NCBI GenBank assembly: GCA_050173015.1
Contig: JBFXLE010000013.1
Location: forward strand, 38,263 to 102,262
DNA: 64,000 bases
Direction: 5' to 3'
Source: Calditrichaceae bacterium
Lineage (GTDB): Bacteria; Calditrichota; Calditrichia; Calditrichales; JBFXGD01
Position 1 is the stretch's first letter, and each line of letters starts with the position of its first letter. Both the position numbers and the translations under genes were made by a program. This document shows, in pieces, positions 1 through 64,000 of the stretch. The notes under the pieces were generated by a model, which searched no databases, was not told where the DNA came from, and worked only from the letters and a program-made list of their open reading frames with translations.

Positions 1-1005
1 ATGATGAATATCGACCGGCTGGGAATGATAACAAGCAGTTTGCGAAATGCGGTTCTCCTAACATTTTCGTTTGAGGCAATCGGATCAATTATGCTTTTCT
101 TTTCATGGAATCATCCGGATTGGTCCATGGGAGAGAGGATTTACCACTCTGTATTTCATTCAATCTCAGCGTTTTGTAACGCGGGATTTTCATTAAATTC
201 AGATTCTCTTATGAGTTACAGCAATAATTACCCGGTCCTGCTGATCATTGCCGTTTTGATAATATTCGGCGGGCTGGGTTTTGTTGTAATCATGGAACTG
301 GGCGGCGCGCGTGTATTTTCCGCGAACAAATCGGCAAAAAACAAAAAATGGTCGGTACAGACAAAACTGGTTGTGCTGATATCAACGATATTGCTGGTTG
401 CGGGAACATTTGTTATCTTTATTCTTGAAAGTTCTGACGGTTCGGTCGGGGACAGGTTAATGCAGGCATTCTTCAGTTCAGTAACGGCCCGCACGGCCGG
501 TTTTAATACGCTGGATTTTGCCCGTTTATCCATGCCCGCCACATTGCTGATTTTGATATTAATGTTTATCGGAGCTTCACCAGGGTCAACGGGAGGCGGA
601 ATAAAAACAACAACGCTTGGAGTGCTGTTCGGAAGCTTATATTCAATTATAACCGGCCATAATAAAATTAAAATGTTTAACCGGAATGTTTCGTTTATGG
701 TGCTGAACAGAGCCCTGGTGGTTTTCGCGTTTTCGATAACAGTGATAGCCGTTTCGACATTTTTTCTTTCAATCACCGAGAACGCGCAATATCTGGATAT
801 TCTGTTTGAGGAAATCTCCGCCTTTGGCACGGTAGGGCTATCAAGGGGTTTGACGCCAAATCTTACAGGATGGGGAAGATTTATTATCATTTTAACGATG
901 TTTATCGGAAGGATTGGGACATTGACGCTGGCATTCGCGATAACCACTCCTAAAGAAAACCAAAAAATTGAATATCCTACCGAACGAAATATTATGATAG
1001 GATAG
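1..1005 (+). CDS. TrkH/KtrB-family potassium uptake membrane subunit (5'-truncated by the window edge)
   Basis: Pore-loop motifs SAFCNAGF, TARTAGFNT, GSTGGGIKTTT and SAFGTVGLS; MFIGRIG; directly upstream of a KtrA-like gene. Confidence 0.93.
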   Translation: MMNIDRLGMITSSLRNAVLLTFSFEAIGSIMLFFSWNHPDWSMGERIYHSVFHSISAFCNAGFSLNSDSLMSYSNNYPVLLIIAVLIIFGGLGFVVIMELGGARVFSANKSAKNKKWSVQTKLVVLISTILLVAGTFVIFILESSDGSVGDRLMQAFFSSVTARTAGFNTLDFARLSMPATLLILILMFIGASPGSTGGGIKTTTLGVLFGSLYSIITGHNKIKMFNRNVSFMVLNRALVVFAFSITVIAVSTFFLSITENAQYLDILFEEISAFGTVGLSRGLTPNLTGWGRFIIILTMFIGRIGTLTLAFAITTPKENQKIEYPTERNIMIG

Positions 1006-1016
1006 AGGAGTTATTT

Positions 1017-1697
1017 ATGGATAAATATTTAATCATCGGCCTGGGTGTGTTTGGGAAAGAATTGGCGACAAATCTGATCGAGAAGGGCGCCGAGGTGATC
1101 GTTGTGGATAAAAGCATGACTCTTGTCGAAGAAATGCAGGATATGGTCACTTACGCGGTAAAACTGGATGCCACGGATGAATCCGCACTTTCAGCGCTCG
1201 GTGTCGCGGATATTGATGTAGCTGTCGTGTGCATAGGGGAACATTTTGAATCAAATCTATTGGCTGCCGTCAATCTCAAACATCTTGGAGTAAAGAAAGT
1301 GATCGCCCGCGCATCGGATCCGGTTCATGTCAAAATCCTGAGAGCAGTCGGTGTGGACATGATCATCACGCCGGAGGTTGAAGCGGCGGAAAAACTATCT
1401 TACCGGCTGATGCATAAAGGTCTGATTGATATTACCTTTATTGGTGACGGTAACGCCGCGGCCAAAGTGGCAGCTCCGAAAGTATTTATAGGCAAGTCAA
1501 TCGCGCAGATTGCGTTGCGGGTAAAATACGGTGTAAATTTAATAGCAATTCAGTCTCCGCGGAAGGAGGATAAAGATGGAACCCCCCTGCCGCCTGTCAT
1601 CAATAATAATCCATCGGCGGATACAATAATCACTGAAGGTGATATGATGATTGTCATCGGAAGTAATCGTGATTTGCAAAATTTGACCAAATTATAG
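1017..1697 (+). CDS. TrkA/KtrA-family potassium uptake NAD-binding (RCK) subunit
   Basis: N-terminal IIGLGVFG Rossmann motif; RCK_C-like C-terminus; follows the KtrB-like gene. Confidence 0.93.
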   Translation: MDKYLIIGLGVFGKELATNLIEKGAEVIVVDKSMTLVEEMQDMVTYAVKLDATDESALSALGVADIDVAVVCIGEHFESNLLAAVNLKHLGVKKVIARASDPVHVKILRAVGVDMIITPEVEAAEKLSYRLMHKGLIDITFIGDGNAAAKVAAPKVFIGKSIAQIALRVKYGVNLIAIQSPRKEDKDGTPLPPVINNNPSADTIITEGDMMIVIGSNRDLQNLTKL

Positions 1698-1747
1698 TTC
1701 CCGAACGCGAATAAATGATTTAAATCTGTTTTAAAGTGCATTTTTTC

Positions 1748-1776
1748 TTGACATTAATGGCCTTGTGAAATATATT
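1748..1776 (+). promoter_or_regulatory. sigma70-type promoter for tRNA-Arg
   Basis: TTGACA-17 bp-TATATT, ending 20 bp upstream of the tRNA. Confidence 0.7.
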
Positions 1777-1796
1777 TCGCCTCCGTGTAAAATCAC

Positions 1797-1870
1797 GCGC
1801 CTGTAGCTCAATTGGATAGAGCGTTGGATTCCGGTTCCAAAGGTTGGGGGTTCGATTCCCTCCAGGCGTA
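1797..1870 (+). tRNA. tRNA-Arg (anticodon CCG)
   Basis: Acceptor stem GCGCCTG/CAGGCGT; D arm AGCTCAATTGGATAGAGC; anticodon arm TTGGA-TTCCGGT-TCCAA; T loop GGTTCGATTCC; CCA not encoded. Confidence 0.95.
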
Positions 1871-2013
1871 CTTTTTATGGGTAAAATTAGTAACTGTGAA
1901 AGAGTCCCGAATTTAAATGCTTGACGTCATGCCGAAATTATCGTCCGGTTTTATTTTTACTTTCCAAACAGGGTTTTTCACAAATTTAATATCTGAAATA
2001 GATTGAGGATCTT

Positions 2014-3444
2014 ATGGCTGAGAAGGTGACACCGAGAGAAGTTGATTATTCACGCTGGTACACGGACGTGGTTTTACAGGCGAAGCTGGCAGATTATTCA
2101 CCCGTAAAAGGCGCGATGGTTATACGGCCGAACGGATATGCTATATGGGAAATGATCCAGAGCAATCTTGATAAAATGTTTAAGGATTCAGGACACGTTA
2201 ATGCCTATTTCCCGCTTTTGATACCAGAAAGTTTTATGAAAAAAGAAGCCGAGCATGTGGAAGGTTTTGCCCCTGAGTGCGCGGTTGTAACGCACGGCGG
2301 AGGTCAGGAGCTGGAAGAAAAATTATATATCCGGCCCACTTCCGAGACGATGATCTGGAGCATGTATAAAAAATGGATCATGAGTTACAGGGATTTGCCG
2401 ATCCTGATAAATCAGTGGGCAAATGTCATGCGCTGGGAGCTTCGTACAAGGTTATTCCTGAGAACATCAGAATTCCTTTGGCAGGAAGGACATACCGCCC
2501 ATGAAACTTATGATGAGGCGGAGGAAGAGTCATTAAAACTGCTGGAAATTTACCGAACTTTTTCCGAAGAATTTTTAGCGATTCCCGTGATTCCGGGTAA
2601 AAAATCGGATTCTGAAAAATTTGCAGGCGCGCTTCATACTTATTGTATTGAAGCGATGATGCAGGACCGTAAGGCGCTCCAGGCAGGGACTTCCCACCAT
2701 CTGGGACAAAATTTCGCGAAAGCGTTCGATGTGCAGTTTCAGGACAGAGAAGGGAAATTGAATTATGTTTGGGCCACTTCCTGGGGGGTAAGTACAAGAT
2801 TAATCGGCGCGCTTATCATGACTCACAGCGACGATCGTGGGGTTGTTATACCTCCGCGTGTGGCGCAGCGGCCCGTAGTGATTGTTCCGATCTGGCGTGG
2901 GGATGATCAGAAAAAAGTCGTTCTTGATTATGCCGATTCCGTATATAAAGAGTTAAAGACTCAACATAATGTGATATTTGATGACCGGGATCAATATAAA
3001 CCCGGATATAAATTTGCAGACTGGGAATTGCAGGGAATCCCTATCCGGCTCGAGATCGGTCCAAAGGATGTCGAGAAGAACCAGATGGTAATGGTTCGAA
3101 GGGACACGCTTGAGAAAAAGAACGTGAACAGAGATGGGATTTTGGAACGAGTCACTTCGGAATTAGAGCTCATGCAGAAGGAATTATTGGAACGGGCAAG
3201 GAATTTTCAGAATGAGAATACGTTTGAAATTGATAATTATGATCGGTTCAAAGACGTTATCGCGAAAGACGGGGGATTCATCAAAAGTCATTGGTGTGGA
3301 AGCCCTGAATGCGAGGCAAAGGTAAAGGATGACACAAAAGCGACGCTTCGGTGTATCCCGTTTGATCAGCAAAAAGAGAGCGGCAAATGTATTATCTGCG
3401 GTAAAGATTCAGAGGGACGCGTAATATTCGCGAAGGCCTATTAA
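2014..3444 (+). CDS. proS: Proline--tRNA ligase (archaeal/eukaryote-like type)
   Basis: [44 protein letters not shown]-terminal Cys pairs and terminal FAKAY. Confidence 0.97.
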
Positions 3445-3530
3445 TAAGTTTTTGTGTTCTTCGGAAACTTAAAGAGCGTTTTTGGAGTAGATTTTATAAA
3501 ATCGGATATTCATTGAAATAAAGAAGAAAT

Positions 3531-4361
3531 ATGAATAACAACAAGTCTTTTGGTTTTGGACCGGGCGGTGTCCTGCCTCCGGCTGTAAAGAATATCATCT
3601 TCCTCAATGGGGTGGTGTTTTTAATGCAGTTTATAAATCCGAGCCTCAACAGCGTTCTGGTCAATAATTTCGCGCTCGATCCGTATGGTGTGCTGCACCA
3701 GTTCAAAATTTGGCAATTGGTGACATACATGTTTCTGCACGGCGGATTCTGGCATGTGTTTTTCAATATGTTCATTTTCTGGATGTTTGGAGCGGAACTG
3801 GAACGGGAGTGGGGAACGAGAGAGTTTTTAAAATACTATTTTTTAACGGGAATCGGAGCGGGTTTAACAGTAATTCTACTCTCCAACGCCCCGACAATCG
3901 GCGCCTCAGGCGCGGTTTACGGTATTATGGTTGCCTATGCTTTAAGATATCCTGACCGGATGATATACATCTACTTTCTTTTTCCGGTTAAGGTTAAATA
4001 TTTTATGGCATTTCTTGCTCTGGTCTCTTTCTTTTCGACACTTGGTCCGGGTACGGACGGGATCGCGCACGCGGCGCATCTTGGCGGAATGGTGATCGGA
4101 TTTGTTTACCTGAAATACTGGTATCTGTTTTATAAAATCAAAGGCAGCTTTGATTCTATATCTAAAAAAGCTTCTCGTAACGCGGATATGAAATACACCA
4201 AAGGCGGGTCGGATAAAACCCAGTATTACAGACAGGTTTTGGATGATTTACTGGATAAAATGAATCGGGTTGGATTCATGAATCTGACCGAAGAGGAGCG
4301 GAAACTGCTTGACGAGAGCAGTAAATATCTCCGCGAACATGATGAAGGAAATTATAATTAA
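3531..4361 (+). CDS. Rhomboid-family intramembrane serine protease
   Basis: WQLVTYMFLHG, HVFFNM, catalytic GASG and AHLGG; short helical C-terminal domain. Confidence 0.93.
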   Translation: MNNNKSFGFGPGGVLPPAVKNIIFLNGVVFLMQFINPSLNSVLVNNFALDPYGVLHQFKIWQLVTYMFLHGGFWHVFFNMFIFWMFGAELEREWGTREFLKYYFLTGIGAGLTVILLSNAPTIGASGAVYGIMVAYALRYPDRMIYIYFLFPVKVKYFMAFLALVSFFSTLGPGTDGIAHAAHLGGMVIGFVYLKYWYLFYKIKGSFDSISKKASRNADMKYTKGGSDKTQYYRQVLDDLLDKMNRVGFMNLTEEERKLLDESSKYLREHDEGNYN

Positions 4362-4394
4362 TGACAGATAAGTCTTTCAAGGGAGGCTGTCTCA

Positions 4395-4631
4395 ATGGCT
4401 TACTTCGAGAATTTACGGTGCAGCGCTGAAGATTGTCATTATAATCATGATATGTTATGCTATCGGGAATCAATCACACTTGACCTAAACGGTACGTGTG
4501 AGGACATGACGGATTGCGATGATTTTGAATGTCATGATTGTGAGTTTTTCGATTTTTGTAAAAAAGAAAAAAAATTCAATTCAGCTGCTTTCACGGGGAA
4601 CGAAGATTATTACAACGAAGACGAATATTGA
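4395..4631 (+). CDS. Small Cys-rich acidic protein, DUF1540-like
   Basis: GGAGG RBS; C-x4-C-x-YN-x4-C-x4-I pattern; further CxxC motifs; followed by a terminator. Confidence 0.65.
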   Translation: MAYFENLRCSAEDCHYNHDMLCYRESITLDLNGTCEDMTDCDDFECHDCEFFDFCKKEKKFNSAAFTGNEDYYNEDEY

Positions 4632-4652
4632 TCCCCGTCGTCGCACGAAATG

Positions 4653-4684
4653 AAAAAGCCCGGTAATTTGCCGGGCTTTTTTTT
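4653..4684. terminator. Bidirectional intrinsic terminator
   Basis: AAAAAGCCCGGT-AATTT-GCCGGGCTTTTTTTT between convergent genes. Confidence 0.85.
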
Positions 4685-5810
4685 ATAATGGATATGAATA
4701 AATCCTGTATTTCTTGTATATCCGCGAACCAACAGCCTCAATCGCGCGATTCATGGCGTGGTTATCTTCCAGAATCCATGACATTTCACCCGCCTGATAG
4801 CCCAATTTTCTGGCTCGGCGAATCGATTCAATATAAAAGATGGCGCCTAAGCCAAGAAACTGATACTCTTTTTTGACTCCGAGTATCACGACACGGACGG
4901 TTTTTATCTTTTTTAATCCCGTAAGCAGTTTAAATATTCCGGTCGGCAGCAACCGGCCATTGGGGATTTTTGCAAAAATTTCATTGACATTAGGAAGCGT
5001 GACGCTAAAGCCTATGGGCTCGCCGTTTTTCTCGGCCAAAAGGAGTAGATTCTCATCGGCGATATCCTTTAAATCCGCCGCGACATGGTTTATCTCCTCA
5101 TCAGTGAAAGGGACAAAGCCCCAGTTTTCACTCCAGGCGTTATTGTATATCTCTTTGACCAGTTTGATCTCATTTTTAAGATCTTTTACCTTCAAATTGC
5201 GGATTTTCAGGTCATATTTTTTAATAATCTTTTCGGAGACCCTTATCATCTTCTCGGTGATGTTTTTTTCCGCTTCTTCCGTTGTAATCATCCATGCATA
5301 AAGATCTTTAGCTTTTACATTTCCGAATCCCTCAACAATCCCGGGATAGTAATCCGGATTATGCGTCATCATCAGATACGGCGGCGTGTCAAATCCGGTA
5401 ATCAGAAGACCCGCCTCGTCGTTTGTGGATGGGTTCATCGGGCCGATCATCACATCGCGTTTTTTCTCTTTAAGCCAGTCCGCGGCAGCCCGGAAGAGGG
5501 CATTTGCGGCATCCTGGTCATCGATACAGTCAAAGAAGCCCCAGAATCCAGTCTTATCATTATGAAAATCGTTGTAGTTACGGTTTGTGATGGCCGCTAT
5601 GCGTCCAACAATTTTCCCGTTTTTGTGAGCTAAAAACATCTCCATTTCGGAATGTGAAAAGAAGGGATTCTTTTTTGGGTTGAGCAAATCTTTTCTTGCC
5701 AGTTTCAAAGGGCTCACCCAGTTTGGAGTGTGCCGGTTGATTTCCCACTCAAAGTTGATGAAACTTTTTTTTTCTTTCGCGGATCGGACAGGTTCAACTC
5801 TTACTTCCAT
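4683..5810 (-). CDS. GNAT-fold N-acyltransferase (YghO-like); candidate bacterial ceramide synthase
   Basis: GRIAA, GFWGFFDC, GPMNPSTNDEAGLL, NPDYY, YNNAWSENWGFVP, EMSWILEDN; 21 bp downstream of the SPT-like gene. Confidence 0.75.
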   Translation of the reverse strand: MEVRVEPVRSAKEKKSFINFEWEINRHTPNWVSPLKLARKDLLNPKKNPFFSHSEMEMFLAHKNGKIVGRIAAITNRNYNDFHNDKTGFWGFFDCIDDQDAANALFRAAADWLKEKKRDVMIGPMNPSTNDEAGLLITGFDTPPYLMMTHNPDYYPGIVEGFGNVKAKDLYAWMITTEEAEKNITEKMIRVSEKIIKKYDLKIRNLKVKDLKNEIKLVKEIYNNAWSENWGFVPFTDEEINHVAADLKDIADENLLLLAEKNGEPIGFSVTLPNVNEIFAKIPNGRLLPTGIFKLLTGLKKIKTVRVVILGVKKEYQFLGLGAIFYIESIRRARKLGYQAGEMSWILEDNHAMNRAIEAVGSRIYKKYRIYSYPL

Positions 5811-5831
5811 ATTTTATCCTCGCTTAAAGAA

Positions 5832-7019
5832 TTAGATGATTCCTGTTTCTTTGCCGATTCTTTTCATGATATCAAGAACCTGCTCCAAATCTTCATCAGT
5901 ATGACTGGACATAAAACTTGTTCTCAGGAGCGCCTGGTCTGGCGGCACCGCCGGGCTGATAACTGCGTTGGCAAATACACCGGCATCAAATAATTTCCGC
6001 CAGAAATAAAAGGTTTTTTCATCATTCCGCACAAAAATAGGAATTATTGGTGTATCATTGCTTACCCCTGTGTCAAATCCAATGGATTGAAATTCTTTAC
6101 GCATAAAAGACGCGATATATTGAAGTCTTTGTAGATGTTCCGGTTCACTCTTTATGATATCGATCGCTTTCATTACCGAAGCGGTTGCCGCGGGTGTGGG
6201 CGATGCGCTAAAAATCAAAGGACTGGCTTTATGTTTGATATAGCTGATAACCTCCTCGCTGCCGGCAATAAATCCGCCAATGGAAGCAAGAGATTTGCTG
6301 AAAGTACTCATGACAATATCCACATCCTCTTCAAAACCGAGATGTTCACAACTGCCTCTTCCGTTTTTTCCAAGCACGCCTACACCATGGGCTTCATCAA
6401 TATAAACCCGCGCATTATATTTTTTTGCAATTTCTATTAATTTATCAAGCTTTACAAGATCGCCTTCCATACTAAAGACTCCGTCGCTGACGATCATCTT
6501 GCCTTTTTCAGGTTCGAGACGCGAAATAACCCGTTCCAGGTCTTCCATATCATTATGCCGGTATCTCTTAATGTTAGCGCCCAGAGCCGCGATTGTTCCG
6601 GCGTAAATTGACGCGTGATCCGCTTTATCCATGATGATATAATCATCTTTTCCCGCCAGGGTCGAGATAGCCCCTAAATTAGTCATATAGCCCGTGCTGA
6701 AAATAAGGGCGGCTTCACGATTCATGAATTGGGCGATTTTCTGTTCCAGTTCAAGATGCATGTCAAGTGTGCCGTTTAAAAAACGGGAACCGGAACAGCT
6801 GGTACCATATTTTCTGGTGGCTTCGATCGCTGCTTCAATAACACGGGGATCCTGAGTCAGGCCAAGATAATTATTTGAACCGATCATGATCACTTCATGT
6901 CCGTCCATCCGGACCCGGGGGCCGTCATTACCGGAAAGTGGTATAAAATAGGGATACATTCCCGCTTTTATTGTTTCCTTAGCGCGGGTGAAATTTTTGC
7001 ATTTAGTAAATATATCCAA
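5832..7019 (-). CDS. spt: PLP-dependent alpha-oxoamine synthase, most like serine palmitoyltransferase
   Basis: GSNNYLGL, GSRFLNGT, DHASI, DGVFSMEGD, DEAHG, TFSKS (PLP Lys); probable TTG start at 7019 after GGAGG (the ORF track extends to 7049). Confidence 0.8.
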   Translation of the reverse strand: MDIFTKCKNFTRAKETIKAGMYPYFIPLSGNDGPRVRMDGHEVIMIGSNNYLGLTQDPRVIEAAIEATRKYGTSCSGSRFLNGTLDMHLELEQKIAQFMNREAALIFSTGYMTNLGAISTLAGKDDYIIMDKADHASIYAGTIAALGANIKRYRHNDMEDLERVISRLEPEKGKMIVSDGVFSMEGDLVKLDKLIEIAKKYNARVYIDEAHGVGVLGKNGRGSCEHLGFEEDVDIVMSTFSKSLASIGGFIAGSEEVISYIKHKASPLIFSASPTPAATASVMKAIDIIKSEPEHLQRLQYIASFMRKEFQSIGFDTGVSNDTPIIPIFVRNDEKTFYFWRKLFDAGVFANAVISPAVPPDQALLRTSFMSSHTDEDLEQVLDIMKRIGKETGII

Positions 7020-7218
7020 TAACCCTCCTGGAAAAAAATGAAGTTTCAATTAAGGATTTCAGGATTTTAAAGTCCTTTTAATAAATAAAAAATAATAAAT
7101 TAACAATGGTAAAAAGTTTGCGAAATTTAATAAACTTTTTTAAAATATGCTAATCATTTTATGAGAACCGATCTATAAAATTATAAAAAACAATAAATTG
7201 CAAAGAAAGTTTTTTTGA

Positions 7219-8199
7219 ATGAAAATTTTATTGACAGGCGCGACAGGATTTATCGGCAGCTTCCTTGCTGAATCGCTGCTAAACAGGGGATATGAAGTCC
7301 GTTGTCTCGTTCGCAGTACAAGCAACCTGCGATGGATCGCGGATCTTGATGTTGAATGTTTTTACGGCAGTCTTAATGACCGGAAAGCGCTTGGCGACGC
7401 GATAAAGGATGTGGATTACGTTTATCATATTGCCGGCGTGACAAAGGCGGACAGCGAAGAGAAGTTCTACCGGGGTAATTATGAAGGCACAAAAAATCTG
7501 ATTGACGCTGTTATAAATTCGAAACACAAAATTAAGCGGTTTCTGATGGTGAGTTCTCAGGCCGCCTGTGGGCCAAGTCCCACAATCAGTCCCGTTAATG
7601 AGTCTATCGATCCTGTACCGATTACCTTCTATGGTAGAAGCAAGCTCGCTGCGGAGAGATATGTCATGGGACTCAGCAAAAAAGTGCCGGTTACTATCGT
7701 CAGACCACCGGTCGTATATGGTCCTCGCGATACTGATGTGCTCGAAATGTTTAAAACAGCAAAAATGCGCCTGATTCCGCAATTGGGCGGAAGGGAAAAG
7801 TATTTTAGCCTGATATATGCAAAAGATCTTGTGAATGGTATCATCCTTGCCGCAGAAAATAAAAAATCCGCCGGGAAAATATACTTTCTGGCGAATTCAA
7901 AGCCGGTCAGCGCGGACGAATTTGCGCGGATTATACTGGATTTGCTGGGTAAAAGAGGAATCCGCGTGAGTATTCCCATGCCGTTGATGAAATTGATAGC
8001 AACGGTTTCAGAGACCTATGCAAAATTTTCAGGGAAAGATACGATTATTAACCGCCAGAAGATTCTCGAAATGGAACCGGATTTCTGGGTATGCAGCGCT
8101 AAAAAAGCAAAGGAAGATTTTGGTTTTGAAGCAGAAACATCTCTGGAAGATGGTATCCGGGAGACACTGAGCTGGTATGTCAGAAACAACTGGTTATAA
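7219..8199 (+). CDS. Extended SDR NAD-dependent epimerase/reductase; candidate ceramide (3-keto) reductase
   Basis: TGATGFIG, YGRSK (YxxxK), RPPVVYGPRD; divergent from spt. Confidence 0.8.
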   Translation: MKILLTGATGFIGSFLAESLLNRGYEVRCLVRSTSNLRWIADLDVECFYGSLNDRKALGDAIKDVDYVYHIAGVTKADSEEKFYRGNYEGTKNLIDAVINSKHKIKRFLMVSSQAACGPSPTISPVNESIDPVPITFYGRSKLAAERYVMGLSKKVPVTIVRPPVVYGPRDTDVLEMFKTAKMRLIPQLGGREKYFSLIYAKDLVNGIILAAENKKSAGKIYFLANSKPVSADEFARIILDLLGKRGIRVSIPMPLMKLIATVSETYAKFSGKDTIINRQKILEMEPDFWVCSAKKAKEDFGFEAETSLEDGIRETLSWYVRNNWL

Positions 8200-8929
8200 T
8201 AAAAATTGGTATAAAGAATGGTTCGGTGAAGATTATCTAACCGTATATGAACACCGTGACCAGGATGACGCGCTGAAATTAATCGATTTGATCTTCAGAG
8301 AAGTCCCCATTAAAATCCAAAGCAAAATCCTTGATGTGGCGTGCGGAAACGGACGTCATGCTTATTTGTTAGGGGATCAGTCATACAAAGTTTTTGGTGT
8401 TGATCTGTCGGCGCATCTTCTCGAAGAGGCAAAAAACAGACAGACTGCCGGAATTTCCCCTTCACTTGCCCAGGCAGATATGCGATATTTGCCGTTTCGC
8501 CCGCAATATTTCGATGTTATTTTTAGTTTGTTTACATCGTTCGGATATTTTGAGAAGGACCGGACGAACCAATCCGTCGCGATGGAGCTGTCCAGGGTTT
8601 TAAAGAAGGAAGGATATTTTGTGATGGATTACTTAAATCCCGATTATGTTGTCGCCAATTTAAACCCCTACGGAAACCGGAGAGCCGGTGATCTCGAGAT
8701 TGAAGAGGAACGCTGGGTTGATGAAAAGAGAGTTTATAAAAAAATCACGATCAACAAAAATGCCGGACACAAGGTGTTTTATGAATCAGTCCGCTTGTAT
8801 TCAGCAAAAGAAATGACTGAAATTCTGGGAACAGCCGGAATCCGTATCGAAAAATTATTTGGTGAGTATGACGGAAGCGTTTACCATCCGGGATCGAGCC
8901 GGATGATCATATTTGGAAAGAAAGATTAA
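8177..8929 (+). CDS. Class I SAM-dependent methyltransferase
   Basis: LDVACGNGRH, GVDLS, ADMR, FTSFGYF. Confidence 0.9.
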   Translation: MSETTGYNKNWYKEWFGEDYLTVYEHRDQDDALKLIDLIFREVPIKIQSKILDVACGNGRHAYLLGDQSYKVFGVDLSAHLLEEAKNRQTAGISPSLAQADMRYLPFRPQYFDVIFSLFTSFGYFEKDRTNQSVAMELSRVLKKEGYFVMDYLNPDYVVANLNPYGNRRAGDLEIEEERWVDEKRVYKKITINKNAGHKVFYESVRLYSAKEMTEILGTAGIRIEKLFGEYDGSVYHPGSSRMIIFGKKD

Positions 8930-8931
8930 AT

Positions 8932-10539
8932 TTGCAGCCAATTTTTTACAATACAAACACCATCCATCAGGATTATCTCGAAGATACCGAAAAACTAAAA
9001 GCCTTCTTCAGGCAACCATTAAACCCCGACTGGAAAAGTATCTGCGGTGACGTTCTAAAATGTGATCGACACCGGATTTTTATCAATGAATTAATCCACC
9101 AGAATCAGATGGACGCGGGCGCGAAGATATCTGAAAATATAAATCTTCTTGAAAAAAATAACACGGTTATCATAATAACAGGGCAGCAGCTTGGATTATT
9201 TGTTTCGCCGCTTTATACAATTTACAAAACTATTACAACAATCATGCTCGCGAACAAATTAAATGCCGAGAAAAACGGGTTTCATTTTGTACCTGTTTTC
9301 TGGCTGGAAACAGAAGATCATGATTTTCAGGAAGTAAATCATTTCAATTTCTGGTCTGATGACGGCACTTTAGCCAAAATAAATTATGAAGACGATCAGG
9401 GTGACAAATATGTCTCGATGGGCAGCCGTGGTCTGAATGATAAAATTATTCCAATCCTGAAACAACTGCGGGAAAATCTTCAGGAGACTGAATTTACAGC
9501 ATCTCTGGCTGAAGCGCTGGAGAGAATTTATAAACCGGGAAGACCATGGCACGAGGCTTTTTCTGACCAGATGAAGATGCTTTTTGAAGAATACGGCCTG
9601 CTGTTGTTTAATCCGTCAACAGCATCCGTAAAGGAAAAAAGTGTTAAATTTTTTGAACAAATTATCAATAAAAATTCTGAACTCTTAGAGGAAATAGCGG
9701 AGCAGTCCGGGCGTCTCGAGCAAGCAGGTTATTTTCAGCAGGTTCATGTACAGGATAATAAAAGTTATTTGTTTTATAAAACAAAAGAAGGAAAGCGTGA
9801 AGCCATAATACGGGATGGTGATTTTTTCAGAATTTTTGACCATGATGAAAAGCTCTCCGGAAACGAATTGATCAGACTGATACAATCAGATCCGGAATCA
9901 GTCTCTTCAACGGTTCTGACAAGGCCATTATGGCAAAGCTGGATGCTTCCCGTGGTTTCCTATGTTGCCGGACCCGCGGAAATCGCTTACTGGGGGCAAA
10001 TCGCTCCGGCATTTGATGCGCTTGACCTCGTCATGCCCCATTTGCAAGCAAGGATTTCGGCCACACTGATTGAACCAAAAATTCAAAGATTGCTCAATAA
10101 GTATGAAATCGATCCAAATCTCCTGCCGGCTGATGCGGATGAGTTTACGTCAGACTTTTTAAGAGCCTCGCAATTCAGGGATTTAGACGAGATTTTTACG
10201 AATCTGAAAAACACTTTTAACGAATACAGGCGAAAAATTGCCGAGAAAACCGCCATTCTTGATCCTACGGCGGTATCTCCCGTTGAAAAAGCATTTGATT
10301 CGACAGAAGCCAATATGGATCGTCTGGCCGGGAGGCTGATCAAAAAAGCCCGGGATCAGAATGAATTAATGGCCGGGCACTTTGAAACAATCTATAAAGC
10401 TATTTTTCCTGACAAACATCTGCAGGAAAGATTTATCGGCAGCATTTATTTTTTGAATAAATATGGCCCGGACTGGATTCAATCTTTGTTTGACAATTTA
10501 AAAATGGACAGCAATTCACATCAGATCATACAACTTTAA
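8932..10539 (+). CDS. bshC: Bacillithiol biosynthesis cysteine-adding enzyme BshC
   Basis: ITGQQLGLF..PLYTIYK, PVFWLETEDHDFQEVN, YVAGPAEIAYWGQ, LQER; 535 aa with coiled coil. Confidence 0.92.
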   Translation: MQPIFYNTNTIHQDYLEDTEKLKAFFRQPLNPDWKSICGDVLKCDRHRIFINELIHQNQMDAGAKISENINLLEKNNTVIIITGQQLGLFVSPLYTIYKTITTIMLANKLNAEKNGFHFVPVFWLETEDHDFQEVNHFNFWSDDGTLAKINYEDDQGDKYVSMGSRGLNDKIIPILKQLRENLQETEFTASLAEALERIYKPGRPWHEAFSDQMKMLFEEYGLLLFNPSTASVKEKSVKFFEQIINKNSELLEEIAEQSGRLEQAGYFQQVHVQDNKSYLFYKTKEGKREAIIRDGDFFRIFDHDEKLSGNELIRLIQSDPESVSSTVLTRPLWQSWMLPVVSYVAGPAEIAYWGQIAPAFDALDLVMPHLQARISATLIEPKIQRLLNKYEIDPNLLPADADEFTSDFLRASQFRDLDEIFTNLKNTFNEYRRKIAEKTAILDPTAVSPVEKAFDSTEANMDRLAGRLIKKARDQNELMAGHFETIYKAIFPDKHLQERFIGSIYFLNKYGPDWIQSLFDNLKMDSNSHQIIQL

Positions 10540-10608
10540 ATCATCCCGTGAAAGATTGCCGCGCAGGCTTAGCTTCATAGTGTATTGTTACGAGGTCGAT
10601 GGTTAATT

Positions 10609-10842
10609 ATGCCGGAAAAAAATAATGACCGGGAGTTCCCGGGGAAAAAACCGCTTTGGGAAGAGATAGCGCGTTTTACAAAGAAAAAATTTTTAATAGC
10701 CGGTTTACTTCTTCTATTAGGATTGGCCGGATTTGTTATTCCGGTAATACCGGGGGTACTGTTGATTTTGTTCGCGGTGGCTTTGCTGAAACCCGGTTTG
10801 ATGAAGAAAATACGTGAAAAATTAAAAAAATGGAATATATAA
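10609..10842 (+). CDS. Small membrane protein
   Basis: Two hydrophobic segments around VIPVIPGVLL; ATG at 10609 chosen over the upstream TTG. Confidence 0.6.
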   Translation: MPEKNNDREFPGKKPLWEEIARFTKKKFLIAGLLLLLGLAGFVIPVIPGVLLILFAVALLKPGLMKKIREKLKKWNI

Positions 10843-10846
10843 CCGC

Positions 10847-11287
10847 TTAACGCCTGACTCCGTCCAAATAAATGGTCACTTCAACGGGCTGAACGGAGCG
10901 CTTGCACCATCCTTCGGTTTCGGAGCAATGCACATAAGAAATTTCCCCTTTTACCACACATGAATCAGGCCGGGTCGCTCCGGTAAATTTGAAAAACAGC
11001 TGAAAAATTTCATCACCCGAAAAATAGGATTCGTCACTTTTTGTGTCATTCTCAACGCGGAAACCCGTATAAATCAGAGCGCAGGCGGTATCAATTAACG
11101 CGAAACCAATTTCGGGTTCTCTGTTGAGATGTTGATGCTCGCCGGTAATCATTTTTAAAGGAAGTATCATTTTATTGTTATTATCGACGATGATTTTGTC
11201 GGTATCCGTTTCGAAATGGAGATCTTCGGCAAAGATAAAGCCGGCTAAAATCAATATAATTGAGAGAGCGGTGAATATATACTTCAT
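10847..11287 (-). CDS. Secreted protein resembling the DsbD N-terminal domain
   Basis: Signal peptide; C-terminal G.ISYVHCSETEGWC Cys pair. Confidence 0.5.
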   Translation of the reverse strand: MKYIFTALSIILILAGFIFAEDLHFETDTDKIIVDNNNKMILPLKMITGEHQHLNREPEIGFALIDTACALIYTGFRVENDTKSDESYFSGDEIFQLFFKFTGATRPDSCVVKGEISYVHCSETEGWCKRSVQPVEVTIYLDGVRR

Positions 11288-11296
11288 TATTAATTC

Positions 11297-12325
11297 CTAA
11301 TATTTAGCTAAATCAGCGTTCACCATATTGAGCATCAACGCTTTTTCACGCATGGGTAAAAACGCGCTTTTAAATCCGCCTACGATGATATCCTTCAAAC
11401 CCTCCACATCAAGGTCGGCATATTTGGCGGCCAGATAAAGTTCATCTGTCATGGTCGTATTTGAAATCAACCGGTTATCGGTGTTGATCGTCACGCGAAG
11501 CCCGTAATCATAATAAAACTTTAAAGGATGGTTCTTAAATGATGTTGCCGCTTTTGTCTGAATATTGCTCGTAAGGCATATTTCCATGGGAATTCGATGG
11601 TCGTTTACAAAATTAAGTAAATCGCCGTTTTCTTTTAACCGGGTTCCGTGGCCGATTCTGTGAGCGCCGCAATAATGGATGGCCTGATGAATACTTTCCG
11701 GTCCATAGGCTTCCCCGGCATGGGCCGTGCAATTGATGTTGTTATTTAAAATCAGATAAAATGCCTCACGATGATGTTTCGCGGGAAAGTTTTCCTCGGC
11801 TCCGGCAAGATCAAATCCGACCACACCCTGATTTTTGTAAGCGACTGACAGTTCCGCCAGGAGGATAGATGTTTCCGGATTAATATTGCGCATACCGCAG
11901 ATGATAACACCTGTTTTAATATGGTATTTTCTCTCAGCCTCTTTTAAACCATGAAGCACCGCGTCCACAACGTCCGGGAGATTCATGCCCTTATTCGTAT
12001 GCAGAATGGGGGAATATCTAACCTCAAGATACCAGATATTTTCCATTGCCGCGTCCTCGGCGAGTTCAAATGCCGCTCTTTTCAGCGCTTCAAATTCCTG
12101 CAGTACTGAAAGCGTGATATCAAAGGGGCGAAGGTATTCCACCAGGCTTTTGCATTGCAGGCCGGGGACCAGAAGACGGGTTAAATCTTCTTTATTATCC
12201 GCGGGCAATTTTACATTTTGAATTTTTGCGAGGTCCAAAATTGTGTCCACTCTCATACTTCCGTCCAAATGACAGTGCAGGTCTGTTTTTGGCATTTGGC
12301 GAATGAGTTTTTTATCTATTTCCAT
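11297..12325 (-). CDS. add: Adenosine deaminase
   Basis: PKTDLHCHLDGS, GFDLAGAE, HAGE, RIGHG, EICLTSN, NTDN. Confidence 0.95.
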   Translation of the reverse strand: MEIDKKLIRQMPKTDLHCHLDGSMRVDTILDLAKIQNVKLPADNKEDLTRLLVPGLQCKSLVEYLRPFDITLSVLQEFEALKRAAFELAEDAAMENIWYLEVRYSPILHTNKGMNLPDVVDAVLHGLKEAERKYHIKTGVIICGMRNINPETSILLAELSVAYKNQGVVGFDLAGAEENFPAKHHREAFYLILNNNINCTAHAGEAYGPESIHQAIHYCGAHRIGHGTRLKENGDLLNFVNDHRIPMEICLTSNIQTKAATSFKNHPLKFYYDYGLRVTINTDNRLISNTTMTDELYLAAKYADLDVEGLKDIIVGGFKSAFLPMREKALMLNMVNADLAKY

Positions 12326-12334
12326 GAAAGCCTC

Positions 12335-12913
12335 TTATTTGTAATAATTTGTATTTATAAATGGGGTCATCGCGGTGATCAGAGCAGATTCAAAAGCCCC
12401 TGTTCTGGTAATCAGGTTATTCGTTAATATACCGAATGCGCCTTCCCTGGACCGGACATCTTCCTGACCGCTAACCTCATCGATTATTTCTGATAGCTCT
12501 CTCTTCTTTTCATATAACTGCGCTTCAATGGAGACCGGTAGAGGAAGTCCCGGGGAGCAGCCAAAATATCCCTCAATACCGTTAAAAATATAGACCCAGC
12601 TTTGTAAAAAGACGTGATGTTTACTGTTTTGAGTAAAATCTAACCGATATGTTCCGCCTTCCATCCCAATGGCGTAATCCACTGCTCGATCTTGTTTTTT
12701 TAATAAATCAAATACAACATGAGCTCTTTCTGACGCGCCATTTAATAAATGTTCCAGTGAAAGCGGCATATCGGGAACCGTGGTTTCAGCATTAAGTGGA
12801 ATGAATTCTATTTTTGAATGGATGACTCCGGGAAATTTTCCACTTAATATTTTGAAAGCACTTTTACAGGCATTTACCTTAGCGTCATTTGTTGATCCGA
12901 TTCCCACAATCAT
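12335..12913 (-). CDS. yjjX: Inosine/xanthosine triphosphatase (YjjX/DUF84 family)
   Basis: GSTNDAKV, VPDMP, GASERA, GMEGG, GAFGILT. Confidence 0.85.
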   Translation of the reverse strand: MIVGIGSTNDAKVNACKSAFKILSGKFPGVIHSKIEFIPLNAETTVPDMPLSLEHLLNGASERAHVVFDLLKKQDRAVDYAIGMEGGTYRLDFTQNSKHHVFLQSWVYIFNGIEGYFGCSPGLPLPVSIEAQLYEKKRELSEIIDEVSGQEDVRSREGAFGILTNNLITRTGAFESALITAMTPFINTNYYK

Positions 12914-13833
12914 TATTGTACTGCTTGAGTTGTGTCGCTTTCTGACGGACTCATTTCCTCTTCCTGAATGTCATCTGTCTGCATATCTTCTTCAGGCTCA
13001 ATTTCAGGGGAAACATCGGTTTTTGATGATTCTTCATCCGTCTTCCGCTCTTCCGGCACAATTTGCTTTAGATCGGATGACGTGGCTTTTTCCAATGGCA
13101 CAACTTCATCACTCCCTGATGAAACCGGTTTCGCGCTGGTTTCAGAAGTGATGCCAAGCTGCTCTTTATAATTTTTTAATGATGTAGCGTCGGTCGGTAA
13201 TTCCTTCGAATCTTCCGGATTTACAAGTTTTATCCGGGCGAGAATGCTATACATTGATTCAGGGAACAGAACGGGCACCTTTTTATATTCAATTACCGCG
13301 TCATCTGTCCTGCCTGTCTTAGCCTTTACGAGCGCCTTGCGGTATTGAGCTTCCGATTTGCTGAACTGATCGTCGCTGTCAGGATACTTTACCGCCTTTT
13401 CATAATATCGGATGGCCAGTTGGTAATCACTGGAATCGGATGTGACGATCCCGGGGTTAAACAAAGCGGCGCGTTCATAAAATCTGCCGATTTGCGTATA
13501 AATTCGGGGCACTCGGTCAGGGATGATATTTTCTTTTAAAAGCCGCAGAAGAAGATCCATTTGTTCTTCATATTTATCCATTGCTCCGTATGAATCCGCC
13601 ATCCTTAACTGCGTTTCGATATGAAGATCGGAGGTTGGAAATTTTAACAAAAGAGATTCATAAGTATTTATTGCCTCGTTATACTTTCCGGCGTTGAATT
13701 GTTCATTCCCTGCCTGAAGTAATTCTTCAGCGGTAATTTGCTCCGATTCAATCCCCTTTTTTTTACCGAAGATGCATCCGGTCGCAAAGATCAGAGTAAG
13801 AGCAAGGATAGATGCCATTTTTAGGTATTTCAT
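12913..13833 (-). CDS. TPR lipoprotein (BamD-like N-terminus, acidic disordered tail)
   Basis: AGGAG RBS before ATG 13833; lipobox ATGC; TPR-like helices such as YNEAINTYESLLLKFP. Confidence 0.7.
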   Translation of the reverse strand: MKYLKMASILALTLIFATGCIFGKKKGIESEQITAEELLQAGNEQFNAGKYNEAINTYESLLLKFPTSDLHIETQLRMADSYGAMDKYEEQMDLLLRLLKENIIPDRVPRIYTQIGRFYERAALFNPGIVTSDSSDYQLAIRYYEKAVKYPDSDDQFSKSEAQYRKALVKAKTGRTDDAVIEYKKVPVLFPESMYSILARIKLVNPEDSKELPTDATSLKNYKEQLGITSETSAKPVSSGSDEVVPLEKATSSDLKQIVPEERKTDEESSKTDVSPEIEPEEDMQTDDIQEEEMSPSESDTTQAVQ

Positions 13834-13862
13834 GGTTTTATCTCCTGAAATAGATAATAATT

Positions 13863-15167
13863 TCATAATACCGCCGCATAGCTGTTAACTGAGTGAATAA
13901 TCTCAAGTTCATTTAATGTCAGTAATTCTCTGTTTTTCATCAGCCATTTGCCATCGGTCATCACATGTTTCACGTCTTCAGCTTTTGACGAATAAACCAT
14001 TTTTGAATAGATATCTTCGTACGGAACGGAATGAACTTGATTTAAATCTATGAATGAAAGATCAGCTTTCTTTCCTTCTTCTATACTGCCAATGGTATTC
14101 TGCATGCCAAGAGTCTTCGCGCCGTTTATGGTAGCCATTTTAAACACTTCAAAAGCCGGCATTGAAGCGGGGCCGTATTTGGGCTTTTGAATGAGAGCCG
14201 CGAGACGCATCTCGTTAAAGATGTCCAGGTTGTTATTGCAGGGCGCTCCGTCCGCGCCGAGAGAAACAGTTATCCCATCGGCAAGATAGTCCGGTATGGG
14301 AGCGATACCTGAAGCGAGTTTCAGATTCGCGGATGGACAGTGAAGCACTTTTATATTTTTTTCCTTTAATAGAGCGCGCTCATCTTTATCGGTCCATATA
14401 CAGTGAGCAAGACAGAGTTTTTCGTCGGCGACACCCAGTTTTTCAAACAGTTGGATGTTTGAAACTCCGAAACGTTCACGGACCAGGTTCACTTCATCGA
14501 TGTTTTCTGACGCGTGTGTGTGGTAGAGAACGTCATATTCCCGCGAAAGTCTGCCTGTTTCCGTTAAAAGGTCGTCCGAACAGGACAGCGCGAACCGCGG
14601 CGCGAAGGCATACTGCAAACGTCCGTCATCAAAGAGATGCCATTTTTTTAATAATCTTAAACTTTCATCAATACTCCAGGCGGTCTCTTCCTTAAGTTTT
14701 TCCGGGAGATTGCCGTAATCCATCATCGCTTTACCGGCAAAAGCGCGCAATCCCGATTCCGCGAGCGCCCGGAATATCATATCCTGATGATTCACCGTAC
14801 CCATATCAAGAATCGTAGTTGTACCGGATTTAATTAATTCGGCGATACCAAGTCTGGCGCTCAATTCCAGGCTCTCAGGAGTGTGTCCGGCTTCAAAAGG
14901 CCAGATTTTTTTCTGCAGCCAGTCAAGCAGTCGCAAATCATCCGCCATATTCCGGAACAATACCTGACATAAATGTATATGTGTTTGGATAAATCCCGGA
15001 ACAACTGCCAGGTTTTCAGCATTGAACACTTCATGACAAGGCTCATCAATGTTCTTTGCAATGCGGATAATCCGGCGGTCTTCGACCAGAATGTCTCCGG
15101 TCAGAATTTCACTTTCAGGATTCATGGTAACGATCAGGGCATTTTTAATAAGAATTTTTTGAGACAT
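13863..15167 (-). CDS. Amidohydrolase, MTA/SAH/5'-deoxyadenosine deaminase-like
   Basis: PGFIQTHIH, HTHASE, LAHCIW, HCPSANLKLASG, LGADGAPCNN. Confidence 0.85.
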   Translation of the reverse strand: MSQKILIKNALIVTMNPESEILTGDILVEDRRIIRIAKNIDEPCHEVFNAENLAVVPGFIQTHIHLCQVLFRNMADDLRLLDWLQKKIWPFEAGHTPESLELSARLGIAELIKSGTTTILDMGTVNHQDMIFRALAESGLRAFAGKAMMDYGNLPEKLKEETAWSIDESLRLLKKWHLFDDGRLQYAFAPRFALSCSDDLLTETGRLSREYDVLYHTHASENIDEVNLVRERFGVSNIQLFEKLGVADEKLCLAHCIWTDKDERALLKEKNIKVLHCPSANLKLASGIAPIPDYLADGITVSLGADGAPCNNNLDIFNEMRLAALIQKPKYGPASMPAFEVFKMATINGAKTLGMQNTIGSIEEGKKADLSFIDLNQVHSVPYEDIYSKMVYSSKAEDVKHVMTDGKWLMKNRELLTLNELEIIHSVNSYAAVL

Positions 15168-15284
15168 TTTCTAAGCGTAACCCTATGTAAATAAAAAAAT
15201 AATATAAACGATAGCCATATTTTTATCAAGTGAAAAAAGTGATCCGGGCTTTCCGGGAGGCATATCCATGAACCCGCTTTGTCC

Positions 15285-15313
15285 TTGACATATAAAGGTA
15301 GATTAATTAAATT
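15285..15313 (+). promoter_or_regulatory. sigma70-type promoter of the gap operon
   Basis: TTGACA-17 bp-TAAATT. Confidence 0.55.
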
Positions 15314-15373
15314 TAATATTTACGTAAACCTAATAAATACAAAATCTTTCCATAATTGAGAAGGAGAATAGAA

Positions 15374-16375
15374 ATGAGTGTACGTGTTGCTATAAATGGC
15401 TTTGGAAGAATTGGCAGGCTTGTGTTCAAGGCAAGTCATAAAGACCCTGAAATTGAAATAGTCGCGATCAATGATCTGACTGACGCTAAAACACTGGCTC
15501 ATCTATTGAAATATGATTCGGTACATGGGCGTTATCCGGAACCTGTAAAACATGACGGTGTTTATCTGATCGCCGGAAAACACAAAGTAAAAGTGCTTGC
15601 CGAAAAGGACCCGGCAAATCTGCCGTGGAAAGAACTGAATATTGATATCGTGATTGAATCAACGGGTGTTTTCCGTTCACGCGCGAAGATTGAGAGTCAT
15701 TTAAAGGCCGGAGCTAAAAAAGTAATACTCACCGTACCGGCAAAAGATGAAATTGATAATACCATCGTCATGGGTGTTAATGACAATACTTTAAAAGCTT
15801 CTGATAAAATTGTTTCAAACGCTTCCTGCACCACCAACTGTCTTGGCCCTATCGCCAAGGTATTGCATGAAAACTTCGGCATCAAACGCGGATTAATGAC
15901 AACGATTCATTCATATACAAACGACCAGAAAATATTAGATTTGCCGCATAGTGATCTGCGACGCGCCAGAGCCGCGGGTGTAAGTATGATTCCGACAACC
16001 ACGGGCGCCGCAAGGGCTGTCGGTAAAGTGATTCCGGAACTAAACGGCAAACTGGACGGTATGGCGTTGCGTGTGCCTACAAGCGATGGTTCAATTGTTG
16101 ATCTGGTTGCCGAATTGAATAAAAACGTAACGGTTGAAGAAGTCAATGCCGCGATGAAGAAAGCGTCAGAAGGTTCTTTGAAAGGTTACCTTGAATATTG
16201 TGAAGATCCGATTGTGTCGGTTGATATCATTGGCAACCCGCACTCAAGCATCTTTGACAGTCTTTCCACCAGTGTCATGGACGGTAATTTTGTAAAGGTA
16301 CTGTCATGGTATGACAATGAATGGGGATATTCAAGCAGAACGGTTGACCTGATCAAAAGAATGGCCAGTCTGTAG
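15374..16375 (+). CDS. gap: Glyceraldehyde-3-phosphate dehydrogenase
   Basis: INGFGRIGR, SNASCTTNCL, WYDNEWGYS; AAGGAG RBS before ATG 15374. Confidence 0.98.
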   Translation: MSVRVAINGFGRIGRLVFKASHKDPEIEIVAINDLTDAKTLAHLLKYDSVHGRYPEPVKHDGVYLIAGKHKVKVLAEKDPANLPWKELNIDIVIESTGVFRSRAKIESHLKAGAKKVILTVPAKDEIDNTIVMGVNDNTLKASDKIVSNASCTTNCLGPIAKVLHENFGIKRGLMTTIHSYTNDQKILDLPHSDLRRARAAGVSMIPTTTGAARAVGKVIPELNGKLDGMALRVPTSDGSIVDLVAELNKNVTVEEVNAAMKKASEGSLKGYLEYCEDPIVSVDIIGNPHSSIFDSLSTSVMDGNFVKVLSWYDNEWGYSSRTVDLIKRMASL

Positions 16376-16393
16376 GATTTATGTGGATAAATG

Positions 16394-16423
16394 AGGCTGT
16401 CTGTTTCAGATGGCCTTTTTTTT
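16394..16423 (+). terminator. Intra-operon terminator-like hairpin between gap and pgk
   Basis: AGGCTGTCTG-TTT-CAGATGGCCT followed by a T run. Confidence 0.6.
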
Positions 16424-16441
16424 GCATCGAAGGAGAAAATC

Positions 16442-17638
16442 ATGGCAAAGCTCACAATTGATAAGATGAATTTTAAGGGTAAAAAGGTTCTGGTTCGTTG
16501 TGATTTTAATGTCCCTCTGGATAAGGATTTGAAAATAACAGATGACCGGAGAATTGCAGCTTCTCTGCCCACAATAAAAAAAATCATCTCAGACGGCGGC
16601 AGCGCGGTTTTATGCAGCCACCTGGGACGTCCAAAAGGGGTCGCAAAGGACGAAATGCGATTAAAGCCTGTGGCGGAGCGCCTCGCGGAGCTGCTTGGAC
16701 ACGATGTAATCATGGCTCCGGATTGTATAGGTGACAGCGTTAAAATACTAAAAAGTAATCTGAAAAACGGTGATATACTTTTGCTGGAAAATTTACGATT
16801 TCACAAGGAAGAAACGGAGAATGATCCTGCATTTGCGGCTAAATTGGCCGAAGACTTAGATATATATGTAAACGACGCGTTTGGGACTGCTCACAGGGCG
16901 CACGCATCGACGGAAGGTGTGACAAAATATTTTGATCAATCCGCGGCGGGATATCTTATCGAAAAAGAATTAAATTATCTCGGCGGAGCCATAGAGACTC
17001 CCATAAGACCTCTGGTGGCAATACTCGGAGGAGCAAAGATATCCGGAAAAATCGATGTTATTAAAAACCTGTTTAATAAGGTTGACGCGTTGATCATCGG
17101 TGGTGGAATGATGTTTACATTCTATAAATCCCGGGGACAGGAGATAGGAAAGTCATTGCTCGAGGAAGATAAACTTGATCTGGCCGGGGAGATTCTGGAT
17201 GAAGCGCAAAAGAGGAATGTAAAACTGCTGCTGCCGACCGATGTGGTTGTCGCCGATAAATTTGATAACGAAGCCGTCAGGAAAGTGGTACCGGCAAATT
17301 CAATACCGGAGAACTTCCTGGGCATGGATATCGGTCCTGAATCGCTAAAACTGTTTGCTTCCGTTATAGAAAGCGCGAAGACGATCATCTGGAACGGGCC
17401 GATGGGTGTTTTTGAGATGCCTAACTTTGCCGACGGTACACGGAAAATTGCCAAAGCAATGGCGGACGCGACCGCTAAGGGCGCGATAACGATAGTCGGC
17501 GGAGGAGATTCCGCCGCGGCGGTAAGCCAATTCGGGATGGATGAGCAGTTTTCACACATATCCACGGGCGGAGGGGCGTCGCTGGAATTTCTGGAAGGCA
17601 AAGAACTGCCGGGTATATCAGCGTTAACCGATATTTAA
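16442..17638 (+). CDS. pgk: Phosphoglycerate kinase
   Basis: [52 protein letters not shown]. Confidence 0.98.
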
Positions 17639-17657
17639 AGTGGGAGAAGAGGATAAG

Positions 17658-18422
17658 ATGAAAAGAAACAAAGTCATTGCCGGAAACTGGAAAATGTATA
17701 AGACCAATTCGGAAGCGATCCAGTTGGCGAATCAAATCCGTATTAAAACCACAGACATAAAAAGGACACAAATGATCCTGTGCCCGCCTTTTACAGCTTT
17801 GTCGGTTGTTTCGGAGGTAATTAAAGAGAGTCCGATCGCTCTCGGCGCGCAAAATATGTACTGGGAAAAAGAAGGAGCGTTTACGGGTGAGATCAGCGCC
17901 GGTATGATTAAAAGCGCCGGGGCTAATTACGTTATTCTGGGACATTCGGAACGCCGGCAGTACTACGGGGAAACGGATGAAACGGTGAATAAGAAGGTTA
18001 AATATGCCCTTGATAACGGCTTAAAAACCATTGTTTGTGTAGGCGAATCCCTTGAACAACGTGAATCCAATATCACCAAAAAAGTAGTTCAAAAACAGAT
18101 TCGCGGCGCGTTCGCCGATCTGACTGCGGAAGATCTGTCCCATATTATAGTCGCCTATGAACCGATCTGGGCGATAGGAACAGGAAAAACCGCCAGTCCG
18201 GAACAAGCTCAGGAAGTGCATTATGAAATCCGTATGCTGATCAGTGAAATGTATGGTGAACAGGCCGCTGGAAAATTAGTAATACAGTACGGAGGAAGTG
18301 TGAAGCCCGAAAACGCGGAGACGCTGTTGTCGCAGCCGGATATTGACGGCGCGCTGGTTGGCGGCGCTTGCCTCGTGGCGGAATCTTTCTCATCCATTAT
18401 TCATACGGCAGAAAAATTGTAA
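17658..18422 (+). CDS. tpiA: Triosephosphate isomerase
   Basis: AGNWKM, GHSERR, AYEPIWAIGTG, YGGSV, LVGGA. Confidence 0.98.
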   Translation: MKRNKVIAGNWKMYKTNSEAIQLANQIRIKTTDIKRTQMILCPPFTALSVVSEVIKESPIALGAQNMYWEKEGAFTGEISAGMIKSAGANYVILGHSERRQYYGETDETVNKKVKYALDNGLKTIVCVGESLEQRESNITKKVVQKQIRGAFADLTAEDLSHIIVAYEPIWAIGTGKTASPEQAQEVHYEIRMLISEMYGEQAAGKLVIQYGGSVKPENAETLLSQPDIDGALVGGACLVAESFSSIIHTAEKL

Positions 18423-18499
18423 TATTATCATAAAAGCACTTGATACTTTATGATATATTATTTAAATTAAAAGCTTTGATTTTAACCGGAGCGCGATAG

Positions 18500-18853
18500 A
18501 TGTATACATTTCTGATAATTTTGTTTGTCTTGCTGAGTTTTTCCATGGTCGTAGTAATTCTTTTACAGGCCGGAAAAGGTCAGGGTCTTGCCGGATCAAT
18601 CGGTGGTGGAATGGGTGGCAGTTCAGTTTTTGGTGGTAGAGGCGCGGCTGATTTTCTTAGTAAATCTACTACATGGATAGCCGCGGCGTATATGATTCTG
18701 GCAATTTTGATAGGATTTCTTTATAAATCGGAAGCTGAGACCACTCAGAAGAGCCTGATTCAGCAACGTGTCGAGGAACAGCAGTCATTGCCGGCCTCGA
18801 ATATTCCTGTTGCACCGCTCCCTGAGACCGAACAGCCTTCACCGAATAATTAG
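18500..18853 (+). CDS. secG: Preprotein translocase subunit SecG
   Basis: ILLQAGKGQGL..GG..FG...FLSK with two TM helices; conserved tpiA-secG-tRNA-Leu order. Confidence 0.93.
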   Translation: MYTFLIILFVLLSFSMVVVILLQAGKGQGLAGSIGGGMGGSSVFGGRGAADFLSKSTTWIAAAYMILAILIGFLYKSEAETTQKSLIQQRVEEQQSLPASNIPVAPLPETEQPSPNN

Positions 18854-18861
18854 TTTTTGCT

Positions 18862-18947
18862 GCTGGAGTGGTGGAATTTGGTAGACACGCTATCTTGAGG
18901 GGGTAGTGGGTGAGATACCCGTGCGGGTTCAAGTCCCGCCTCCAGCA
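18862..18947 (+). tRNA. tRNA-Leu (anticodon GAG)
   Basis: Acceptor stem GCTGGAG/CTCCAGC; anticodon arm CTATC-TTGAGGG-GGTAG; long variable arm; T loop GGTTCAAGTCC. Confidence 0.95.
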
Positions 18948-18989
18948 CAATTTAAATATTTAACGACTGCTTCTTAATCTCTTATTTTA

Positions 18990-19559
18990 ATGGCATTTTC
19001 TATGCTGGTTCAATTTTTTCAAAGAGTTGATACTTTACTGTTTTACATCATAAACGTACATCTGGCCAATCCAATTTCAGACTGGATCATGCCGATTATC
19101 ACCAATAAATATACCTGGCTTCCTGTATGGGCCATTCTTGTGGTTGGTTTAATCTGGAAGGGTGGAGTGAAGGGGAGATGGGCCGTTCTGATAGCGATTC
19201 TTGCCGTTGCTCTGGCGGATCAGATCGTAAATGAGTTAATGAAGCCCTATTTTCAGCGCATCAGACCTTGTAATGTACTTGAAAATATAAACCTGCTCGG
19301 GAATAAGAAATCATCAAAATCCATGCCTTCCTCCCATGCCGCTAATTTCTTTGCTTTGGCAACTGTTTTTTCCTGGTTTTACAGGAAATATCAGTGGTAT
19401 TTCTGGTTTTTTGCAACACTGGTGGCGTATTCCAGGGTTGCTGTCGGTGTTCATTATCCCTTCGATGTGATTGTCGGCGCGATTTGCGGAATATTGTTTG
19501 GATTGACCGTTGTATATCTTGCCAGGCGTTTCCCCACCTTTGTACGTCAGGTTCGATAA
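18990..19559 (+). CDS. PAP2-family membrane phosphatase
   Basis: K-x6-RP, PSSHA, SRVAVGVHYPFD. Confidence 0.92.
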   Translation: MAFSMLVQFFQRVDTLLFYIINVHLANPISDWIMPIITNKYTWLPVWAILVVGLIWKGGVKGRWAVLIAILAVALADQIVNELMKPYFQRIRPCNVLENINLLGNKKSSKSMPSSHAANFFALATVFSWFYRKYQWYFWFFATLVAYSRVAVGVHYPFDVIVGAICGILFGLTVVYLARRFPTFVRQVR

Positions 19560-19688
19560 TTTTAAGGGTAGATAGTTTCTCTTGAATTAGGATCGGCTCT
19601 CTCGGTCGGGTATCACCTTCCAAATTAAATAAATTTTTCTTTTTATTCAGCATTTCTTATATTGATCACTTTTTTAGGAGGGTCTCAA

Positions 19689-20693
19689 TTGAACTCAAAA
19701 AATTTACCGTCAAAATATCCCCAAAAAATTTATGAATTTATTGTCTCGAATAATAATTTTCTGTTATCCGCGCATATGAATGCCGATGGAGACGCGATCG
19801 CATCCGTAGTTGCGGTCAGTCTGTTACTTGATTCTTTAAAAAAAAACTATATCATGGTGTTTCATGATCAGAAGGTGGATCTTAAATACCAATATTTGAA
19901 AAACTCCGACCGGATCATGCATTACGAAGAAAATGTTGATTTTGGGAAATATTTGCCATCGGGGAAAATTGAGAGCGCCATCATTCTCGATGTCCCCGGC
20001 TATAAGAGACTCGGCGATGTTTCAGCGCTTCTTCCCGATAGAAAAAATGTTGTCAAAATTGATCATCATCCCATCGAGGATGTGATGGGCGAGATCGATT
20101 GGATTGATGAAAGCGCATCATCGACAACAGCAATGTTTTATGAAGTCATCGATATCTCAGAAATGGATATAGATGTTGAGCTTGCCAAGGCTGTTTTTAC
20201 AGGTATTGTTTATGATACCGGCCGTTTTTCATTTTCGAATACCTCCGCCAGAGATCTTTATATCTGCTCCAGGATGGTGGAAAAAGGAGCAAAGCCCGAT
20301 GAAATTACCGACAGGCTGTTTTTTCAAAACAGCATCGCTGCTCTCAGAACAATAGGAAAGGGGCTGAATTCTCTTGAATCTCACCTGGACGGCCTTGTGA
20401 GTGTTGTTTATCTGAGTAATGAAGATCTGACCGGAAATAACCAGAGTGAAATAGAGGAACTTGCTAACTACAGCGTGGCGATTAAAGGCAGTAAAATTGG
20501 ACTTTTTATTCGCGAAGCTCAGCCCGGATTTCATAAAGTCAGTTTTCGATCAAAATGTGATGTCGATGTCAATGTGGTTGCCAAAGCTCTAAACGGAGGC
20601 GGTCATGCGCGCGCCGCAGGCGCAAGACTGACCGGCACAAAAGATGAGATCATTAATAAAATCCTACTGGAAATAAAAAAACAGATAAAATAA
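19689..20693 (+). CDS. nrnA: DHH/DHHA1 phosphoesterase (NrnA-like)
   Basis: HMNADGDA, IDHH, DTGRF, SFRS, GGGHARAAG; probable TTG start after AGGAGG. Confidence 0.85.
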   Translation: MNSKNLPSKYPQKIYEFIVSNNNFLLSAHMNADGDAIASVVAVSLLLDSLKKNYIMVFHDQKVDLKYQYLKNSDRIMHYEENVDFGKYLPSGKIESAIILDVPGYKRLGDVSALLPDRKNVVKIDHHPIEDVMGEIDWIDESASSTTAMFYEVIDISEMDIDVELAKAVFTGIVYDTGRFSFSNTSARDLYICSRMVEKGAKPDEITDRLFFQNSIAALRTIGKGLNSLESHLDGLVSVVYLSNEDLTGNNQSEIEELANYSVAIKGSKIGLFIREAQPGFHKVSFRSKCDVDVNVVAKALNGGGHARAAGARLTGTKDEIINKILLEIKKQIK

Positions 20694-20713
20694 GCCGGAT
20701 CAGCGATCCACAG

Positions 20714-20854
20714 GTGTACCATACAGTACACTTTGCCGTACGGTCCGGTACAATATAGCCCGCCCATCTTCTATCTTCCTTATACATCAACTTCCATAAA
20801 TGTTTGTATTTACTGAATTTAAATTCCTGTAAGAATTGTTGGCACGGATTCTGT
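20714..20854 (+). promoter_or_regulatory. Candidate sigma54 promoter with two upstream enhancer-like sites
   Basis: TGT-N10-ACA (20715-20730) and CGT-N10-ACA (20737-20752); TGGCACG-N4-CTGT at 20840-20854. Confidence 0.45.
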
Positions 20855-20953
20855 ATAATATTCCGGCAGCATAGCAAATACCCAATGGATTAGTTCCGCG
20901 GGCCCGGAAAATATCCTATCATTTATCATCAAATCAGATATGGGAGATTTAAA

Positions 20954-21931
20954 ATGAAGAAAATATTATTTATTATGTCCGGTATCGCGATGTTGTATTT
21001 CGCGGGTTGTCAAAATTCCAATGATCCTTCATTGTCGGGTGTTGAGGAAAGCGCGAATAATGAAGCGATTGAATATATCCTCGAACAGGATTCGGTTGAT
21101 GTTCTTTTTGATCCGATTGATGATGGTTCCGAAGAAAATTTTGGCGATGAACCGGACTGGATGGCCGCAAAGATTACTGATACGAGCGCGGACAGCGTTT
21201 CTTACCGGTTTGGAAGAATCGGAACCCGACCGGTTGAGCGATCAATTCAAATTATATATGATACGGATACGACCGCGACAGCCTATATCTACAAGAAACT
21301 TGAAGGCAAGTTTATAGTCATCAAAAAAGAAATTCTGCCTGACACGGTACAATTGACAAGATATGAAAAACCGATGATTCATGAAACCAACAAAATCGTT
21401 CATCTGAAAAAAATCCGTAATACCGACCAACCGCGGCTGAACTGGAAAATCAGCGATATATCGCTTGCCGAAGGAAATTCACCCGATAATACTGTAAGGA
21501 TTGTGGAATTGACCATTATGCCTTCAGACCAGGATGAAGTAGTGATTACCGATCCTCTTGATTACTGGTTAAACGGCGTCAACGTATTTACTTTCCCGAG
21601 ATGGACCGATGTCAAGCTTCGCGCTGTGGTGGAAAACAGTTCGGCAAATAAGATAGAATACCCTCAAGGTACCGGAGCCACCGAGAAAGTGCTGCTTCAT
21701 TACGGGCGGAATCGCAGAGGTAATCATGCAAGATCGCCATTGTTTTGGGTAGGTCAGGATGAAAATGGTAACAATATCTATGAAGGCAGCTGGACAGTGA
21801 AACAGTTTGCCGGTTATCATCATGCCATCATTGATGTGATAGATAACGGCACAATTCTGGAAAATGACGGCGACACATTCCCCTACAATTCAAATACATG
21901 GTCGACACCATATCGTGTCACGAATTTTTAA
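20954..21931 (+). CDS. Hypothetical lipoprotein
   Basis: GGGAG RBS; MKK plus hydrophobic stretch and lipobox FAGC; 325-aa beta-rich ORF. Confidence 0.75.
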   Translation: MKKILFIMSGIAMLYFAGCQNSNDPSLSGVEESANNEAIEYILEQDSVDVLFDPIDDGSEENFGDEPDWMAAKITDTSADSVSYRFGRIGTRPVERSIQIIYDTDTTATAYIYKKLEGKFIVIKKEILPDTVQLTRYEKPMIHETNKIVHLKKIRNTDQPRLNWKISDISLAEGNSPDNTVRIVELTIMPSDQDEVVITDPLDYWLNGVNVFTFPRWTDVKLRAVVENSSANKIEYPQGTGATEKVLLHYGRNRRGNHARSPLFWVGQDENGNNIYEGSWTVKQFAGYHHAIIDVIDNGTILENDGDTFPYNSNTWSTPYRVTNF

Positions 21932-21949
21932 AACACTGAACATATTCAA

Positions 21950-21983
21950 GGCGCGTGGCCCAGATGCCGCGCGCCATTTTTTT
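21950..21983 (+). terminator. Intrinsic terminator
   Basis: GGCGCGTGGC-CCAGAT-GCCGCGCGCC followed by ATTTTTTT. Confidence 0.8.
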
Positions 21984-22085
21984 GTTTGATTTATGTAGTG
22001 TAATTTAAGAAATGAATGAAATTGCAATTAAATGGAGAATGGCTTAAACTTAAAATCAGATACTGTTTTCAGTGAAAGATTAAGG

Positions 22086-23582
22086 ATGAAAATAAAATAT
22101 TTTATATTACTGCTCGTGTTCGCGGTAAATCTAAACGGACAGACCACTGATGCCCAGGAAGTCCGGGACAGGCTGCAAAAACTCGCTTTGAAAATCACGA
22201 CAATAAGATCACAGGCGATTAGATACAATAATCAGGCGGCGATTGAAAAAATAGAAAATGCACAGCAGGAATATGTGCTCGCATTTGATTTTCTCCGACA
22301 GGATCCTCCGGATTTGCTCAAGGCCAAATTTCACTTCCTGAATGCCGACCGGCTTGCCAATCAGGCGGCTAAACTTGTACTATATGAACCTCTTTCCAGA
22401 TTAAAAAAAGAACTCGATCAGATGATGCACCGGGCGGAACTGGCGGTGCATCGCTCGGGGAGTGACGAAGCGCGGTATTTTCTGACAAAAGCAGGGGCGT
22501 TCAGGAATAAAGCAGAAGAAGAATTCAGAAACGGCCGGCCTATTCGCAGCCAGGAACTTGCGCGGATTTCATATTATTTTGCCCAGAAAACGATTGATAT
22601 AGCGGAGGGTAATTTAAATACCGGTATAACGGATAATGATTATGAAGATAAATTAATCAATATCGAAAACTTGTATAGCGAAGTTGCCGGCAGCATGGAA
22701 AAGAACACGGATCTGGATGATTTATTGAAAAAATCACGGCTGTTTATAGATAAATCATCAAAACTGTATGAACAGGGTTCGGTGAGACAAGCGTTGGTTC
22801 AATTACAGATAAGTGAACGTCTTTTATATCGCGCGCTGGATATTAGCCAGAGTAAGGGAACAAACCGCGAGAACGAGTACAAAATCAATTTATATTCATT
22901 AAGACGATATATTGAAGCCGTGGAGTCCGGTTTTTCAGAAAATACTCCCGCGCGTGCCGGTGAGTTTCTCCGCAAAGCAAAGCAATTTTATCTGGGTGCT
23001 GAGAAAGCATTGGATTCAAAAAAATATAAGGAATTTGAGAGCAACGTCGCCTTGTCCAATCGTTTTGCAGGCAAAGCGCTGCAGCTGAGTACTGCCGAGA
23101 CCGATGATGATTTTGAAAATATACCGGACCGGCTTAATGAGATCGGGCAGATTTTCCGGCTACAGAATGCAAAAGCAGTTAATTCGGGGAATACAATTGT
23201 AATTTTTTTTAATGAAGAGGCGGGAAGAAATCTAAATATGGCCCGGCGCGCTTATGCAAACGGTAACAGTGTGAAAGCCCTGGTACGGCTGCAAATAGCG
23301 CTTCGCTTCATAAATCGCGCTGAATACATGCTGGGCAGGCAGGAAGACTCCGAACTCAGCGACATGGACTTTGAAGGATTCATAAACCGTTATAATGATA
23401 TACTTGATAGATTAAAACAAAATCGGGAAATCGACAGCAGAATGGTTTCAATGATAGAAGCCATAGAAGATATGCTGGATATTCTGGTAATGAATTACAG
23501 AAAGGGAGATATCGGGACTGCTTCTGAACTTGCAAATATTATTCAAAGCCAGGTGAATGAATTGTTGAAAAAAAGCCGTTGA
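22086..23582 (+). CDS. Hypothetical secreted all-alpha repeat protein
   Basis: Signal peptide from ATG 22086; recurring helical-hairpin pattern (FLxKA...A...). Confidence 0.65.
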   Translation: MKIKYFILLLVFAVNLNGQTTDAQEVRDRLQKLALKITTIRSQAIRYNNQAAIEKIENAQQEYVLAFDFLRQDPPDLLKAKFHFLNADRLANQAAKLVLYEPLSRLKKELDQMMHRAELAVHRSGSDEARYFLTKAGAFRNKAEEEFRNGRPIRSQELARISYYFAQKTIDIAEGNLNTGITDNDYEDKLINIENLYSEVAGSMEKNTDLDDLLKKSRLFIDKSSKLYEQGSVRQALVQLQISERLLYRALDISQSKGTNRENEYKINLYSLRRYIEAVESGFSENTPARAGEFLRKAKQFYLGAEKALDSKKYKEFESNVALSNRFAGKALQLSTAETDDDFENIPDRLNEIGQIFRLQNAKAVNSGNTIVIFFNEEAGRNLNMARRAYANGNSVKALVRLQIALRFINRAEYMLGRQEDSELSDMDFEGFINRYNDILDRLKQNREIDSRMVSMIEAIEDMLDILVMNYRKGDIGTASELANIIQSQVNELLKKSR

Positions 23583-25120
23583 GTAGTAATTGCATGATTA
23601 AATCAATCCGTATGTTCATGTTATTGACTTTTGCGGCTCTGACCGGGCAACTGGCAGCCCAAAGCAACCCATCCCATAACTATCAACTCCTTCTTGAGGA
23701 AATCAGCTTCTTCCAACAATATTATCCATTGGAAAACAATACTCAGGCGCTGCTTGACTCTGCCGCAGCCTATGCAGAGAGCAGTGATTTTGATATGGCT
23801 TCGGTTTTTCTTGAACAGATTGTCTCAAAAATAACAACAGAGCACACGATAGCGGCGCCCGAAGACGAAAAATCTATTATTATGAATTCTGATCAATATG
23901 ACCGGTTTGAATGGATGGTCAGATCGGGGATTGATTTTAATCGCCAGGAATTTGAAATTAATTATGTAGAAAACGATTCGCTTCTCATAGAAGAGATACA
24001 AAAGCCATTTATTGGACTGGAAACACGGTATTGGCTTTTCCGAAAACCCGGCGGCGCGGGTTTGATGGTTAAAAATAATTTCCGGTATGATGAAGAAAGC
24101 CTTGAGGAGACACTGGAAATCAGGCATATTTTTTCCGGCTTAAATTTAAACGGGTATACAGAATTCGGATTCAGTTATGACAGAAACAATGTATATGAAG
24201 ATCTGGGATATTTGGAGACCAGCGGAATACAGTATCTGAGCTGGAATATTACACCTGCATATCAGTTACAATTAGATAATACCATCCGGTACAAAAAATA
24301 TAAAAACGCGTCCGAAAGCATCCCTGATTTTGTAAAAAACACACTAAGTCTGAATTTATATCATTTTAACAGATCCGGAAGATCGATAAATTACTATTAT
24401 AACGCGGATTTGAATGAAAGTCTAAAATACTCAAATAATGATTTTTTAGAACAGAATATTAAATTGTCATTCGGTAATTGGCTTACAAATTCTTTCAATA
24501 ATGAATTAAGTCTGGGTTTCCGTCACAATCGTTATGAATATTCGTTTGACGGGAGTGTGACACATAACCAGTCGAGATTGTTTTCCGCGGGGACGGAAGC
24601 CGCTTTCTTATTGATGAAGAATTTGTTTTGGGAATCGGAATACGTTCTGGATTATAAAAATTATTCGCAAAAATCAGGACAGGAACCGGATTACATAAGG
24701 CATCAGTTTGAATCGGTGGTAAAAAAATATTTTAATGATAATTTTGATTTTCAATTGGGTTACCTGTTTGAATCAAGGCATCATTTCAATAATGCAAATG
24801 CCGGGGAAGTCTATGTGGATGAGCAAAATTATACGGGTAACGGAGTCACTACGGGGTTTGATTATACGGGAAAAGAAAATACATTCATTTCCTTAAGTGC
24901 CTCTTATACATGGCGAAGATATCCTCACGCGCAGGATGCGGCATTATCAGTTTATTCGGATCGTAATGTGTTTAGTCTTTTTGTAATCGGGCAGATCCCG
25001 GTTGCGGGGAATGTTACCGCGAATGTTTTTGCTTCCTATGACAACGATCAGGATAAAGACAGGGACAGAAATGATACCAGAAGCGCGTTTTTTACATTCG
25101 AAATCGAATATAAGTTTTGA
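23579..25120 (+). CDS. Hypothetical outer-membrane beta-barrel protein
   Basis: Signal peptide; alternating aromatic/polar strands; C-terminal FEIEYKF BAM-type signature; start codon uncertain (23579 or 23594). Confidence 0.65.
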   Translation: MSSNCMIKSIRMFMLLTFAALTGQLAAQSNPSHNYQLLLEEISFFQQYYPLENNTQALLDSAAAYAESSDFDMASVFLEQIVSKITTEHTIAAPEDEKSIIMNSDQYDRFEWMVRSGIDFNRQEFEINYVENDSLLIEEIQKPFIGLETRYWLFRKPGGAGLMVKNNFRYDEESLEETLEIRHIFSGLNLNGYTEFGFSYDRNNVYEDLGYLETSGIQYLSWNITPAYQLQLDNTIRYKKYKNASESIPDFVKNTLSLNLYHFNRSGRSINYYYNADLNESLKYSNNDFLEQNIKLSFGNWLTNSFNNELSLGFRHNRYEYSFDGSVTHNQSRLFSAGTEAAFLLMKNLFWESEYVLDYKNYSQKSGQEPDYIRHQFESVVKKYFNDNFDFQLGYLFESRHHFNNANAGEVYVDEQNYTGNGVTTGFDYTGKENTFISLSASYTWRRYPHAQDAALSVYSDRNVFSLFVIGQIPVAGNVTANVFASYDNDQDKDRDRNDTRSAFFTFEIEYKF

Positions 25121-25513
25121 CCACCTGAGTCTGTGATTTAATTAAGTAGAGTGATCAACTGAAACTATAATAGTAATCAATCGTACAATTTAAATAGAAT
25201 GGGATTATGACTTTGTCTTCTTATCTGATCAAAGTTTAAATATTATAATTAACTTGATTTCAAATAAGTAGATTAATATATTCCAAGTGTTTTAAGTTTT
25301 CTGCCGTCAGTTAAAATTAGACTAAAGTTTTAAGCCTTCAAGACTTTATTTATTTTATTATTACGGTTCTCTTTTTATCGGAAAATTTTGTTTCAAGTTC
25401 AGTAGTCATCTGAAATACTAAAATATCGTGAATACATTTTCAGCAATGTTCAATTTAAGTCTGCGGGATTACTGTGTTCTAAAAGATGTTTTTAATCTTC
25501 TTAGGAGTTTCTA

Positions 25514-26710
25514 ATGGAATTAATTAATCTCTTTCTTCTTTCAGCTTATTTGAAGAAGTGGTCATATGGAGATGGCCGGATTTCAATAAATTATTCTTAT
25601 TGTACAGAGCATGGATATGACCGGCACCATATTGATATGCGAATCGGATCGCCCGGAAATATGGTAAACGAAATAATGAACAATGTTTTTTACAGGGCCA
25701 AGGAAAAGATTTTTGCTGACCAGAACGGCTCTGATGATGCCGCGGCCACTCCCACCATCAATCTGGTAAATGATTCAGAAGTAAATCGAAAATTATCAAT
25801 ATACATCTCAAAGATCCTTAAGGAATTCAATCATAATAAACGAAGCCGCGGCAGGTCGAGAATGATATCGACACGCAGCCTTGATTTTTATTACAATGAT
25901 TTTGAGTTCGAGCCGTTAAGCAATGATATAAAATTTTATGTTCACCTGAACAGAGGTGTCAATAAAATAAACGGTGATCTCTGGGAAAATGCGGTTGAGG
26001 ATATTAAACAGGCTTTACAGTACAAGCCGGATGATGTCATGGCGAATAAATATATAGCGCAGGCATTGAACAAATTAGGCAAATATGAGCAAGCCCTTCC
26101 GCATTTTAAAATATGCGCTGAATACGAAAAAACACCTGAGAATCTGAATTCCCTTGCCGGGGCGTATGCGCAGGTCAGTGAATATAAGAACGCGGAATCT
26201 GTCTATAAAGTAATCGGGAAAAAATATCCTGACTCGAATCTCGCTCTGTTCGGCAGGGCGCAGCTTGCATATAAACTTGGAAAAGGGTTCAAATCAATTC
26301 TCGATAAAATATTTAAGAGCGATCCCGAATGGCTGAGAGATCAACTCAAAACCAATTGGGAATATAAAATTCCGGAGAATTCAGAAGATGAATCGTCCAT
26401 GTGGAATGCGGCTACAGCGGCTCGTTATCTAGGCTTTGAACGTCCTTTTGATTTGACGCGGCGCGCGTTTAACGACGATCTTCCCTCCTATTTCGATTCC
26501 GAACGCGGAACTATCCGTTTTGTCAAATCGGAGCTTGATAATTGGGTTGAACTTTCAAACCGGTATCAGTTGGACGGCGAAACCTACAAAACGTATGAAG
26601 ATAAACTGCTGCCCGCAGAAAAAGCAAAAGCGCGCAAAAAAAGAACCGTAAAAAAGAAATCGGAACAGGACACAGACGCGAACTATGAAGACGGTGCTGT
26701 TGCCCTGTAA
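25514..26710 (+). CDS. TPR protein with C-terminal excisionase/MerR-like HTH
   Basis: AGGAG RBS; central TPRs; MWNAATAARYLG...IRFVKSELDNWV; Lys-rich tail. Confidence 0.65.
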   Translation: MELINLFLLSAYLKKWSYGDGRISINYSYCTEHGYDRHHIDMRIGSPGNMVNEIMNNVFYRAKEKIFADQNGSDDAAATPTINLVNDSEVNRKLSIYISKILKEFNHNKRSRGRSRMISTRSLDFYYNDFEFEPLSNDIKFYVHLNRGVNKINGDLWENAVEDIKQALQYKPDDVMANKYIAQALNKLGKYEQALPHFKICAEYEKTPENLNSLAGAYAQVSEYKNAESVYKVIGKKYPDSNLALFGRAQLAYKLGKGFKSILDKIFKSDPEWLRDQLKTNWEYKIPENSEDESSMWNAATAARYLGFERPFDLTRRAFNDDLPSYFDSERGTIRFVKSELDNWVELSNRYQLDGETYKTYEDKLLPAEKAKARKKRTVKKKSEQDTDANYEDGAVAL

Positions 26711-26737
26711 AGTTTAAATAGAATACAGAATTCATAT

Positions 26738-26774
26738 AAATCCTTCCGGACTTTGCCCGGGAGGATTTTTTTTT
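26738..26774 (+). terminator. Intrinsic terminator
   Basis: AAATCCTTCCGG...CCGGGAGGATTTTTTTTT. Confidence 0.8.
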
Positions 26775-26838
26775 GAGCATTTTTACTGAGATATCATTAA
26801 GTTTATAAGGAATTTTGACTACAATTAACCGGGATAAA

Positions 26839-28254
26839 ATGAGTAAAAAACTATTATTAATAAATCCCTGGATATATGACTTCACCGCATATGATTTATG
26901 GGGTAAACCGCTGGGGCTTCTCTATATTGGATCATTCCTGAAAAAATTCGGATTTGATATCAAATATATCGATTGTCTTGACAAGTATTCGGGGGACAAC
27001 AATAAAGTCTCCGTCAAAAAATACGGGACCGGTTCATACCGCAGAGAGATAATTCAAAAACCAGAAGTGTTAAATCATATTCCCAGGAAATACGCCCGAT
27101 ACGGAACTAGTGAAGAGCTGTTCATACGTCAGCTAAAGGAGAACAAAACCGCCGACGCGGTTCTTGTGACGTCAATTATGACCTACTGGTATCCGGGGGT
27201 AAAGCGGGTTGTTGAACTGGTAAGAGAGCATCTTCCCGGAGCGGTGGTTATTTTGGGTGGAATTTACGCGACATTGCTGCCGGATCACGCGCGTGAAACG
27301 GTCCGGCCGGATCATATCATTACCGGTCCTGGTGAAATAAAAGTGTTGCGACTGTTAAAGGATATCTTCAAACTTGAAATCGATGAATCGCTTATTCCCA
27401 AAAAACTGGATGATTATCCGTATCCCGCTTTCGAACTGATCCATAAGCCGGATTATCTTGTGATGATGACCGCCCGCGGATGTCCTTATGATTGCTCGTT
27501 CTGCGCACAGAAACAGATATCGATGAATTTTACGCAACGGGATCCCTCCCATGTTGTCGATGAATTTGTTGAGCAATACAGAAAGTTTAAACTGCGCGAT
27601 TTTGCATTTTATGATGATGCGCTTTTTATAAATAAAAAACGACATATTGAAGTCATTCTAAATCAGCTGATTGAGAAACGGCTGCCAATTCGTCTGCATT
27701 CACCAAATGGATTATTTGCCAAATATGTGGATCAGGAACTCGCGGAACTGATGTACCGGGCTCATTTCAAAACCATCCGGCTGAGTTTCGAAACATCCAA
27801 TGAATCGCGCAGAAAAGACATGTATTCAAAAGTCACGAATGCGGATATGATAACGGCTGTGGAAAATCTGAATCGGGCGGGATTCAAATCAAAAGACCTG
27901 GAAGCTTATGTACTGATGGGATTACCCGGACAGGATATCGAAGAAGTGGCTGCAAGCGTCATTTTTGCGCATAATCTAGGAGTACAGGTTCGTTTGGCGT
28001 CATTTTCTCCCATCCCCGGGACAAAGGATTTTCAGCGAGCGGTGGAACAGGGATATATACCTGAAAATATCGATCCGCTTCTGACAAATAAATCTATTTT
28101 CCCCTTAAGCAATGAGACTGTCAATTATGAAGCTTACAGGAAACTGAGGACATTCTCGAACATATTAAACGAAGCGGCCATGAGAGAATTATCATTATTT
28201 ACGGATATATCAATCGGCAAGGCCATAAGAAAGGTGATAGGGCAAATTCAATGA
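26839..28254 (+). CDS. Radical SAM protein with B12-binding-like N-terminus
   Basis: LLINP, PLGLLYI, ILGGIYAT; RGCPYDCSFC (CxxxCxxC); FYDD; GLPGQ. Confidence 0.88.
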   Translation: MSKKLLLINPWIYDFTAYDLWGKPLGLLYIGSFLKKFGFDIKYIDCLDKYSGDNNKVSVKKYGTGSYRREIIQKPEVLNHIPRKYARYGTSEELFIRQLKENKTADAVLVTSIMTYWYPGVKRVVELVREHLPGAVVILGGIYATLLPDHARETVRPDHIITGPGEIKVLRLLKDIFKLEIDESLIPKKLDDYPYPAFELIHKPDYLVMMTARGCPYDCSFCAQKQISMNFTQRDPSHVVDEFVEQYRKFKLRDFAFYDDALFINKKRHIEVILNQLIEKRLPIRLHSPNGLFAKYVDQELAELMYRAHFKTIRLSFETSNESRRKDMYSKVTNADMITAVENLNRAGFKSKDLEAYVLMGLPGQDIEEVAASVIFAHNLGVQVRLASFSPIPGTKDFQRAVEQGYIPENIDPLLTNKSIFPLSNETVNYEAYRKLRTFSNILNEAAMRELSLFTDISIGKAIRKVIGQIQ

Positions 28255-29663
28255 CAGAAAAAAAATATCCGGTCGGCAGAGGCAGGGATTACGAATTTAA
28301 GATAGAAAAACTGGCATTTGGCGGCGCCGGAGTGGCAAGAATAGATAATTATGTTGTTTTTGTGAAAAATGCGCTGCCGGGAGATCGGGTTATTGCCAGA
28401 ATAACAAAAAGAAAATCAACATTCGCGGAAGCCAGACTGGTTTCCATCATTGATAAATCCCCGCTAAGAACAGACGCGCCCTGTCCTCATTTCGAATGGT
28501 GCGGCGGATGCACATGGCAAAACCTGTCTTATGAAGATCAGCTGGATCATAAGTTCAAAATTGTGGAAGAATCACTTCATCACATCGCGGGTTTAAAAGA
28601 GATTCCGGTAAAACGGGTCCTTCCATCTGAAAAAATAGTCAGTTACCGCAACAAGATGGAATTTTCATTTTCTGACCGCAAATGGCTGACGCCCGAGCAG
28701 CTTGATGATAAGTCGATCAGCAAGGAATTCGCTCTCGGTTTACATGTGCCGGGAACTTTTGATAAGATTTTGCACATTGATCGGTGTTTGCTTCAGTCGG
28801 ATACAGCAAATGACATTCTCTCTTTTATTTCGGAGTATGTGCAAAAAAACGGACTTGAGCCATACGGTATAAAGTCGCACAAAGGATTCTTGCGTTTTCT
28901 TGTTCTAAGGGAGAGTACTTATACCGGTAAACTGATGGTAAATATTGTCACTGCTTATGAGAATACAAAAACACTAAAAAAGCTGGCTGATGAATTAATA
29001 AGCTGTTTCCCTTCGATCGGCAGTATTGTCAATAATATCAATAGCCGGCTCGCGCAAATTGCTGTTGGGGATATAGAAATCCTCCTTGCGGGTGAACCGG
29101 TGATACAGGAAAAGCTGGGAGAGTTTGAGTTTAATATCTCTGCCAATTCATTTTTCCAGACAAATACTTTGCAGGCTGAGAATCTTTATAAAAAAGTGAT
29201 GGAATTCGCTGATTTGAATCCAAATCAGATCGTTTGGGATTTATATGCCGGGACAGGTACCATAAGCCTTTTTCTTGCGCAAAAAGCCCGGCAGGTGATC
29301 GGATTTGAGCTGGCGGAAAGCGCGGTAAAAGATGCTGAAAAAAACGCGACGGACCATGGAATTGAAAATGCTTCTTTCGTCGGTGGGGATCTGTTGAAAG
29401 AATTGATGAAAGTGAATCCAAAACCGGATGTGGTTGTGACGGATCCGCCGCGCGCGGGAATGCATGAGAAGGTGGTGGAGTATCTTAATACACTCTCCCC
29501 GGAACGAATCGTTTATGTTTCATGTAATCCAACCACGCTCTCGAGGGATTTGGCTATTCTTGAAAAAAAATATGCCATTGATGAAGTCCAGCCGGTCGAT
29601 ATGTTCCCGCATACCTATCATATAGAAACGGTGGTCAAATTGAGCAGGAAGAAAGAGAAGTAG
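28251..29663 (+). CDS. rlmD: 23S rRNA m5U1939 methyltransferase
   Basis: TRAM domain, CPHFEWCGGC, YRNKMEF, SFFQTN, DLYAGTG, DPPRAG, YVSCNP, DMFPHTYHIE. Confidence 0.93.
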   Translation: MTEKKYPVGRGRDYEFKIEKLAFGGAGVARIDNYVVFVKNALPGDRVIARITKRKSTFAEARLVSIIDKSPLRTDAPCPHFEWCGGCTWQNLSYEDQLDHKFKIVEESLHHIAGLKEIPVKRVLPSEKIVSYRNKMEFSFSDRKWLTPEQLDDKSISKEFALGLHVPGTFDKILHIDRCLLQSDTANDILSFISEYVQKNGLEPYGIKSHKGFLRFLVLRESTYTGKLMVNIVTAYENTKTLKKLADELISCFPSIGSIVNNINSRLAQIAVGDIEILLAGEPVIQEKLGEFEFNISANSFFQTNTLQAENLYKKVMEFADLNPNQIVWDLYAGTGTISLFLAQKARQVIGFELAESAVKDAEKNATDHGIENASFVGGDLLKELMKVNPKPDVVVTDPPRAGMHEKVVEYLNTLSPERIVYVSCNPTTLSRDLAILEKKYAIDEVQPVDMFPHTYHIETVVKLSRKKEK

Positions 29664-29954
29664 GAAGTAGGAAGTAAGAAGTAGGAAGTTTAAGAAAAAA
29701 GATAAAAGAAAAAAGATGAAAAACGGTCTGAACTCGGATTAAAATGATTAAATGATTTGGATGATTAAGAAATTGGAAATCAGAGTTTTCATTTAATCAG
29801 GCGAATCATAGTTCAGACAAAGAAGTAGGAAGTAAGAAGTAAGAAGTAGGAAGTAAGAAGTAAGAAGTAAGAAGTAAGAATGAAAGAGCGTTAAGTGAAA
29901 AGGGTTAAGAGTAGGCGCACGATGCTCGTGCCCTATGTAGGAAGTAAGAAGTGG
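29657..29954 (+). repeat. GAAGTAR heptamer tracts flanking a 93-bp element with terminal inverted repeats (copy 1)
   Basis: Heptamers at 29657-29689 and 29822-29877 (8 units); element 29726-29818 bounded by GTCTGAACT/AGTTCAGAC; second copy at 63836-63928. Confidence 0.85.
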
Positions 29955-30167
29955 GTAAAGTTATTGGAAAAGCGTTAACGCGGGAGAGAAAACAGGGAAA
30001 TATTTGGCGATCCTACGGCAAATACCGGCAAAATAATCATTGTTGGAATTTGGCGTGAAACCAACAGAAGATTGCCCGAAGCCGCTTCTGCGTGGACATT
30101 TTTGAACTTCATATAATTATTGTAGAGGACAAGAACAGCATTTTTGAAACAGGGTAGATAAAACAGA

Positions 30168-30713
30168 ATGACAGAACTTAGAAAGAAACTCAGTTATGAT
30201 GAGATTTTTAGCAGACATCCGAACCTGGAGGAGCTGAAATCACTGGACCGGCTGCCGATTTACGCGCTGATCGAAAATATTCGCAGTATGCATAATGTTG
30301 GCAGTATCTTCAGGACCAGTGACGGCGTGAGACTACAAAAACTTTTTTTAACCGGGTACACCGCGAGGCCTCCGCGCCAGGAAATCGACAAGACCGCGCT
30401 GGGAGCTACGGACAGCGTTCCCTGGGAATATCATAAAGATCCGCTTCCATTGATAGAGAGTTTGAAAAATCAGGGTATTAAGATTGTTGTAGTTGAACAC
30501 ACATCGGATTGCGTTTCCTATACGGAACCCGTATTTGATTATCCTCTGTGTCTGATCATGGGAAATGAAGTTGAAGGTGTTTCTGAACCGCTTATCCGAT
30601 CAGCGGATTATGCCGTGGAAATTCCGATGCTCGGCATGAAACAGTCATTAAATGTCTCTGTGGCTTACGGCATTGTTTTGTATCATATACTCTCTAAGTA
30701 CTTGAAAAAGTAG
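30168..30713 (+). CDS. TrmH/SpoU-family RNA methyltransferase
   Basis: ENIRSMHNVGSIFRT, GNEVEGVS, IPMLGMKQSLNVSVA. Confidence 0.93.
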   Translation: MTELRKKLSYDEIFSRHPNLEELKSLDRLPIYALIENIRSMHNVGSIFRTSDGVRLQKLFLTGYTARPPRQEIDKTALGATDSVPWEYHKDPLPLIESLKNQGIKIVVVEHTSDCVSYTEPVFDYPLCLIMGNEVEGVSEPLIRSADYAVEIPMLGMKQSLNVSVAYGIVLYHILSKYLKK

Positions 30714-30722
30714 GTTATTAAC

Positions 30723-30751
30723 TTGACATAAAATACGATTGCGGGTATATT
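30723..30751 (+). promoter_or_regulatory. sigma70-type promoter of the DUF4388 operon
   Basis: TTGACA-17 bp-TATATT. Confidence 0.65.
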
Positions 30752-30789
30752 CGCATATTAACAATAATATCTCCCCTGAGGTCTTGTGA

Positions 30790-32325
30790 ATGGAAATGCA
30801 AAAGATTTTTATACTGGATAGTGATAAAAACCGAACGGAATTATTGGTTAACCACTTTGAAAAGGATAATTTTAGCGCGTCGGTTCTTACTGGCATCCCG
30901 GAAGCCATGAAACAACTTTCCGAAGAGAAATTTTTAATGATTCTTGTTGATTATGAAGCGATTGTAGCCTCGTCGAGGAAAGATGTAATCTCCTTTTTTA
31001 AACTGCTTTATGATCATAATCTTGTTGTATTTAATGTGCCTGATAATGCAAATCAAAGGCTTGCTTTCTATGAATTGGGCGCAAAACGCGTATTTGATCA
31101 GTCGTTAGAGCTCGATGAAGTGTATCAGAGCCTTCAACTGTTATTAAAAGTTCTTGCAAAAAGTTCGGGCGGAGACATCCTGTATTCCCGGGGGAAATTA
31201 GAGGATATGTCCCTTACGTCGCTCATCAATTCGCTGGGAAAGGAAGGCCGTTCAGGTATTCTTAAAATCGTTACCAAGCACAATAGCGGAAAAATTTATT
31301 TTGTCAACGGTAATATTGATGACGCTCAGGTCGGATTACACTCCGGACAGGATGCGGCACTGCATATGCTGTTTTGGCGTTCGGGTAATTTTTCATTTAC
31401 TTCTTCACAACCGGAGAAAGCATCCGGCAAAGTTAAGTTGAGCAATTTTGGTTTACTTATTCTGGCGGAAAATTTGCGAAAAACTTACCGGTTCAATCTG
31501 GAAGAAATAGGGCCGAAGAATAGCGTCATCCATATCAAGAATAAGGGGGATCTTTTAGCTACACTTAGCGGAAAAGACAAGGCCCTGGTTCAAAAACTGG
31601 AAAGGCCGGTTCTTCTTGAGGAACTCCTGGAAAACTCTGTTTATACATGCTTTTTGACAGTGGAGAGACTTACGGATTTCAAGAGAAAGGGTTTCCTTGA
31701 TGTGAAATTGCCCGCCGGAATAGTTATTGATCAGGTGGATAGGACGGGCGCGGAAAAATCTTCAGGTTTAAAAGAAGCCATATTGAATATAGAAGATGTC
31801 AGCCGGTTAAAAGAAAATCTCGGAATGGATGAACAGCATACGGGGAAACTGGTGATTCCCGGAACAACTTCGGCTGTGAAATCCAGTTTTATACGACAAT
31901 TATCAAACTCGATGAGAACGGAGTATGGAGAAAGTAATCTGGATTTCGCGCATATGCAACTGGCGGCGGATTTGTATCTGATGCTTTTTGGGGTTTCAAT
32001 GGCCCATATGGATTTGGATGCCATCGAAAAACTATCGGAGGGACTGGCCGGATACATATTTTTGATTGATGCCGGGCACGAAGATGATTTCGAACAGGCG
32101 AATGCCGTAATCAATCATTTGATCTCGGTTTATAATGTTCCCTGGATTATGGTAATCACCAATCTTCCGGAAGAGAAAAAACCGGAGGACATTAAATCTC
32201 AGTTTATTCTCCCATTGTCTGCGGTCTGGGTGGAATACAAACCGGAAGAACCGGAAAGTTTAAGACAGATTCTTTTATCATTACGGCCTATCAATAAAAT
32301 CAAGGAAGAAAAGGTAGTGGAATGA
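30790..32325 (+). CDS. REC-like + DUF4388 + degenerate MglA/CvnD-like GTPase fusion
   Basis: GKLEDMSLTSLI...SGIL...GKIYFVNGNIDDA...WRSGNFSF (DUF4388); C-terminal PGTTSAVKSSFI, LDF, LMLFG, GYIFLID. Confidence 0.7.
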   Translation: MEMQKIFILDSDKNRTELLVNHFEKDNFSASVLTGIPEAMKQLSEEKFLMILVDYEAIVASSRKDVISFFKLLYDHNLVVFNVPDNANQRLAFYELGAKRVFDQSLELDEVYQSLQLLLKVLAKSSGGDILYSRGKLEDMSLTSLINSLGKEGRSGILKIVTKHNSGKIYFVNGNIDDAQVGLHSGQDAALHMLFWRSGNFSFTSSQPEKASGKVKLSNFGLLILAENLRKTYRFNLEEIGPKNSVIHIKNKGDLLATLSGKDKALVQKLERPVLLEELLENSVYTCFLTVERLTDFKRKGFLDVKLPAGIVIDQVDRTGAEKSSGLKEAILNIEDVSRLKENLGMDEQHTGKLVIPGTTSAVKSSFIRQLSNSMRTEYGESNLDFAHMQLAADLYLMLFGVSMAHMDLDAIEKLSEGLAGYIFLIDAGHEDDFEQANAVINHLISVYNVPWIMVITNLPEEKKPEDIKSQFILPLSAVWVEYKPEEPESLRQILLSLRPINKIKEEKVVE

Positions 32326-33452
32326 AAGATGTTTTTGTCATAAGCGATAATCAGGAAAATTTTAATTTATTTTATGCCAATTACGGACATTTGCCGATTC
32401 ATTTTTCCTGGGCAGGCGAGATTGATGACGCTTTGACGTATCTAAAAGCGGAAAAGCCGTCATTTTTATTTCTGGTTCTGGATCAGCTGGATTTACTGTT
32501 GGCATGGTCCGGTGAATTGAAAGCCAAATTTCAGGATATCCCCTTGATATGCTTTATTGGGCGGCTTGATAGAGCAGGGAGAAAAAGCGTCCGTGATGCC
32601 GGCGCGAAAGAGATAATACAGCTCCCGATGAACCGGAGTGAGCTTGAAAAAATACTCATTTCGATAATGCATGATGAAACAGAATCAGGCGAAAAGGACG
32701 ATCAGACACAAGGAAGTCTTGAAGATTTTAATCTAATTGATTTGCTCCAGTCCTTTGAAGAAGGCAAAAAAAACGGTGTTTTGATTTTGGAGAACGGACC
32801 GAGAAAGGGTGATATTGAATTCAATAAGGGTAAAGTCGTAAATGCCCGGTTTCAGTCTCGTGAACCACTGGAATCAATCACAATCATGTCGACCTGGTTT
32901 AAGGGGCAGTTTACGGCAAAACTGGATAGTAAGCGGCGTCGTGAACGCGTGAATATGACGACGCAACAGATTACTTTTGAATGTATGAACTATCTCAATC
33001 TTCAGGAACAGCTATTTAGCAATTTGCCGGACAGAAGCGCCAGATTTTATACCGCGCCCGATATGGACTATGAAGATATCGGACCATCGGACCGACAGAT
33101 CCTTTTAACTTTCAAAGACGGATTCACAATTGACGATATTCTGGAAATCTATATCGGAAATACAAATTTACTGTTGGAACGGGTGGATAAATGGATCAGA
33201 AAAAAATGGTTGCTGCGGAAGGCAGATTATGATATTCATCTGAAAGAAATTCGCGATTATGAAAAAATGTCCGGGTTGCAAAAATTTATAAATAAAGTCT
33301 TTACCAGGGTGGATGAGGATGAAAAGAGCGCAAAAAAAGTTAGCCGGAAAGATAAATCAAATGATATTACACAAATCCCCGTTGTAAGGCAGGAGTACCT
33401 TTTTGATAACCGTGAACTTCTCATATCATTCATCATAGCGCTGGAGAATTAG
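32322..33452 (+). CDS. Pseudo-receiver + DUF4388 protein
   Basis: QGSLEDFNLIDLLQSFEEGKKNGVL...GDIEFNKGKVVNA...WFKGQF; ATGA overlap with the upstream gene. Confidence 0.75.
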   Translation: MKDVFVISDNQENFNLFYANYGHLPIHFSWAGEIDDALTYLKAEKPSFLFLVLDQLDLLLAWSGELKAKFQDIPLICFIGRLDRAGRKSVRDAGAKEIIQLPMNRSELEKILISIMHDETESGEKDDQTQGSLEDFNLIDLLQSFEEGKKNGVLILENGPRKGDIEFNKGKVVNARFQSREPLESITIMSTWFKGQFTAKLDSKRRRERVNMTTQQITFECMNYLNLQEQLFSNLPDRSARFYTAPDMDYEDIGPSDRQILLTFKDGFTIDDILEIYIGNTNLLLERVDKWIRKKWLLRKADYDIHLKEIRDYEKMSGLQKFINKVFTRVDEDEKSAKKVSRKDKSNDITQIPVVRQEYLFDNRELLISFIIALEN

Positions 33453-33454
33453 GG

Positions 33455-33943
33455 ATGGTAAATATTTTAGAAATTCCGGTCATTTGTGATGATTCGGCCG
33501 ACGCTTTGGGATTTATTAAAGCCCTGACTGATAAAAAAGAACGTTCGTATAGCGGCTTCCGGCTATTTGAATATGAGTTGGATGAGAACAAAGTGATCTA
33601 TTTATATCTTTTGGATAAAGCCGATAACAACGGCAACATTGAAATCTGGGACCGGATTATTCCAAAATCGCCTTTGGCTCTGTTCTTCTTCCGGACGGCT
33701 GATAAAATTATTAATACGCCATTAGCCGATATATATGATTTTTATTCCAAACGATATGAAACACCGGCTGTTTTTCTGAGTAAAAGGTCGGATAAACAGG
33801 ATGTTACTTTTCAGGATGAAATATTAAGAACGGTTGGGGACAGAGTCTGCTTCTATGATGCTGACAGCGAAGATAGTCTGAAGGAGGCGTTGGTAAGCGC
33901 TCTGCAATCCGTTTTAGATTTTGAAATAAAAGGAGAAGAATAG
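33455..33943 (+). CDS. Hypothetical protein, possibly a degenerate small-GTPase fold
   Basis: Third gene of the operon; alpha/beta pattern parallels the C-terminal domain of 30790-32325. Confidence 0.5.
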   Translation: MVNILEIPVICDDSADALGFIKALTDKKERSYSGFRLFEYELDENKVIYLYLLDKADNNGNIEIWDRIIPKSPLALFFFRTADKIINTPLADIYDFYSKRYETPAVFLSKRSDKQDVTFQDEILRTVGDRVCFYDADSEDSLKEALVSALQSVLDFEIKGEE

Positions 33944-35086
33944 ATGGGTTTTCAGACAGATGCGATCCATGCGGGCCAGGAGCCGGATCCATCAACCGGC
34001 GCGATAATGACGCCGATATATCAGACTTCAACTTATGTTCAGGAGTCCCTGGGTAAGCATAAAGGATATGAATATTCGCGCACAAAAAATCCAACACGCA
34101 GCGCGCTTGAAAAGAATATCGCCGTTCTTGAAAAAGGAAAACACGGTATCGCTTTCGCGTCCGGATTATCAGCCATTTCCGCTCTGATGGGATTGCTGTC
34201 TCAGGGTGATCATGTAGTCTGCACCAGCAATGTTTATGGCGGCACATTCCGGCAATTTGACAAGATTTATACCCGTTATGGTCTGGAGTTCTCCTTTGTT
34301 GACACATCAAATTCAGATCAAATCCGGGCCGCGTTGAGAAAAAACACAAAAATGATTTTTGTAGAAACACCCACTAACCCGATGTTGACACTCACATCAC
34401 TGGATGAAGTGGCGGGAATCGCCAGGGAACACGGATTAATCAGTGTGGTGGATAATACTTTTATGAGCCCGTATTTTCAGAATCCGTTAACTCATGGAAT
34501 TGATATTGTCATTCACAGCACAACCAAGTATCTGAACGGGCACAGTGATATTGTTGGCGGGATTCTGGTCCTTTCTGATAATGAACTGGCCGATAAACTC
34601 TATTTTTTACAAAACGCGGTGGGCGCTGTACCCGGCCCTCAGGATTGTTTCCTCGTACTGCGTTCGACAAAAACACTCGCGCTACGTATGCGCGAACATG
34701 AAAAAAACGCTAACGCGGTCGCGGCTTATCTGGAAAAGAGCCCGAAGGTGGAAAAGGTTTATTATCCCGGTCTTCCGGGACACCCTCAGCATGAACTGGC
34801 CAAAAAACAGATGCGCGGTTTTGGTGGAATGGTATCCTTTGAACTTGGCACGCTCGAAAGGGCAAAGGCTTTTGCCGAATCTGTCAGGATTTTCGCGCTG
34901 GCTGAAAGTCTGGGAGGTGTGGAAAGTCTGGTGGATCATCCCGCGATTATGACCCATGCCTCGGTACCGATAGGGGAACGTTTGAAATTTGGCCTGACGG
35001 ACGGCCTGATCCGGCTTTCGGTTGGAATAGAAGATGAAGAAGATCTTCTTCAGGATATAGAAAACGCATTGAAAGCAGTGAAATAA
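33944..35086 (+). CDS. Cystathionine gamma-synthase/lyase (Cys/Met metabolism PLP enzyme)
   Basis: PIYQTSTY, YSRTKNPTR, ETPTNP, DNTF, HSTTKYLNGHSD, AESLGGVESL, RLSVGIE. Confidence 0.93.
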   Translation: MGFQTDAIHAGQEPDPSTGAIMTPIYQTSTYVQESLGKHKGYEYSRTKNPTRSALEKNIAVLEKGKHGIAFASGLSAISALMGLLSQGDHVVCTSNVYGGTFRQFDKIYTRYGLEFSFVDTSNSDQIRAALRKNTKMIFVETPTNPMLTLTSLDEVAGIAREHGLISVVDNTFMSPYFQNPLTHGIDIVIHSTTKYLNGHSDIVGGILVLSDNELADKLYFLQNAVGAVPGPQDCFLVLRSTKTLALRMREHEKNANAVAAYLEKSPKVEKVYYPGLPGHPQHELAKKQMRGFGGMVSFELGTLERAKAFAESVRIFALAESLGGVESLVDHPAIMTHASVPIGERLKFGLTDGLIRLSVGIEDEEDLLQDIENALKAVK

Positions 35087-35370
35087 TTCACTGCTTTTTT
35101 TTATCCCGCGGAGACCGGATTTATTCCACAGATCATCCCACCTCTTTTTATAAAACGCGATACGGAACAATCACTTTTGTGAAAAATTCTGATCCGCTTC
35201 AGGGTCAGAAGAATAAATCGGCTACAGGAACTGTTTTACATAATGGGTAAAGCGCGGGATTACAAGATTATGCCGAATGGGAACTAAAATGTGACCGGTG
35301 TCTTACAAATGATATAAATAAATACGTATATTTATCTCATAACACAGCTTAACAAGTCGAGTATTGGTGT

Positions 35371-37605
35371 ATGATAAAGAAATTACTAATCCGGATATTT
35401 CCTCTCCTGCTGATTCTCGTGACGAACGTATCTCACGGAGAGATTAACAACAGTGATGATGTAATCCGGGTAAGCAATATTTATCAGGTTGCCGACAGCC
35501 TCTTTAACCGGGCAGAATACAGCCGCGCTCTGGATGTGTATCTTGAAGCCCGTTCAAAAGCCCCAAATCGATTCAATGTTCAAACTGAATTTAAAATTGC
35601 CTATTCTTTTTATAAAACGGAAAAATACGCGACTTCCGCGGCAATGTTCAGGAATTTACTGGATGAATACAGGTTTCTGAATGAATACTGCCATTATTTT
35701 TATATCAAGAGTTTATGGGAATCAGATCGCGTTCAGGCGGTAAAAGAAAGCAAACTTTTTGTTGATAAATACGCCCGGCATTCCCTATCCGATTCACTGC
35801 TGATTGTTCTCTCGGATGAACTTTTTGATATGAAGGTTTACAAGGAAGCGCATAAATATTATTCCGAATCGATGAATCGTAATATTAATATGGCCGACCC
35901 GGCATATCTTCGGATCCGGTCCGCGATGTCATTATATTTTGACGGCAAAAAATCAATGGCGTTGAAGGAATTCAATCAGATTCTCGCTAAATACCAGTCA
36001 TCACCGGCGGCGAGGGAATTGGCTGAATGGCTTGAAGAAAATGAAACCGCATTTTACCGAGAGCAGTTTTTTGATGTTGTTGATATTTATTTCGGAAATC
36101 AAAAGTACAGCCGCCTGCGGGTGATGCTCGAAAACTATATCAAGACTGAATCAGACGAACCCAACAAGGAAAAAGCCAGATATTATCTTATAAAATTATA
36201 CTATGCGGAAGGTAAATATCAGACCGCCCTTTATGGTTTTAAAGATCAACTAAATATGCTGAAAAACAAAAATCTGGAGCCCTATATACGTCTTTATATC
36301 GCCCGGATTTATTATAAGCAGGGAAAGAAGCAGGATGCCATTGACGCTTATGAAGATTATGCGCGCCGCTATCCGAGAAGACGTAACGCGGCTGAGTCCG
36401 TCTGGAAGGCCGCATGGATTTATGAAGAATTACACGAGATGGAGAAAGCGGTGGTTCTCTATCGTGAAGTCAGAACACGCTGGCCGAGAAGTGAATTCGC
36501 GAAGGAGGCGAGTTTCAGGGAAGGATTTACCTATTACCGGTTGGGCAGGCATCCGGAAGCGGATGCGGTATTTACCGATATCAGGTATAAAAGATGGCCC
36601 GATCTGCACACAAACCGCGCCCGGTACTGGTCATCACTATGTATGGACGCGGCAGGAGACAGCGTTTCGGCGAACAGATTAAGATTGTCCCTGGCAAAAA
36701 ATATGTGGGATGATTACTACACGATGAAAAGTTATCTGATGCAGAAATCATACATTGATTCAAACTGGAGTATGGTTAAGGAATTTAAGAACACGCCAAA
36801 CCCGCTGCAATATTACGCGAACGGCTTCGCGAATTTTATAGATCAGTTCGAAAACGCGTTTGTTGTGAGAGAATTGCTCGGAGATGAATATGCCTACGCG
36901 GCTTTGTCCGACATTAAACTGTCTGCAAAGACGAGAGAAGAATGGATCGCTTTGGCTGAGATTTACAAAAAGCTGGGAGCATATGGAAAAGCGTATCGCG
37001 TGTATGATTATATCAATAAAAAATTTTTTGGCGACGTCTCTTTTGTTGAAAAATCCTTTATGCTGAAAGAGCGTTTCCCGTTTTATTATGACAATATTGT
37101 TGATAAGTACGCTCACCGATATGGTCTTGAAAAGGAAATGCTGCTCTCTGTTATGAAGCAGGAAAGCGTGTTCGAATCAAACGTACGGTCACGGGCGAAC
37201 GCTTACGGATTAATGCAGCTGATGCCGTTTACCGCAAAGGATATGGCCCGGTTGGCAGGTGTGAAGTATCATTCCACAGAGCAATTATTTGATCCGGAAT
37301 ACAATATTCATCTTGGTTCACTTTATGTCAAACAGTTGTTTCGCCAGTTTGACGGAAGGCCTGAGCTCGTTCTGGCAGCCTATAATGCCGGGCCGAACCG
37401 GGCTAAGCGCTGGATGAAAATAGACGGATCAGATCAAATGGATGTATTCATAGAAAATATTGAATTTTATGAAACACGGGATTATGTCCGGAAAGTCATG
37501 AAAAATTACTGGGCGTATAAGTTGCTGAATAATAATTTTAGAATTGAACAGGAAACAAGCTATCTGGGCTATTCGGAAAGCGGTCCCGTTTCACCTTTCA
37601 AATGA
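35371..37605 (+). CDS. Slt-like lytic transglycosylase with TPR region
   Basis: Signal peptide; TPRs; MKQES, AYGLMQLMP, LAAYNAGP, ETRDYVRKV. Confidence 0.92.
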   Translation: MIKKLLIRIFPLLLILVTNVSHGEINNSDDVIRVSNIYQVADSLFNRAEYSRALDVYLEARSKAPNRFNVQTEFKIAYSFYKTEKYATSAAMFRNLLDEYRFLNEYCHYFYIKSLWESDRVQAVKESKLFVDKYARHSLSDSLLIVLSDELFDMKVYKEAHKYYSESMNRNINMADPAYLRIRSAMSLYFDGKKSMALKEFNQILAKYQSSPAARELAEWLEENETAFYREQFFDVVDIYFGNQKYSRLRVMLENYIKTESDEPNKEKARYYLIKLYYAEGKYQTALYGFKDQLNMLKNKNLEPYIRLYIARIYYKQGKKQDAIDAYEDYARRYPRRRNAAESVWKAAWIYEELHEMEKAVVLYREVRTRWPRSEFAKEASFREGFTYYRLGRHPEADAVFTDIRYKRWPDLHTNRARYWSSLCMDAAGDSVSANRLRLSLAKNMWDDYYTMKSYLMQKSYIDSNWSMVKEFKNTPNPLQYYANGFANFIDQFENAFVVRELLGDEYAYAALSDIKLSAKTREEWIALAEIYKKLGAYGKAYRVYDYINKKFFGDVSFVEKSFMLKERFPFYYDNIVDKYAHRYGLEKEMLLSVMKQESVFESNVRSRANAYGLMQLMPFTAKDMARLAGVKYHSTEQLFDPEYNIHLGSLYVKQLFRQFDGRPELVLAAYNAGPNRAKRWMKIDGSDQMDVFIENIEFYETRDYVRKVMKNYWAYKLLNNNFRIEQETSYLGYSESGPVSPFK

Positions 37606-38339
37606 TTCTCCCCGGATTCAATTTTATTTAAAACGCGAAATAGATGGTATGGCAGGTGTGGTAATATCCAGGATGCTATCCGCCAGCGTTTCGAAATATA
37701 AACGATTCTTTTTCTCTTCCTAATCGACTTAATGATCTGACGCGCGGCTTTGTCAACCGGTACAAGCCAGAAGGCATTCTTCAGCCCGGCGATCATCGGT
37801 GTATCGACAAATCCCGGTCTAATATCCGAGACAAACACCGAATGCTTCTCAAGACGAAGGCTCAATCCTTCCATATAGGTGGATATAAATGCTTTAGACG
37901 CGTTGTAGGCGAGACTGCCCGGATTTCCAAAATATTTTGCCACGGATGAGATTCCCGCGAGATGGCCGCTTTTTTGATGTATAAAATATTTCGCGGCAAA
38001 ATTCGCGGCCGCCACAAATCCGTTCACATTGGTCCGGATAATATCTTCTTCAACTGAGAATTCAAGGTCTCTGTTTTTGCTGCTGAAAGCGGCCGATATG
38101 ATGCAGATATCCATGCCTCCGGTTTTGGAAATAAGAGACGCGCAGACAGGAGCGACGGTGTCGTAATCGATCATATCAAGCGCGGCGCCGAAGAATTTTC
38201 CCTTCCATTCTTTCTCCATATTGTTAAGAATTTGTTTACGCCGGCCGGTTCCGCCAACCATATATCCCATTTTAAGATACTGGCGGGCGAGTTCGAATCC
38301 GATCCCGGAGGTGCATCCGATGATAATCACTTTTTTCAT
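37569..38339 (-). CDS. SDR-family oxidoreductase
   Basis: IIGCTSGIG, ISS, YNASK, IRPGFVDTPM. Confidence 0.92.
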   Translation of the reverse strand: MKKVIIIGCTSGIGFELARQYLKMGYMVGGTGRRKQILNNMEKEWKGKFFGAALDMIDYDTVAPVCASLISKTGGMDICIISAAFSSKNRDLEFSVEEDIIRTNVNGFVAAANFAAKYFIHQKSGHLAGISSVAKYFGNPGSLAYNASKAFISTYMEGLSLRLEKHSVFVSDIRPGFVDTPMIAGLKNAFWLVPVDKAARQIIKSIRKRKRIVYISKRWRIASWILPHLPYHLFRVLNKIESGENHLKGETGPLSE

Positions 38340-38435
38340 TTATAATTTGTTCTTTCCTTTGATGACCGAGGTCAGTAAGTTGTTAAAAATAATTGTGATC
38401 AGTGAAATATACAAGTCAATTTGCAGATTTAGAAT

Positions 38436-39275
38436 ATGACTGCTAAAACAACAGTGCCTGAGGAAAACGGAGTCCCGTCTCAAAACACGAAGATTCAAAT
38501 CGGCACATCCGGTTACAGCTATGATGACTGGCGCGGACTCTTTTATCCGGATGGAATACAAAAAAAAGACATGCTCGAGTATTACACCAAGTATTTTAAT
38601 ACGGTCGAGATCAACGCGACGTATTACGCGATCCCCTCTGCTGATGTCTTTAGAAGAATGGCTGAAAAGACGCCGGGGCAGTTTGAATTCATTGTCAAAA
38701 CCCATCAGGAAACAACCCATCGCAGAGTGGAGAATGAATCGACTTTCAAAATACTGGCGGAGGCCGTTCAGCCGCTCATCGAATCGGGCAAATTCCGCGG
38801 ATTTTTGGCTCAATTTCCGTATTCGTTCAAAAACAACGAAGCCGGTCGGAAATATCTGATCGAGACGAGAAAATACGCGGGAAAATTTCCATTGTTTGCC
38901 GAATTCAGACATTCATCATGGAATAAACCGCAACTCGTCCCATTCATGAAAAATCATGGTATCGGTTATGTCAATGTGGATGAGCCGGCGCTGGCTGGAT
39001 TGATGCCGGTCCAGGACATCGCCACGGCGGAAACAGGGTATATCCGTTTTCATGGCCGTAATAAGGAAAACTGGTGGATCGGTCAGGGATCCGCGCGGTA
39101 TGACTATGAATATAAGGAAGAAGAGCTAAAGCAATGGCTGATTCACATCAGTAATCTGATGAAAAAAACCTATAAAACATATATTTTTTTTAATAATCAC
39201 CCCAATGGAAAAGCAGTTAAAAACGCCCGCCAGATGATGTCGCTGATTGATAAAATGCAGCAAAAGCTTTTATGA
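38436..39275 (+). CDS. DUF72 (YecE-family) TIM-barrel protein
   Basis: IGTSGYSYDDW, FNTVEINATYY, QFPYSF, EFRHSSW, VDEP, YIRFHGRN, RYDYEY, FFNNH. Confidence 0.93.
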   Translation: MTAKTTVPEENGVPSQNTKIQIGTSGYSYDDWRGLFYPDGIQKKDMLEYYTKYFNTVEINATYYAIPSADVFRRMAEKTPGQFEFIVKTHQETTHRRVENESTFKILAEAVQPLIESGKFRGFLAQFPYSFKNNEAGRKYLIETRKYAGKFPLFAEFRHSSWNKPQLVPFMKNHGIGYVNVDEPALAGLMPVQDIATAETGYIRFHGRNKENWWIGQGSARYDYEYKEEELKQWLIHISNLMKKTYKTYIFFNNHPNGKAVKNARQMMSLIDKMQQKLL

Positions 39276-40848
39276 TCTACTAAGGTTTGTGAAGACAACA
39301 ATAAGGTTTGATATACGGTAGGCTGTCCCCAGATAAACCTTATTTTAATTTTTTTAACCTTAGTAGAACAGTAGATTCCCCATCATGTTATACCTTATTA
39401 AAATGTTTTGATTTTGTTTTCAAATTTGATTTTTCATGTTTGTGTTTTTAATAAGGTAATAAGGTTAAGATTGAGTTGTGCTTTGTATTTCTACTAAGGT
39501 TTTGGAAGACAAAAATAAGGTTTAAATCACGCGGGCGGTCCTGAAAGAAACCTTATTTTTTTTAACCTTAGTAGAACAGTAGATTCCCCATCATGTTATA
39601 CCTTATTAAAATGTTTTGAGTTTGTGTTCAAATTTGATTTTTCATGTTAGTGTTTTTAATAAGGTAATAAGGTTAAGATTGAGTTGTGCTTTGTATTTCT
39701 ACTAAGGTTTGTGAAGACAACAATAAGGTTTGATATACGGTAGGCTGTCTTGAAATAAACCTTATTTTATTTTTTTTTAACCTTAGTAGACAGTAGATTC
39801 CCCATCATGTTATACCTTATTAAAATTTTTTGAGTTTGTGTTCAAATTTGATTTCTCATGTTTGTGTTTTTAATAAGGTAATAAGGTTAAGATTGAGTTG
39901 TGTTTTGTATTTCTAATAAGGTTTTGGAAGACAAAAATAAGGTTTAAATCACGCGGGCGGTCCTGAAATAAACCTTATTTTATTTTTTTTTAACCTTAGT
40001 AGACAGTAGATTCCCCATCATGTTATACCTTATTAAAATTTTTTGAGTTTGTGTTCAAATTTGATTTCTCATGTTTGTGTTTTTAATAAGGTAATAAGGT
40101 TAAGATTGAGTTGTGCTTTGTATTTCTACTAAGGTTTTGGAAGACAAAAATAAGGTTTAAATTACGGTAGGTTGTCCTGAAAAAACCTTATTTTATTCTC
40201 AGTTAACCTAAGTAGAAAAATAGATTCACAATAATTTTACACCTTATTAAAATGTTTTGATTTTGCGTTCAAATTTGATTTTTCATGTTTGTGTTTTTAA
40301 TAAGGTAATAAGGTTAAGATTGAGTTGTGCTTTGTATTTCTACTAAGGTTTTGTAAGACAAAAATAAGGTTTAAATCACGCGGGCGGTCCTGAAAGAAAC
40401 CTTATTTTTTTTTAACCTTAGTAGAACAGTAGATTCCCCATCATGTTATACCTTATTATAATGTTTTGAGTTTGTGTTCAAATTTGATTTTTCATGTTAG
40501 TGTTTTTAATAAGGTAATAAGGTTAAGATTGAGTTGTGTTTTGTTAATCTACTAAGGTTTTGGAAGACAAAAATAAGTTTTAAATTACGGTAGGTTGTCC
40601 TGAAAAAACCTTATTTTATTCTCAGTTAACCTAAGTAGAAAAATAGATTCACAATAATTTTATACCTTATTAAAATGTTTTGATTTTGTTTTCAAATTTG
40701 ATTTTTCATGTTTGTGTTTTTAATAAGGTAATAAGGTTAAGATTGAGTTGTGCTTTGTATTTCTACTAAGGTTTTGGAAGACAAAAATAAGGTTTAAATC
40801 ACGCGGGCGGTCCTGAAAGAAACCTTATTTTTTTTTAACCTTAGTAGA
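39276..40848. repeat. Tandem array of seven full and one partial 208-214-bp units built from inverted repeats
   Basis: Units start at 39276, 39490, 39698, 39912, 40125, 40339, 40548 and 40762 (TCTACTAAGG or variant); no ORF of 60 aa or more in the track. Confidence 0.97.
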
Positions 40849-40896
40849 AAAAGAATTTCCCAAATGCCCCCTTCCCTCCGGACAGGATGATCATAA

Positions 40897-42159
40897 TTAA
40901 TGGGATTCCTCGCCCCGGGAAAGACGAAGAAAAGGATAGATTAGCAGAAAAAGAACGCCGGCGAACATCAATCCGCCTCCGATTCCGGTAAGATCTATCA
41001 CCAGGCCTAAGACAGGGGCAAATATGGCGACCAGCAGGGTTTCCATCTGTGATTCCACGGAGAGGCCGGAGGCCATGACATCCTGTGAGATCAGTTCACT
41101 CAGATAGCTCACCGCCAGAGGCCGGCGAATGTTTTGAATCAGATAAAGGCTGATGAAGGCGATCACCGCCGGGATTGAATATTCCAGTTTCAATAAAACA
41201 CCTGAAATACCGATGCCTGTCACCCCTATCAGATAGGCGACATCGATGGAGTGCGGCAGATTTTTTAACCGCGCTTCCAGTTTCCAGGCATTACGGGCGG
41301 CATAGGATGTCATTAGAAAAATCAGAAAATATGTGAAGCCGATTACGATTGCCGACCTTTTTTGGGATTCAAACGCAACAAGTAGCGGTAAGGTAAGCGC
41401 CATGGTCTCAAGGACCGGCTGAATGTAATCTTTTGTGCTTTTAAACAGAGCAATATAAGCGGACGCGCTGAAAATCGCCCTCATGGAATTCACTGATTTA
41501 AAAATTTGCAAAAATGACCGCCATATCGCCGAGATTTCATTCCCGAGTGAAGGGAGAATCGAACGGCTTTTATCCTCCTTTGGACGTTTGTTTAAGGAAG
41601 ATGGGTATGTGCTGATCAGGATTAGATCAAGCAGATAGGGGATGGTTGTAATCAGAAATACTTCACGATAGTTTCCGGTTAGAAATACAATGACCATCGC
41701 TGACAGCGAACTAAGCGCCGATCCGATTTGCGACCATGAGCGGGTGCTTCCGTAATAACGGGTTTTGAATTGAACCAGGTTGTTTTGTTTAAGATAATCC
41801 AGAATCATCGCTTTGTGCGTCCCGGTGCGAAAGGCTTCGCCGATACCGAATGCGATCATCGCGAATGCATATAATCCGAAATCATGCGCTAAATAAAAAA
41901 CCGCGAATGAGATAATGTAGGAAAACATTGAAAACATCAGAGCGCTTTTTCTGCCGAAGGCGTCGGCCATTATGCCGGAAGGGATTTCAAAAATATTGAT
42001 GGTTACCTGACGAATGGAGTAGAGGGTTCCTATCTGAAGGTAGCTAATCCCGGATTCACGCAAAAAGAGAAGAAAGAAAATATCAAAAAAACGAAGATTT
42101 TTTAGAAATCCATACGCGCAAAATTTGTAGTATTGCAATGAGACAGGCATGCTTTGCAT
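40897..42159 (-). CDS. MFS transporter
   Basis: FEIPSGIMADAFGRK motif-A-like loop, GEAFRTGT; about 12 hydrophobic segments. Confidence 0.9.
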   Translation of the reverse strand: MQSMPVSLQYYKFCAYGFLKNLRFFDIFFLLFLRESGISYLQIGTLYSIRQVTINIFEIPSGIMADAFGRKSALMFSMFSYIISFAVFYLAHDFGLYAFAMIAFGIGEAFRTGTHKAMILDYLKQNNLVQFKTRYYGSTRSWSQIGSALSSLSAMVIVFLTGNYREVFLITTIPYLLDLILISTYPSSLNKRPKEDKSRSILPSLGNEISAIWRSFLQIFKSVNSMRAIFSASAYIALFKSTKDYIQPVLETMALTLPLLVAFESQKRSAIVIGFTYFLIFLMTSYAARNAWKLEARLKNLPHSIDVAYLIGVTGIGISGVLLKLEYSIPAVIAFISLYLIQNIRRPLAVSYLSELISQDVMASGLSVESQMETLLVAIFAPVLGLVIDLTGIGGGLMFAGVLFLLIYPFLRLSRGEESH

Positions 42160-42375
42160 TTATAGCGCTTTCTTATTGTTAGGATGTATAATTTATAAAA
42201 CCTGCAGGTCTTTATAAAAGAAAAATTTAATAAACTCCGGTTTTTTAGATATGATTTGGGATATTTGATTTATCAAACCGCTTGCCTTGAAAACAAAACT
42301 AAACTAAATTAAAATAGTAGTTTAATAATCAGAAATTTATATAGAATTTTTAAAATTTCAGAAACGGAGAAAGAA

Positions 42376-43821
42376 TTGAATCAGGTACTACGTTTTGCTC
42401 CAAGCCCGACGGGATACTTACATGTGGGTGGAGCGAGAACGGCTATTTTTAACTGGCTTTCGGCAAGAAAATCCGACGGTAAATTTCTACTTCGGATTGA
42501 AGATACAGACCGGGAACGATCTACAGACGAATCAATACAGCAAATTCTCGATAGTCTCAAATGGCTGGGAATTGACTGGGACGGTGAAGTGCAATACCAA
42601 GGCCGCCGGGAGGAAAGGCACAAAGAGGTGGTTGGTGAATTATTGGAAAGCGGCCATGCTTACCGTTGTTTCTGCAGTAAAAAGGTCCTGGATGAAAAGC
42701 GGTCACTGGCGCGAAAAGAAAAACAAATTTACCGCTACGACGGCTCGTGCCGGAATTTGTCCGACAAAGAAATTCAAAATAAACTGAAAGACGGAGAATC
42801 CTATTCGGTCAGACTAAAAATCCCTGCCGGAGAAGTGGTTTTTCAGGATCTGGTTCATGGTGAAAACCGGGTTCAGAATGAGACTCTTGATGACTTTATT
42901 ATACTGAGGTCGGATGGTACTCCCGTGTATCAGCTCGCGGTTGTCGCGGATGATCATGATATGGGTGTGACCAAAGTTCTGCGGGGTGATGATCATCTCT
43001 CAAATACCCCGAAGCAGATTTTATTGTATAAAGCAATGGGTTGGGAAATACCTGAATTTGGTCACGTTCCGCTGATCCTGGGGCCCGATAAGGTGCGTTT
43101 ATCAAAGAGACACGGCGCCACTTCCGTTGAAGAATTCAGGAAAGACGGTATTTTCCCGGAGTCCTTGTTTAATTTCCTTTGCTTGCTCGGATGGTCGCCC
43201 GGAGATGATACCGAAATTATGGACAGGGATGAATTAATAAAAAGATTTGACGAGGCGCGAATCAATAAAAAGTCAGCGGTGTTTGATATTACCAAATTGT
43301 ACTGGATGAACGGTAAATATTTATCAAATATGTCGGTCGCGGAAGTCTTGCCAGAAGTCAAACGAAGACTGAAAAAAGCGGATATCGCTATTGCCGAATC
43401 CGATAATAAACGATTTGAGCTGCTGGTTGAGCTGCAAAAAGACCGTGTGCGAACCATTTCGGAGCTGATTGATTCACTTTGTGTGTATTTTGAAGATCCA
43501 AAAGAATTTGACGAAAAAGGCGCGCGGAAACATTTCTTAAGGGATGGTACACTGGAATTGATGATGTCATTAAACAGGGAACTTTCCGAATCGGAGTCCG
43601 CGATATTTGACGATACGGTTGAGCCTGAAAATTTCATCCGTAATTTTGCGGAAGAAAAAAATGTTTCAGCCGCAAAAATTATACATCCGTTACGATTAGC
43701 CCTGACGGGTAAAACAGTCAGTCCGGGAATATTTGAACTGGTTTATATTCTCGGGAAAAATAATGTATTGAAACGATTAGAGAAAGCTATCGGGTATATC
43801 CGGCAAATCCAAGATGAGTAA
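42376..43821 (+). CDS. gltX: Glutamate--tRNA ligase
   Basis: RFAPSPTGYLHVGG, LRIEDTD, RGDDHLSNT, RLSKRHG; TTG start. Confidence 0.97.
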   Translation: MNQVLRFAPSPTGYLHVGGARTAIFNWLSARKSDGKFLLRIEDTDRERSTDESIQQILDSLKWLGIDWDGEVQYQGRREERHKEVVGELLESGHAYRCFCSKKVLDEKRSLARKEKQIYRYDGSCRNLSDKEIQNKLKDGESYSVRLKIPAGEVVFQDLVHGENRVQNETLDDFIILRSDGTPVYQLAVVADDHDMGVTKVLRGDDHLSNTPKQILLYKAMGWEIPEFGHVPLILGPDKVRLSKRHGATSVEEFRKDGIFPESLFNFLCLLGWSPGDDTEIMDRDELIKRFDEARINKKSAVFDITKLYWMNGKYLSNMSVAEVLPEVKRRLKKADIAIAESDNKRFELLVELQKDRVRTISELIDSLCVYFEDPKEFDEKGARKHFLRDGTLELMMSLNRELSESESAIFDDTVEPENFIRNFAEEKNVSAAKIIHPLRLALTGKTVSPGIFELVYILGKNNVLKRLEKAIGYIRQIQDE

Positions 43822-45262
43822 ATCAATATTAAACATTCTTTGTTTTGAAAAATCACCGTCTCTTTCGAAAATTGCCGGAGCGGTCTTTAATTCAGTCCCC
43901 AAAAAAATTGAACGTACTTCATCATTAAATAAATTTACCAAATTAGTTACCGGGAAAAAATATCATATTGTAATGGTTGGATACGAATTTAGCGAGCTTT
44001 TAAGAAGCCCGGATGAATTTTTAACCACTAATTTGATGGATACGCATCTGATCCTGGTCTTAGGAGAATTTCCCGGGAAAGACGATTTTATTCAGCATCC
44101 GCAAAAGTATATTGTAACGGAAGATTCGATGTCATCAAAATTACCTGTGCTTCTGGGCGATGTTTATCACTCCCTTCAGACAAAGCAATTAGACAGGACA
44201 TCGGATGCTGAAGTTTTAAAGGAGTCTTTTTCGGCACTTGAAAATTTTGTTGCAATTGTTGATAACGATGCGGATATTTTATTTCTGAACCGGGCCGCGG
44301 AAAACCTCCTGAAAATTACTGATGAGATATATACTGAAACTTCACTTTTGGATTATTTGGTTGACGGTGAAAAAATCTGGAAATACTTTATTGAGATTTT
44401 AAGTGAACCCGGAGCCCGGATCAGAGATCACCAATTACGATTTCGGGACGCCGGAAATCATGAGATTGAAGGAATTGTCTCTGTCGCGCCCATCAAGGCC
44501 GCGGAGACGCTTTATCTGGTAAGTTCAAATAAACCGGATGAAGTGAAAGGATCCGAGTTAATCAGCACGGAGTACAAAATATTGGAAAAATTCGCGGATT
44601 CCATCGCGAATGAATTGATCAACCCCGTAAATATCATGTCCGGGCGGCTTCAGCTCCTCCAGAGGGAGAATGTTGATCAGAAACAAATGGATAAGAATAT
44701 TATTACTTTGAATTCTCAGCTTTACAGAATAAATGATATTATCACCAAGTTAATCAGTTTCGCGCGATTAAAACAGGACTCGATTCCGCAGAGGGTCAAT
44801 ATTAATGAAATTCTGCAGAATCTGCTGTTGGCGCCGGAGGTAATAAAATCAGAAAAGTTGATCAGTTTCAAATTTGATAGAAATATTCCCGCGCTGGCAG
44901 GACAGATCTCGCATTTTGAAATTATGATGCGAACTCTGGTCGGACTGGGACTTAAATATTTGAAATCAGAGGGAAAGCTGGAAATAGTTACAGAACTTCA
45001 GAAAAACAACACCGGTGAAGACCGGATCGGGCTGCATTTTCGGCTAAAATATGATAAAGAAATTAATTATAAAGAAATGAGTTTTTGTGCTTTCTTTGGA
45101 ACGGACAGTTCAGGAGCTAAAACCAAATCGATTGATTTAACCGTCATTGAACATATATTAAATCATTACAATAGCAAAATTAATATAGAGCAGTTAGATA
45201 AATCTATAGAAATACTCACCATATTATTTCCTGTACCGGGGAATATTCATGCGGAGGCTTGA
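43814..45262 (+). CDS. PAS-containing degenerate histidine-kinase-like protein
   Basis: PAS-like IVDNDADILFLNRAAENLL; H-box-like SIANELINP with Asn in place of His; eroded HATPase boxes. Confidence 0.7.
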   Translation: MSKSILNILCFEKSPSLSKIAGAVFNSVPKKIERTSSLNKFTKLVTGKKYHIVMVGYEFSELLRSPDEFLTTNLMDTHLILVLGEFPGKDDFIQHPQKYIVTEDSMSSKLPVLLGDVYHSLQTKQLDRTSDAEVLKESFSALENFVAIVDNDADILFLNRAAENLLKITDEIYTETSLLDYLVDGEKIWKYFIEILSEPGARIRDHQLRFRDAGNHEIEGIVSVAPIKAAETLYLVSSNKPDEVKGSELISTEYKILEKFADSIANELINPVNIMSGRLQLLQRENVDQKQMDKNIITLNSQLYRINDIITKLISFARLKQDSIPQRVNINEILQNLLLAPEVIKSEKLISFKFDRNIPALAGQISHFEIMMRTLVGLGLKYLKSEGKLEIVTELQKNNTGEDRIGLHFRLKYDKEINYKEMSFCAFFGTDSSGAKTKSIDLTVIEHILNHYNSKINIEQLDKSIEILTILFPVPGNIHAEA

Positions 45263-46617
45263 TGAAAACCAGGTTATTGATTGTCGATGATGAAATTGAT
45301 GCTCTTGAGTTAATGGAAGAACTCTTTGAAAGCAAAGGATATGAAGCAGCAACCGCCACAAACGGGTTGGAAGCTCTTGCCTGTATTAAAGAAGATGAAC
45401 CGGATATTATCCTGACGGATATCCGGATGCCCGAAATGGACGGAATGCAGTTTTTACAGGTTTTGAATAAAGAATACCCGAACATTCCCGTCATCATGGT
45501 CACGGCGCACGGAACCATTGAGACCGCTGTCGAGGCGATGAAAATGGGCGCGAGAGATTATATTCTGAAGCCATTGCGACTTGACGAGATTCTGGCGAAA
45601 GTAGAACGAATTTCTCAGTTGAGCTCACTCCTTAAAGAGAATGAATATCTGCTAAATAAACTTCAACAGAAATATGATTTTACAAATATGATCGGGAAAA
45701 CCGATAAAATTAAAGAATTGTTCCGGCTTGTCACGGATGTGGCGCAAACAAACACGACGGTTCTGATAAGGGGAGAAAGCGGAACGGGAAAAGAATTGAT
45801 CGCAAACGCCATTCACTATAATAGTCTCAGATTTAAAAGACCGTTTGTGAAAATTAACTGCGGCGTTCTCGCGGAGAGTCTTTTGGAAAGTGAACTCTTC
45901 GGTCATGTGCGGGGAGCTTTTACAGGCGCGATAAAGGATAAAATAGGACGGTTTGAGCTTGCCAATGGCGGGACACTGTTCCTGGATGAGATCGGAGATA
46001 TTTCCCTGAATATGCAACTTAAATTACTGCGTGTGATACAGGAGGGAGAATTTGAGCGTGTGGGAGGCACCGAGACGATTAAGGTTGATGTAAGAATTGT
46101 GGCGGCAACCAATAAAAATCTTGAAAAAGCTATGGAAGAAGGAACATTCCGGCATGATTTATATTATCGGTTAAACGTCATTCCCATCGAAGTCCCGCCG
46201 TTGAAAGAGCGGCGCGAAGATATTAAATACCTGATTTACCATTTCATGGAAAAATTCAATAAAATCTATGGCAAAAAAATCAGGGATATTGATCCAAAGG
46301 TATTGAAACTTCTTGAAAACTATGATTATCCGGGTAATATCCGTGAACTCGAAAATTTAATTGAGCGTATTGTTGTCCTGAATAAATCAAATATGCTAAA
46401 AATGGATGATCTGCCTCCATATATTACGGAATTACAGAAGGATGTTGTCCAGCACGATCTGAATGGAGGATTATCCAATCTGGTCGATGATTTTGAAAGA
46501 AGTATGATTCTTGACGCTCTCGAAAAAAATAATTTCAATAAATTTCAGACAGCCAAAATGCTCAAAATAAATCGAAGTACATTTATGTCAAAACTTAAGA
46601 AATACAATATTACATAA
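45262..46617 (+). CDS. NtrC/AtoC-family sigma54-dependent response regulator
   Basis: LIVDD, LTDIRMP, GESGTGKE, ESELFGH, GAFTGA, LFLDEIG, PGNIREL, Fis-type HTH. Confidence 0.96.
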   Translation: MKTRLLIVDDEIDALELMEELFESKGYEAATATNGLEALACIKEDEPDIILTDIRMPEMDGMQFLQVLNKEYPNIPVIMVTAHGTIETAVEAMKMGARDYILKPLRLDEILAKVERISQLSSLLKENEYLLNKLQQKYDFTNMIGKTDKIKELFRLVTDVAQTNTTVLIRGESGTGKELIANAIHYNSLRFKRPFVKINCGVLAESLLESELFGHVRGAFTGAIKDKIGRFELANGGTLFLDEIGDISLNMQLKLLRVIQEGEFERVGGTETIKVDVRIVAATNKNLEKAMEEGTFRHDLYYRLNVIPIEVPPLKERREDIKYLIYHFMEKFNKIYGKKIRDIDPKVLKLLENYDYPGNIRELENLIERIVVLNKSNMLKMDDLPPYITELQKDVVQHDLNGGLSNLVDDFERSMILDALEKNNFNKFQTAKMLKINRSTFMSKLKKYNIT

Positions 46618-46869
46618 AACCCGGCTTGTCGCCATACCGGAGAAATTCCCGTAACATAAACCGAAATGGATTGAAGTCATCGAATTTTAGCAACGATCCG
46701 GGAACATCTTTGCATAGCTCAAAGAAAAATTTATAACGTCAATATGTAAAAGGCTCAAAATTTTTCCGGCCTTCCTGACTTCCAAATTTTTAAAACTTTC
46801 AGAAAAATTATTGTGACAAACGTTAATATTGAATTAAATTACACATTAATATTAATTGGAGGGTGAATA

Positions 46870-47760
46870 ATGAATATTGACAGAATTTTAATGCCCACCG
46901 ATTTTTCGGAAACAGCGAATCACGCGCTCGACCAGGCAATATATCTCGCGGTGGAACATGACGCGGAATTAGTCGTTTTGCATGCCCGTGTTATGTACGA
47001 AGATGATCCTTCAAAAATTGCCAGCAAAATGCTGGATATCGAAGAGATAGAAAATAAGATTAAAAATGAGATACAGGTCAAATTACAAAAGTATAAAAAT
47101 ATTCGCTTTAAACACAGCATTGTGAAGGGGTACTCCGCGCCGTCGGCAATCCTGGGATATTTAAATGATAATCCGTTTGACCTTGTTGTTATTGGCACAC
47201 ATGGAAGAACGGGTATTGGACACTTTTTAATCGGCAGTGTCGCCGAAAAAATTGTACGTTACGCGCCCTGTCCGGTACTGACAATTAACAGGAATTTTAT
47301 ATTTGACAGAGCGTTTACAAGGATGCTTGTTCCCTTTGATTTTAGCGATCATGCGAGACTGGCTCTGGAAACCGCTATTGCCTTTACCACATCACGAAAC
47401 GCGGAACTGGATTTGCTTTATGTGGTTGATAAAGATGTGCATCCCGCTTTATACGCCTGGGGGATGAAATCGATTTTTGATGTCATCCCGGATATTAGGG
47501 ATAAAGCTAAAAAAAGAATGGATGAAGTTCTCTCGGAGATTAAAAATTCTAAAAAGGTTAAAATTAATAAACGAGTTGTGGAAGGAATCCCTTCAAAAGA
47601 AATAGCCAAATTTGTTAATGAAAATGATATCGATCTGATTATCATGGCAACACACGGACTGGTCGGCCTTGACCGGTTCCTGCTTGGAAGTACCACTGAG
47701 AAAGTAATCAGATCGGTGGATCGGCCGATTCTGAGTCTCAAATTAAAAAAGATCATTTAA
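46870..47760 (+). CDS. Tandem-domain universal stress protein
   Basis: Two USP domains: PTDFS...GTHGRTG...GSVAEKIVR and PFDFS...ATHG...GSTTEKVIR. Confidence 0.93.
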   Translation: MNIDRILMPTDFSETANHALDQAIYLAVEHDAELVVLHARVMYEDDPSKIASKMLDIEEIENKIKNEIQVKLQKYKNIRFKHSIVKGYSAPSAILGYLNDNPFDLVVIGTHGRTGIGHFLIGSVAEKIVRYAPCPVLTINRNFIFDRAFTRMLVPFDFSDHARLALETAIAFTTSRNAELDLLYVVDKDVHPALYAWGMKSIFDVIPDIRDKAKKRMDEVLSEIKNSKKVKINKRVVEGIPSKEIAKFVNENDIDLIIMATHGLVGLDRFLLGSTTEKVIRSVDRPILSLKLKKII

Positions 47761-47821
47761 TCAGCCGAAAATTTGACCTTAATCTTCCCGGAAAACAAAT
47801 TTCCGCAAAATGAATATTCAG

Positions 47822-47851
47822 AAATCCGGCACTTCGCCGGCCGGATTTTTT
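47822..47851 (+). terminator. Intrinsic terminator
   Basis: AAATCCGGC-N9-GCCGGATTTTTT. Confidence 0.65.
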
Positions 47852-47902
47852 ATCAACAGAATCCCTTTTATTGTAAATTATTTAGAGGTCTGGAAAAGCT
47901 AT

Positions 47903-50734
47903 ATGTCGAGAAAGAATTTAATCGTTGTAAAAGGCGCGCGTGAACATAATTTAAAGAATATAGATGTTCAGATACCGAGAGATAAATTTGTAGTCATCAC
48001 CGGATTATCCGGTTCAGGCAAATCAAGTTTGGCCTTTGATACTATCTACGCGGAAGGACAGCGCCGCTATGTGGAATCGCTGAGCGCGTACGCGCGTCAG
48101 TTTCTGGGATTGATGGAAAAACCGGATGTGGATTATATAGACGGTTTATCTCCGGCCATATCCATCGAACAAAAATCCACCAGCCGTAACCCGCGATCAA
48201 CAGTCGGAACAGTGACCGAAATATATGATTATTACCGTCTGCTCTTTGCCAGAATCGGAAATCCACATTGCTTTCAGTGCGGCCGGCCGGTTGAAAAACA
48301 GACCGTTCAGCAGATTGTGGATATAATACTTGCCTGGCCGGAGGGCACAAAAATTCAGGTGCTGGCATCGGTGATCCGCGGACGCAAGGGTGAATACAGA
48401 GAATTGTTTAACCAGTTCGCGAAAGATGGCTTTGTACGGGCCAGGGTGGACGGCAAAATTTATTCTCTTGATGATGAAATTCAGCTGATAAAGAACAAAA
48501 AACACGATGTGGAGCTGGTGATAGACCGGCTTGTCGTCGGATCCGATATACAAAAACGTCTCACGGATTCCGTTGAACTTGCCCTAAAACAATCATCCGG
48601 TCTTGTTTTTATCAACAAAGCCGATACTAATGAAGATATACTTTTCAGCGAACAATTCGCCTGTCCGCATTGTAATCTTTCCTTTGAAGAGCCGGTACCG
48701 CGTATGTTTTCCTTTAACAGTCCCTATGGCGCCTGTCCGAAATGCGATGGCTTGGGCGCGTTAACCGAAATTGATCCGGATCTTATTGTACCCGATGTTA
48801 ATCTGGCCATCAGGCAGGGGGCAATAAAGGTTCTGGGTGGACGGAATGAGGGTTGGCTGTTTGAAATGGTTCAGAGTCTCTCCGACGCCTATAATTTCAG
48901 CCTGGACACGCCATGGAAAAAGCTGCCGGAAAACATCAGAAATATCGTTTTGTACGGGCTCGGCGAAGAGGAGGTAAAGTTTACATATAAACGTAAGAAT
49001 ACCTATGTGGAGTGGCTGAGCCGTTACGAGGGAATTGTCAACAACCTTCTTCGGCGCTATAAACAAACCAGTTCCCAACACGTCCGAAGATGGATTGAAG
49101 GGTATATGAACAATGTTGAATGCAGTGAGTGCGGCGGTACACGGCTCAAAAAAGAAGCGCTTTCCATCACAATCAACGACATGAATATCTCACAGCTTAC
49201 GGATCTGTCCATCAAAGAGCAGGCGGTTTTTTTTGAAAATATTAAGCTGAATGAACAGGATAAAACAATCGCGCATCAGATTTTAAAGGAAGTAAAACAA
49301 CGTCTGCAGTTTCTTGTGAATGTAGGTCTTGATTATTTAACGCTCACCAGAGCGGCCGGCACACTTTCTGGCGGCGAAGCTCAGCGAATACGCCTGGCCA
49401 CTCAAATTGGTTCGCAACTGGTCGGCGTGCTGTACATTTTGGATGAGCCGAGTATCGGGCTGCATCAAAGGGACAATCAGAAACTCATATACACATTGAA
49501 ACACCTGAGAGATCTGGGCAACACCGTTCTGGTAGTGGAGCACGACCGCGAGACGATTGAATCGGCGGATTATGTCATTGACCTTGGTCCGCGCGCCGGT
49601 ATTCATGGCGGGGAAGTTGTCGCTGCCGGAGCGCCGTCTAAAATCGCGGCCAGTAAAAAAAGCCTGACCGGAATGTATCTTTCAAATATAAAAAAAATAC
49701 CTGTACCTCAGGGTCGCCGGAAAGGCAACAAGAAATTTTTGGAAGTGATGGGCGCCAGGGGAAATAATCTAAAAAAAATAAATGCCCGATTCCCCCTCGG
49801 GAAACTGATTTGCGTGACAGGGGTTTCCGGATCCGGGAAAAGTTCATTGGTGAATGAAACATTGTTTGCCGCGCTTGCTCGTCATTTTTACAGCGCTAAA
49901 AAGACCCCGCTGCCTCATGACCGTATCAAGGGGATCAATCATATTGATAAAGTGATAGATCTGGATCAGTCACCTATCGGCCGCACTCCGCGTTCCAATC
50001 CGGCGACCTATACCGGACTGTTCACGCCGATCAGGGATATATTCAGTCAGCTGCCCGAAGCGAAGATCCGCGGGTACAAACCCGGCAGATTCAGTTTCAA
50101 TGTCAAGGGTGGGAGATGTGAAAGCTGCGAAGGTGACGGTATCAAAAAAATCGAAATGCACTTTTTGCCGGATGTATATGTTCAGTGCGAAGTATGCAAG
50201 GGCAAGCGCTATAACCGGGAAACATTACAGATAAAATTCAAGGGAAAATCGATTGCCGAAGTGCTGGATATGACCGTCAATCAGGCGATGGAGTTTTTGG
50301 CGAATATTCCTGCCGTTTACCGGCGATTGAAAACGCTTTCTGATGTGGGGCTCGGATATATCCATCTGGGCCAGTCGGCAACAACACTTTCGGGCGGGGA
50401 GGCTCAGCGGGTAAAACTGGCGACAGAGCTTTCAAAGGTCGGAACCGGCAACACATTGTATATATTGGATGAGCCAACGACGGGATTGCATTTTGAAGAT
50501 ATCAATATGCTGTTAAATGTGCTCAATAAGCTGGTGGACAAAGGAAATACGGTGGTAGTGATTGAGCATAATCTTGATGTGATTAAAACGGCCGACTGGA
50601 TAATCGATATCGGTCCTGAAGGGGGTGACAGGGGCGGATTGGTTGTTACTTCGGGAACCCCTGAAGATGTGGCGGCAGCGGTCGACTCGTACACCGGAAA
50701 ATTTCTGAATATTGAATTTCAGAACGGCCGGTAA
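47903..50734 (+). CDS. uvrA: Excinuclease ABC subunit A
   Basis: [18 protein letters not shown], zinc fingers, LSGGEAQR twice, GVSGSGKSS; start set at MSRKN. Confidence 0.98.
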
Positions 50735-50922
50735 AATTTTATCCGCCCAAACTTGATTTAAAGGATGAGCGGGTTTAATTTCGGGCGGTGCCCCGATAAA
50801 GAAAACAGGATAAATCAGGAATCTATCGGGTGGTGGGCGCGCCGAAAGTAACGTGAAAAATTTGTTCTAAATGATTTTATAAATGACAACATCGTATCAT
50901 TTGATGCCGAAAGCCGTGTAAT

Positions 50923-51537
50923 ATGACATTTACAAATTACATCCTTCTTTTTATAGTCTCTTATCTGTTCGGATCTTTTCCAAGCGCGTATCTGATTATC
51001 AAATTTACATCCAAAAAGGATGTCCGCGAACAAGGATCGGGGAATGTGGGAGCATTGAATGCTTTCCGAACCAGCAGGAATGCCGCTGTCGGAATCCTGG
51101 TGCTGATTCTCGATCTGCTAAAAGGATTTCTGCCCGCATGGTATTTTACGCGGATTATGCCCATGGATTTTATCTTTCTCATGGCATTGGTTCCCGGTGT
51201 TCTTTCCGGACATGTTTACCCTGTATGGCTGAAATTTAAAGGTGGCCGGGGGCTGGCCGTAACCGCAGGCGCGCTTTTTGCTCTCGAACCGACTCTGGTG
51301 CTCATCTGGATGGGGATGTGGGGTGTCTTTTATTTGCTGCTACGCAAGCATATCGTCGCCAATATGGTCGCCACATTTTTACTCCCGGTGATCGTTTTTT
51401 TTACCAGAGACTGGCTATATACAAATGATATTCTGTTGATGATTTTACCGGTTTGTATGCTTATATTCTTTAAACATCTGGAGCGTATTCCGGATCTTGT
51501 AGAACACAAAAGAATTTCTATTAATAACGGAGAATGA
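50923..51537 (+). CDS. plsY: Glycerol-3-phosphate acyltransferase PlsY
   Basis: YLFGSFP, GSGNVGALN, DLLKG, GHVYP, FKGGRG. Confidence 0.9.
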   Translation: MTFTNYILLFIVSYLFGSFPSAYLIIKFTSKKDVREQGSGNVGALNAFRTSRNAAVGILVLILDLLKGFLPAWYFTRIMPMDFIFLMALVPGVLSGHVYPVWLKFKGGRGLAVTAGALFALEPTLVLIWMGMWGVFYLLLRKHIVANMVATFLLPVIVFFTRDWLYTNDILLMILPVCMLIFFKHLERIPDLVEHKRISINNGE

Positions 51538-51541
51538 GAAA

Positions 51542-52618
51542 ATGGAGTTAAAGAAAACGGCATTATACGAAGTGCATGAAAAACTCGGCGCGCGTATGGT
51601 CGAATTTGCCGGATTCCAAATGCCGATTCAATATCACAGTATTAGGGATGAACACAGGCGGGTCAGAGAAACGGTCGGTGTTTTTGATGTTTCACATATG
51701 GGCGAAATTGAAATTACAGGTCCGCGCGCCCTCGACATGGTGCAGCTCATCACAATTAATGACGCGTCGATGCTGGAAATCGGCCAGGTGCAATATTCAG
51801 CCATGTGTTATGAAAACGGCGGGATTGTGGATGATCTGCTGGTTTACCGGTATAGTGATAAATTTCTGCTTGTCGTCAACGCGTCGAATAAGGATAAAGA
51901 TTATGAATGGATGCTTAAAAACAAGATCGACGGTTGCGAAATCAATGATATAAGCGATAGCATCACTCAGATAGCCGTTCAGGGGAAAAAAGCGGAAGCA
52001 GCGCTTCAAAAATTAACAGGGGTTAACTTATCCGCCATCCAGTTCTATTGGTTTACAGAAGGAAAACTGGCGGACGTCCCGATGCTGATTTCAAGAACGG
52101 GGTACACCGGAGAGCCGGGATTTGAACTTTATTTTGAAAATAAATACGCTGTTGATGTCTGGAATAAAGTTTTCGAAGCGGGTAAGGAATATGATATAGA
52201 ACCGGTCGGTCTCGGAGCGAGAGACTCTCTCCGTCTCGAAAAGAAAATGTGTCTGTATGGAAATGATATCGATGCGGGAACCAATCCGCTCGAAGCCGGA
52301 TTAGGCTGGATCACGAAAACGGATAAGGGAGAATTTATCGGACGGGATGTCATCTTAAAAGCGAAGGAAGACGGATTATCACGTCGGCTGATCGCATTTA
52401 CGATGGATGAGGCTGGTTTCCCCCGTCATGGTTATAATGTAGTCAAAAACGGAGCCAAAATTGGCGTTGTGACAAGCGGAACGGTTTCTCCCATGCTGGA
52501 TAAGGGTATCGGACTGGCGTATGTCCCGGTTGAATGGTCAAAAATAGGAACAAAAATAGAAATAGAGGTCAGGAATAAACTTCTGCCGGCGACAATCATA
52601 AAACCGCCCTTTGTTTGA
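51542..52618 (+). CDS. gcvT: Glycine cleavage system aminomethyltransferase T
   Basis: FDVSHMGE, SRTGYTGE, GLGARDSLRLE, VTSGTVSP. Confidence 0.96.
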   Translation: MELKKTALYEVHEKLGARMVEFAGFQMPIQYHSIRDEHRRVRETVGVFDVSHMGEIEITGPRALDMVQLITINDASMLEIGQVQYSAMCYENGGIVDDLLVYRYSDKFLLVVNASNKDKDYEWMLKNKIDGCEINDISDSITQIAVQGKKAEAALQKLTGVNLSAIQFYWFTEGKLADVPMLISRTGYTGEPGFELYFENKYAVDVWNKVFEAGKEYDIEPVGLGARDSLRLEKKMCLYGNDIDAGTNPLEAGLGWITKTDKGEFIGRDVILKAKEDGLSRRLIAFTMDEAGFPRHGYNVVKNGAKIGVVTSGTVSPMLDKGIGLAYVPVEWSKIGTKIEIEVRNKLLPATIIKPPFV

Positions 52619-52778
52619 TCGGCTAAGACAATCCAATAAATTTGGTTTGAGTATGGCAGTTCCTTTGGTCGGGGATTGCCATTTTTTATTGAATAATCCA
52701 TTTCTGATTCGGGAGTTATTTTTCCTGCGCATATTTGTGGAAGAACATATTTCACATTGAGGTTCAAGGCACGAAGAA

Positions 52779-53513
52779 ATGAATATTGAAGTTATTTATT
52801 CCATTGATGATTTTGACGGCATTTCCCAAAAAACGGTCATTGTCATCGATGTTCTCAGGGCTTCGACATCAATCGTTACCGCTTTCGCGAACGGGTGCGG
52901 ATCCATTTACCCGGTTGAGACGATCGAGGCTGCAAAAATATTGTATACCAATTTGCCTGATGCCCTGCTATGCGGGGAGAGGGACGGGCTCCGGCCGGAG
53001 TTCTTTCACCTTGGAAATTCACCTTTTGAATACACACCCGAAGTCGTTAAAGGGAAAGATCTTATATTAACGACCACCAACGGAACCAGGGCTCTGGCGG
53101 TGGCAAAAAATGCGGGGACTATTTTAGTCGGATCTTTTGTAAACCTGATCGCCGTTATGGATAAATCATTATCCATCGGAAAGGATATTGTGATGCTGCC
53201 GGCAGGACGCGCCGGCGGATTCTCGTGGGAAGACGCGCTTTGCGCGGGACTGATGTCCCATGAATTAAACCGTCGTGTCTGTAATTTATCGATGGGAGAC
53301 GGGGCGCGATGGTCATATTATGCCGTTCTCGGTTTATTTGGTCAGAATCCGGCCCCATCAGCAGATCAATTGAGCGTCTTGTTGGGAAATACCGTGCATG
53401 GCATGCATCTAAAAAAGATCGGATTTGCAAAGGATTTACAGTTTTGTGCCGATATAAACCGCTTTAAACTCGCGCCGGCACTGTCAGGCGACAAACTCAT
53501 CATGTCCGTGTAA
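52779..53513 (+). CDS. comB: 2-phosphosulfolactate phosphatase family protein
   Basis: VIDVLRASTSI, GER.G, GNSP, TTTNGT, EDALCAG. Confidence 0.9.
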   Translation: MNIEVIYSIDDFDGISQKTVIVIDVLRASTSIVTAFANGCGSIYPVETIEAAKILYTNLPDALLCGERDGLRPEFFHLGNSPFEYTPEVVKGKDLILTTTNGTRALAVAKNAGTILVGSFVNLIAVMDKSLSIGKDIVMLPAGRAGGFSWEDALCAGLMSHELNRRVCNLSMGDGARWSYYAVLGLFGQNPAPSADQLSVLLGNTVHGMHLKKIGFAKDLQFCADINRFKLAPALSGDKLIMSV

Positions 53514-53580
53514 TATCTTGTTTTAATATGACTAATTAAGTATATTTTTCAAGTTTTCAAAGAAGCAGAATGAGTCATAA

Positions 53581-56025
53581 ATGGCAAAAAGAAAGTCAAA
53601 GGAAGCGAAAGAAAATAAACGTCAGGCGATCGGTGTCCTGCTTCTCGGGATCGCGCTTCTCCTGTTCCTCTCCATTATTTCGTTTAATGTGAGTGACCCC
53701 GTTAATTTAAGCGTAGAAGGGAACCGCATTGCGATCAATAACTGGCTGGGACCGCTGGGCGCTATGATATCGTACATCCTGATGCAATGGACTCTGGGTT
53801 ATCCGATTCTTGTTTTACCCGGGATCCTGGCGTTAATCGGTCTTTATACCGTGCAGGGTAAAAATCTGGAAGATCTTATCAGGCCTTCCATATCTTTTTC
53901 AGTCTGGGCATTATTTATTTCTGTCTTTCTGGCAATGCCGGAGGCGTTAGAAACGGCCGGTCAGATCACAGAATACTACCCCAGCGGACTGATTGGCGGG
54001 TGGATTGCTTCAAAATTTATTATTTACCTCGGAAAATTCGGCGGACTTTCACTTCTGCTGTTCTTAACGCTCGCGCTACTGGTGCTTACAATGAGAATTG
54101 AAGTTACAGGAATCATCGCTGTGTTATCCGATCAGATAAGATCGCTTAGAGCGATCGCTCGCTCAAAATGGGATCAGTTTTTGGAACAGCGTCAGCAGGC
54201 TAAAGAGATCAGACTGATCAGAAAACAGGAGCAGGAAGAGCAGAAGAAACAGGAAGAGCAAAAAACAAAATTACCAACGGAAGAAAATCCTCCGGAAATT
54301 AAAATCGGTGAACCCACCGAAAAAATTTCCGTTCAGGATGAATCACATGAAAATACTGATTCTGAAGATTCCGGTCTTATTGAAACATCACTTGATGAAA
54401 TAATCGCGCAGATTGACAAGGCTCAGCGTAATAGGCAGCAAACCAGGCCCGAACCGGCTGAAAAAGAGACGGAGGGGGAAGAAGACGTTGATTTTGAATT
54501 CCGGGAAGAGACAAAAGATGTCGAACTGGATTACGATGATCTTGTAAAAGAGAGTATTGCCAGATACAAATTTCCTTCGATCGATCTTCTTGAAGATCCG
54601 GTTTCGCAGGAAACAACTATCACAAAGGAAGAATTAAAATCAAATGCCGAGCTTCTCGAACTGAAACTGCTTGATTTCGGAGTGAATGCCAAGGTTATCC
54701 GTGTGACCGCCGGCCCGGTAATCACACTATATGAGTTACAGCCCGCTCCCGGTGTCAAGGTAAGTTCGATTGTTAATCTCGCCAATGATCTTGCCTTAGC
54801 GATGGAAGCGCGCGGGATCCGTATGATTGCTCCGATTCCGGGTAAGGCGGCTGTCGGAATCGAAATTCCGAACAGAAACCCACAGATGGTTTATCTTAAG
54901 CCTTTAATCCGTTCGGAAAAATTCAACACCTCAAATTTTGAACTGCCTCTGGCGCTTGGAAAAACGATTAACGGGGAATCATATATTACCGATCTGACAA
55001 AAATGCCCCATTTGTTAATCGCCGGATCGACCGGGGCGGGAAAGAGTGTCGGGATAAACACGATCATCGTATCCCTGATGTATTCAGTAAATCCGGGTAA
55101 AGTAAAATTTATGATGATCGATCCTAAAAAGCTCGAATTGTCTCTCTACAAAGAACTTCGTGATCATTATCTGTTATGGAGAACGGATCTTGATGAAGAG
55201 GTGATCACGAAACCGAATAACGCGGTAAGTATGTTAAACAGCATCGTTCTTGAGATGGAACGCAGATATGACAAACTGGCCCATCTCGGAGTGCGGAATA
55301 TTGTCGATTATGACCGACGAATACAGGAAGGCGGCAATAAGGTCAAAGACGCCAAATTGCAGCAGCTTCCATACATTGTAGTGCTGATTGATGAGCTTGC
55401 CGACCTGATGATGGTTGCCGCGAAGGAAGTGGAAACACCTATCGCGAGACTGGCCCAGATGGCCCGTGCTGTCGGGATTCATCTCATTGTGGCCACGCAA
55501 CGGCCGAGTGTTGATGTTATTACCGGAATGATCAAGGCGAACTTCCCGGCGAGAATAGCGTATCAGGTAGCAACCAAAGTCGATTCCAGAACGATTCTCG
55601 ATATGAATGGCGCCGAACAGCTGCTTGGCAACGGAGATATGCTGTTTTTACCGGCAGGATTGCCAAAGCCGGTGCGTTTGCAAAATCCCTTTGTCTCCAC
55701 GAAGGAGGTTGAAGAGGTTATTAACCATGTCTCCAGGCAGCCTAAATTGCCGCATTACAGTCTGCCGCAACCGGCGGAATCAAGGCAATCCGGAGGCGAA
55801 TTCAGCATGGGGAGCGATCGTGATCCGCTTTACGCCGATGCCAGGGCGATCGTAGTTCAGCATCAGCAAGGGTCTATTTCACTGCTACAGCGCCGTTTGA
55901 AAATAGGATACGCCCGCGCGGCGAGACTGATGGATGAGCTTGAAGAAGACGGAGTCGTTGGAGCGCCTGACGGCAGTAAGCCGAGGGAGGTATTAATGAC
56001 CCTTGAAGAATTAGGTCAGATTTAA
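53581..56025 (+). CDS. ftsK: DNA translocase FtsK
   Basis: 4TM N-terminus; PHLLIAGSTGAGKS, IDELADLM, ATQRPS; gamma domain LQRRLKIGYARAAR. Confidence 0.97.
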   Translation: MAKRKSKEAKENKRQAIGVLLLGIALLLFLSIISFNVSDPVNLSVEGNRIAINNWLGPLGAMISYILMQWTLGYPILVLPGILALIGLYTVQGKNLEDLIRPSISFSVWALFISVFLAMPEALETAGQITEYYPSGLIGGWIASKFIIYLGKFGGLSLLLFLTLALLVLTMRIEVTGIIAVLSDQIRSLRAIARSKWDQFLEQRQQAKEIRLIRKQEQEEQKKQEEQKTKLPTEENPPEIKIGEPTEKISVQDESHENTDSEDSGLIETSLDEIIAQIDKAQRNRQQTRPEPAEKETEGEEDVDFEFREETKDVELDYDDLVKESIARYKFPSIDLLEDPVSQETTITKEELKSNAELLELKLLDFGVNAKVIRVTAGPVITLYELQPAPGVKVSSIVNLANDLALAMEARGIRMIAPIPGKAAVGIEIPNRNPQMVYLKPLIRSEKFNTSNFELPLALGKTINGESYITDLTKMPHLLIAGSTGAGKSVGINTIIVSLMYSVNPGKVKFMMIDPKKLELSLYKELRDHYLLWRTDLDEEVITKPNNAVSMLNSIVLEMERRYDKLAHLGVRNIVDYDRRIQEGGNKVKDAKLQQLPYIVVLIDELADLMMVAAKEVETPIARLAQMARAVGIHLIVATQRPSVDVITGMIKANFPARIAYQVATKVDSRTILDMNGAEQLLGNGDMLFLPAGLPKPVRLQNPFVSTKEVEEVINHVSRQPKLPHYSLPQPAESRQSGGEFSMGSDRDPLYADARAIVVQHQQGSISLLQRRLKIGYARAARLMDELEEDGVVGAPDGSKPREVLMTLEELGQI

Positions 56026-56039
56026 CAAAGGAAACGATC

Positions 56040-56681
56040 ATGCACAAAAAAATGATATTCGTATTTACGATATTTTTATTTTCGGTGTTTCAGGCAGCAG
56101 CGGCGGATGATGTAAACGATATCATCAAAAATGTTCAGAAGACTTATGATAAGATGGAAAATCTGACCGCTTCATTCCGGCAGGTTGATACATTTGCCAT
56201 TACAGGTTCAGTTTCTGAAGCATCCGGAAGAATTTTTATAAAAGATAAAGTAAAGTATCGGTTCGAATCTGACGATCAGATAATAGTAACCGACGGCAAG
56301 ACGATCTGGACATTTAATAATATGACTCAGCAGCTGCTGATCGACAATGTCCGCAAGAATTCAGGCGCCCTGCTGCCTCGTGATCTTTTGTTTGAATATC
56401 CGAAAAATTATATTGCCACATCACTCGGTGAACAAAAGGTGGGCGGTGACAAGGCATACAATATCAGAATGGATCCAAAAGAAAATATACACGGTTATGT
56501 GAAGTTTATGAAATTATGGATTCAGAAAAATAGTTGGCATATCATTAAAATAGAAACCACTGATTTGAACGGGAATGTAAGTACCTTTGAAATCAGCGAT
56601 ATAGACGCAAAAAGCAAGCTGACCGATCAGATGTTCCGTTTTCAGGAGACGGATAAGATGCAGGTCGTTGACATGCGCTAG
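56040..56681 (+). CDS. lolA: LolA-family outer-membrane lipoprotein carrier
   Basis: Signal peptide; ASFRQ, IVTDGKTIW; conserved ftsK-lolA order. Confidence 0.8.
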   Translation: MHKKMIFVFTIFLFSVFQAAAADDVNDIIKNVQKTYDKMENLTASFRQVDTFAITGSVSEASGRIFIKDKVKYRFESDDQIIVTDGKTIWTFNNMTQQLLIDNVRKNSGALLPRDLLFEYPKNYIATSLGEQKVGGDKAYNIRMDPKENIHGYVKFMKLWIQKNSWHIIKIETTDLNGNVSTFEISDIDAKSKLTDQMFRFQETDKMQVVDMR

Positions 56682-56701
56682 TACCGGGAGACTCACACAT
56701 A

Positions 56702-57523
56702 ATGACAAAAATGGGCTATACCGATATTCATTCTCACTTTTTATTCGGAGTTGATGACGGCGCCCGAAATATTGATCAGTCTTTAAAGATGCTGGAACAG
56801 GCGGCATCATTGGATATAAGGAATCTTCTGGCAACACCTCACGCCACAGAGATGACAGAAGAAGGTGTGGGTCGCCAGATTCAGGATAATTTCAAAATAT
56901 TAAAGGATAAGGTCCTGGCGGAGAAGATTCCGGTTGAAATTTCGTTGGGTTCCGAACTGTTTTTTTCTGACCGGATTTACGACTGGCTGGAACATCCCTG
57001 GGCTACATTCAATGGCAACAAAAGATATCTGCTCTTTGAACTCCCGCTTATGGCCGTACCTGACGGAGTGAGCGATTTTATTTTCCGCTGTCGATTGAAA
57101 AATATCACACCGGTTTTAGCTCATCCCGAGCGATACGCGCGCCTTCATGATACACCCGAAACGATATATGAATGGTATCGGCAGGGATGTCTTATCCAGA
57201 TGGACGCGGGCAGTCTTACCGGGCAGTTTGGAAGTAAAGTGGCCGTATTCTCGGAACGGCTTTTAAAAACCGGGTTGTGCCAGTTTATAGCATCTGACGC
57301 CCATGATGTGGAATACCGGAGCTATAAAATACTGGCTGAAGCGTATAAAATAACACTTGACCTTATGCAACCGGAAGAGGCGGATCGTCTTTTCAATCAA
57401 AATCCGGCTCTCGCTGTAAAAGGCGGATCAATAGACGTTCCATCGTTGGACGGGCTGATAATAAATGATTCCTGGGTGAACAGGATTTTTGCAAGAATGA
57501 ACAGTATCAAAAAGATGTTTTAA
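56702..57523 (+). CDS. CpsB/CapC-type PHP tyrosine phosphatase
   Basis: DIHSH..GVDDG, ATPH, LAHPERY, ASDAH. Confidence 0.92.
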   Translation: MTKMGYTDIHSHFLFGVDDGARNIDQSLKMLEQAASLDIRNLLATPHATEMTEEGVGRQIQDNFKILKDKVLAEKIPVEISLGSELFFSDRIYDWLEHPWATFNGNKRYLLFELPLMAVPDGVSDFIFRCRLKNITPVLAHPERYARLHDTPETIYEWYRQGCLIQMDAGSLTGQFGSKVAVFSERLLKTGLCQFIASDAHDVEYRSYKILAEAYKITLDLMQPEEADRLFNQNPALAVKGGSIDVPSLDGLIINDSWVNRIFARMNSIKKMF

Positions 57524-57567
57524 GGATAAGCTCCAAAGCCGGCTGATCATTAAAAAGGAGAAGATCG

Positions 57568-59847
57568 TTGGATCAAAATGAACTGGAATTTAATGAACAA
57601 CAGTTAAGTCTGAATGATTATCTGCGGATATTATACCGTGGAAGATGGATAATTCTCATCTCATTCCTCGTGGTATTTTTGTTTACGCTGTATTACACCA
57701 TGACCGCGACTCCCGTCTATGAATCGACGACCTCAGTGATAATTGACCGCAATGGGGCGATGGAAAGAACCTTTTATGATATGGGTGGTTTTGGCGGGCA
57801 GAATACCACTATCGCCAATCAGCTTGAAATTATCAAGAGCCGTTCACTTTCAGAACGGGTTGTAAAAAGACTGGATCTCTCTGATGTTCGTGATTCCTTA
57901 GCGCTATTCCAGCCGAACAATCAGGGAGAATTTCTGACGATGAGGGGTATGATCGGTGTTATCCGGGGCAGTATGGAGGTTTCCCATAAAAAAGAAACGG
58001 ATATAATCCAGATTACCTATCAGGCGAGTACTCCTTTTGAGGCCGCTTATATAGCCAACACTATCGCCGATGAATTTCAATATGCAAATGCCGAGGCAAG
58101 CCGTGGTGAAATAAGCGATCTGCGTAAATTTCTGGAGACTCAGCTATCAAAGAAAGGCGAAGAGCTTCGGCTGTCGGAAGAACGATTGCGGGACTATCAG
58201 GAACGGGAAAAAGTAGCCAGTTTAGATGATGAAACATCCGGATTGGTTGGCCGTCTCTCTGAAGTGGAATCCATGCTTGAGCAGGCGCAGGTGGAACTTC
58301 AGGCAAAACTGGAAATGAAAAGTTCTCTGGCGAAACAGCTGGATGAACGTAAACAAACCCTTTCGACAGATCTAAGTGAGATATCCACGCCGTACCTAAG
58401 CTCGTTACAGCAGGAACTGGCATCCATTGTCGCGGAACGAACAAAATACACAACCGCCATCGAAATTGAAGTCCAGGATGTAAACAGGCGGCATTTCGAA
58501 GCGAATATTAAGCAATATGACGATAAAATCAGGGCGATGAAGCAGAAACTGGAGGAAGAGGCGCGCAAGATATCAACTTCGAGCATGGTAAAAGATCCTT
58601 TTCAGCTTTCCCAGGATCTTGTGACCAAATTATTGACAAGTGACGCGGATATCAAAACACTGACCGCTAAAATTAACGCGCTTCAGGATGTGGTGAGCGA
58701 ATACAGCAGAAAACTTGAAATTTTACCCGAAAAGGTGCTTGAACTGGCCCGTCTGGAACGGCGCAGGATGGTGGATGAACAGACCTTTATTATGATGACC
58801 CAAAAGATGGAAGAAACCAAAATCCAGGAAGCGGGTCAACGGAATGATGTCCGAATTATAGATGAGGCGATTGAACCATACGCTCCGGTCAAGCCCAAGA
58901 AGAAAATGAATCTCATGCTTGGCGCGTTGATAGGGCTTGGATTGGGAATCGGTCTTATATTTCTCGTGGAATATTTTGATAATACCATCAAGACTCATGA
59001 AGATATCGAACGAATGGGGTTGAATATTCTGGGCACCATACCGACAATCGCCACGGATAAAGTAGAGAAAAAAATGGAAAATAAGTTGTCGAGAATGGGC
59101 CCGATTGAAGGTAAAAAAATAGAAGCTCGTCTGATAGCGCATTTTGATCCGAAATCCCCGGTTTCGGAGGCTTATCGTACCCTCAGAACCAATCTGCAGT
59201 TTAGCAAAGTGGATGAAAAGCTCAAAACGATCCTTGTCACGAGTTCGGGACCGAAAGAGGGTAAATCCACAACGGCAGCGAACCTGGCTATCGCCATGGC
59301 TCAGTCCGGAAATAAGGTTGTGCTTGTGGATGCTGATTTACGCCGGCCGGTTGTTCATTCGATTTTCGGTCAGGAAAAAGATTCGGGGGTCACCAATTAT
59401 TTGATGGATGCTATTCCATACGAAGAACTGGCCAAAGAGACGCCGATGGAGAACCTGTTTATCATCACCAGTGGTATTCTCCCGCCAAATCCCTCCGAAC
59501 TCATCTCCTCGCATAAAATGGAAGGGCTGCTTGAAAAACTGAAGCAGGATTTTGATATCATTCTGTTTGACAGTCCGCCGGTGATCGCGGTTACAGACGC
59601 GGCCATTCTGAGCACAAAAGTGGATGGAGTTATTATCATTGTCTCATCCGGGCAGACAAATCGTGACGCGCTGCTTCGTTCGCAGTCGCTTCTTGATAAT
59701 GTCGGGGCGCGTGTACTTGGCTTCCTGCTGAATAATGTGGATGTGGAAGGAACATACGGAAGCTATTATTACTATTATTACCATAATTATTATTCAAAGC
59801 CCGGGAAGAAGATGAAAACCAAAAAATCCGGTGTTTTTTCAAGATAA
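57568..59847 (+). CDS. Wzc-type polysaccharide copolymerase / BY-kinase
   Basis: Wzz-like N-terminus, coiled coil, EAYRTLRTNL, GPKEGKST, DADLRRP, DSPP, C-terminal Tyr cluster. Confidence 0.94.
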   Translation: MDQNELEFNEQQLSLNDYLRILYRGRWIILISFLVVFLFTLYYTMTATPVYESTTSVIIDRNGAMERTFYDMGGFGGQNTTIANQLEIIKSRSLSERVVKRLDLSDVRDSLALFQPNNQGEFLTMRGMIGVIRGSMEVSHKKETDIIQITYQASTPFEAAYIANTIADEFQYANAEASRGEISDLRKFLETQLSKKGEELRLSEERLRDYQEREKVASLDDETSGLVGRLSEVESMLEQAQVELQAKLEMKSSLAKQLDERKQTLSTDLSEISTPYLSSLQQELASIVAERTKYTTAIEIEVQDVNRRHFEANIKQYDDKIRAMKQKLEEEARKISTSSMVKDPFQLSQDLVTKLLTSDADIKTLTAKINALQDVVSEYSRKLEILPEKVLELARLERRRMVDEQTFIMMTQKMEETKIQEAGQRNDVRIIDEAIEPYAPVKPKKKMNLMLGALIGLGLGIGLIFLVEYFDNTIKTHEDIERMGLNILGTIPTIATDKVEKKMENKLSRMGPIEGKKIEARLIAHFDPKSPVSEAYRTLRTNLQFSKVDEKLKTILVTSSGPKEGKSTTAANLAIAMAQSGNKVVLVDADLRRPVVHSIFGQEKDSGVTNYLMDAIPYEELAKETPMENLFIITSGILPPNPSELISSHKMEGLLEKLKQDFDIILFDSPPVIAVTDAAILSTKVDGVIIIVSSGQTNRDALLRSQSLLDNVGARVLGFLLNNVDVEGTYGSYYYYYYHNYYSKPGKKMKTKKSGVFSR

Positions 59848-59945
59848 ATGTGATCCCGGATAAATAAGAATTAATTAATTGAATTTATTTTTAGCATTGT
59901 CTTCTGGCGATAGCGAATACAAAACTTGAAGTTAAGGAGTTTGAT

Positions 59946-61283
59946 GTGAAAGTTGCAGTGGTTGGCACCGGCTATGTCGGACTCGTCGCCGGTACCTGTT
60001 TCGCCGATACCGGTAACGAAGTAATCTGTGTAGATGTGAATGAAACAAAAATTGAGATGTTAAACCGGGGTGAGATTCCTATTTATGAACCTGGTCTGGA
60101 AGAGATGATCAAACGCAATGTGCGTGAAGAGCGTTTGAAATTTGTAACCGATATTAAGAGCGCAATTCAGGAATCAAAAATTATTTTCATCGCCGTGGGC
60201 ACCCCGCCCGATGAAGATGGTTCCGCTGATCTGAAATATGTTCTCGCGGTGGCGGCGGATATCGGAAAGTACATGAACGGCTATAAAGTGGTTGTCGATA
60301 AAAGCACGGTTCCCGTGGGCACCGCTGAAAAAGTAAGAGCGGAAATTAAGAAGCATTCGGATCATGAGTTTGCCGTGGTTTCTAACCCGGAATTTCTTAA
60401 AGAAGGCGCGGCAATCAACGATTTTATGCAGCCCGACCGGGTAATCGTGGGAACCAGCGATACAGAAGCGCAGGAGATTATGAAGAATCTTTACGCGCCT
60501 TTTGTACGAACGGGAAAGCCCATTATTATCATGGATGAGAAAAGCGCGGAACTGACCAAATACGCGGCGAATTCTCTGTTAGCGACAAAGATTTCCTTTA
60601 TGAACGAAATGGCAAATTTATGTGATCTTATGGACGCGAATATTGAAATGGTCCGAAAGGGGATTGGTTCGGATCGCCGTATTGGGCCATATTTCATATT
60701 TCCCGGGACAGGGTATGGCGGATCATGTTTTCCGAAAGATGTGAAAGCCATCATTAAAACTGCCCAGGAATACGGTACTAAATTGAATGTTCTTCAGGCC
60801 GTCGAAGACGTGAATGACCGGCAGAAAACAGTGCTTTTAAATAAAATAAAAACCTATTTCGATGGCGATCTCAAAGGCAAAACCTTCGCGATCTGGGGAC
60901 TGGCTTTCAAACCTAAAACTGATGATATGCGTGAAGCGCCGGCCATCTCAATGATTGAGGCGTTCGCCGCTGAAGGCGCAAAAATTCAGGCGCATGATCC
61001 TGAAGCGCTGAAGGAAGCAAAACGAATATTTAAAGACAGGGTTGGAAAAGAAATAACCCTATTCGACAAACGATATGACGCGCTTGAAGGCGCCGATGCC
61101 CTTGTCATCATGACGGAGTGGAATGAGTTCAGGGAACCTGATTTTTATCTCATAAAAGACCTGTTAAATAATCCAGCCATATTTGACGGTAGAAATCTAT
61201 ATAATCCGGAGCGAATGAAAAATTTTGGTATAGATTATTATTCAATCGGACGTCCGGATCTTAAATTTAACACGAAAGTTTGA
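59946..61283 (+). CDS. ugd: UDP-glucose 6-dehydrogenase
   Basis: GTGYVG, SNPEFLKEG, KYAAN, GYGGSCFPKD, GLAFKPKTDDMRE. Confidence 0.93.
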   Translation: MKVAVVGTGYVGLVAGTCFADTGNEVICVDVNETKIEMLNRGEIPIYEPGLEEMIKRNVREERLKFVTDIKSAIQESKIIFIAVGTPPDEDGSADLKYVLAVAADIGKYMNGYKVVVDKSTVPVGTAEKVRAEIKKHSDHEFAVVSNPEFLKEGAAINDFMQPDRVIVGTSDTEAQEIMKNLYAPFVRTGKPIIIMDEKSAELTKYAANSLLATKISFMNEMANLCDLMDANIEMVRKGIGSDRRIGPYFIFPGTGYGGSCFPKDVKAIIKTAQEYGTKLNVLQAVEDVNDRQKTVLLNKIKTYFDGDLKGKTFAIWGLAFKPKTDDMREAPAISMIEAFAAEGAKIQAHDPEALKEAKRIFKDRVGKEITLFDKRYDALEGADALVIMTEWNEFREPDFYLIKDLLNNPAIFDGRNLYNPERMKNFGIDYYSIGRPDLKFNTKV

Positions 61284-61311
61284 TCCGGACTTATAACGAA
61301 CGGGAGTATCT

Positions 61312-62622
61312 ATGAATCTTCTTGATAAAATTAATTCGAAGGAAGCGGTTATCGGTGTTGTCGGTTTGGGTTATGTCGGCCTCCCCCTGCTGATGGAATT
61401 TGTTGAACAGGGATTTAAAACGATTGGTTTCGATGTGGACGGACGCAAAGTAGAAATGCTCAATGCCGGTAAATCATACATTAAACACATTGACGAAAAT
61501 AGAGTCAAATCGGTCAGGGAAACCAATATTTTTGAAGCCACAAATGATTTTGGCAGGATTAAGGATGCGGATTGTATCTTGATCTGCGTGCCGACACCTC
61601 TGACACGTCATCGCGAACCGGATATGTCTTTTATTACCGGAACGGCTCAAACTTTGGCAAAGCACATCCGTAAGGGACAGTTCATCGTCCTTGAAAGCTC
61701 AACCTATCCCGGAACTACGGAAGAAGTTCTGAAACCGATACTGGAAGAGTCGGGACTAAAAGGTGACAGTGATTTCTGGGTAGCGTTTTCACCGGAAAGA
61801 GAAGATCCAAATAATCCTAAATATAACACCCGCACTATTCCGAAGGTCGTCGGCGCGAATACGGAATACGCCCGGCAGCTGGCCATGGCGCTGTATGAAA
61901 AAGTTATCGTAAAAACAATTCCGGTTTCCAGCAGTCAGGCGGCGGAAGCGACAAAACTTTTGGAAAATATTTTTCGAAGCGTCAATATCGCGCTTGTCAA
62001 TGAAATGAAAATGATCCTTGACCGGATGGGGATTGATGTGTGGGAAGTTATCTATGCCGCTTCGACCAAACCTTTCGGATATATGCCGTTTTACCCGGGG
62101 CCGGGTTTGGGAGGTCACTGTATTCCGATCGATCCGTTTTATCTTACCTGGAAAGCCCGGGAATTTGAAATTAATACCCGGTTTATAGAGTTGGCCGGTG
62201 AAGTTAATACTTCCATGCCATTCTGGGTAGTGTCAAAAGTGATGGACGCGCTCAATGATCACGGTAAAAGTTTGAAGGGTTCGAAAATTCTGGTTCTGGG
62301 CGCGGCTTATAAAAAGGATATTGATGATCCGCGTGAATCGCCATCCTTTAAACTAATGGAAATTCTGCTTGAAAAAGGCGCGGTGGTGGACTACAATGAT
62401 CCGTTAATTCCGACTCTTCCGGATATGCGGATGTATGACATCAAGAAGAAGAGCGTCGATTTAACCGCTGAAAATCTGGCGGGATATGATTGTGTGCTCA
62501 TCTCAACCGATCACTCTGTCTATGACTGGGAATTTATCACGCGGAATTCAAAGTTGGTTGTCGATACACGCAACGCCACCAAGGATTTGACTGAAAACCG
62601 GGAAAAAATTGTCAAGGCTTAA
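61312..62622 (+). CDS. UDP-N-acetylhexosamine dehydrogenase (WbpA/WecC-like)
   Basis: GLGYVGLP, CVPTP, ESSTYPGTT, FSPEREDP, GLGGHCIPIDP, YKKDIDDPRESP. Confidence 0.9.
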   Translation: MNLLDKINSKEAVIGVVGLGYVGLPLLMEFVEQGFKTIGFDVDGRKVEMLNAGKSYIKHIDENRVKSVRETNIFEATNDFGRIKDADCILICVPTPLTRHREPDMSFITGTAQTLAKHIRKGQFIVLESSTYPGTTEEVLKPILEESGLKGDSDFWVAFSPEREDPNNPKYNTRTIPKVVGANTEYARQLAMALYEKVIVKTIPVSSSQAAEATKLLENIFRSVNIALVNEMKMILDRMGIDVWEVIYAASTKPFGYMPFYPGPGLGGHCIPIDPFYLTWKAREFEINTRFIELAGEVNTSMPFWVVSKVMDALNDHGKSLKGSKILVLGAAYKKDIDDPRESPSFKLMEILLEKGAVVDYNDPLIPTLPDMRMYDIKKKSVDLTAENLAGYDCVLISTDHSVYDWEFITRNSKLVVDTRNATKDLTENREKIVKA

Positions 62623-62640
62623 ATAGATCACATATCAGAT

Positions 62641-62668
62641 AAGGCGGACGTGTTCCGCCTTTTTTTTT
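62641..62668 (+). terminator. Intrinsic terminator
   Basis: AAGGCGGA-CGTGT-TCCGCCTT followed by a T run. Confidence 0.85.
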
Positions 62669-62719
62669 GTATTTAGTTCACTATTTTTGTCAGAAATAAC
62701 AAGATGAGGTAATTGGGAG

Positions 62720-62926
62720 ATGAATATACAAATATCGGATACACCCCGTGAGAATCTTGAGAACTATATGCGGGAATCCGGCTTTACATCAGTTGAAGAT
62801 CGGGTTTTATATTTACTTCAGGATTTTATTGATCGAACCGAGGATAGCGGTGAAAAAGGATATTCTGATAATGAATCCGATGAGATCAAAAATCCTCCCG
62901 GAGATCTGGAGTATTCGTCATGTTGA
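62720..62926 (+). CDS. Small acidic hypothetical protein (RHH/CopG-like N-terminus, possibly degenerate)
   Basis: GAGG upstream; SGFTSVED..LYLL pattern; overlaps the start of the PHP gene. Confidence 0.45.
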   Translation: MNIQISDTPRENLENYMRESGFTSVEDRVLYLLQDFIDRTEDSGEKGYSDNESDEIKNPPGDLEYSSC

Positions 62927-63780
62927 TCGATCTTCATATGCATACCAATTATTCTGACGGTTCTTACTCACCTGAAGAACTTATCGATTATGTCAGCGGG
63001 CGCGATTTAGGCATCATTGCCGTTACTGATCATGATGAAACCGGCGGTGTGATTCCGGCAAGGGAGTACGGGAAAAAAAGAGGAGTGGAAGTAATACCGG
63101 GAGTTGAACTCAGTATTGATATAGAGTTAACCGGCGCGGCGCATCTTCATTTGCTCGGACTGATGTTCGATCCGGGAAATGTCACATTAAAAAACGAATT
63201 AGCCCAATTGAAAAAAGCGCGGGAAGAGCGCGCGTTTATGATCGTCCAAAAATTGCGGGAAGCAGGGTTACCGATAGAAGCCGGTGATCTGGTTGATGCT
63301 GTTGGACAGGGGAGCGCGGGTCGTCCGCATATTGCGGAGATACTTATAAAAAGGGGCGTGGTCAGTGATATTTATGAGGCCTTCAGCACCTACTTAAGCA
63401 AAGGAAGGCCGGGGTATGTGCCAAAGAAAAAACTAAAACTGGCTCCCGCCATTGAATTGATTCATGGAGCGGGTGGACTGGCGATACTCGCGCATCCGGT
63501 AAGCCTGAAATGTAAAACTTACCGCGAACTGGGTGAAAAAATAATCGAAATGAAATCCGTCGGACTCGATGGCATTGAGGCTTACTATCCCGGACATGAC
63601 AAATATTTGACGAAATGGCTGGTCACATTCGCCGGGAAGAATCATTTGCTCCTTTCCGGAGGCTCTGATTTTCACGGCTCGGCCAAACCGGATGTGGAAC
63701 CCGGGATCGGAAGAGGCAGCCTTGATATTCCAACGGATCTCGTGGAGAGGATGAGGGAGGAAGTAAGAAGTAGGAAGTGA
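62920..63780 (+). CDS. PHP-domain metal-dependent phosphoesterase (YciV/TrpH-like)
   Basis: DLHMHTNYSDG, TDHD, GVELS, GRPHIA, LAHP, GGSDFHG. Confidence 0.93.
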   Translation: MLIDLHMHTNYSDGSYSPEELIDYVSGRDLGIIAVTDHDETGGVIPAREYGKKRGVEVIPGVELSIDIELTGAAHLHLLGLMFDPGNVTLKNELAQLKKAREERAFMIVQKLREAGLPIEAGDLVDAVGQGSAGRPHIAEILIKRGVVSDIYEAFSTYLSKGRPGYVPKKKLKLAPAIELIHGAGGLAILAHPVSLKCKTYRELGEKIIEMKSVGLDGIEAYYPGHDKYLTKWLVTFAGKNHLLLSGGSDFHGSAKPDVEPGIGRGSLDIPTDLVERMREEVRSRK

Positions 63781-63960
63781 GAAGTAGGAAGTAGGAAGGA
63801 TAAGAAAAAAGATAAAAGAAAAAAGATTAAGAACGGTCTGAACTCGGATTAATATGATTAAATGATTAAGATGATTAAGAAACCGGAAATCAGAGTTTTC
63901 ATTTAGTCAAACGAATCATAGTTCAGACAAATAAAGTAAGAAGTAGGAAGTGGGAAGTAG
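63760..63960 (+). repeat. GAAGTAR heptamer tracts flanking a 93-bp element with terminal inverted repeats (copy 2)
   Basis: Element 63836-63928 has the same length as, and is closely similar to, 29726-29818; heptamers at 63760-63794 and 63933-63960. Confidence 0.85.
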
Positions 63961-64000
63961 GAATTTAAAAACTTTAAGAGAAAGGAGTGTAAGAGTCGGG

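Follow-up and report, generated by a model that had tools for sequence, protein, structure and literature searches.

The window analyzed here, i.e., a stretch of 64,000 nucleotides from the genome of a Calditrichaceae bacterium (hereafter G000), embeds a tandem array located between two convergent genes, coding for a DUF72 protein and an MFS transporter, respectively (Table 1). The tandem repeat spans positions 39276-40848 and comprises 7.4 copies of a unit of 208-214 bp; Tandem Repeats Finder retrieved it at 39276-40836 with a period of 214 (88% matches, score 2403), together with a higher-order period of 423 (3.7 copies, 93%). The distances between the starts of consecutive units (214, 208, 214, 213, 214, 209, 214) are the same as those given in an earlier note on this DNA, where each unit was described as a hairpin A followed by a hairpin B. 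The note had also placed the onset of the array directly 3' of the DUF72 stop codon; this is the case, the first TCTACTAAGGTT of the array starting at 39276, that is, on the base after the TGA. Likewise, a full hairpin A (present in eight copies in the array) lies at both ends, the first at 39276-39367 and the last at 40762-40848. Position 40848, which had been proposed as the end of the array, corresponds to the end of the last full hairpin A, but the homology with the unit extends about 20 nt further.

Table 1. Features of the array, its neighbours and the related Y1 transposase gene (positions refer to the window, except for the last row, which refers to contig C10 of the same genome).
Feature	Position	Strand	Basis or remark
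DUF72 gene, 279 aa	38436..39275	+	Pfam PF01904, E 2.5e-62; ORF includes the TGA; neighbour, outside the repeat system
Terminal half element, right-hand arm only	39276..39309	+	TCTACTAAGGTT + AATAAGGTTT
Inter-element spacer 1, type X	39310..39334	no strand	"loop of hairpin A"
Gene-less element 1, 189 nt	39335..39523	+	by homology to the alignment of element 2 with C10
Inter-element spacer 2	39524-39547
Gene-less element 2, 184 nt	39548..39731	+
Inter-element spacer 3	39732-39756
Gene-less element 3, 189 nt	39757..39945	+
Inter-element spacer 4	39946-39969
Gene-less element 4, 189 nt	39970..40158	+
Inter-element spacer 5	40159-40182
Gene-less element 5, 190 nt	40183..40372	+
Inter-element spacer 6	40373-40396
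Gene-less element 6, 185 nt	40397..40581	+
Inter-element spacer 7	40582-40605
Gene-less element 7, 190 nt	40606..40795	+
Inter-element spacer 8	40796-40819
Terminal half element, left arm	40820..40870	+	AAACCTTATT, AACCTTAGTAGA + about 20 nt of decayed unit
MFS transporter gene	40897..42159	-	Pfam MFS_1, E 1.4e-14; convergent with DUF72; neighbour only
Y1 transposase gene, 144 aa, IS200-like	G000:C10:10639-11073	-	Pfam Y1_Tnp, E 1.6e-15

The division of the unit into a hairpin A and a hairpin B had to be revised, in that the natural unit is an element with hairpin B in its centre and inverted repeats at its ends. These gene-less elements are 184-190 nt long each, and the "loop" of hairpin B is a core of about 45 nt that takes the place of a gene (see below). 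In element 1, for instance, the left arm carries AAACCTTATT, AACCTTAGTAGA and a degenerate double word and is followed by the core of about 45 nt, while the right arm consists of AATAAGGTAATAAGGTT, 23 nt, TCTACTAAGGTT, and AATAAGGTTT. Since the elements are only 24-25 nt apart, each "hairpin A" arises from the right arm of an element and the left arm of its successor; what had been read as a constant scaffold with a variable loop is, thus, the junction of adjacent elements with a co-amplified spacer of 24-25 nt. As previously stated, these "loops" (24-25 nt) are not unique: only three types of sequence occur, arranged as X Y X Y Z Y Z Y, and they are homologous to spacers found on contig C10 and in G001, a genome of the same genus. 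The right-hand boundary of the terminal half element is also the same in G001. The array has in common with BIMEs the alternating orientation of the repeats, their regular spacing and the short linkers, and with CRISPR and attC arrays the presence of regularly spaced palindromic repeats with short sequences in between. A CRISPR array can be rejected, as the note had done from, among others, the unit length and the non-unique loops: compared to the 24-48-bp repeats and unique spacers of CRISPRs, the units measure 208-214 bp, the repeats are about 185-190 nt long and the 24-25-nt "spacers" belong to three repeated types. An integron attC array was rejected on anatomy too, the associated gene being a Y1 transposase; the R''/R' core sites of attC are presumably absent from the array.

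One of the possibilities raised in the earlier note was that of a HUH transposase encoded elsewhere in the genome and flanked by the same palindromes, and such a gene was indeed found on contig C10 (Table 1). Its bracketing inverted repeats are made of the same words as hairpins A and B, with two full hairpin-A copies plus double words on either side of the gene. It is the only copy in G000 and lies inside a type I restriction-modification operon, on a contig different from that of the array. Y1_Tnp is the sole domain of the protein, which scored 49.2 bits against the NCBIfam transpos_IS200 model, whose cut-off is 55 bits. The Tyr motif Y---Q--HH is shared by all the relatives considered (80/80, the best 80 of 360) and by all four Y1 genes of G000. 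The H-u-H motif is also present in 80/80 of these best 80 of 360 relatives (57 HVH, 6 HAH, 4 HIH, and 2 HMH by pattern, 11 by eye) and in the proteins of G001, G009, and G011. The protein of G000, which has lost the second His of the HUH motif, reads HVY, making its present-day activity in this genome doubtful. One gene copy per genome is harbored by G000, G001, G009, and G011. As regards further Y1 genes in G000, all four have flanking palindrome arrays of their own. The RhuM of the C10 restriction-modification operon, used as a query, was not found in G001, G009, G011, and G019, and a preference of the transposase gene for such operons was discarded, no such genes adjoining it in the best 80 of 360 loci.

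According to its motif and traits (Y---Q--HH, a short protein, one orthologue copy per genome, and the lack of self-folding ends), the C10 protein is a predicted member of the TnpA_Y1 subclass 1.2 of Quentin et al. In the part of that paper considered here (PMC6006769), this subclass is described as consisting of short, low-copy proteins with a conserved C-terminal stretch, without IS properties or IS200-type terminal hairpins; the same part of the paper (Quentin et al. 2018) describes no cognate repeat for it.

The arms bracketing the C10 gene are built from a double AATAAGGT, a CTAC/GTAG-tagged TAAGGTT, and a further AATAAGGTTT. Around the full form of the gene, these composite inverted repeats are about 55-75 nt long; reading outward from the gene, the double word AATAAGGTAATAAGGTT is followed by a free spacer of about 23 nt and the CTAC/GTAG-tagged word TCTACTAAGGTT, and then by a free spacer of about 12 nt and, often, AATAAGGTTT. 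The spacer between the double and the tagged word is mostly 22-26 nt long and its sequence is not conserved. A single arm is a series of direct word repeats and forms no hairpin with itself. Within G000, clusters of at least four TAAGGT/ACCTTA words occur only in the array, in the surroundings of the C10 gene, and at two sites of contig C4.

The distribution of these words was checked at the loci of the best 80 of 360 relatives (67-75% identity), which span seven or more groups of phylum level (Bacteroidota, Ignavibacteria, Calditrichia, Desulfobacterales, Fibrobacteres/Chitinivibrionales, Atribacteria, and one Verrucomicrobia contig). Among these best 80 of 360, the double word together with the tagged one was found upstream of the gene in 50/77 loci and downstream in 53/76, on at least one side in 58/74 and on both sides in 40/74; control windows of the same loci did not yield any (0/749). 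Several of the 13 loci with neither side recognized carry, by eye, a variant with a 9-nt word spacing. A literature text search for four of the words as letter strings retrieved only unrelated primers, and the supplements of PMC6006769 contain TAAGGT once, within a REP of subclass 2.2 that is unrelated.

The alignment of an array element with the gene-bearing C10 element revealed that both ends align and that the ORF is replaced by about 45 nt. Gene-less copies also adjoin the gene in 10/80 loci (best 80 of 360), with up to four in tandem. G000 harbors 12 full hairpin A copies, shared between two loci, and a few dispersed ones; a second dispersed subfamily has four full and two partial copies on three contigs. 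At the dispersed copies, the words are conserved while the spacers have diverged. Exact arm matches amount to 24 in G000 and range from 8 to 52 in the richer relatives (32, 23, and 52 in three genomes of the genus g5); the cultured Terrimonas pollutisoli has 19, vs. none for the reversed-pattern control. Six out of 86 Calditrichota genomes have at least four arms, the reversed pattern giving two matches in total. Five of these six (G000, G001, G009, G011, and G083) harbor an orthologue with at least 71% identity; the sixth is G019, a genome that is 85% complete. Neither a target-site duplication nor an empty site could be defined for the gene-less elements: the comparison of the C4:18775-18995 flanks with G001 retrieved another element copy with non-homologous flanks and no orthologous empty site, and the C10:84898-85102 region matched many unrelated repeats of G001.

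The sister genome G001 shares with the window the gene order SLT/TPR-SDR-DUF72-[array]-MFS-GltX-HisK. Its DUF72 orthologue (83% identity) lies about 230 nt from the array, and its Y1 orthologue (75% identity) is located inside the orthologous array, which is composed of two units, the Y1 gene on the opposite strand, and about five further units. The two loci differ in unit number and gene content, and the double words of G001 are degenerate. The possible tie with DUF72 raised in the earlier note did not find support: DUF72 adjoins the transposase gene in 1/80 family loci (best 80 of 360 relatives), and a search extending about 1.5 kb from the DUF72 orthologue retrieved no hairpin A in G009, G011, and G019. 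The adjacency of the array to DUF72 is lineage-specific.

Given that hairpins A and B are built from the words that make up the inverted repeats of the C10 gene and the flanks in G001 and in the related loci, each unit of the array can be regarded as a gene-less element. We therefore consider it highly probable that the array consists of seven complete and two half non-autonomous (MITE/REPIN-like) copies of a Y1-transposase element, representing the remnant of a REPtron/TIRtron system. Being a pile-up of such copies, the array is a REP/BIME-like cluster without any special tie to DUF72; this was one of the three options of the note, now strongly supported by the C10 flanks and by the gene inside the G001 array. 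The full element would be the 144-aa IS200-like Y1 (HUH-tyrosine) gene bracketed by the composite inverted repeats. The words are presumed to be binding sites of the Y1 transposase, which would recognize them, nick the single-stranded DNA there and rejoin it. The cutting would probably occur at the replication fork upon pairing of arms, either within a single element or between two neighbours, the paired arms forming long interrupted hairpins; since the arms do not fold on themselves, unlike the ends of canonical REPs and of IS200, this ssDNA-hairpin step is drawn by analogy. In the past, the action of the Y1 protein would have spread the gene-less copies. The array bears signs of duplication, i.e., the period of 423 and the homologous, co-amplified spacers, and it may have grown by unequal recombination or slippage, in blocks of two units because the spacers were co-amplified. 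In G000, the array is now probably an inert relic and would have, at most, side effects on the termination or the stability of the convergent DUF72 and MFS transcripts. Overall, it is selfish or relic repeat DNA rather than a new RNA or a DUF72 partner.

REPtron/BIME systems, in which a tnpA_REP/RAYT gene is accompanied by REPs, were reportedly described by Nunvar in 2010 and Ton-Hoang in 2012. In the part of PMC6006769 considered here, the tnpA_REP (RAYT) gene occurs with pairs of REPs and REPs cluster in alternating orientation; furthermore, class 2 proteins (RAYT/TnpA_REP) have the signature Y---NP, and those of subclass 1.2 have Y---Q--HH. The system under study resembles a REPtron in having a single-copy HUH-Y1 gene located between inverted copies of a repeat that is also present elsewhere in the genome, gene-free doublets and tandem clusters in the intergenic DNA between convergent genes, a GTAG/CTAC tetranucleotide beside the conserved word, and a separate repeat family for each of the other Y1 genes of G000. 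Nevertheless, the protein belongs to class 1, subclass 1.2, and not to class 2; reading Y---Q--HH instead of Y---NP, it is not a canonical RAYT. The arm also differs from a REP, which is a short palindrome that folds on itself and has GT[AG]G at its 5' foot; it lacks a hairpin and consists of three or four TAAGGT-type words in direct orientation, with free spacers between them. In the array, GTAG is on the gene-ward side of its word and so falls at the 3' foot of hairpin A, whereas in E. coli REPs it is at the 5' foot. Lastly, REP families are described as gene- and lineage-specific, whereas the words found here are conserved across phyla, and the copy number in G000 is low compared to the more than 100 copies per genome taken as a criterion for REPs. 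Typical REPs occur in hundreds of copies.

A second term of comparison is the TIRtron, in which, similarly, terminal inverted repeats (TIRs) other than REPs lie on both sides of a tyrosine transposase gene and also occur as clustered copies. In the part of Di Nocera et al. (2013, PMC3733652) considered here, some TIRs overlap the ORF ends and the copies occur in dimers and clusters; according to this and to the corresponding part of PMC6006769, most TIRYT proteins are of subclass 2.1, with C-terminal HTH-like domains, and their TIRs share GGGGWSAS. The C10 protein is instead a short, subclass 1.2 one, and its TIR is made of AATAAGGT words. REPINs were reportedly introduced by Bertels and Rainey in 2011, and the array elements are like them in that two inverted arms and a short core form a long hairpin, present both beside the gene and dispersed, and in being presumed non-autonomous units mobilized by a single-copy transposase. 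In the part of Bertels (2017, PMC5581495) considered here, REPINs are doublets of short GC-rich REP hairpins, associated with Group 2 and Group 3 RAYTs; the subclass 1.2 family falls outside this Group classification according to the part of Quentin (2018, PMC6006769) at hand. The closest protein family is that of IS200/IS605 (Y1_Tnp), of which the gene-less units recall internal-deletion derivatives; however, these ISs are described in the relevant part of PMC6006769 as multi-copy, with distinct subterminal hairpins at each end and no terminal inverted repeats, whereas here inverted repeats are present, the ends do not self-fold and there is one gene copy per genome. MITEs are short non-coding elements that have the TIRs of an autonomous partner and target-site duplications; the gene-less units show TIRs and an internal deletion, and no target-site duplication could be defined for them.

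The conservation of the arms allows us to suggest tentatively, at somewhat less than even chances, that the Y1 proteins of subclass 1.2 have a cognate four-word inverted repeat composed of the double AATAAGGT, the CTAC-tagged TAAGGTT, and AATAAGGTTT. On this equally tentative reading, the repeat would have a fixed spacing, free spacers, and a near letter-for-letter conservation from Bacteroidota to Calditrichota, Ignavibacteria, Desulfobacterota, and Fibrobacterota. The proteins of the subclass, so far without a substrate, would gain a concrete and testable DNA partner, unusually phylum-spanning and made from short words instead of GC-rich hairpins, which is perhaps useful to those working on HUH transposases and REPs/REPINs. 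If the words are read directly, with no lineage-specific hairpin, this would represent a way of recognizing ends that is distinct among HUH-Y1 enzymes, and an ancient, widely shared REPIN-like partnership, the arrays being its amplified non-autonomous offspring. As T. pollutisoli is a cultured carrier, binding and cleavage assays are feasible.

The gene and its repeats might also be an ordinary selfish IS of a TIR-bearing IS200 branch, with the array units as its MITEs, which we regard as unlikely. Several data are in agreement with an IS: the inverted repeats hug the ORF, lying 2-20 nt from the start codon in 51/53 cases; in the best 80 of 360 relatives the protein retains an identity of about 70% between members of several phyla, and the gene has no conserved neighbourhood (no neighbour family is shared by more than 7/80 loci), suggesting horizontal spread; two copies (L096 and L102) are found in a single MAG, and the second copy of G083 carries stop codons. 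On the other hand, the gene is single-copy in the four Calditrichota genomes mentioned above, the best 80 of 360 loci come from 79 genomes, and only 2/72,556 plasmid records were matched, with at most 47% identity. Moreover, the maintenance of the words at dispersed copies despite the divergence of the spacers points to a long persistence rather than to recent bursts, and, in the part of Quentin et al. (PMC6006769) considered here, the subclass is low-copy and lacks IS properties. The selfish IS and the REPtron/TIRtron remnant differ only in the life style of the system.

The third option of the note, i.e., a protein-binding DNA platform, holds only in so far as the words are presumed transposase binding sites. 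That the array serves a chromosomal function by binding a non-Y1 protein (a nucleoid protein, gyrase, or a regulator) appears very unlikely. E. coli BIMEs do serve as binding sites for IHF, gyrase, and Pol I, short conserved words recur regularly in both orientations along the array, and the array has been retained at the same site in two species. Nevertheless, the words follow the Y1 gene rather than any host function, the locus is strongly different between the two species (unit number, gene content, and double words), and no other candidate binding protein linked to the array was found.

The remaining option, according to which the array is co-transcribed with DUF72 as a multimeric structured RNA and cut into unit-length RNAs, is highly improbable. 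The array abuts the DUF72 stop codon, a simple scan found no terminator in between, and the units fold well: hairpin A, as ssDNA, reaches -13.8 to -18.4 kcal/mol (z -3.3 to -5.9; 0/200 shuffles as good), hairpin B has a 13-bp stem (-8.6 kcal/mol, z -4.3), and element 2 gives one long interrupted hairpin (-20.4 kcal/mol, z -4.2). However, the folding of hairpin A is as good on one strand as on the other (z -5.9 vs. -5.3), and the Rfam scan of positions 38000-42000 (E up to 10) retrieved only three chance-level matches (two plant microRNA models and AgrB, E 2-8), none with E below 2. The covariation check proposed in the note did not reveal compensatory changes in any of 22 pairs across 19 copies from G000 and G001 (0/22), every departure breaking the pair, and the values of shuffles were equal to the observed ones. 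Across phyla, conservation concerns the sequence of the words and not the pairings, with spacers and "loops" drifting. Promoter-like and terminator-like sites are not enriched at positions 38300-42300 (8 vs. 12.6 and 2 vs. 3.6 expected, respectively), none of either kind being tellingly placed within the array. Furthermore, a processed RNA fits poorly with the gap after DUF72 and the opposite-strand transposase gene splitting the array in G001, and with the DUF72 orthologues of G009, G011, and G019 having no nearby hairpin A.

Finally, it is scarcely credible that faulty assembly produced the array or its copy number, as both junctions were recovered in short-read contigs from four independent public runs of four studies (the DUF72-side one covered up to 39305 or 39397, the MFS-side one from 40789 or 40820), a homologous array occupies the same site in the independent MAG of the sister species, and the differences between units follow an ordered pattern, even though the contigs of all four runs break within the array and a contig of 205 nt passes directly from 39547 to 40606, leaving out 1058 nt. 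The latter may reflect a shorter allele, or else a graph artefact. The earlier note had asked for reads spanning the array to confirm the copy number; the contigs bear out the two junctions and do not span the array, so that 7.4 is the assembly count and the exact copy number is provisional. For annotators, such arrays in MAGs of Calditrichota, Ignavibacteria, and Bacteroidota are repeat clusters that break short-read assemblies. In run X1, the depth is 125-175 in the array vs. about 40 in the flanks, as expected of a multi-copy repeat.

The array is a genuine repeat, and its unit start-to-start spacings (214, 208, 214, 213, 214, 209, and 214) are those that the first reading of the sequence had given; Tandem Repeats Finder places it at 39276-40836 with a period of 214 (7.4 copies, 88% matches, score 2403), together with a higher-order period of 423 (3.7 copies, 93%). 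The last base of the DUF72 ORF lies one base before the first TCTACTAAGGTT of the array and, since the MFS transporter gene is opposite in strand to DUF72, the array occupies the gap between two convergent genes. The core word of the unit is TAAGGT (ACCTTA on the other strand), with 50 occurrences in the array. Folded as single-stranded DNA, the two palindromes described for each unit gave z values of -3.3 to -5.9 (hairpin A, 86-93 nt) and -4.3 (hairpin B), with 0 out of 200 shuffles as good in either case. One 205-nt public contig (sequencing run X5) joins 39547 to 40606, missing out 1058 nt (five units), and represents either a shorter array allele in another population or an assembly-graph artefact. 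Purine-rich 7-nt tandem repeats (GAAGTAG/AAGAAGT/AGGAAGT) are also present at 29657-29880 and 63758-63880.

In the 4.34-Mb genome (G000), clusters of core words (four or more, at most 80 nt apart) were found only in the array, at 10334-11449 of contig C10, and at two sites of contig C4. A search of the same genome with a hairpin-A profile retrieved 12 full copies, eight in the array and four on C10, along with some eight half sites. The C10 copies form two pairs, and an ORF for a 144-aa Y1 transposase is situated between these, which bears out one of the options of the earlier note, that is, a REP/BIME-like palindrome cluster served by a HUH transposase located elsewhere in the genome and flanked by the same palindromes. 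This ORF is flanked on one side by a gene of the RhuM family and on the other by hsdS, all within a type I restriction-modification operon (L011, C10:6273-14099), whose order is hsdR, rhuM, Y1, hsdS, hsdM, on a single strand throughout; restriction-modification genes were found beside the Y1 gene in 0 out of 80 related loci, and, with the query used, RhuM was not retrieved from G001, G009, G011, or G019 (all Calditrichota).

The natural unit of the array is not "hairpin A then hairpin B" but an arm-bounded element centred on hairpin B, each arm being a row of conserved words. The left arm consists of word c, a CTAC/GTAG-tagged word, and a degenerate double word; in the right arm, a perfect double word is followed, after 23 nt, by the tagged word and then word c; the core between them is about 45 nt long. 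The array thus comprises seven elements of 184-190 nt and one half element at each end, with eight spacers of 24-25 nt each between them. What had been described as hairpin A arises where the right arm of an element pairs with the left arm of the following one, the "GC-richer variable loop" being the spacer that separates the two elements. Since the whole element also folds, as a single long interrupted hairpin (-20.4 kcal/mol, z -4.2), either pairing, within an element or between neighbors, is possible in single-stranded DNA. In a global alignment, whose internal matches are too short to be trusted, both ends of an array element match those of the gene-bearing C10 element, including the surroundings of the start codon, and the ORF is replaced by the short core; this makes the units gene-less derivatives formed by internal deletion, comparable to the MITEs of insertion sequences and the REPINs of REPtrons.

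Coordinates of the array elements, flanking genes, Y1 transposase ORF, and second gene-less subfamily (bare coordinates are window positions)
Feature	Position	Strand	Remarks
DUF72 ORF	38436-39275		including TGA; Pfam PF01904, E 2.5e-62
Right-arm half element	39276-39309		array start
Element 1	39335-39523
Element 2	39548-39731
Element 3	39757-39945
Element 4	39970-40158
Element 5	40183-40372
Element 6	40397-40581
Element 7	40606-40795
Left-arm half element	40820-40848		array end; then ~20 nt of decayed unit sequence
MFS transporter gene	40897-42159	opposite to DUF72
Y1 transposase ORF	C10:10639-11073	-	Pfam Y1_Tnp "Transposase IS200 like", E 1.6e-15
Second subfamily, full copy	C4:18775-18995
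Second subfamily, full copy	C4:205805-206004
Second subfamily, full copy	C4:207600-207805
Second subfamily, full copy	C10:84898-85102
Second subfamily, two partial copies	C5

The spacers of the array fall into three sequence types that follow one another as X Y X Y Z Y Z Y, and align as homologs of those of C10 and of the sister genome G001; moreover, conservation is higher for the 423-bp period than for that of 214 bp. The recurrence of three homologous types and the better-kept longer period indicate that spacers were copied along with the elements, and the array would have expanded via unequal recombination or slipped replication of blocks of two units rather than by repeated insertions. 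Another gene-less subfamily, about 210 nt long (73-86% identity), is also present in the genome; its core differs from that of the array elements and measures about 100 nt. Two copies of this second subfamily, both about 200 bp long and directly repeated, enclose the gene of a 292-aa predicted lipoprotein with no Pfam or NCBIfam match (L012, C4:205805-207805); this arrangement looks like a composite unit, or recombination between repeats.

G001, the only other genome of the genus compared, harbors orthologs of both the C10 transposase (75% identity) and DUF72 (83%), the two genes being on the same contig. The gene order there is SLT/TPR protein, short-chain dehydrogenase, DUF72, about 230 nt of other sequence, the repeat locus, MFS, GltX, and histidine kinase; the repeat locus starts with two units, which are followed by the Y1 gene, running opposite to DUF72, and then by about five more units, three of which lack hairpin B. 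As this order is common to G001 and the window, except that the window array has no Y1 gene inside, the array represents the orthologous locus of a transposase-plus-repeats cluster; the intervening 230 nt in G001 imply, in turn, that the direct contact of the array with the DUF72 stop codon is special to G000. A contig loose end from run X4 resembles, by eye, the 3' end region of a G001-type gene directly after a hairpin A arm, which hints at a further population with the gene inside the array. The purine-rich heptad run also occurs within the 230-nt stretch of G001 (C62, ~12830-12870).

The C10 protein was then scanned against one genome per species (185,579 species), and 360 relatives were found. 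The best 80 of the 360 loci (67-75% identity) belong, according to record titles, to many Bacteroidota families, Ignavibacteria, Calditrichia, Desulfobacterales, Fibrobacteres/Chitinivibrionales, Atribacteria, and one short Verrucomicrobia-labelled contig, the bin assignment of short contigs being possibly wrong. The bracketing of the gene in these loci is stereotyped: on the coding strand, it is preceded by (AAACCTTATT, ~12 nt,) AACCTTAGTAGA, ~23 nt, AACCTTATTACCTTATT, 2-20 nt, and ATG, and followed by the mirror image, i.e., AATAAGGTAATAAGGTT, ~23 nt, TCTACTAAGGTT (~12 nt, AATAAGGTTT). Using fuzzy patterns (double word with up to three mismatches, tagged word with up to one within the next 60 nt), the word pair was retrieved upstream in 50 out of 77 evaluable loci, downstream in 53 out of 76, on at least one side in 58 out of 74, and on both sides in 40 out of 74; random control windows, drawn from these loci at a distance of 1.2 kb or more from the gene, gave 0 out of 749. 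Several of the 13 loci unmatched on either side (Prolixibacteraceae-type, by eye) have one extra base between the double-word halves, so the true share of word-flanked loci is higher. Double and tagged word are separated by 21-29 nt in almost every case (usually 22-26), and the intervening sequence is unconserved; the logo is anchored on the selection words, and its independent positions are only the flanks (the T-run before CTAC and the T after the words). The neighbors of the Y1 gene are unconserved as well (the largest shared family occurs in 7 of the 80 loci), and in 10 of the 80 one to four gene-less elements adjoin the gene in tandem. Terrimonas pollutisoli harbors 19 exact double-word-to-tagged-word arms on at least eight contigs (reversed-pattern control, 0), with spacers differing between copies.

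Within the Calditrichota, the arm pattern (tagged word plus word c) is present in 9 of the 86 genomes, all 86 yielding only two matches to the reversed pattern. The counts are 24 in G000, 8 in G001, 4 in G083, 2 in G078, and 1 each in G008 and G088; they reach 32, 23, and 52 in the three genomes of genus g5 (G009, G011, and G019), on more than 12 contigs each among the matches listed. The protein search, covering 41 + 5 genomes, found orthologs of at least 71% identity in G001, G009, G011, and G083; related genomes are not independent samples in this co-occurrence. G088 has a 57%-identical fragment with a stop codon about 100 nt from its single arm, and G078 one arm pair and just a 39% homolog; G019 (85% complete) has 52 arms, yet no ortholog was found. 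The g5 elements are 130-200 nt apart and, unlike most of the 80 loci, where the Y1 gene is inside an element, in G009 (C161, L031) and G011 (C180, L032) it has a gene-less element on either side of it, which corresponds to the "hairpin A loop" position; the double words at these loci are degenerate (TAAGCT for TAAGGT).

The C10 protein aligns weakly with solved IS200/IS605 transposases (E 0.17-0.95), with the HUH and Tyr motifs lining up. The four Y1 genes of G000 matching Pfam Y1_Tnp and 80 out of 80 relatives share Y---Q--HH, the signature of subclass 1.2 (Quentin et al. 2018, PMC6006769). The same work reports REPs for subclasses 2.2, 2.4, 2.5, 2.7, and 2.8 and atypical structures for 2.6 and class 3, and its section on REP-like sequences is silent on subclass 1.2; in its two supplementary files the TAAGGT string occurs once, inside an unrelated subclass 2.2 REP. 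The C10 protein reads H-V-Y where G001, G009, G011, and 80 out of 80 relatives (69 by pattern, 11 by eye) have H-u-H, so a metal-binding histidine has been lost; this change of the second HUH histidine to tyrosine was seen in G000 only. Judging from established features of HUH enzymes, the G000 copy is probably inactive. Internal stop codons were observed in the L123 relative (one) and in a second copy of G083 (two).

The earlier note had also proposed a multimeric RNA processed into units and possibly acting with the DUF72 protein. Among 19 copies from two species, 90.8% of the cells pair, and compensatory changes were found in 0 out of 22 pairs; the values equal those of shuffles, and each deviation disrupts a pair. 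The two strands of hairpin A fold equally well, the array has no Rfam match, promoters and terminators were not enriched in a simple scan, and from phylum to phylum the words persist as sequence while all that separates them drifts. On these data, the RNA scaffold is not borne out. The partnership with DUF72 falls as well, given the unconserved neighbors of the Y1 gene, a DUF72 gene within 3 kb of it in only 1 of the 80 family loci (namely G001), and no hairpin-A match within about 1.5 kb of the DUF72 orthologs of G009, G011, and G019.

The array is, hence, a REP/BIME-like relic array, real and well explained, and its system works like a REPtron with its REPINs/BIMEs. The closest in form are the "TIRtrons" (Di Nocera et al. 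2013, PMC3733652), described there as tyrosine transposase genes flanked by inverted repeats other than REP hairpins, with copies in dimers and clusters. The protein lacks the Y---NP signature of class 2 (REPtron) proteins and the C-terminal domains of TIRYT, and the repeats share nothing with GGGGWSAS; it is therefore not a member of either protein group. The system also differs from typical IS200 in possessing inverted repeats, in lacking self-folding ends, in being single-copy, and in its near absence from plasmids (two weak matches to the Y1 protein in 72,556 plasmid records). In the literature searched, subscription-only literature and ISfinder aside, no account of these words, nor any repeat partner assigned to subclass 1.2, was found. 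The remaining interest lies in an orphan Y1 subclass linked to a word-built inverted repeat conserved across phyla, a putative link for which the support is comparative.

Each of the other three Y1 genes of G000 is flanked by its own tandem palindrome arrays, which makes transposase-plus-repeat clusters the rule for subclass 1.2 in this genome. One of them (C5:165018-165362, within C5:163900-166000; L013/L014/L016) has HVH intact and tandem arrays on both sides, with periods of ~64-131 nt, belonging to a different repeat family (a CCCCGAAGGGG mini-hairpin, then TGACATGATTATAG-like words). The other two (about 158 aa, HVH; within C4:44525-47869, L015, and C22:60633-63977, L017) have in common a third repeat system, whose units, 167 or 255 bp long and arranged in tandem, are each built from three short palindromes (ACCCATGACTTnAGTCATGGGT, CCCACGATTnAAATCGTGGG, and AAACCGATnnATCGGTTT). 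The genome probably holds at least one further Y1-type gene beyond the four Pfam matches. The peptide motif TPNLGV(ST) occurs three times at C9:115600-117050, and a palindrome resembling AAACCGATnnATCGGTTT is also found within the inter-element spacers of g5 arrays (L020).
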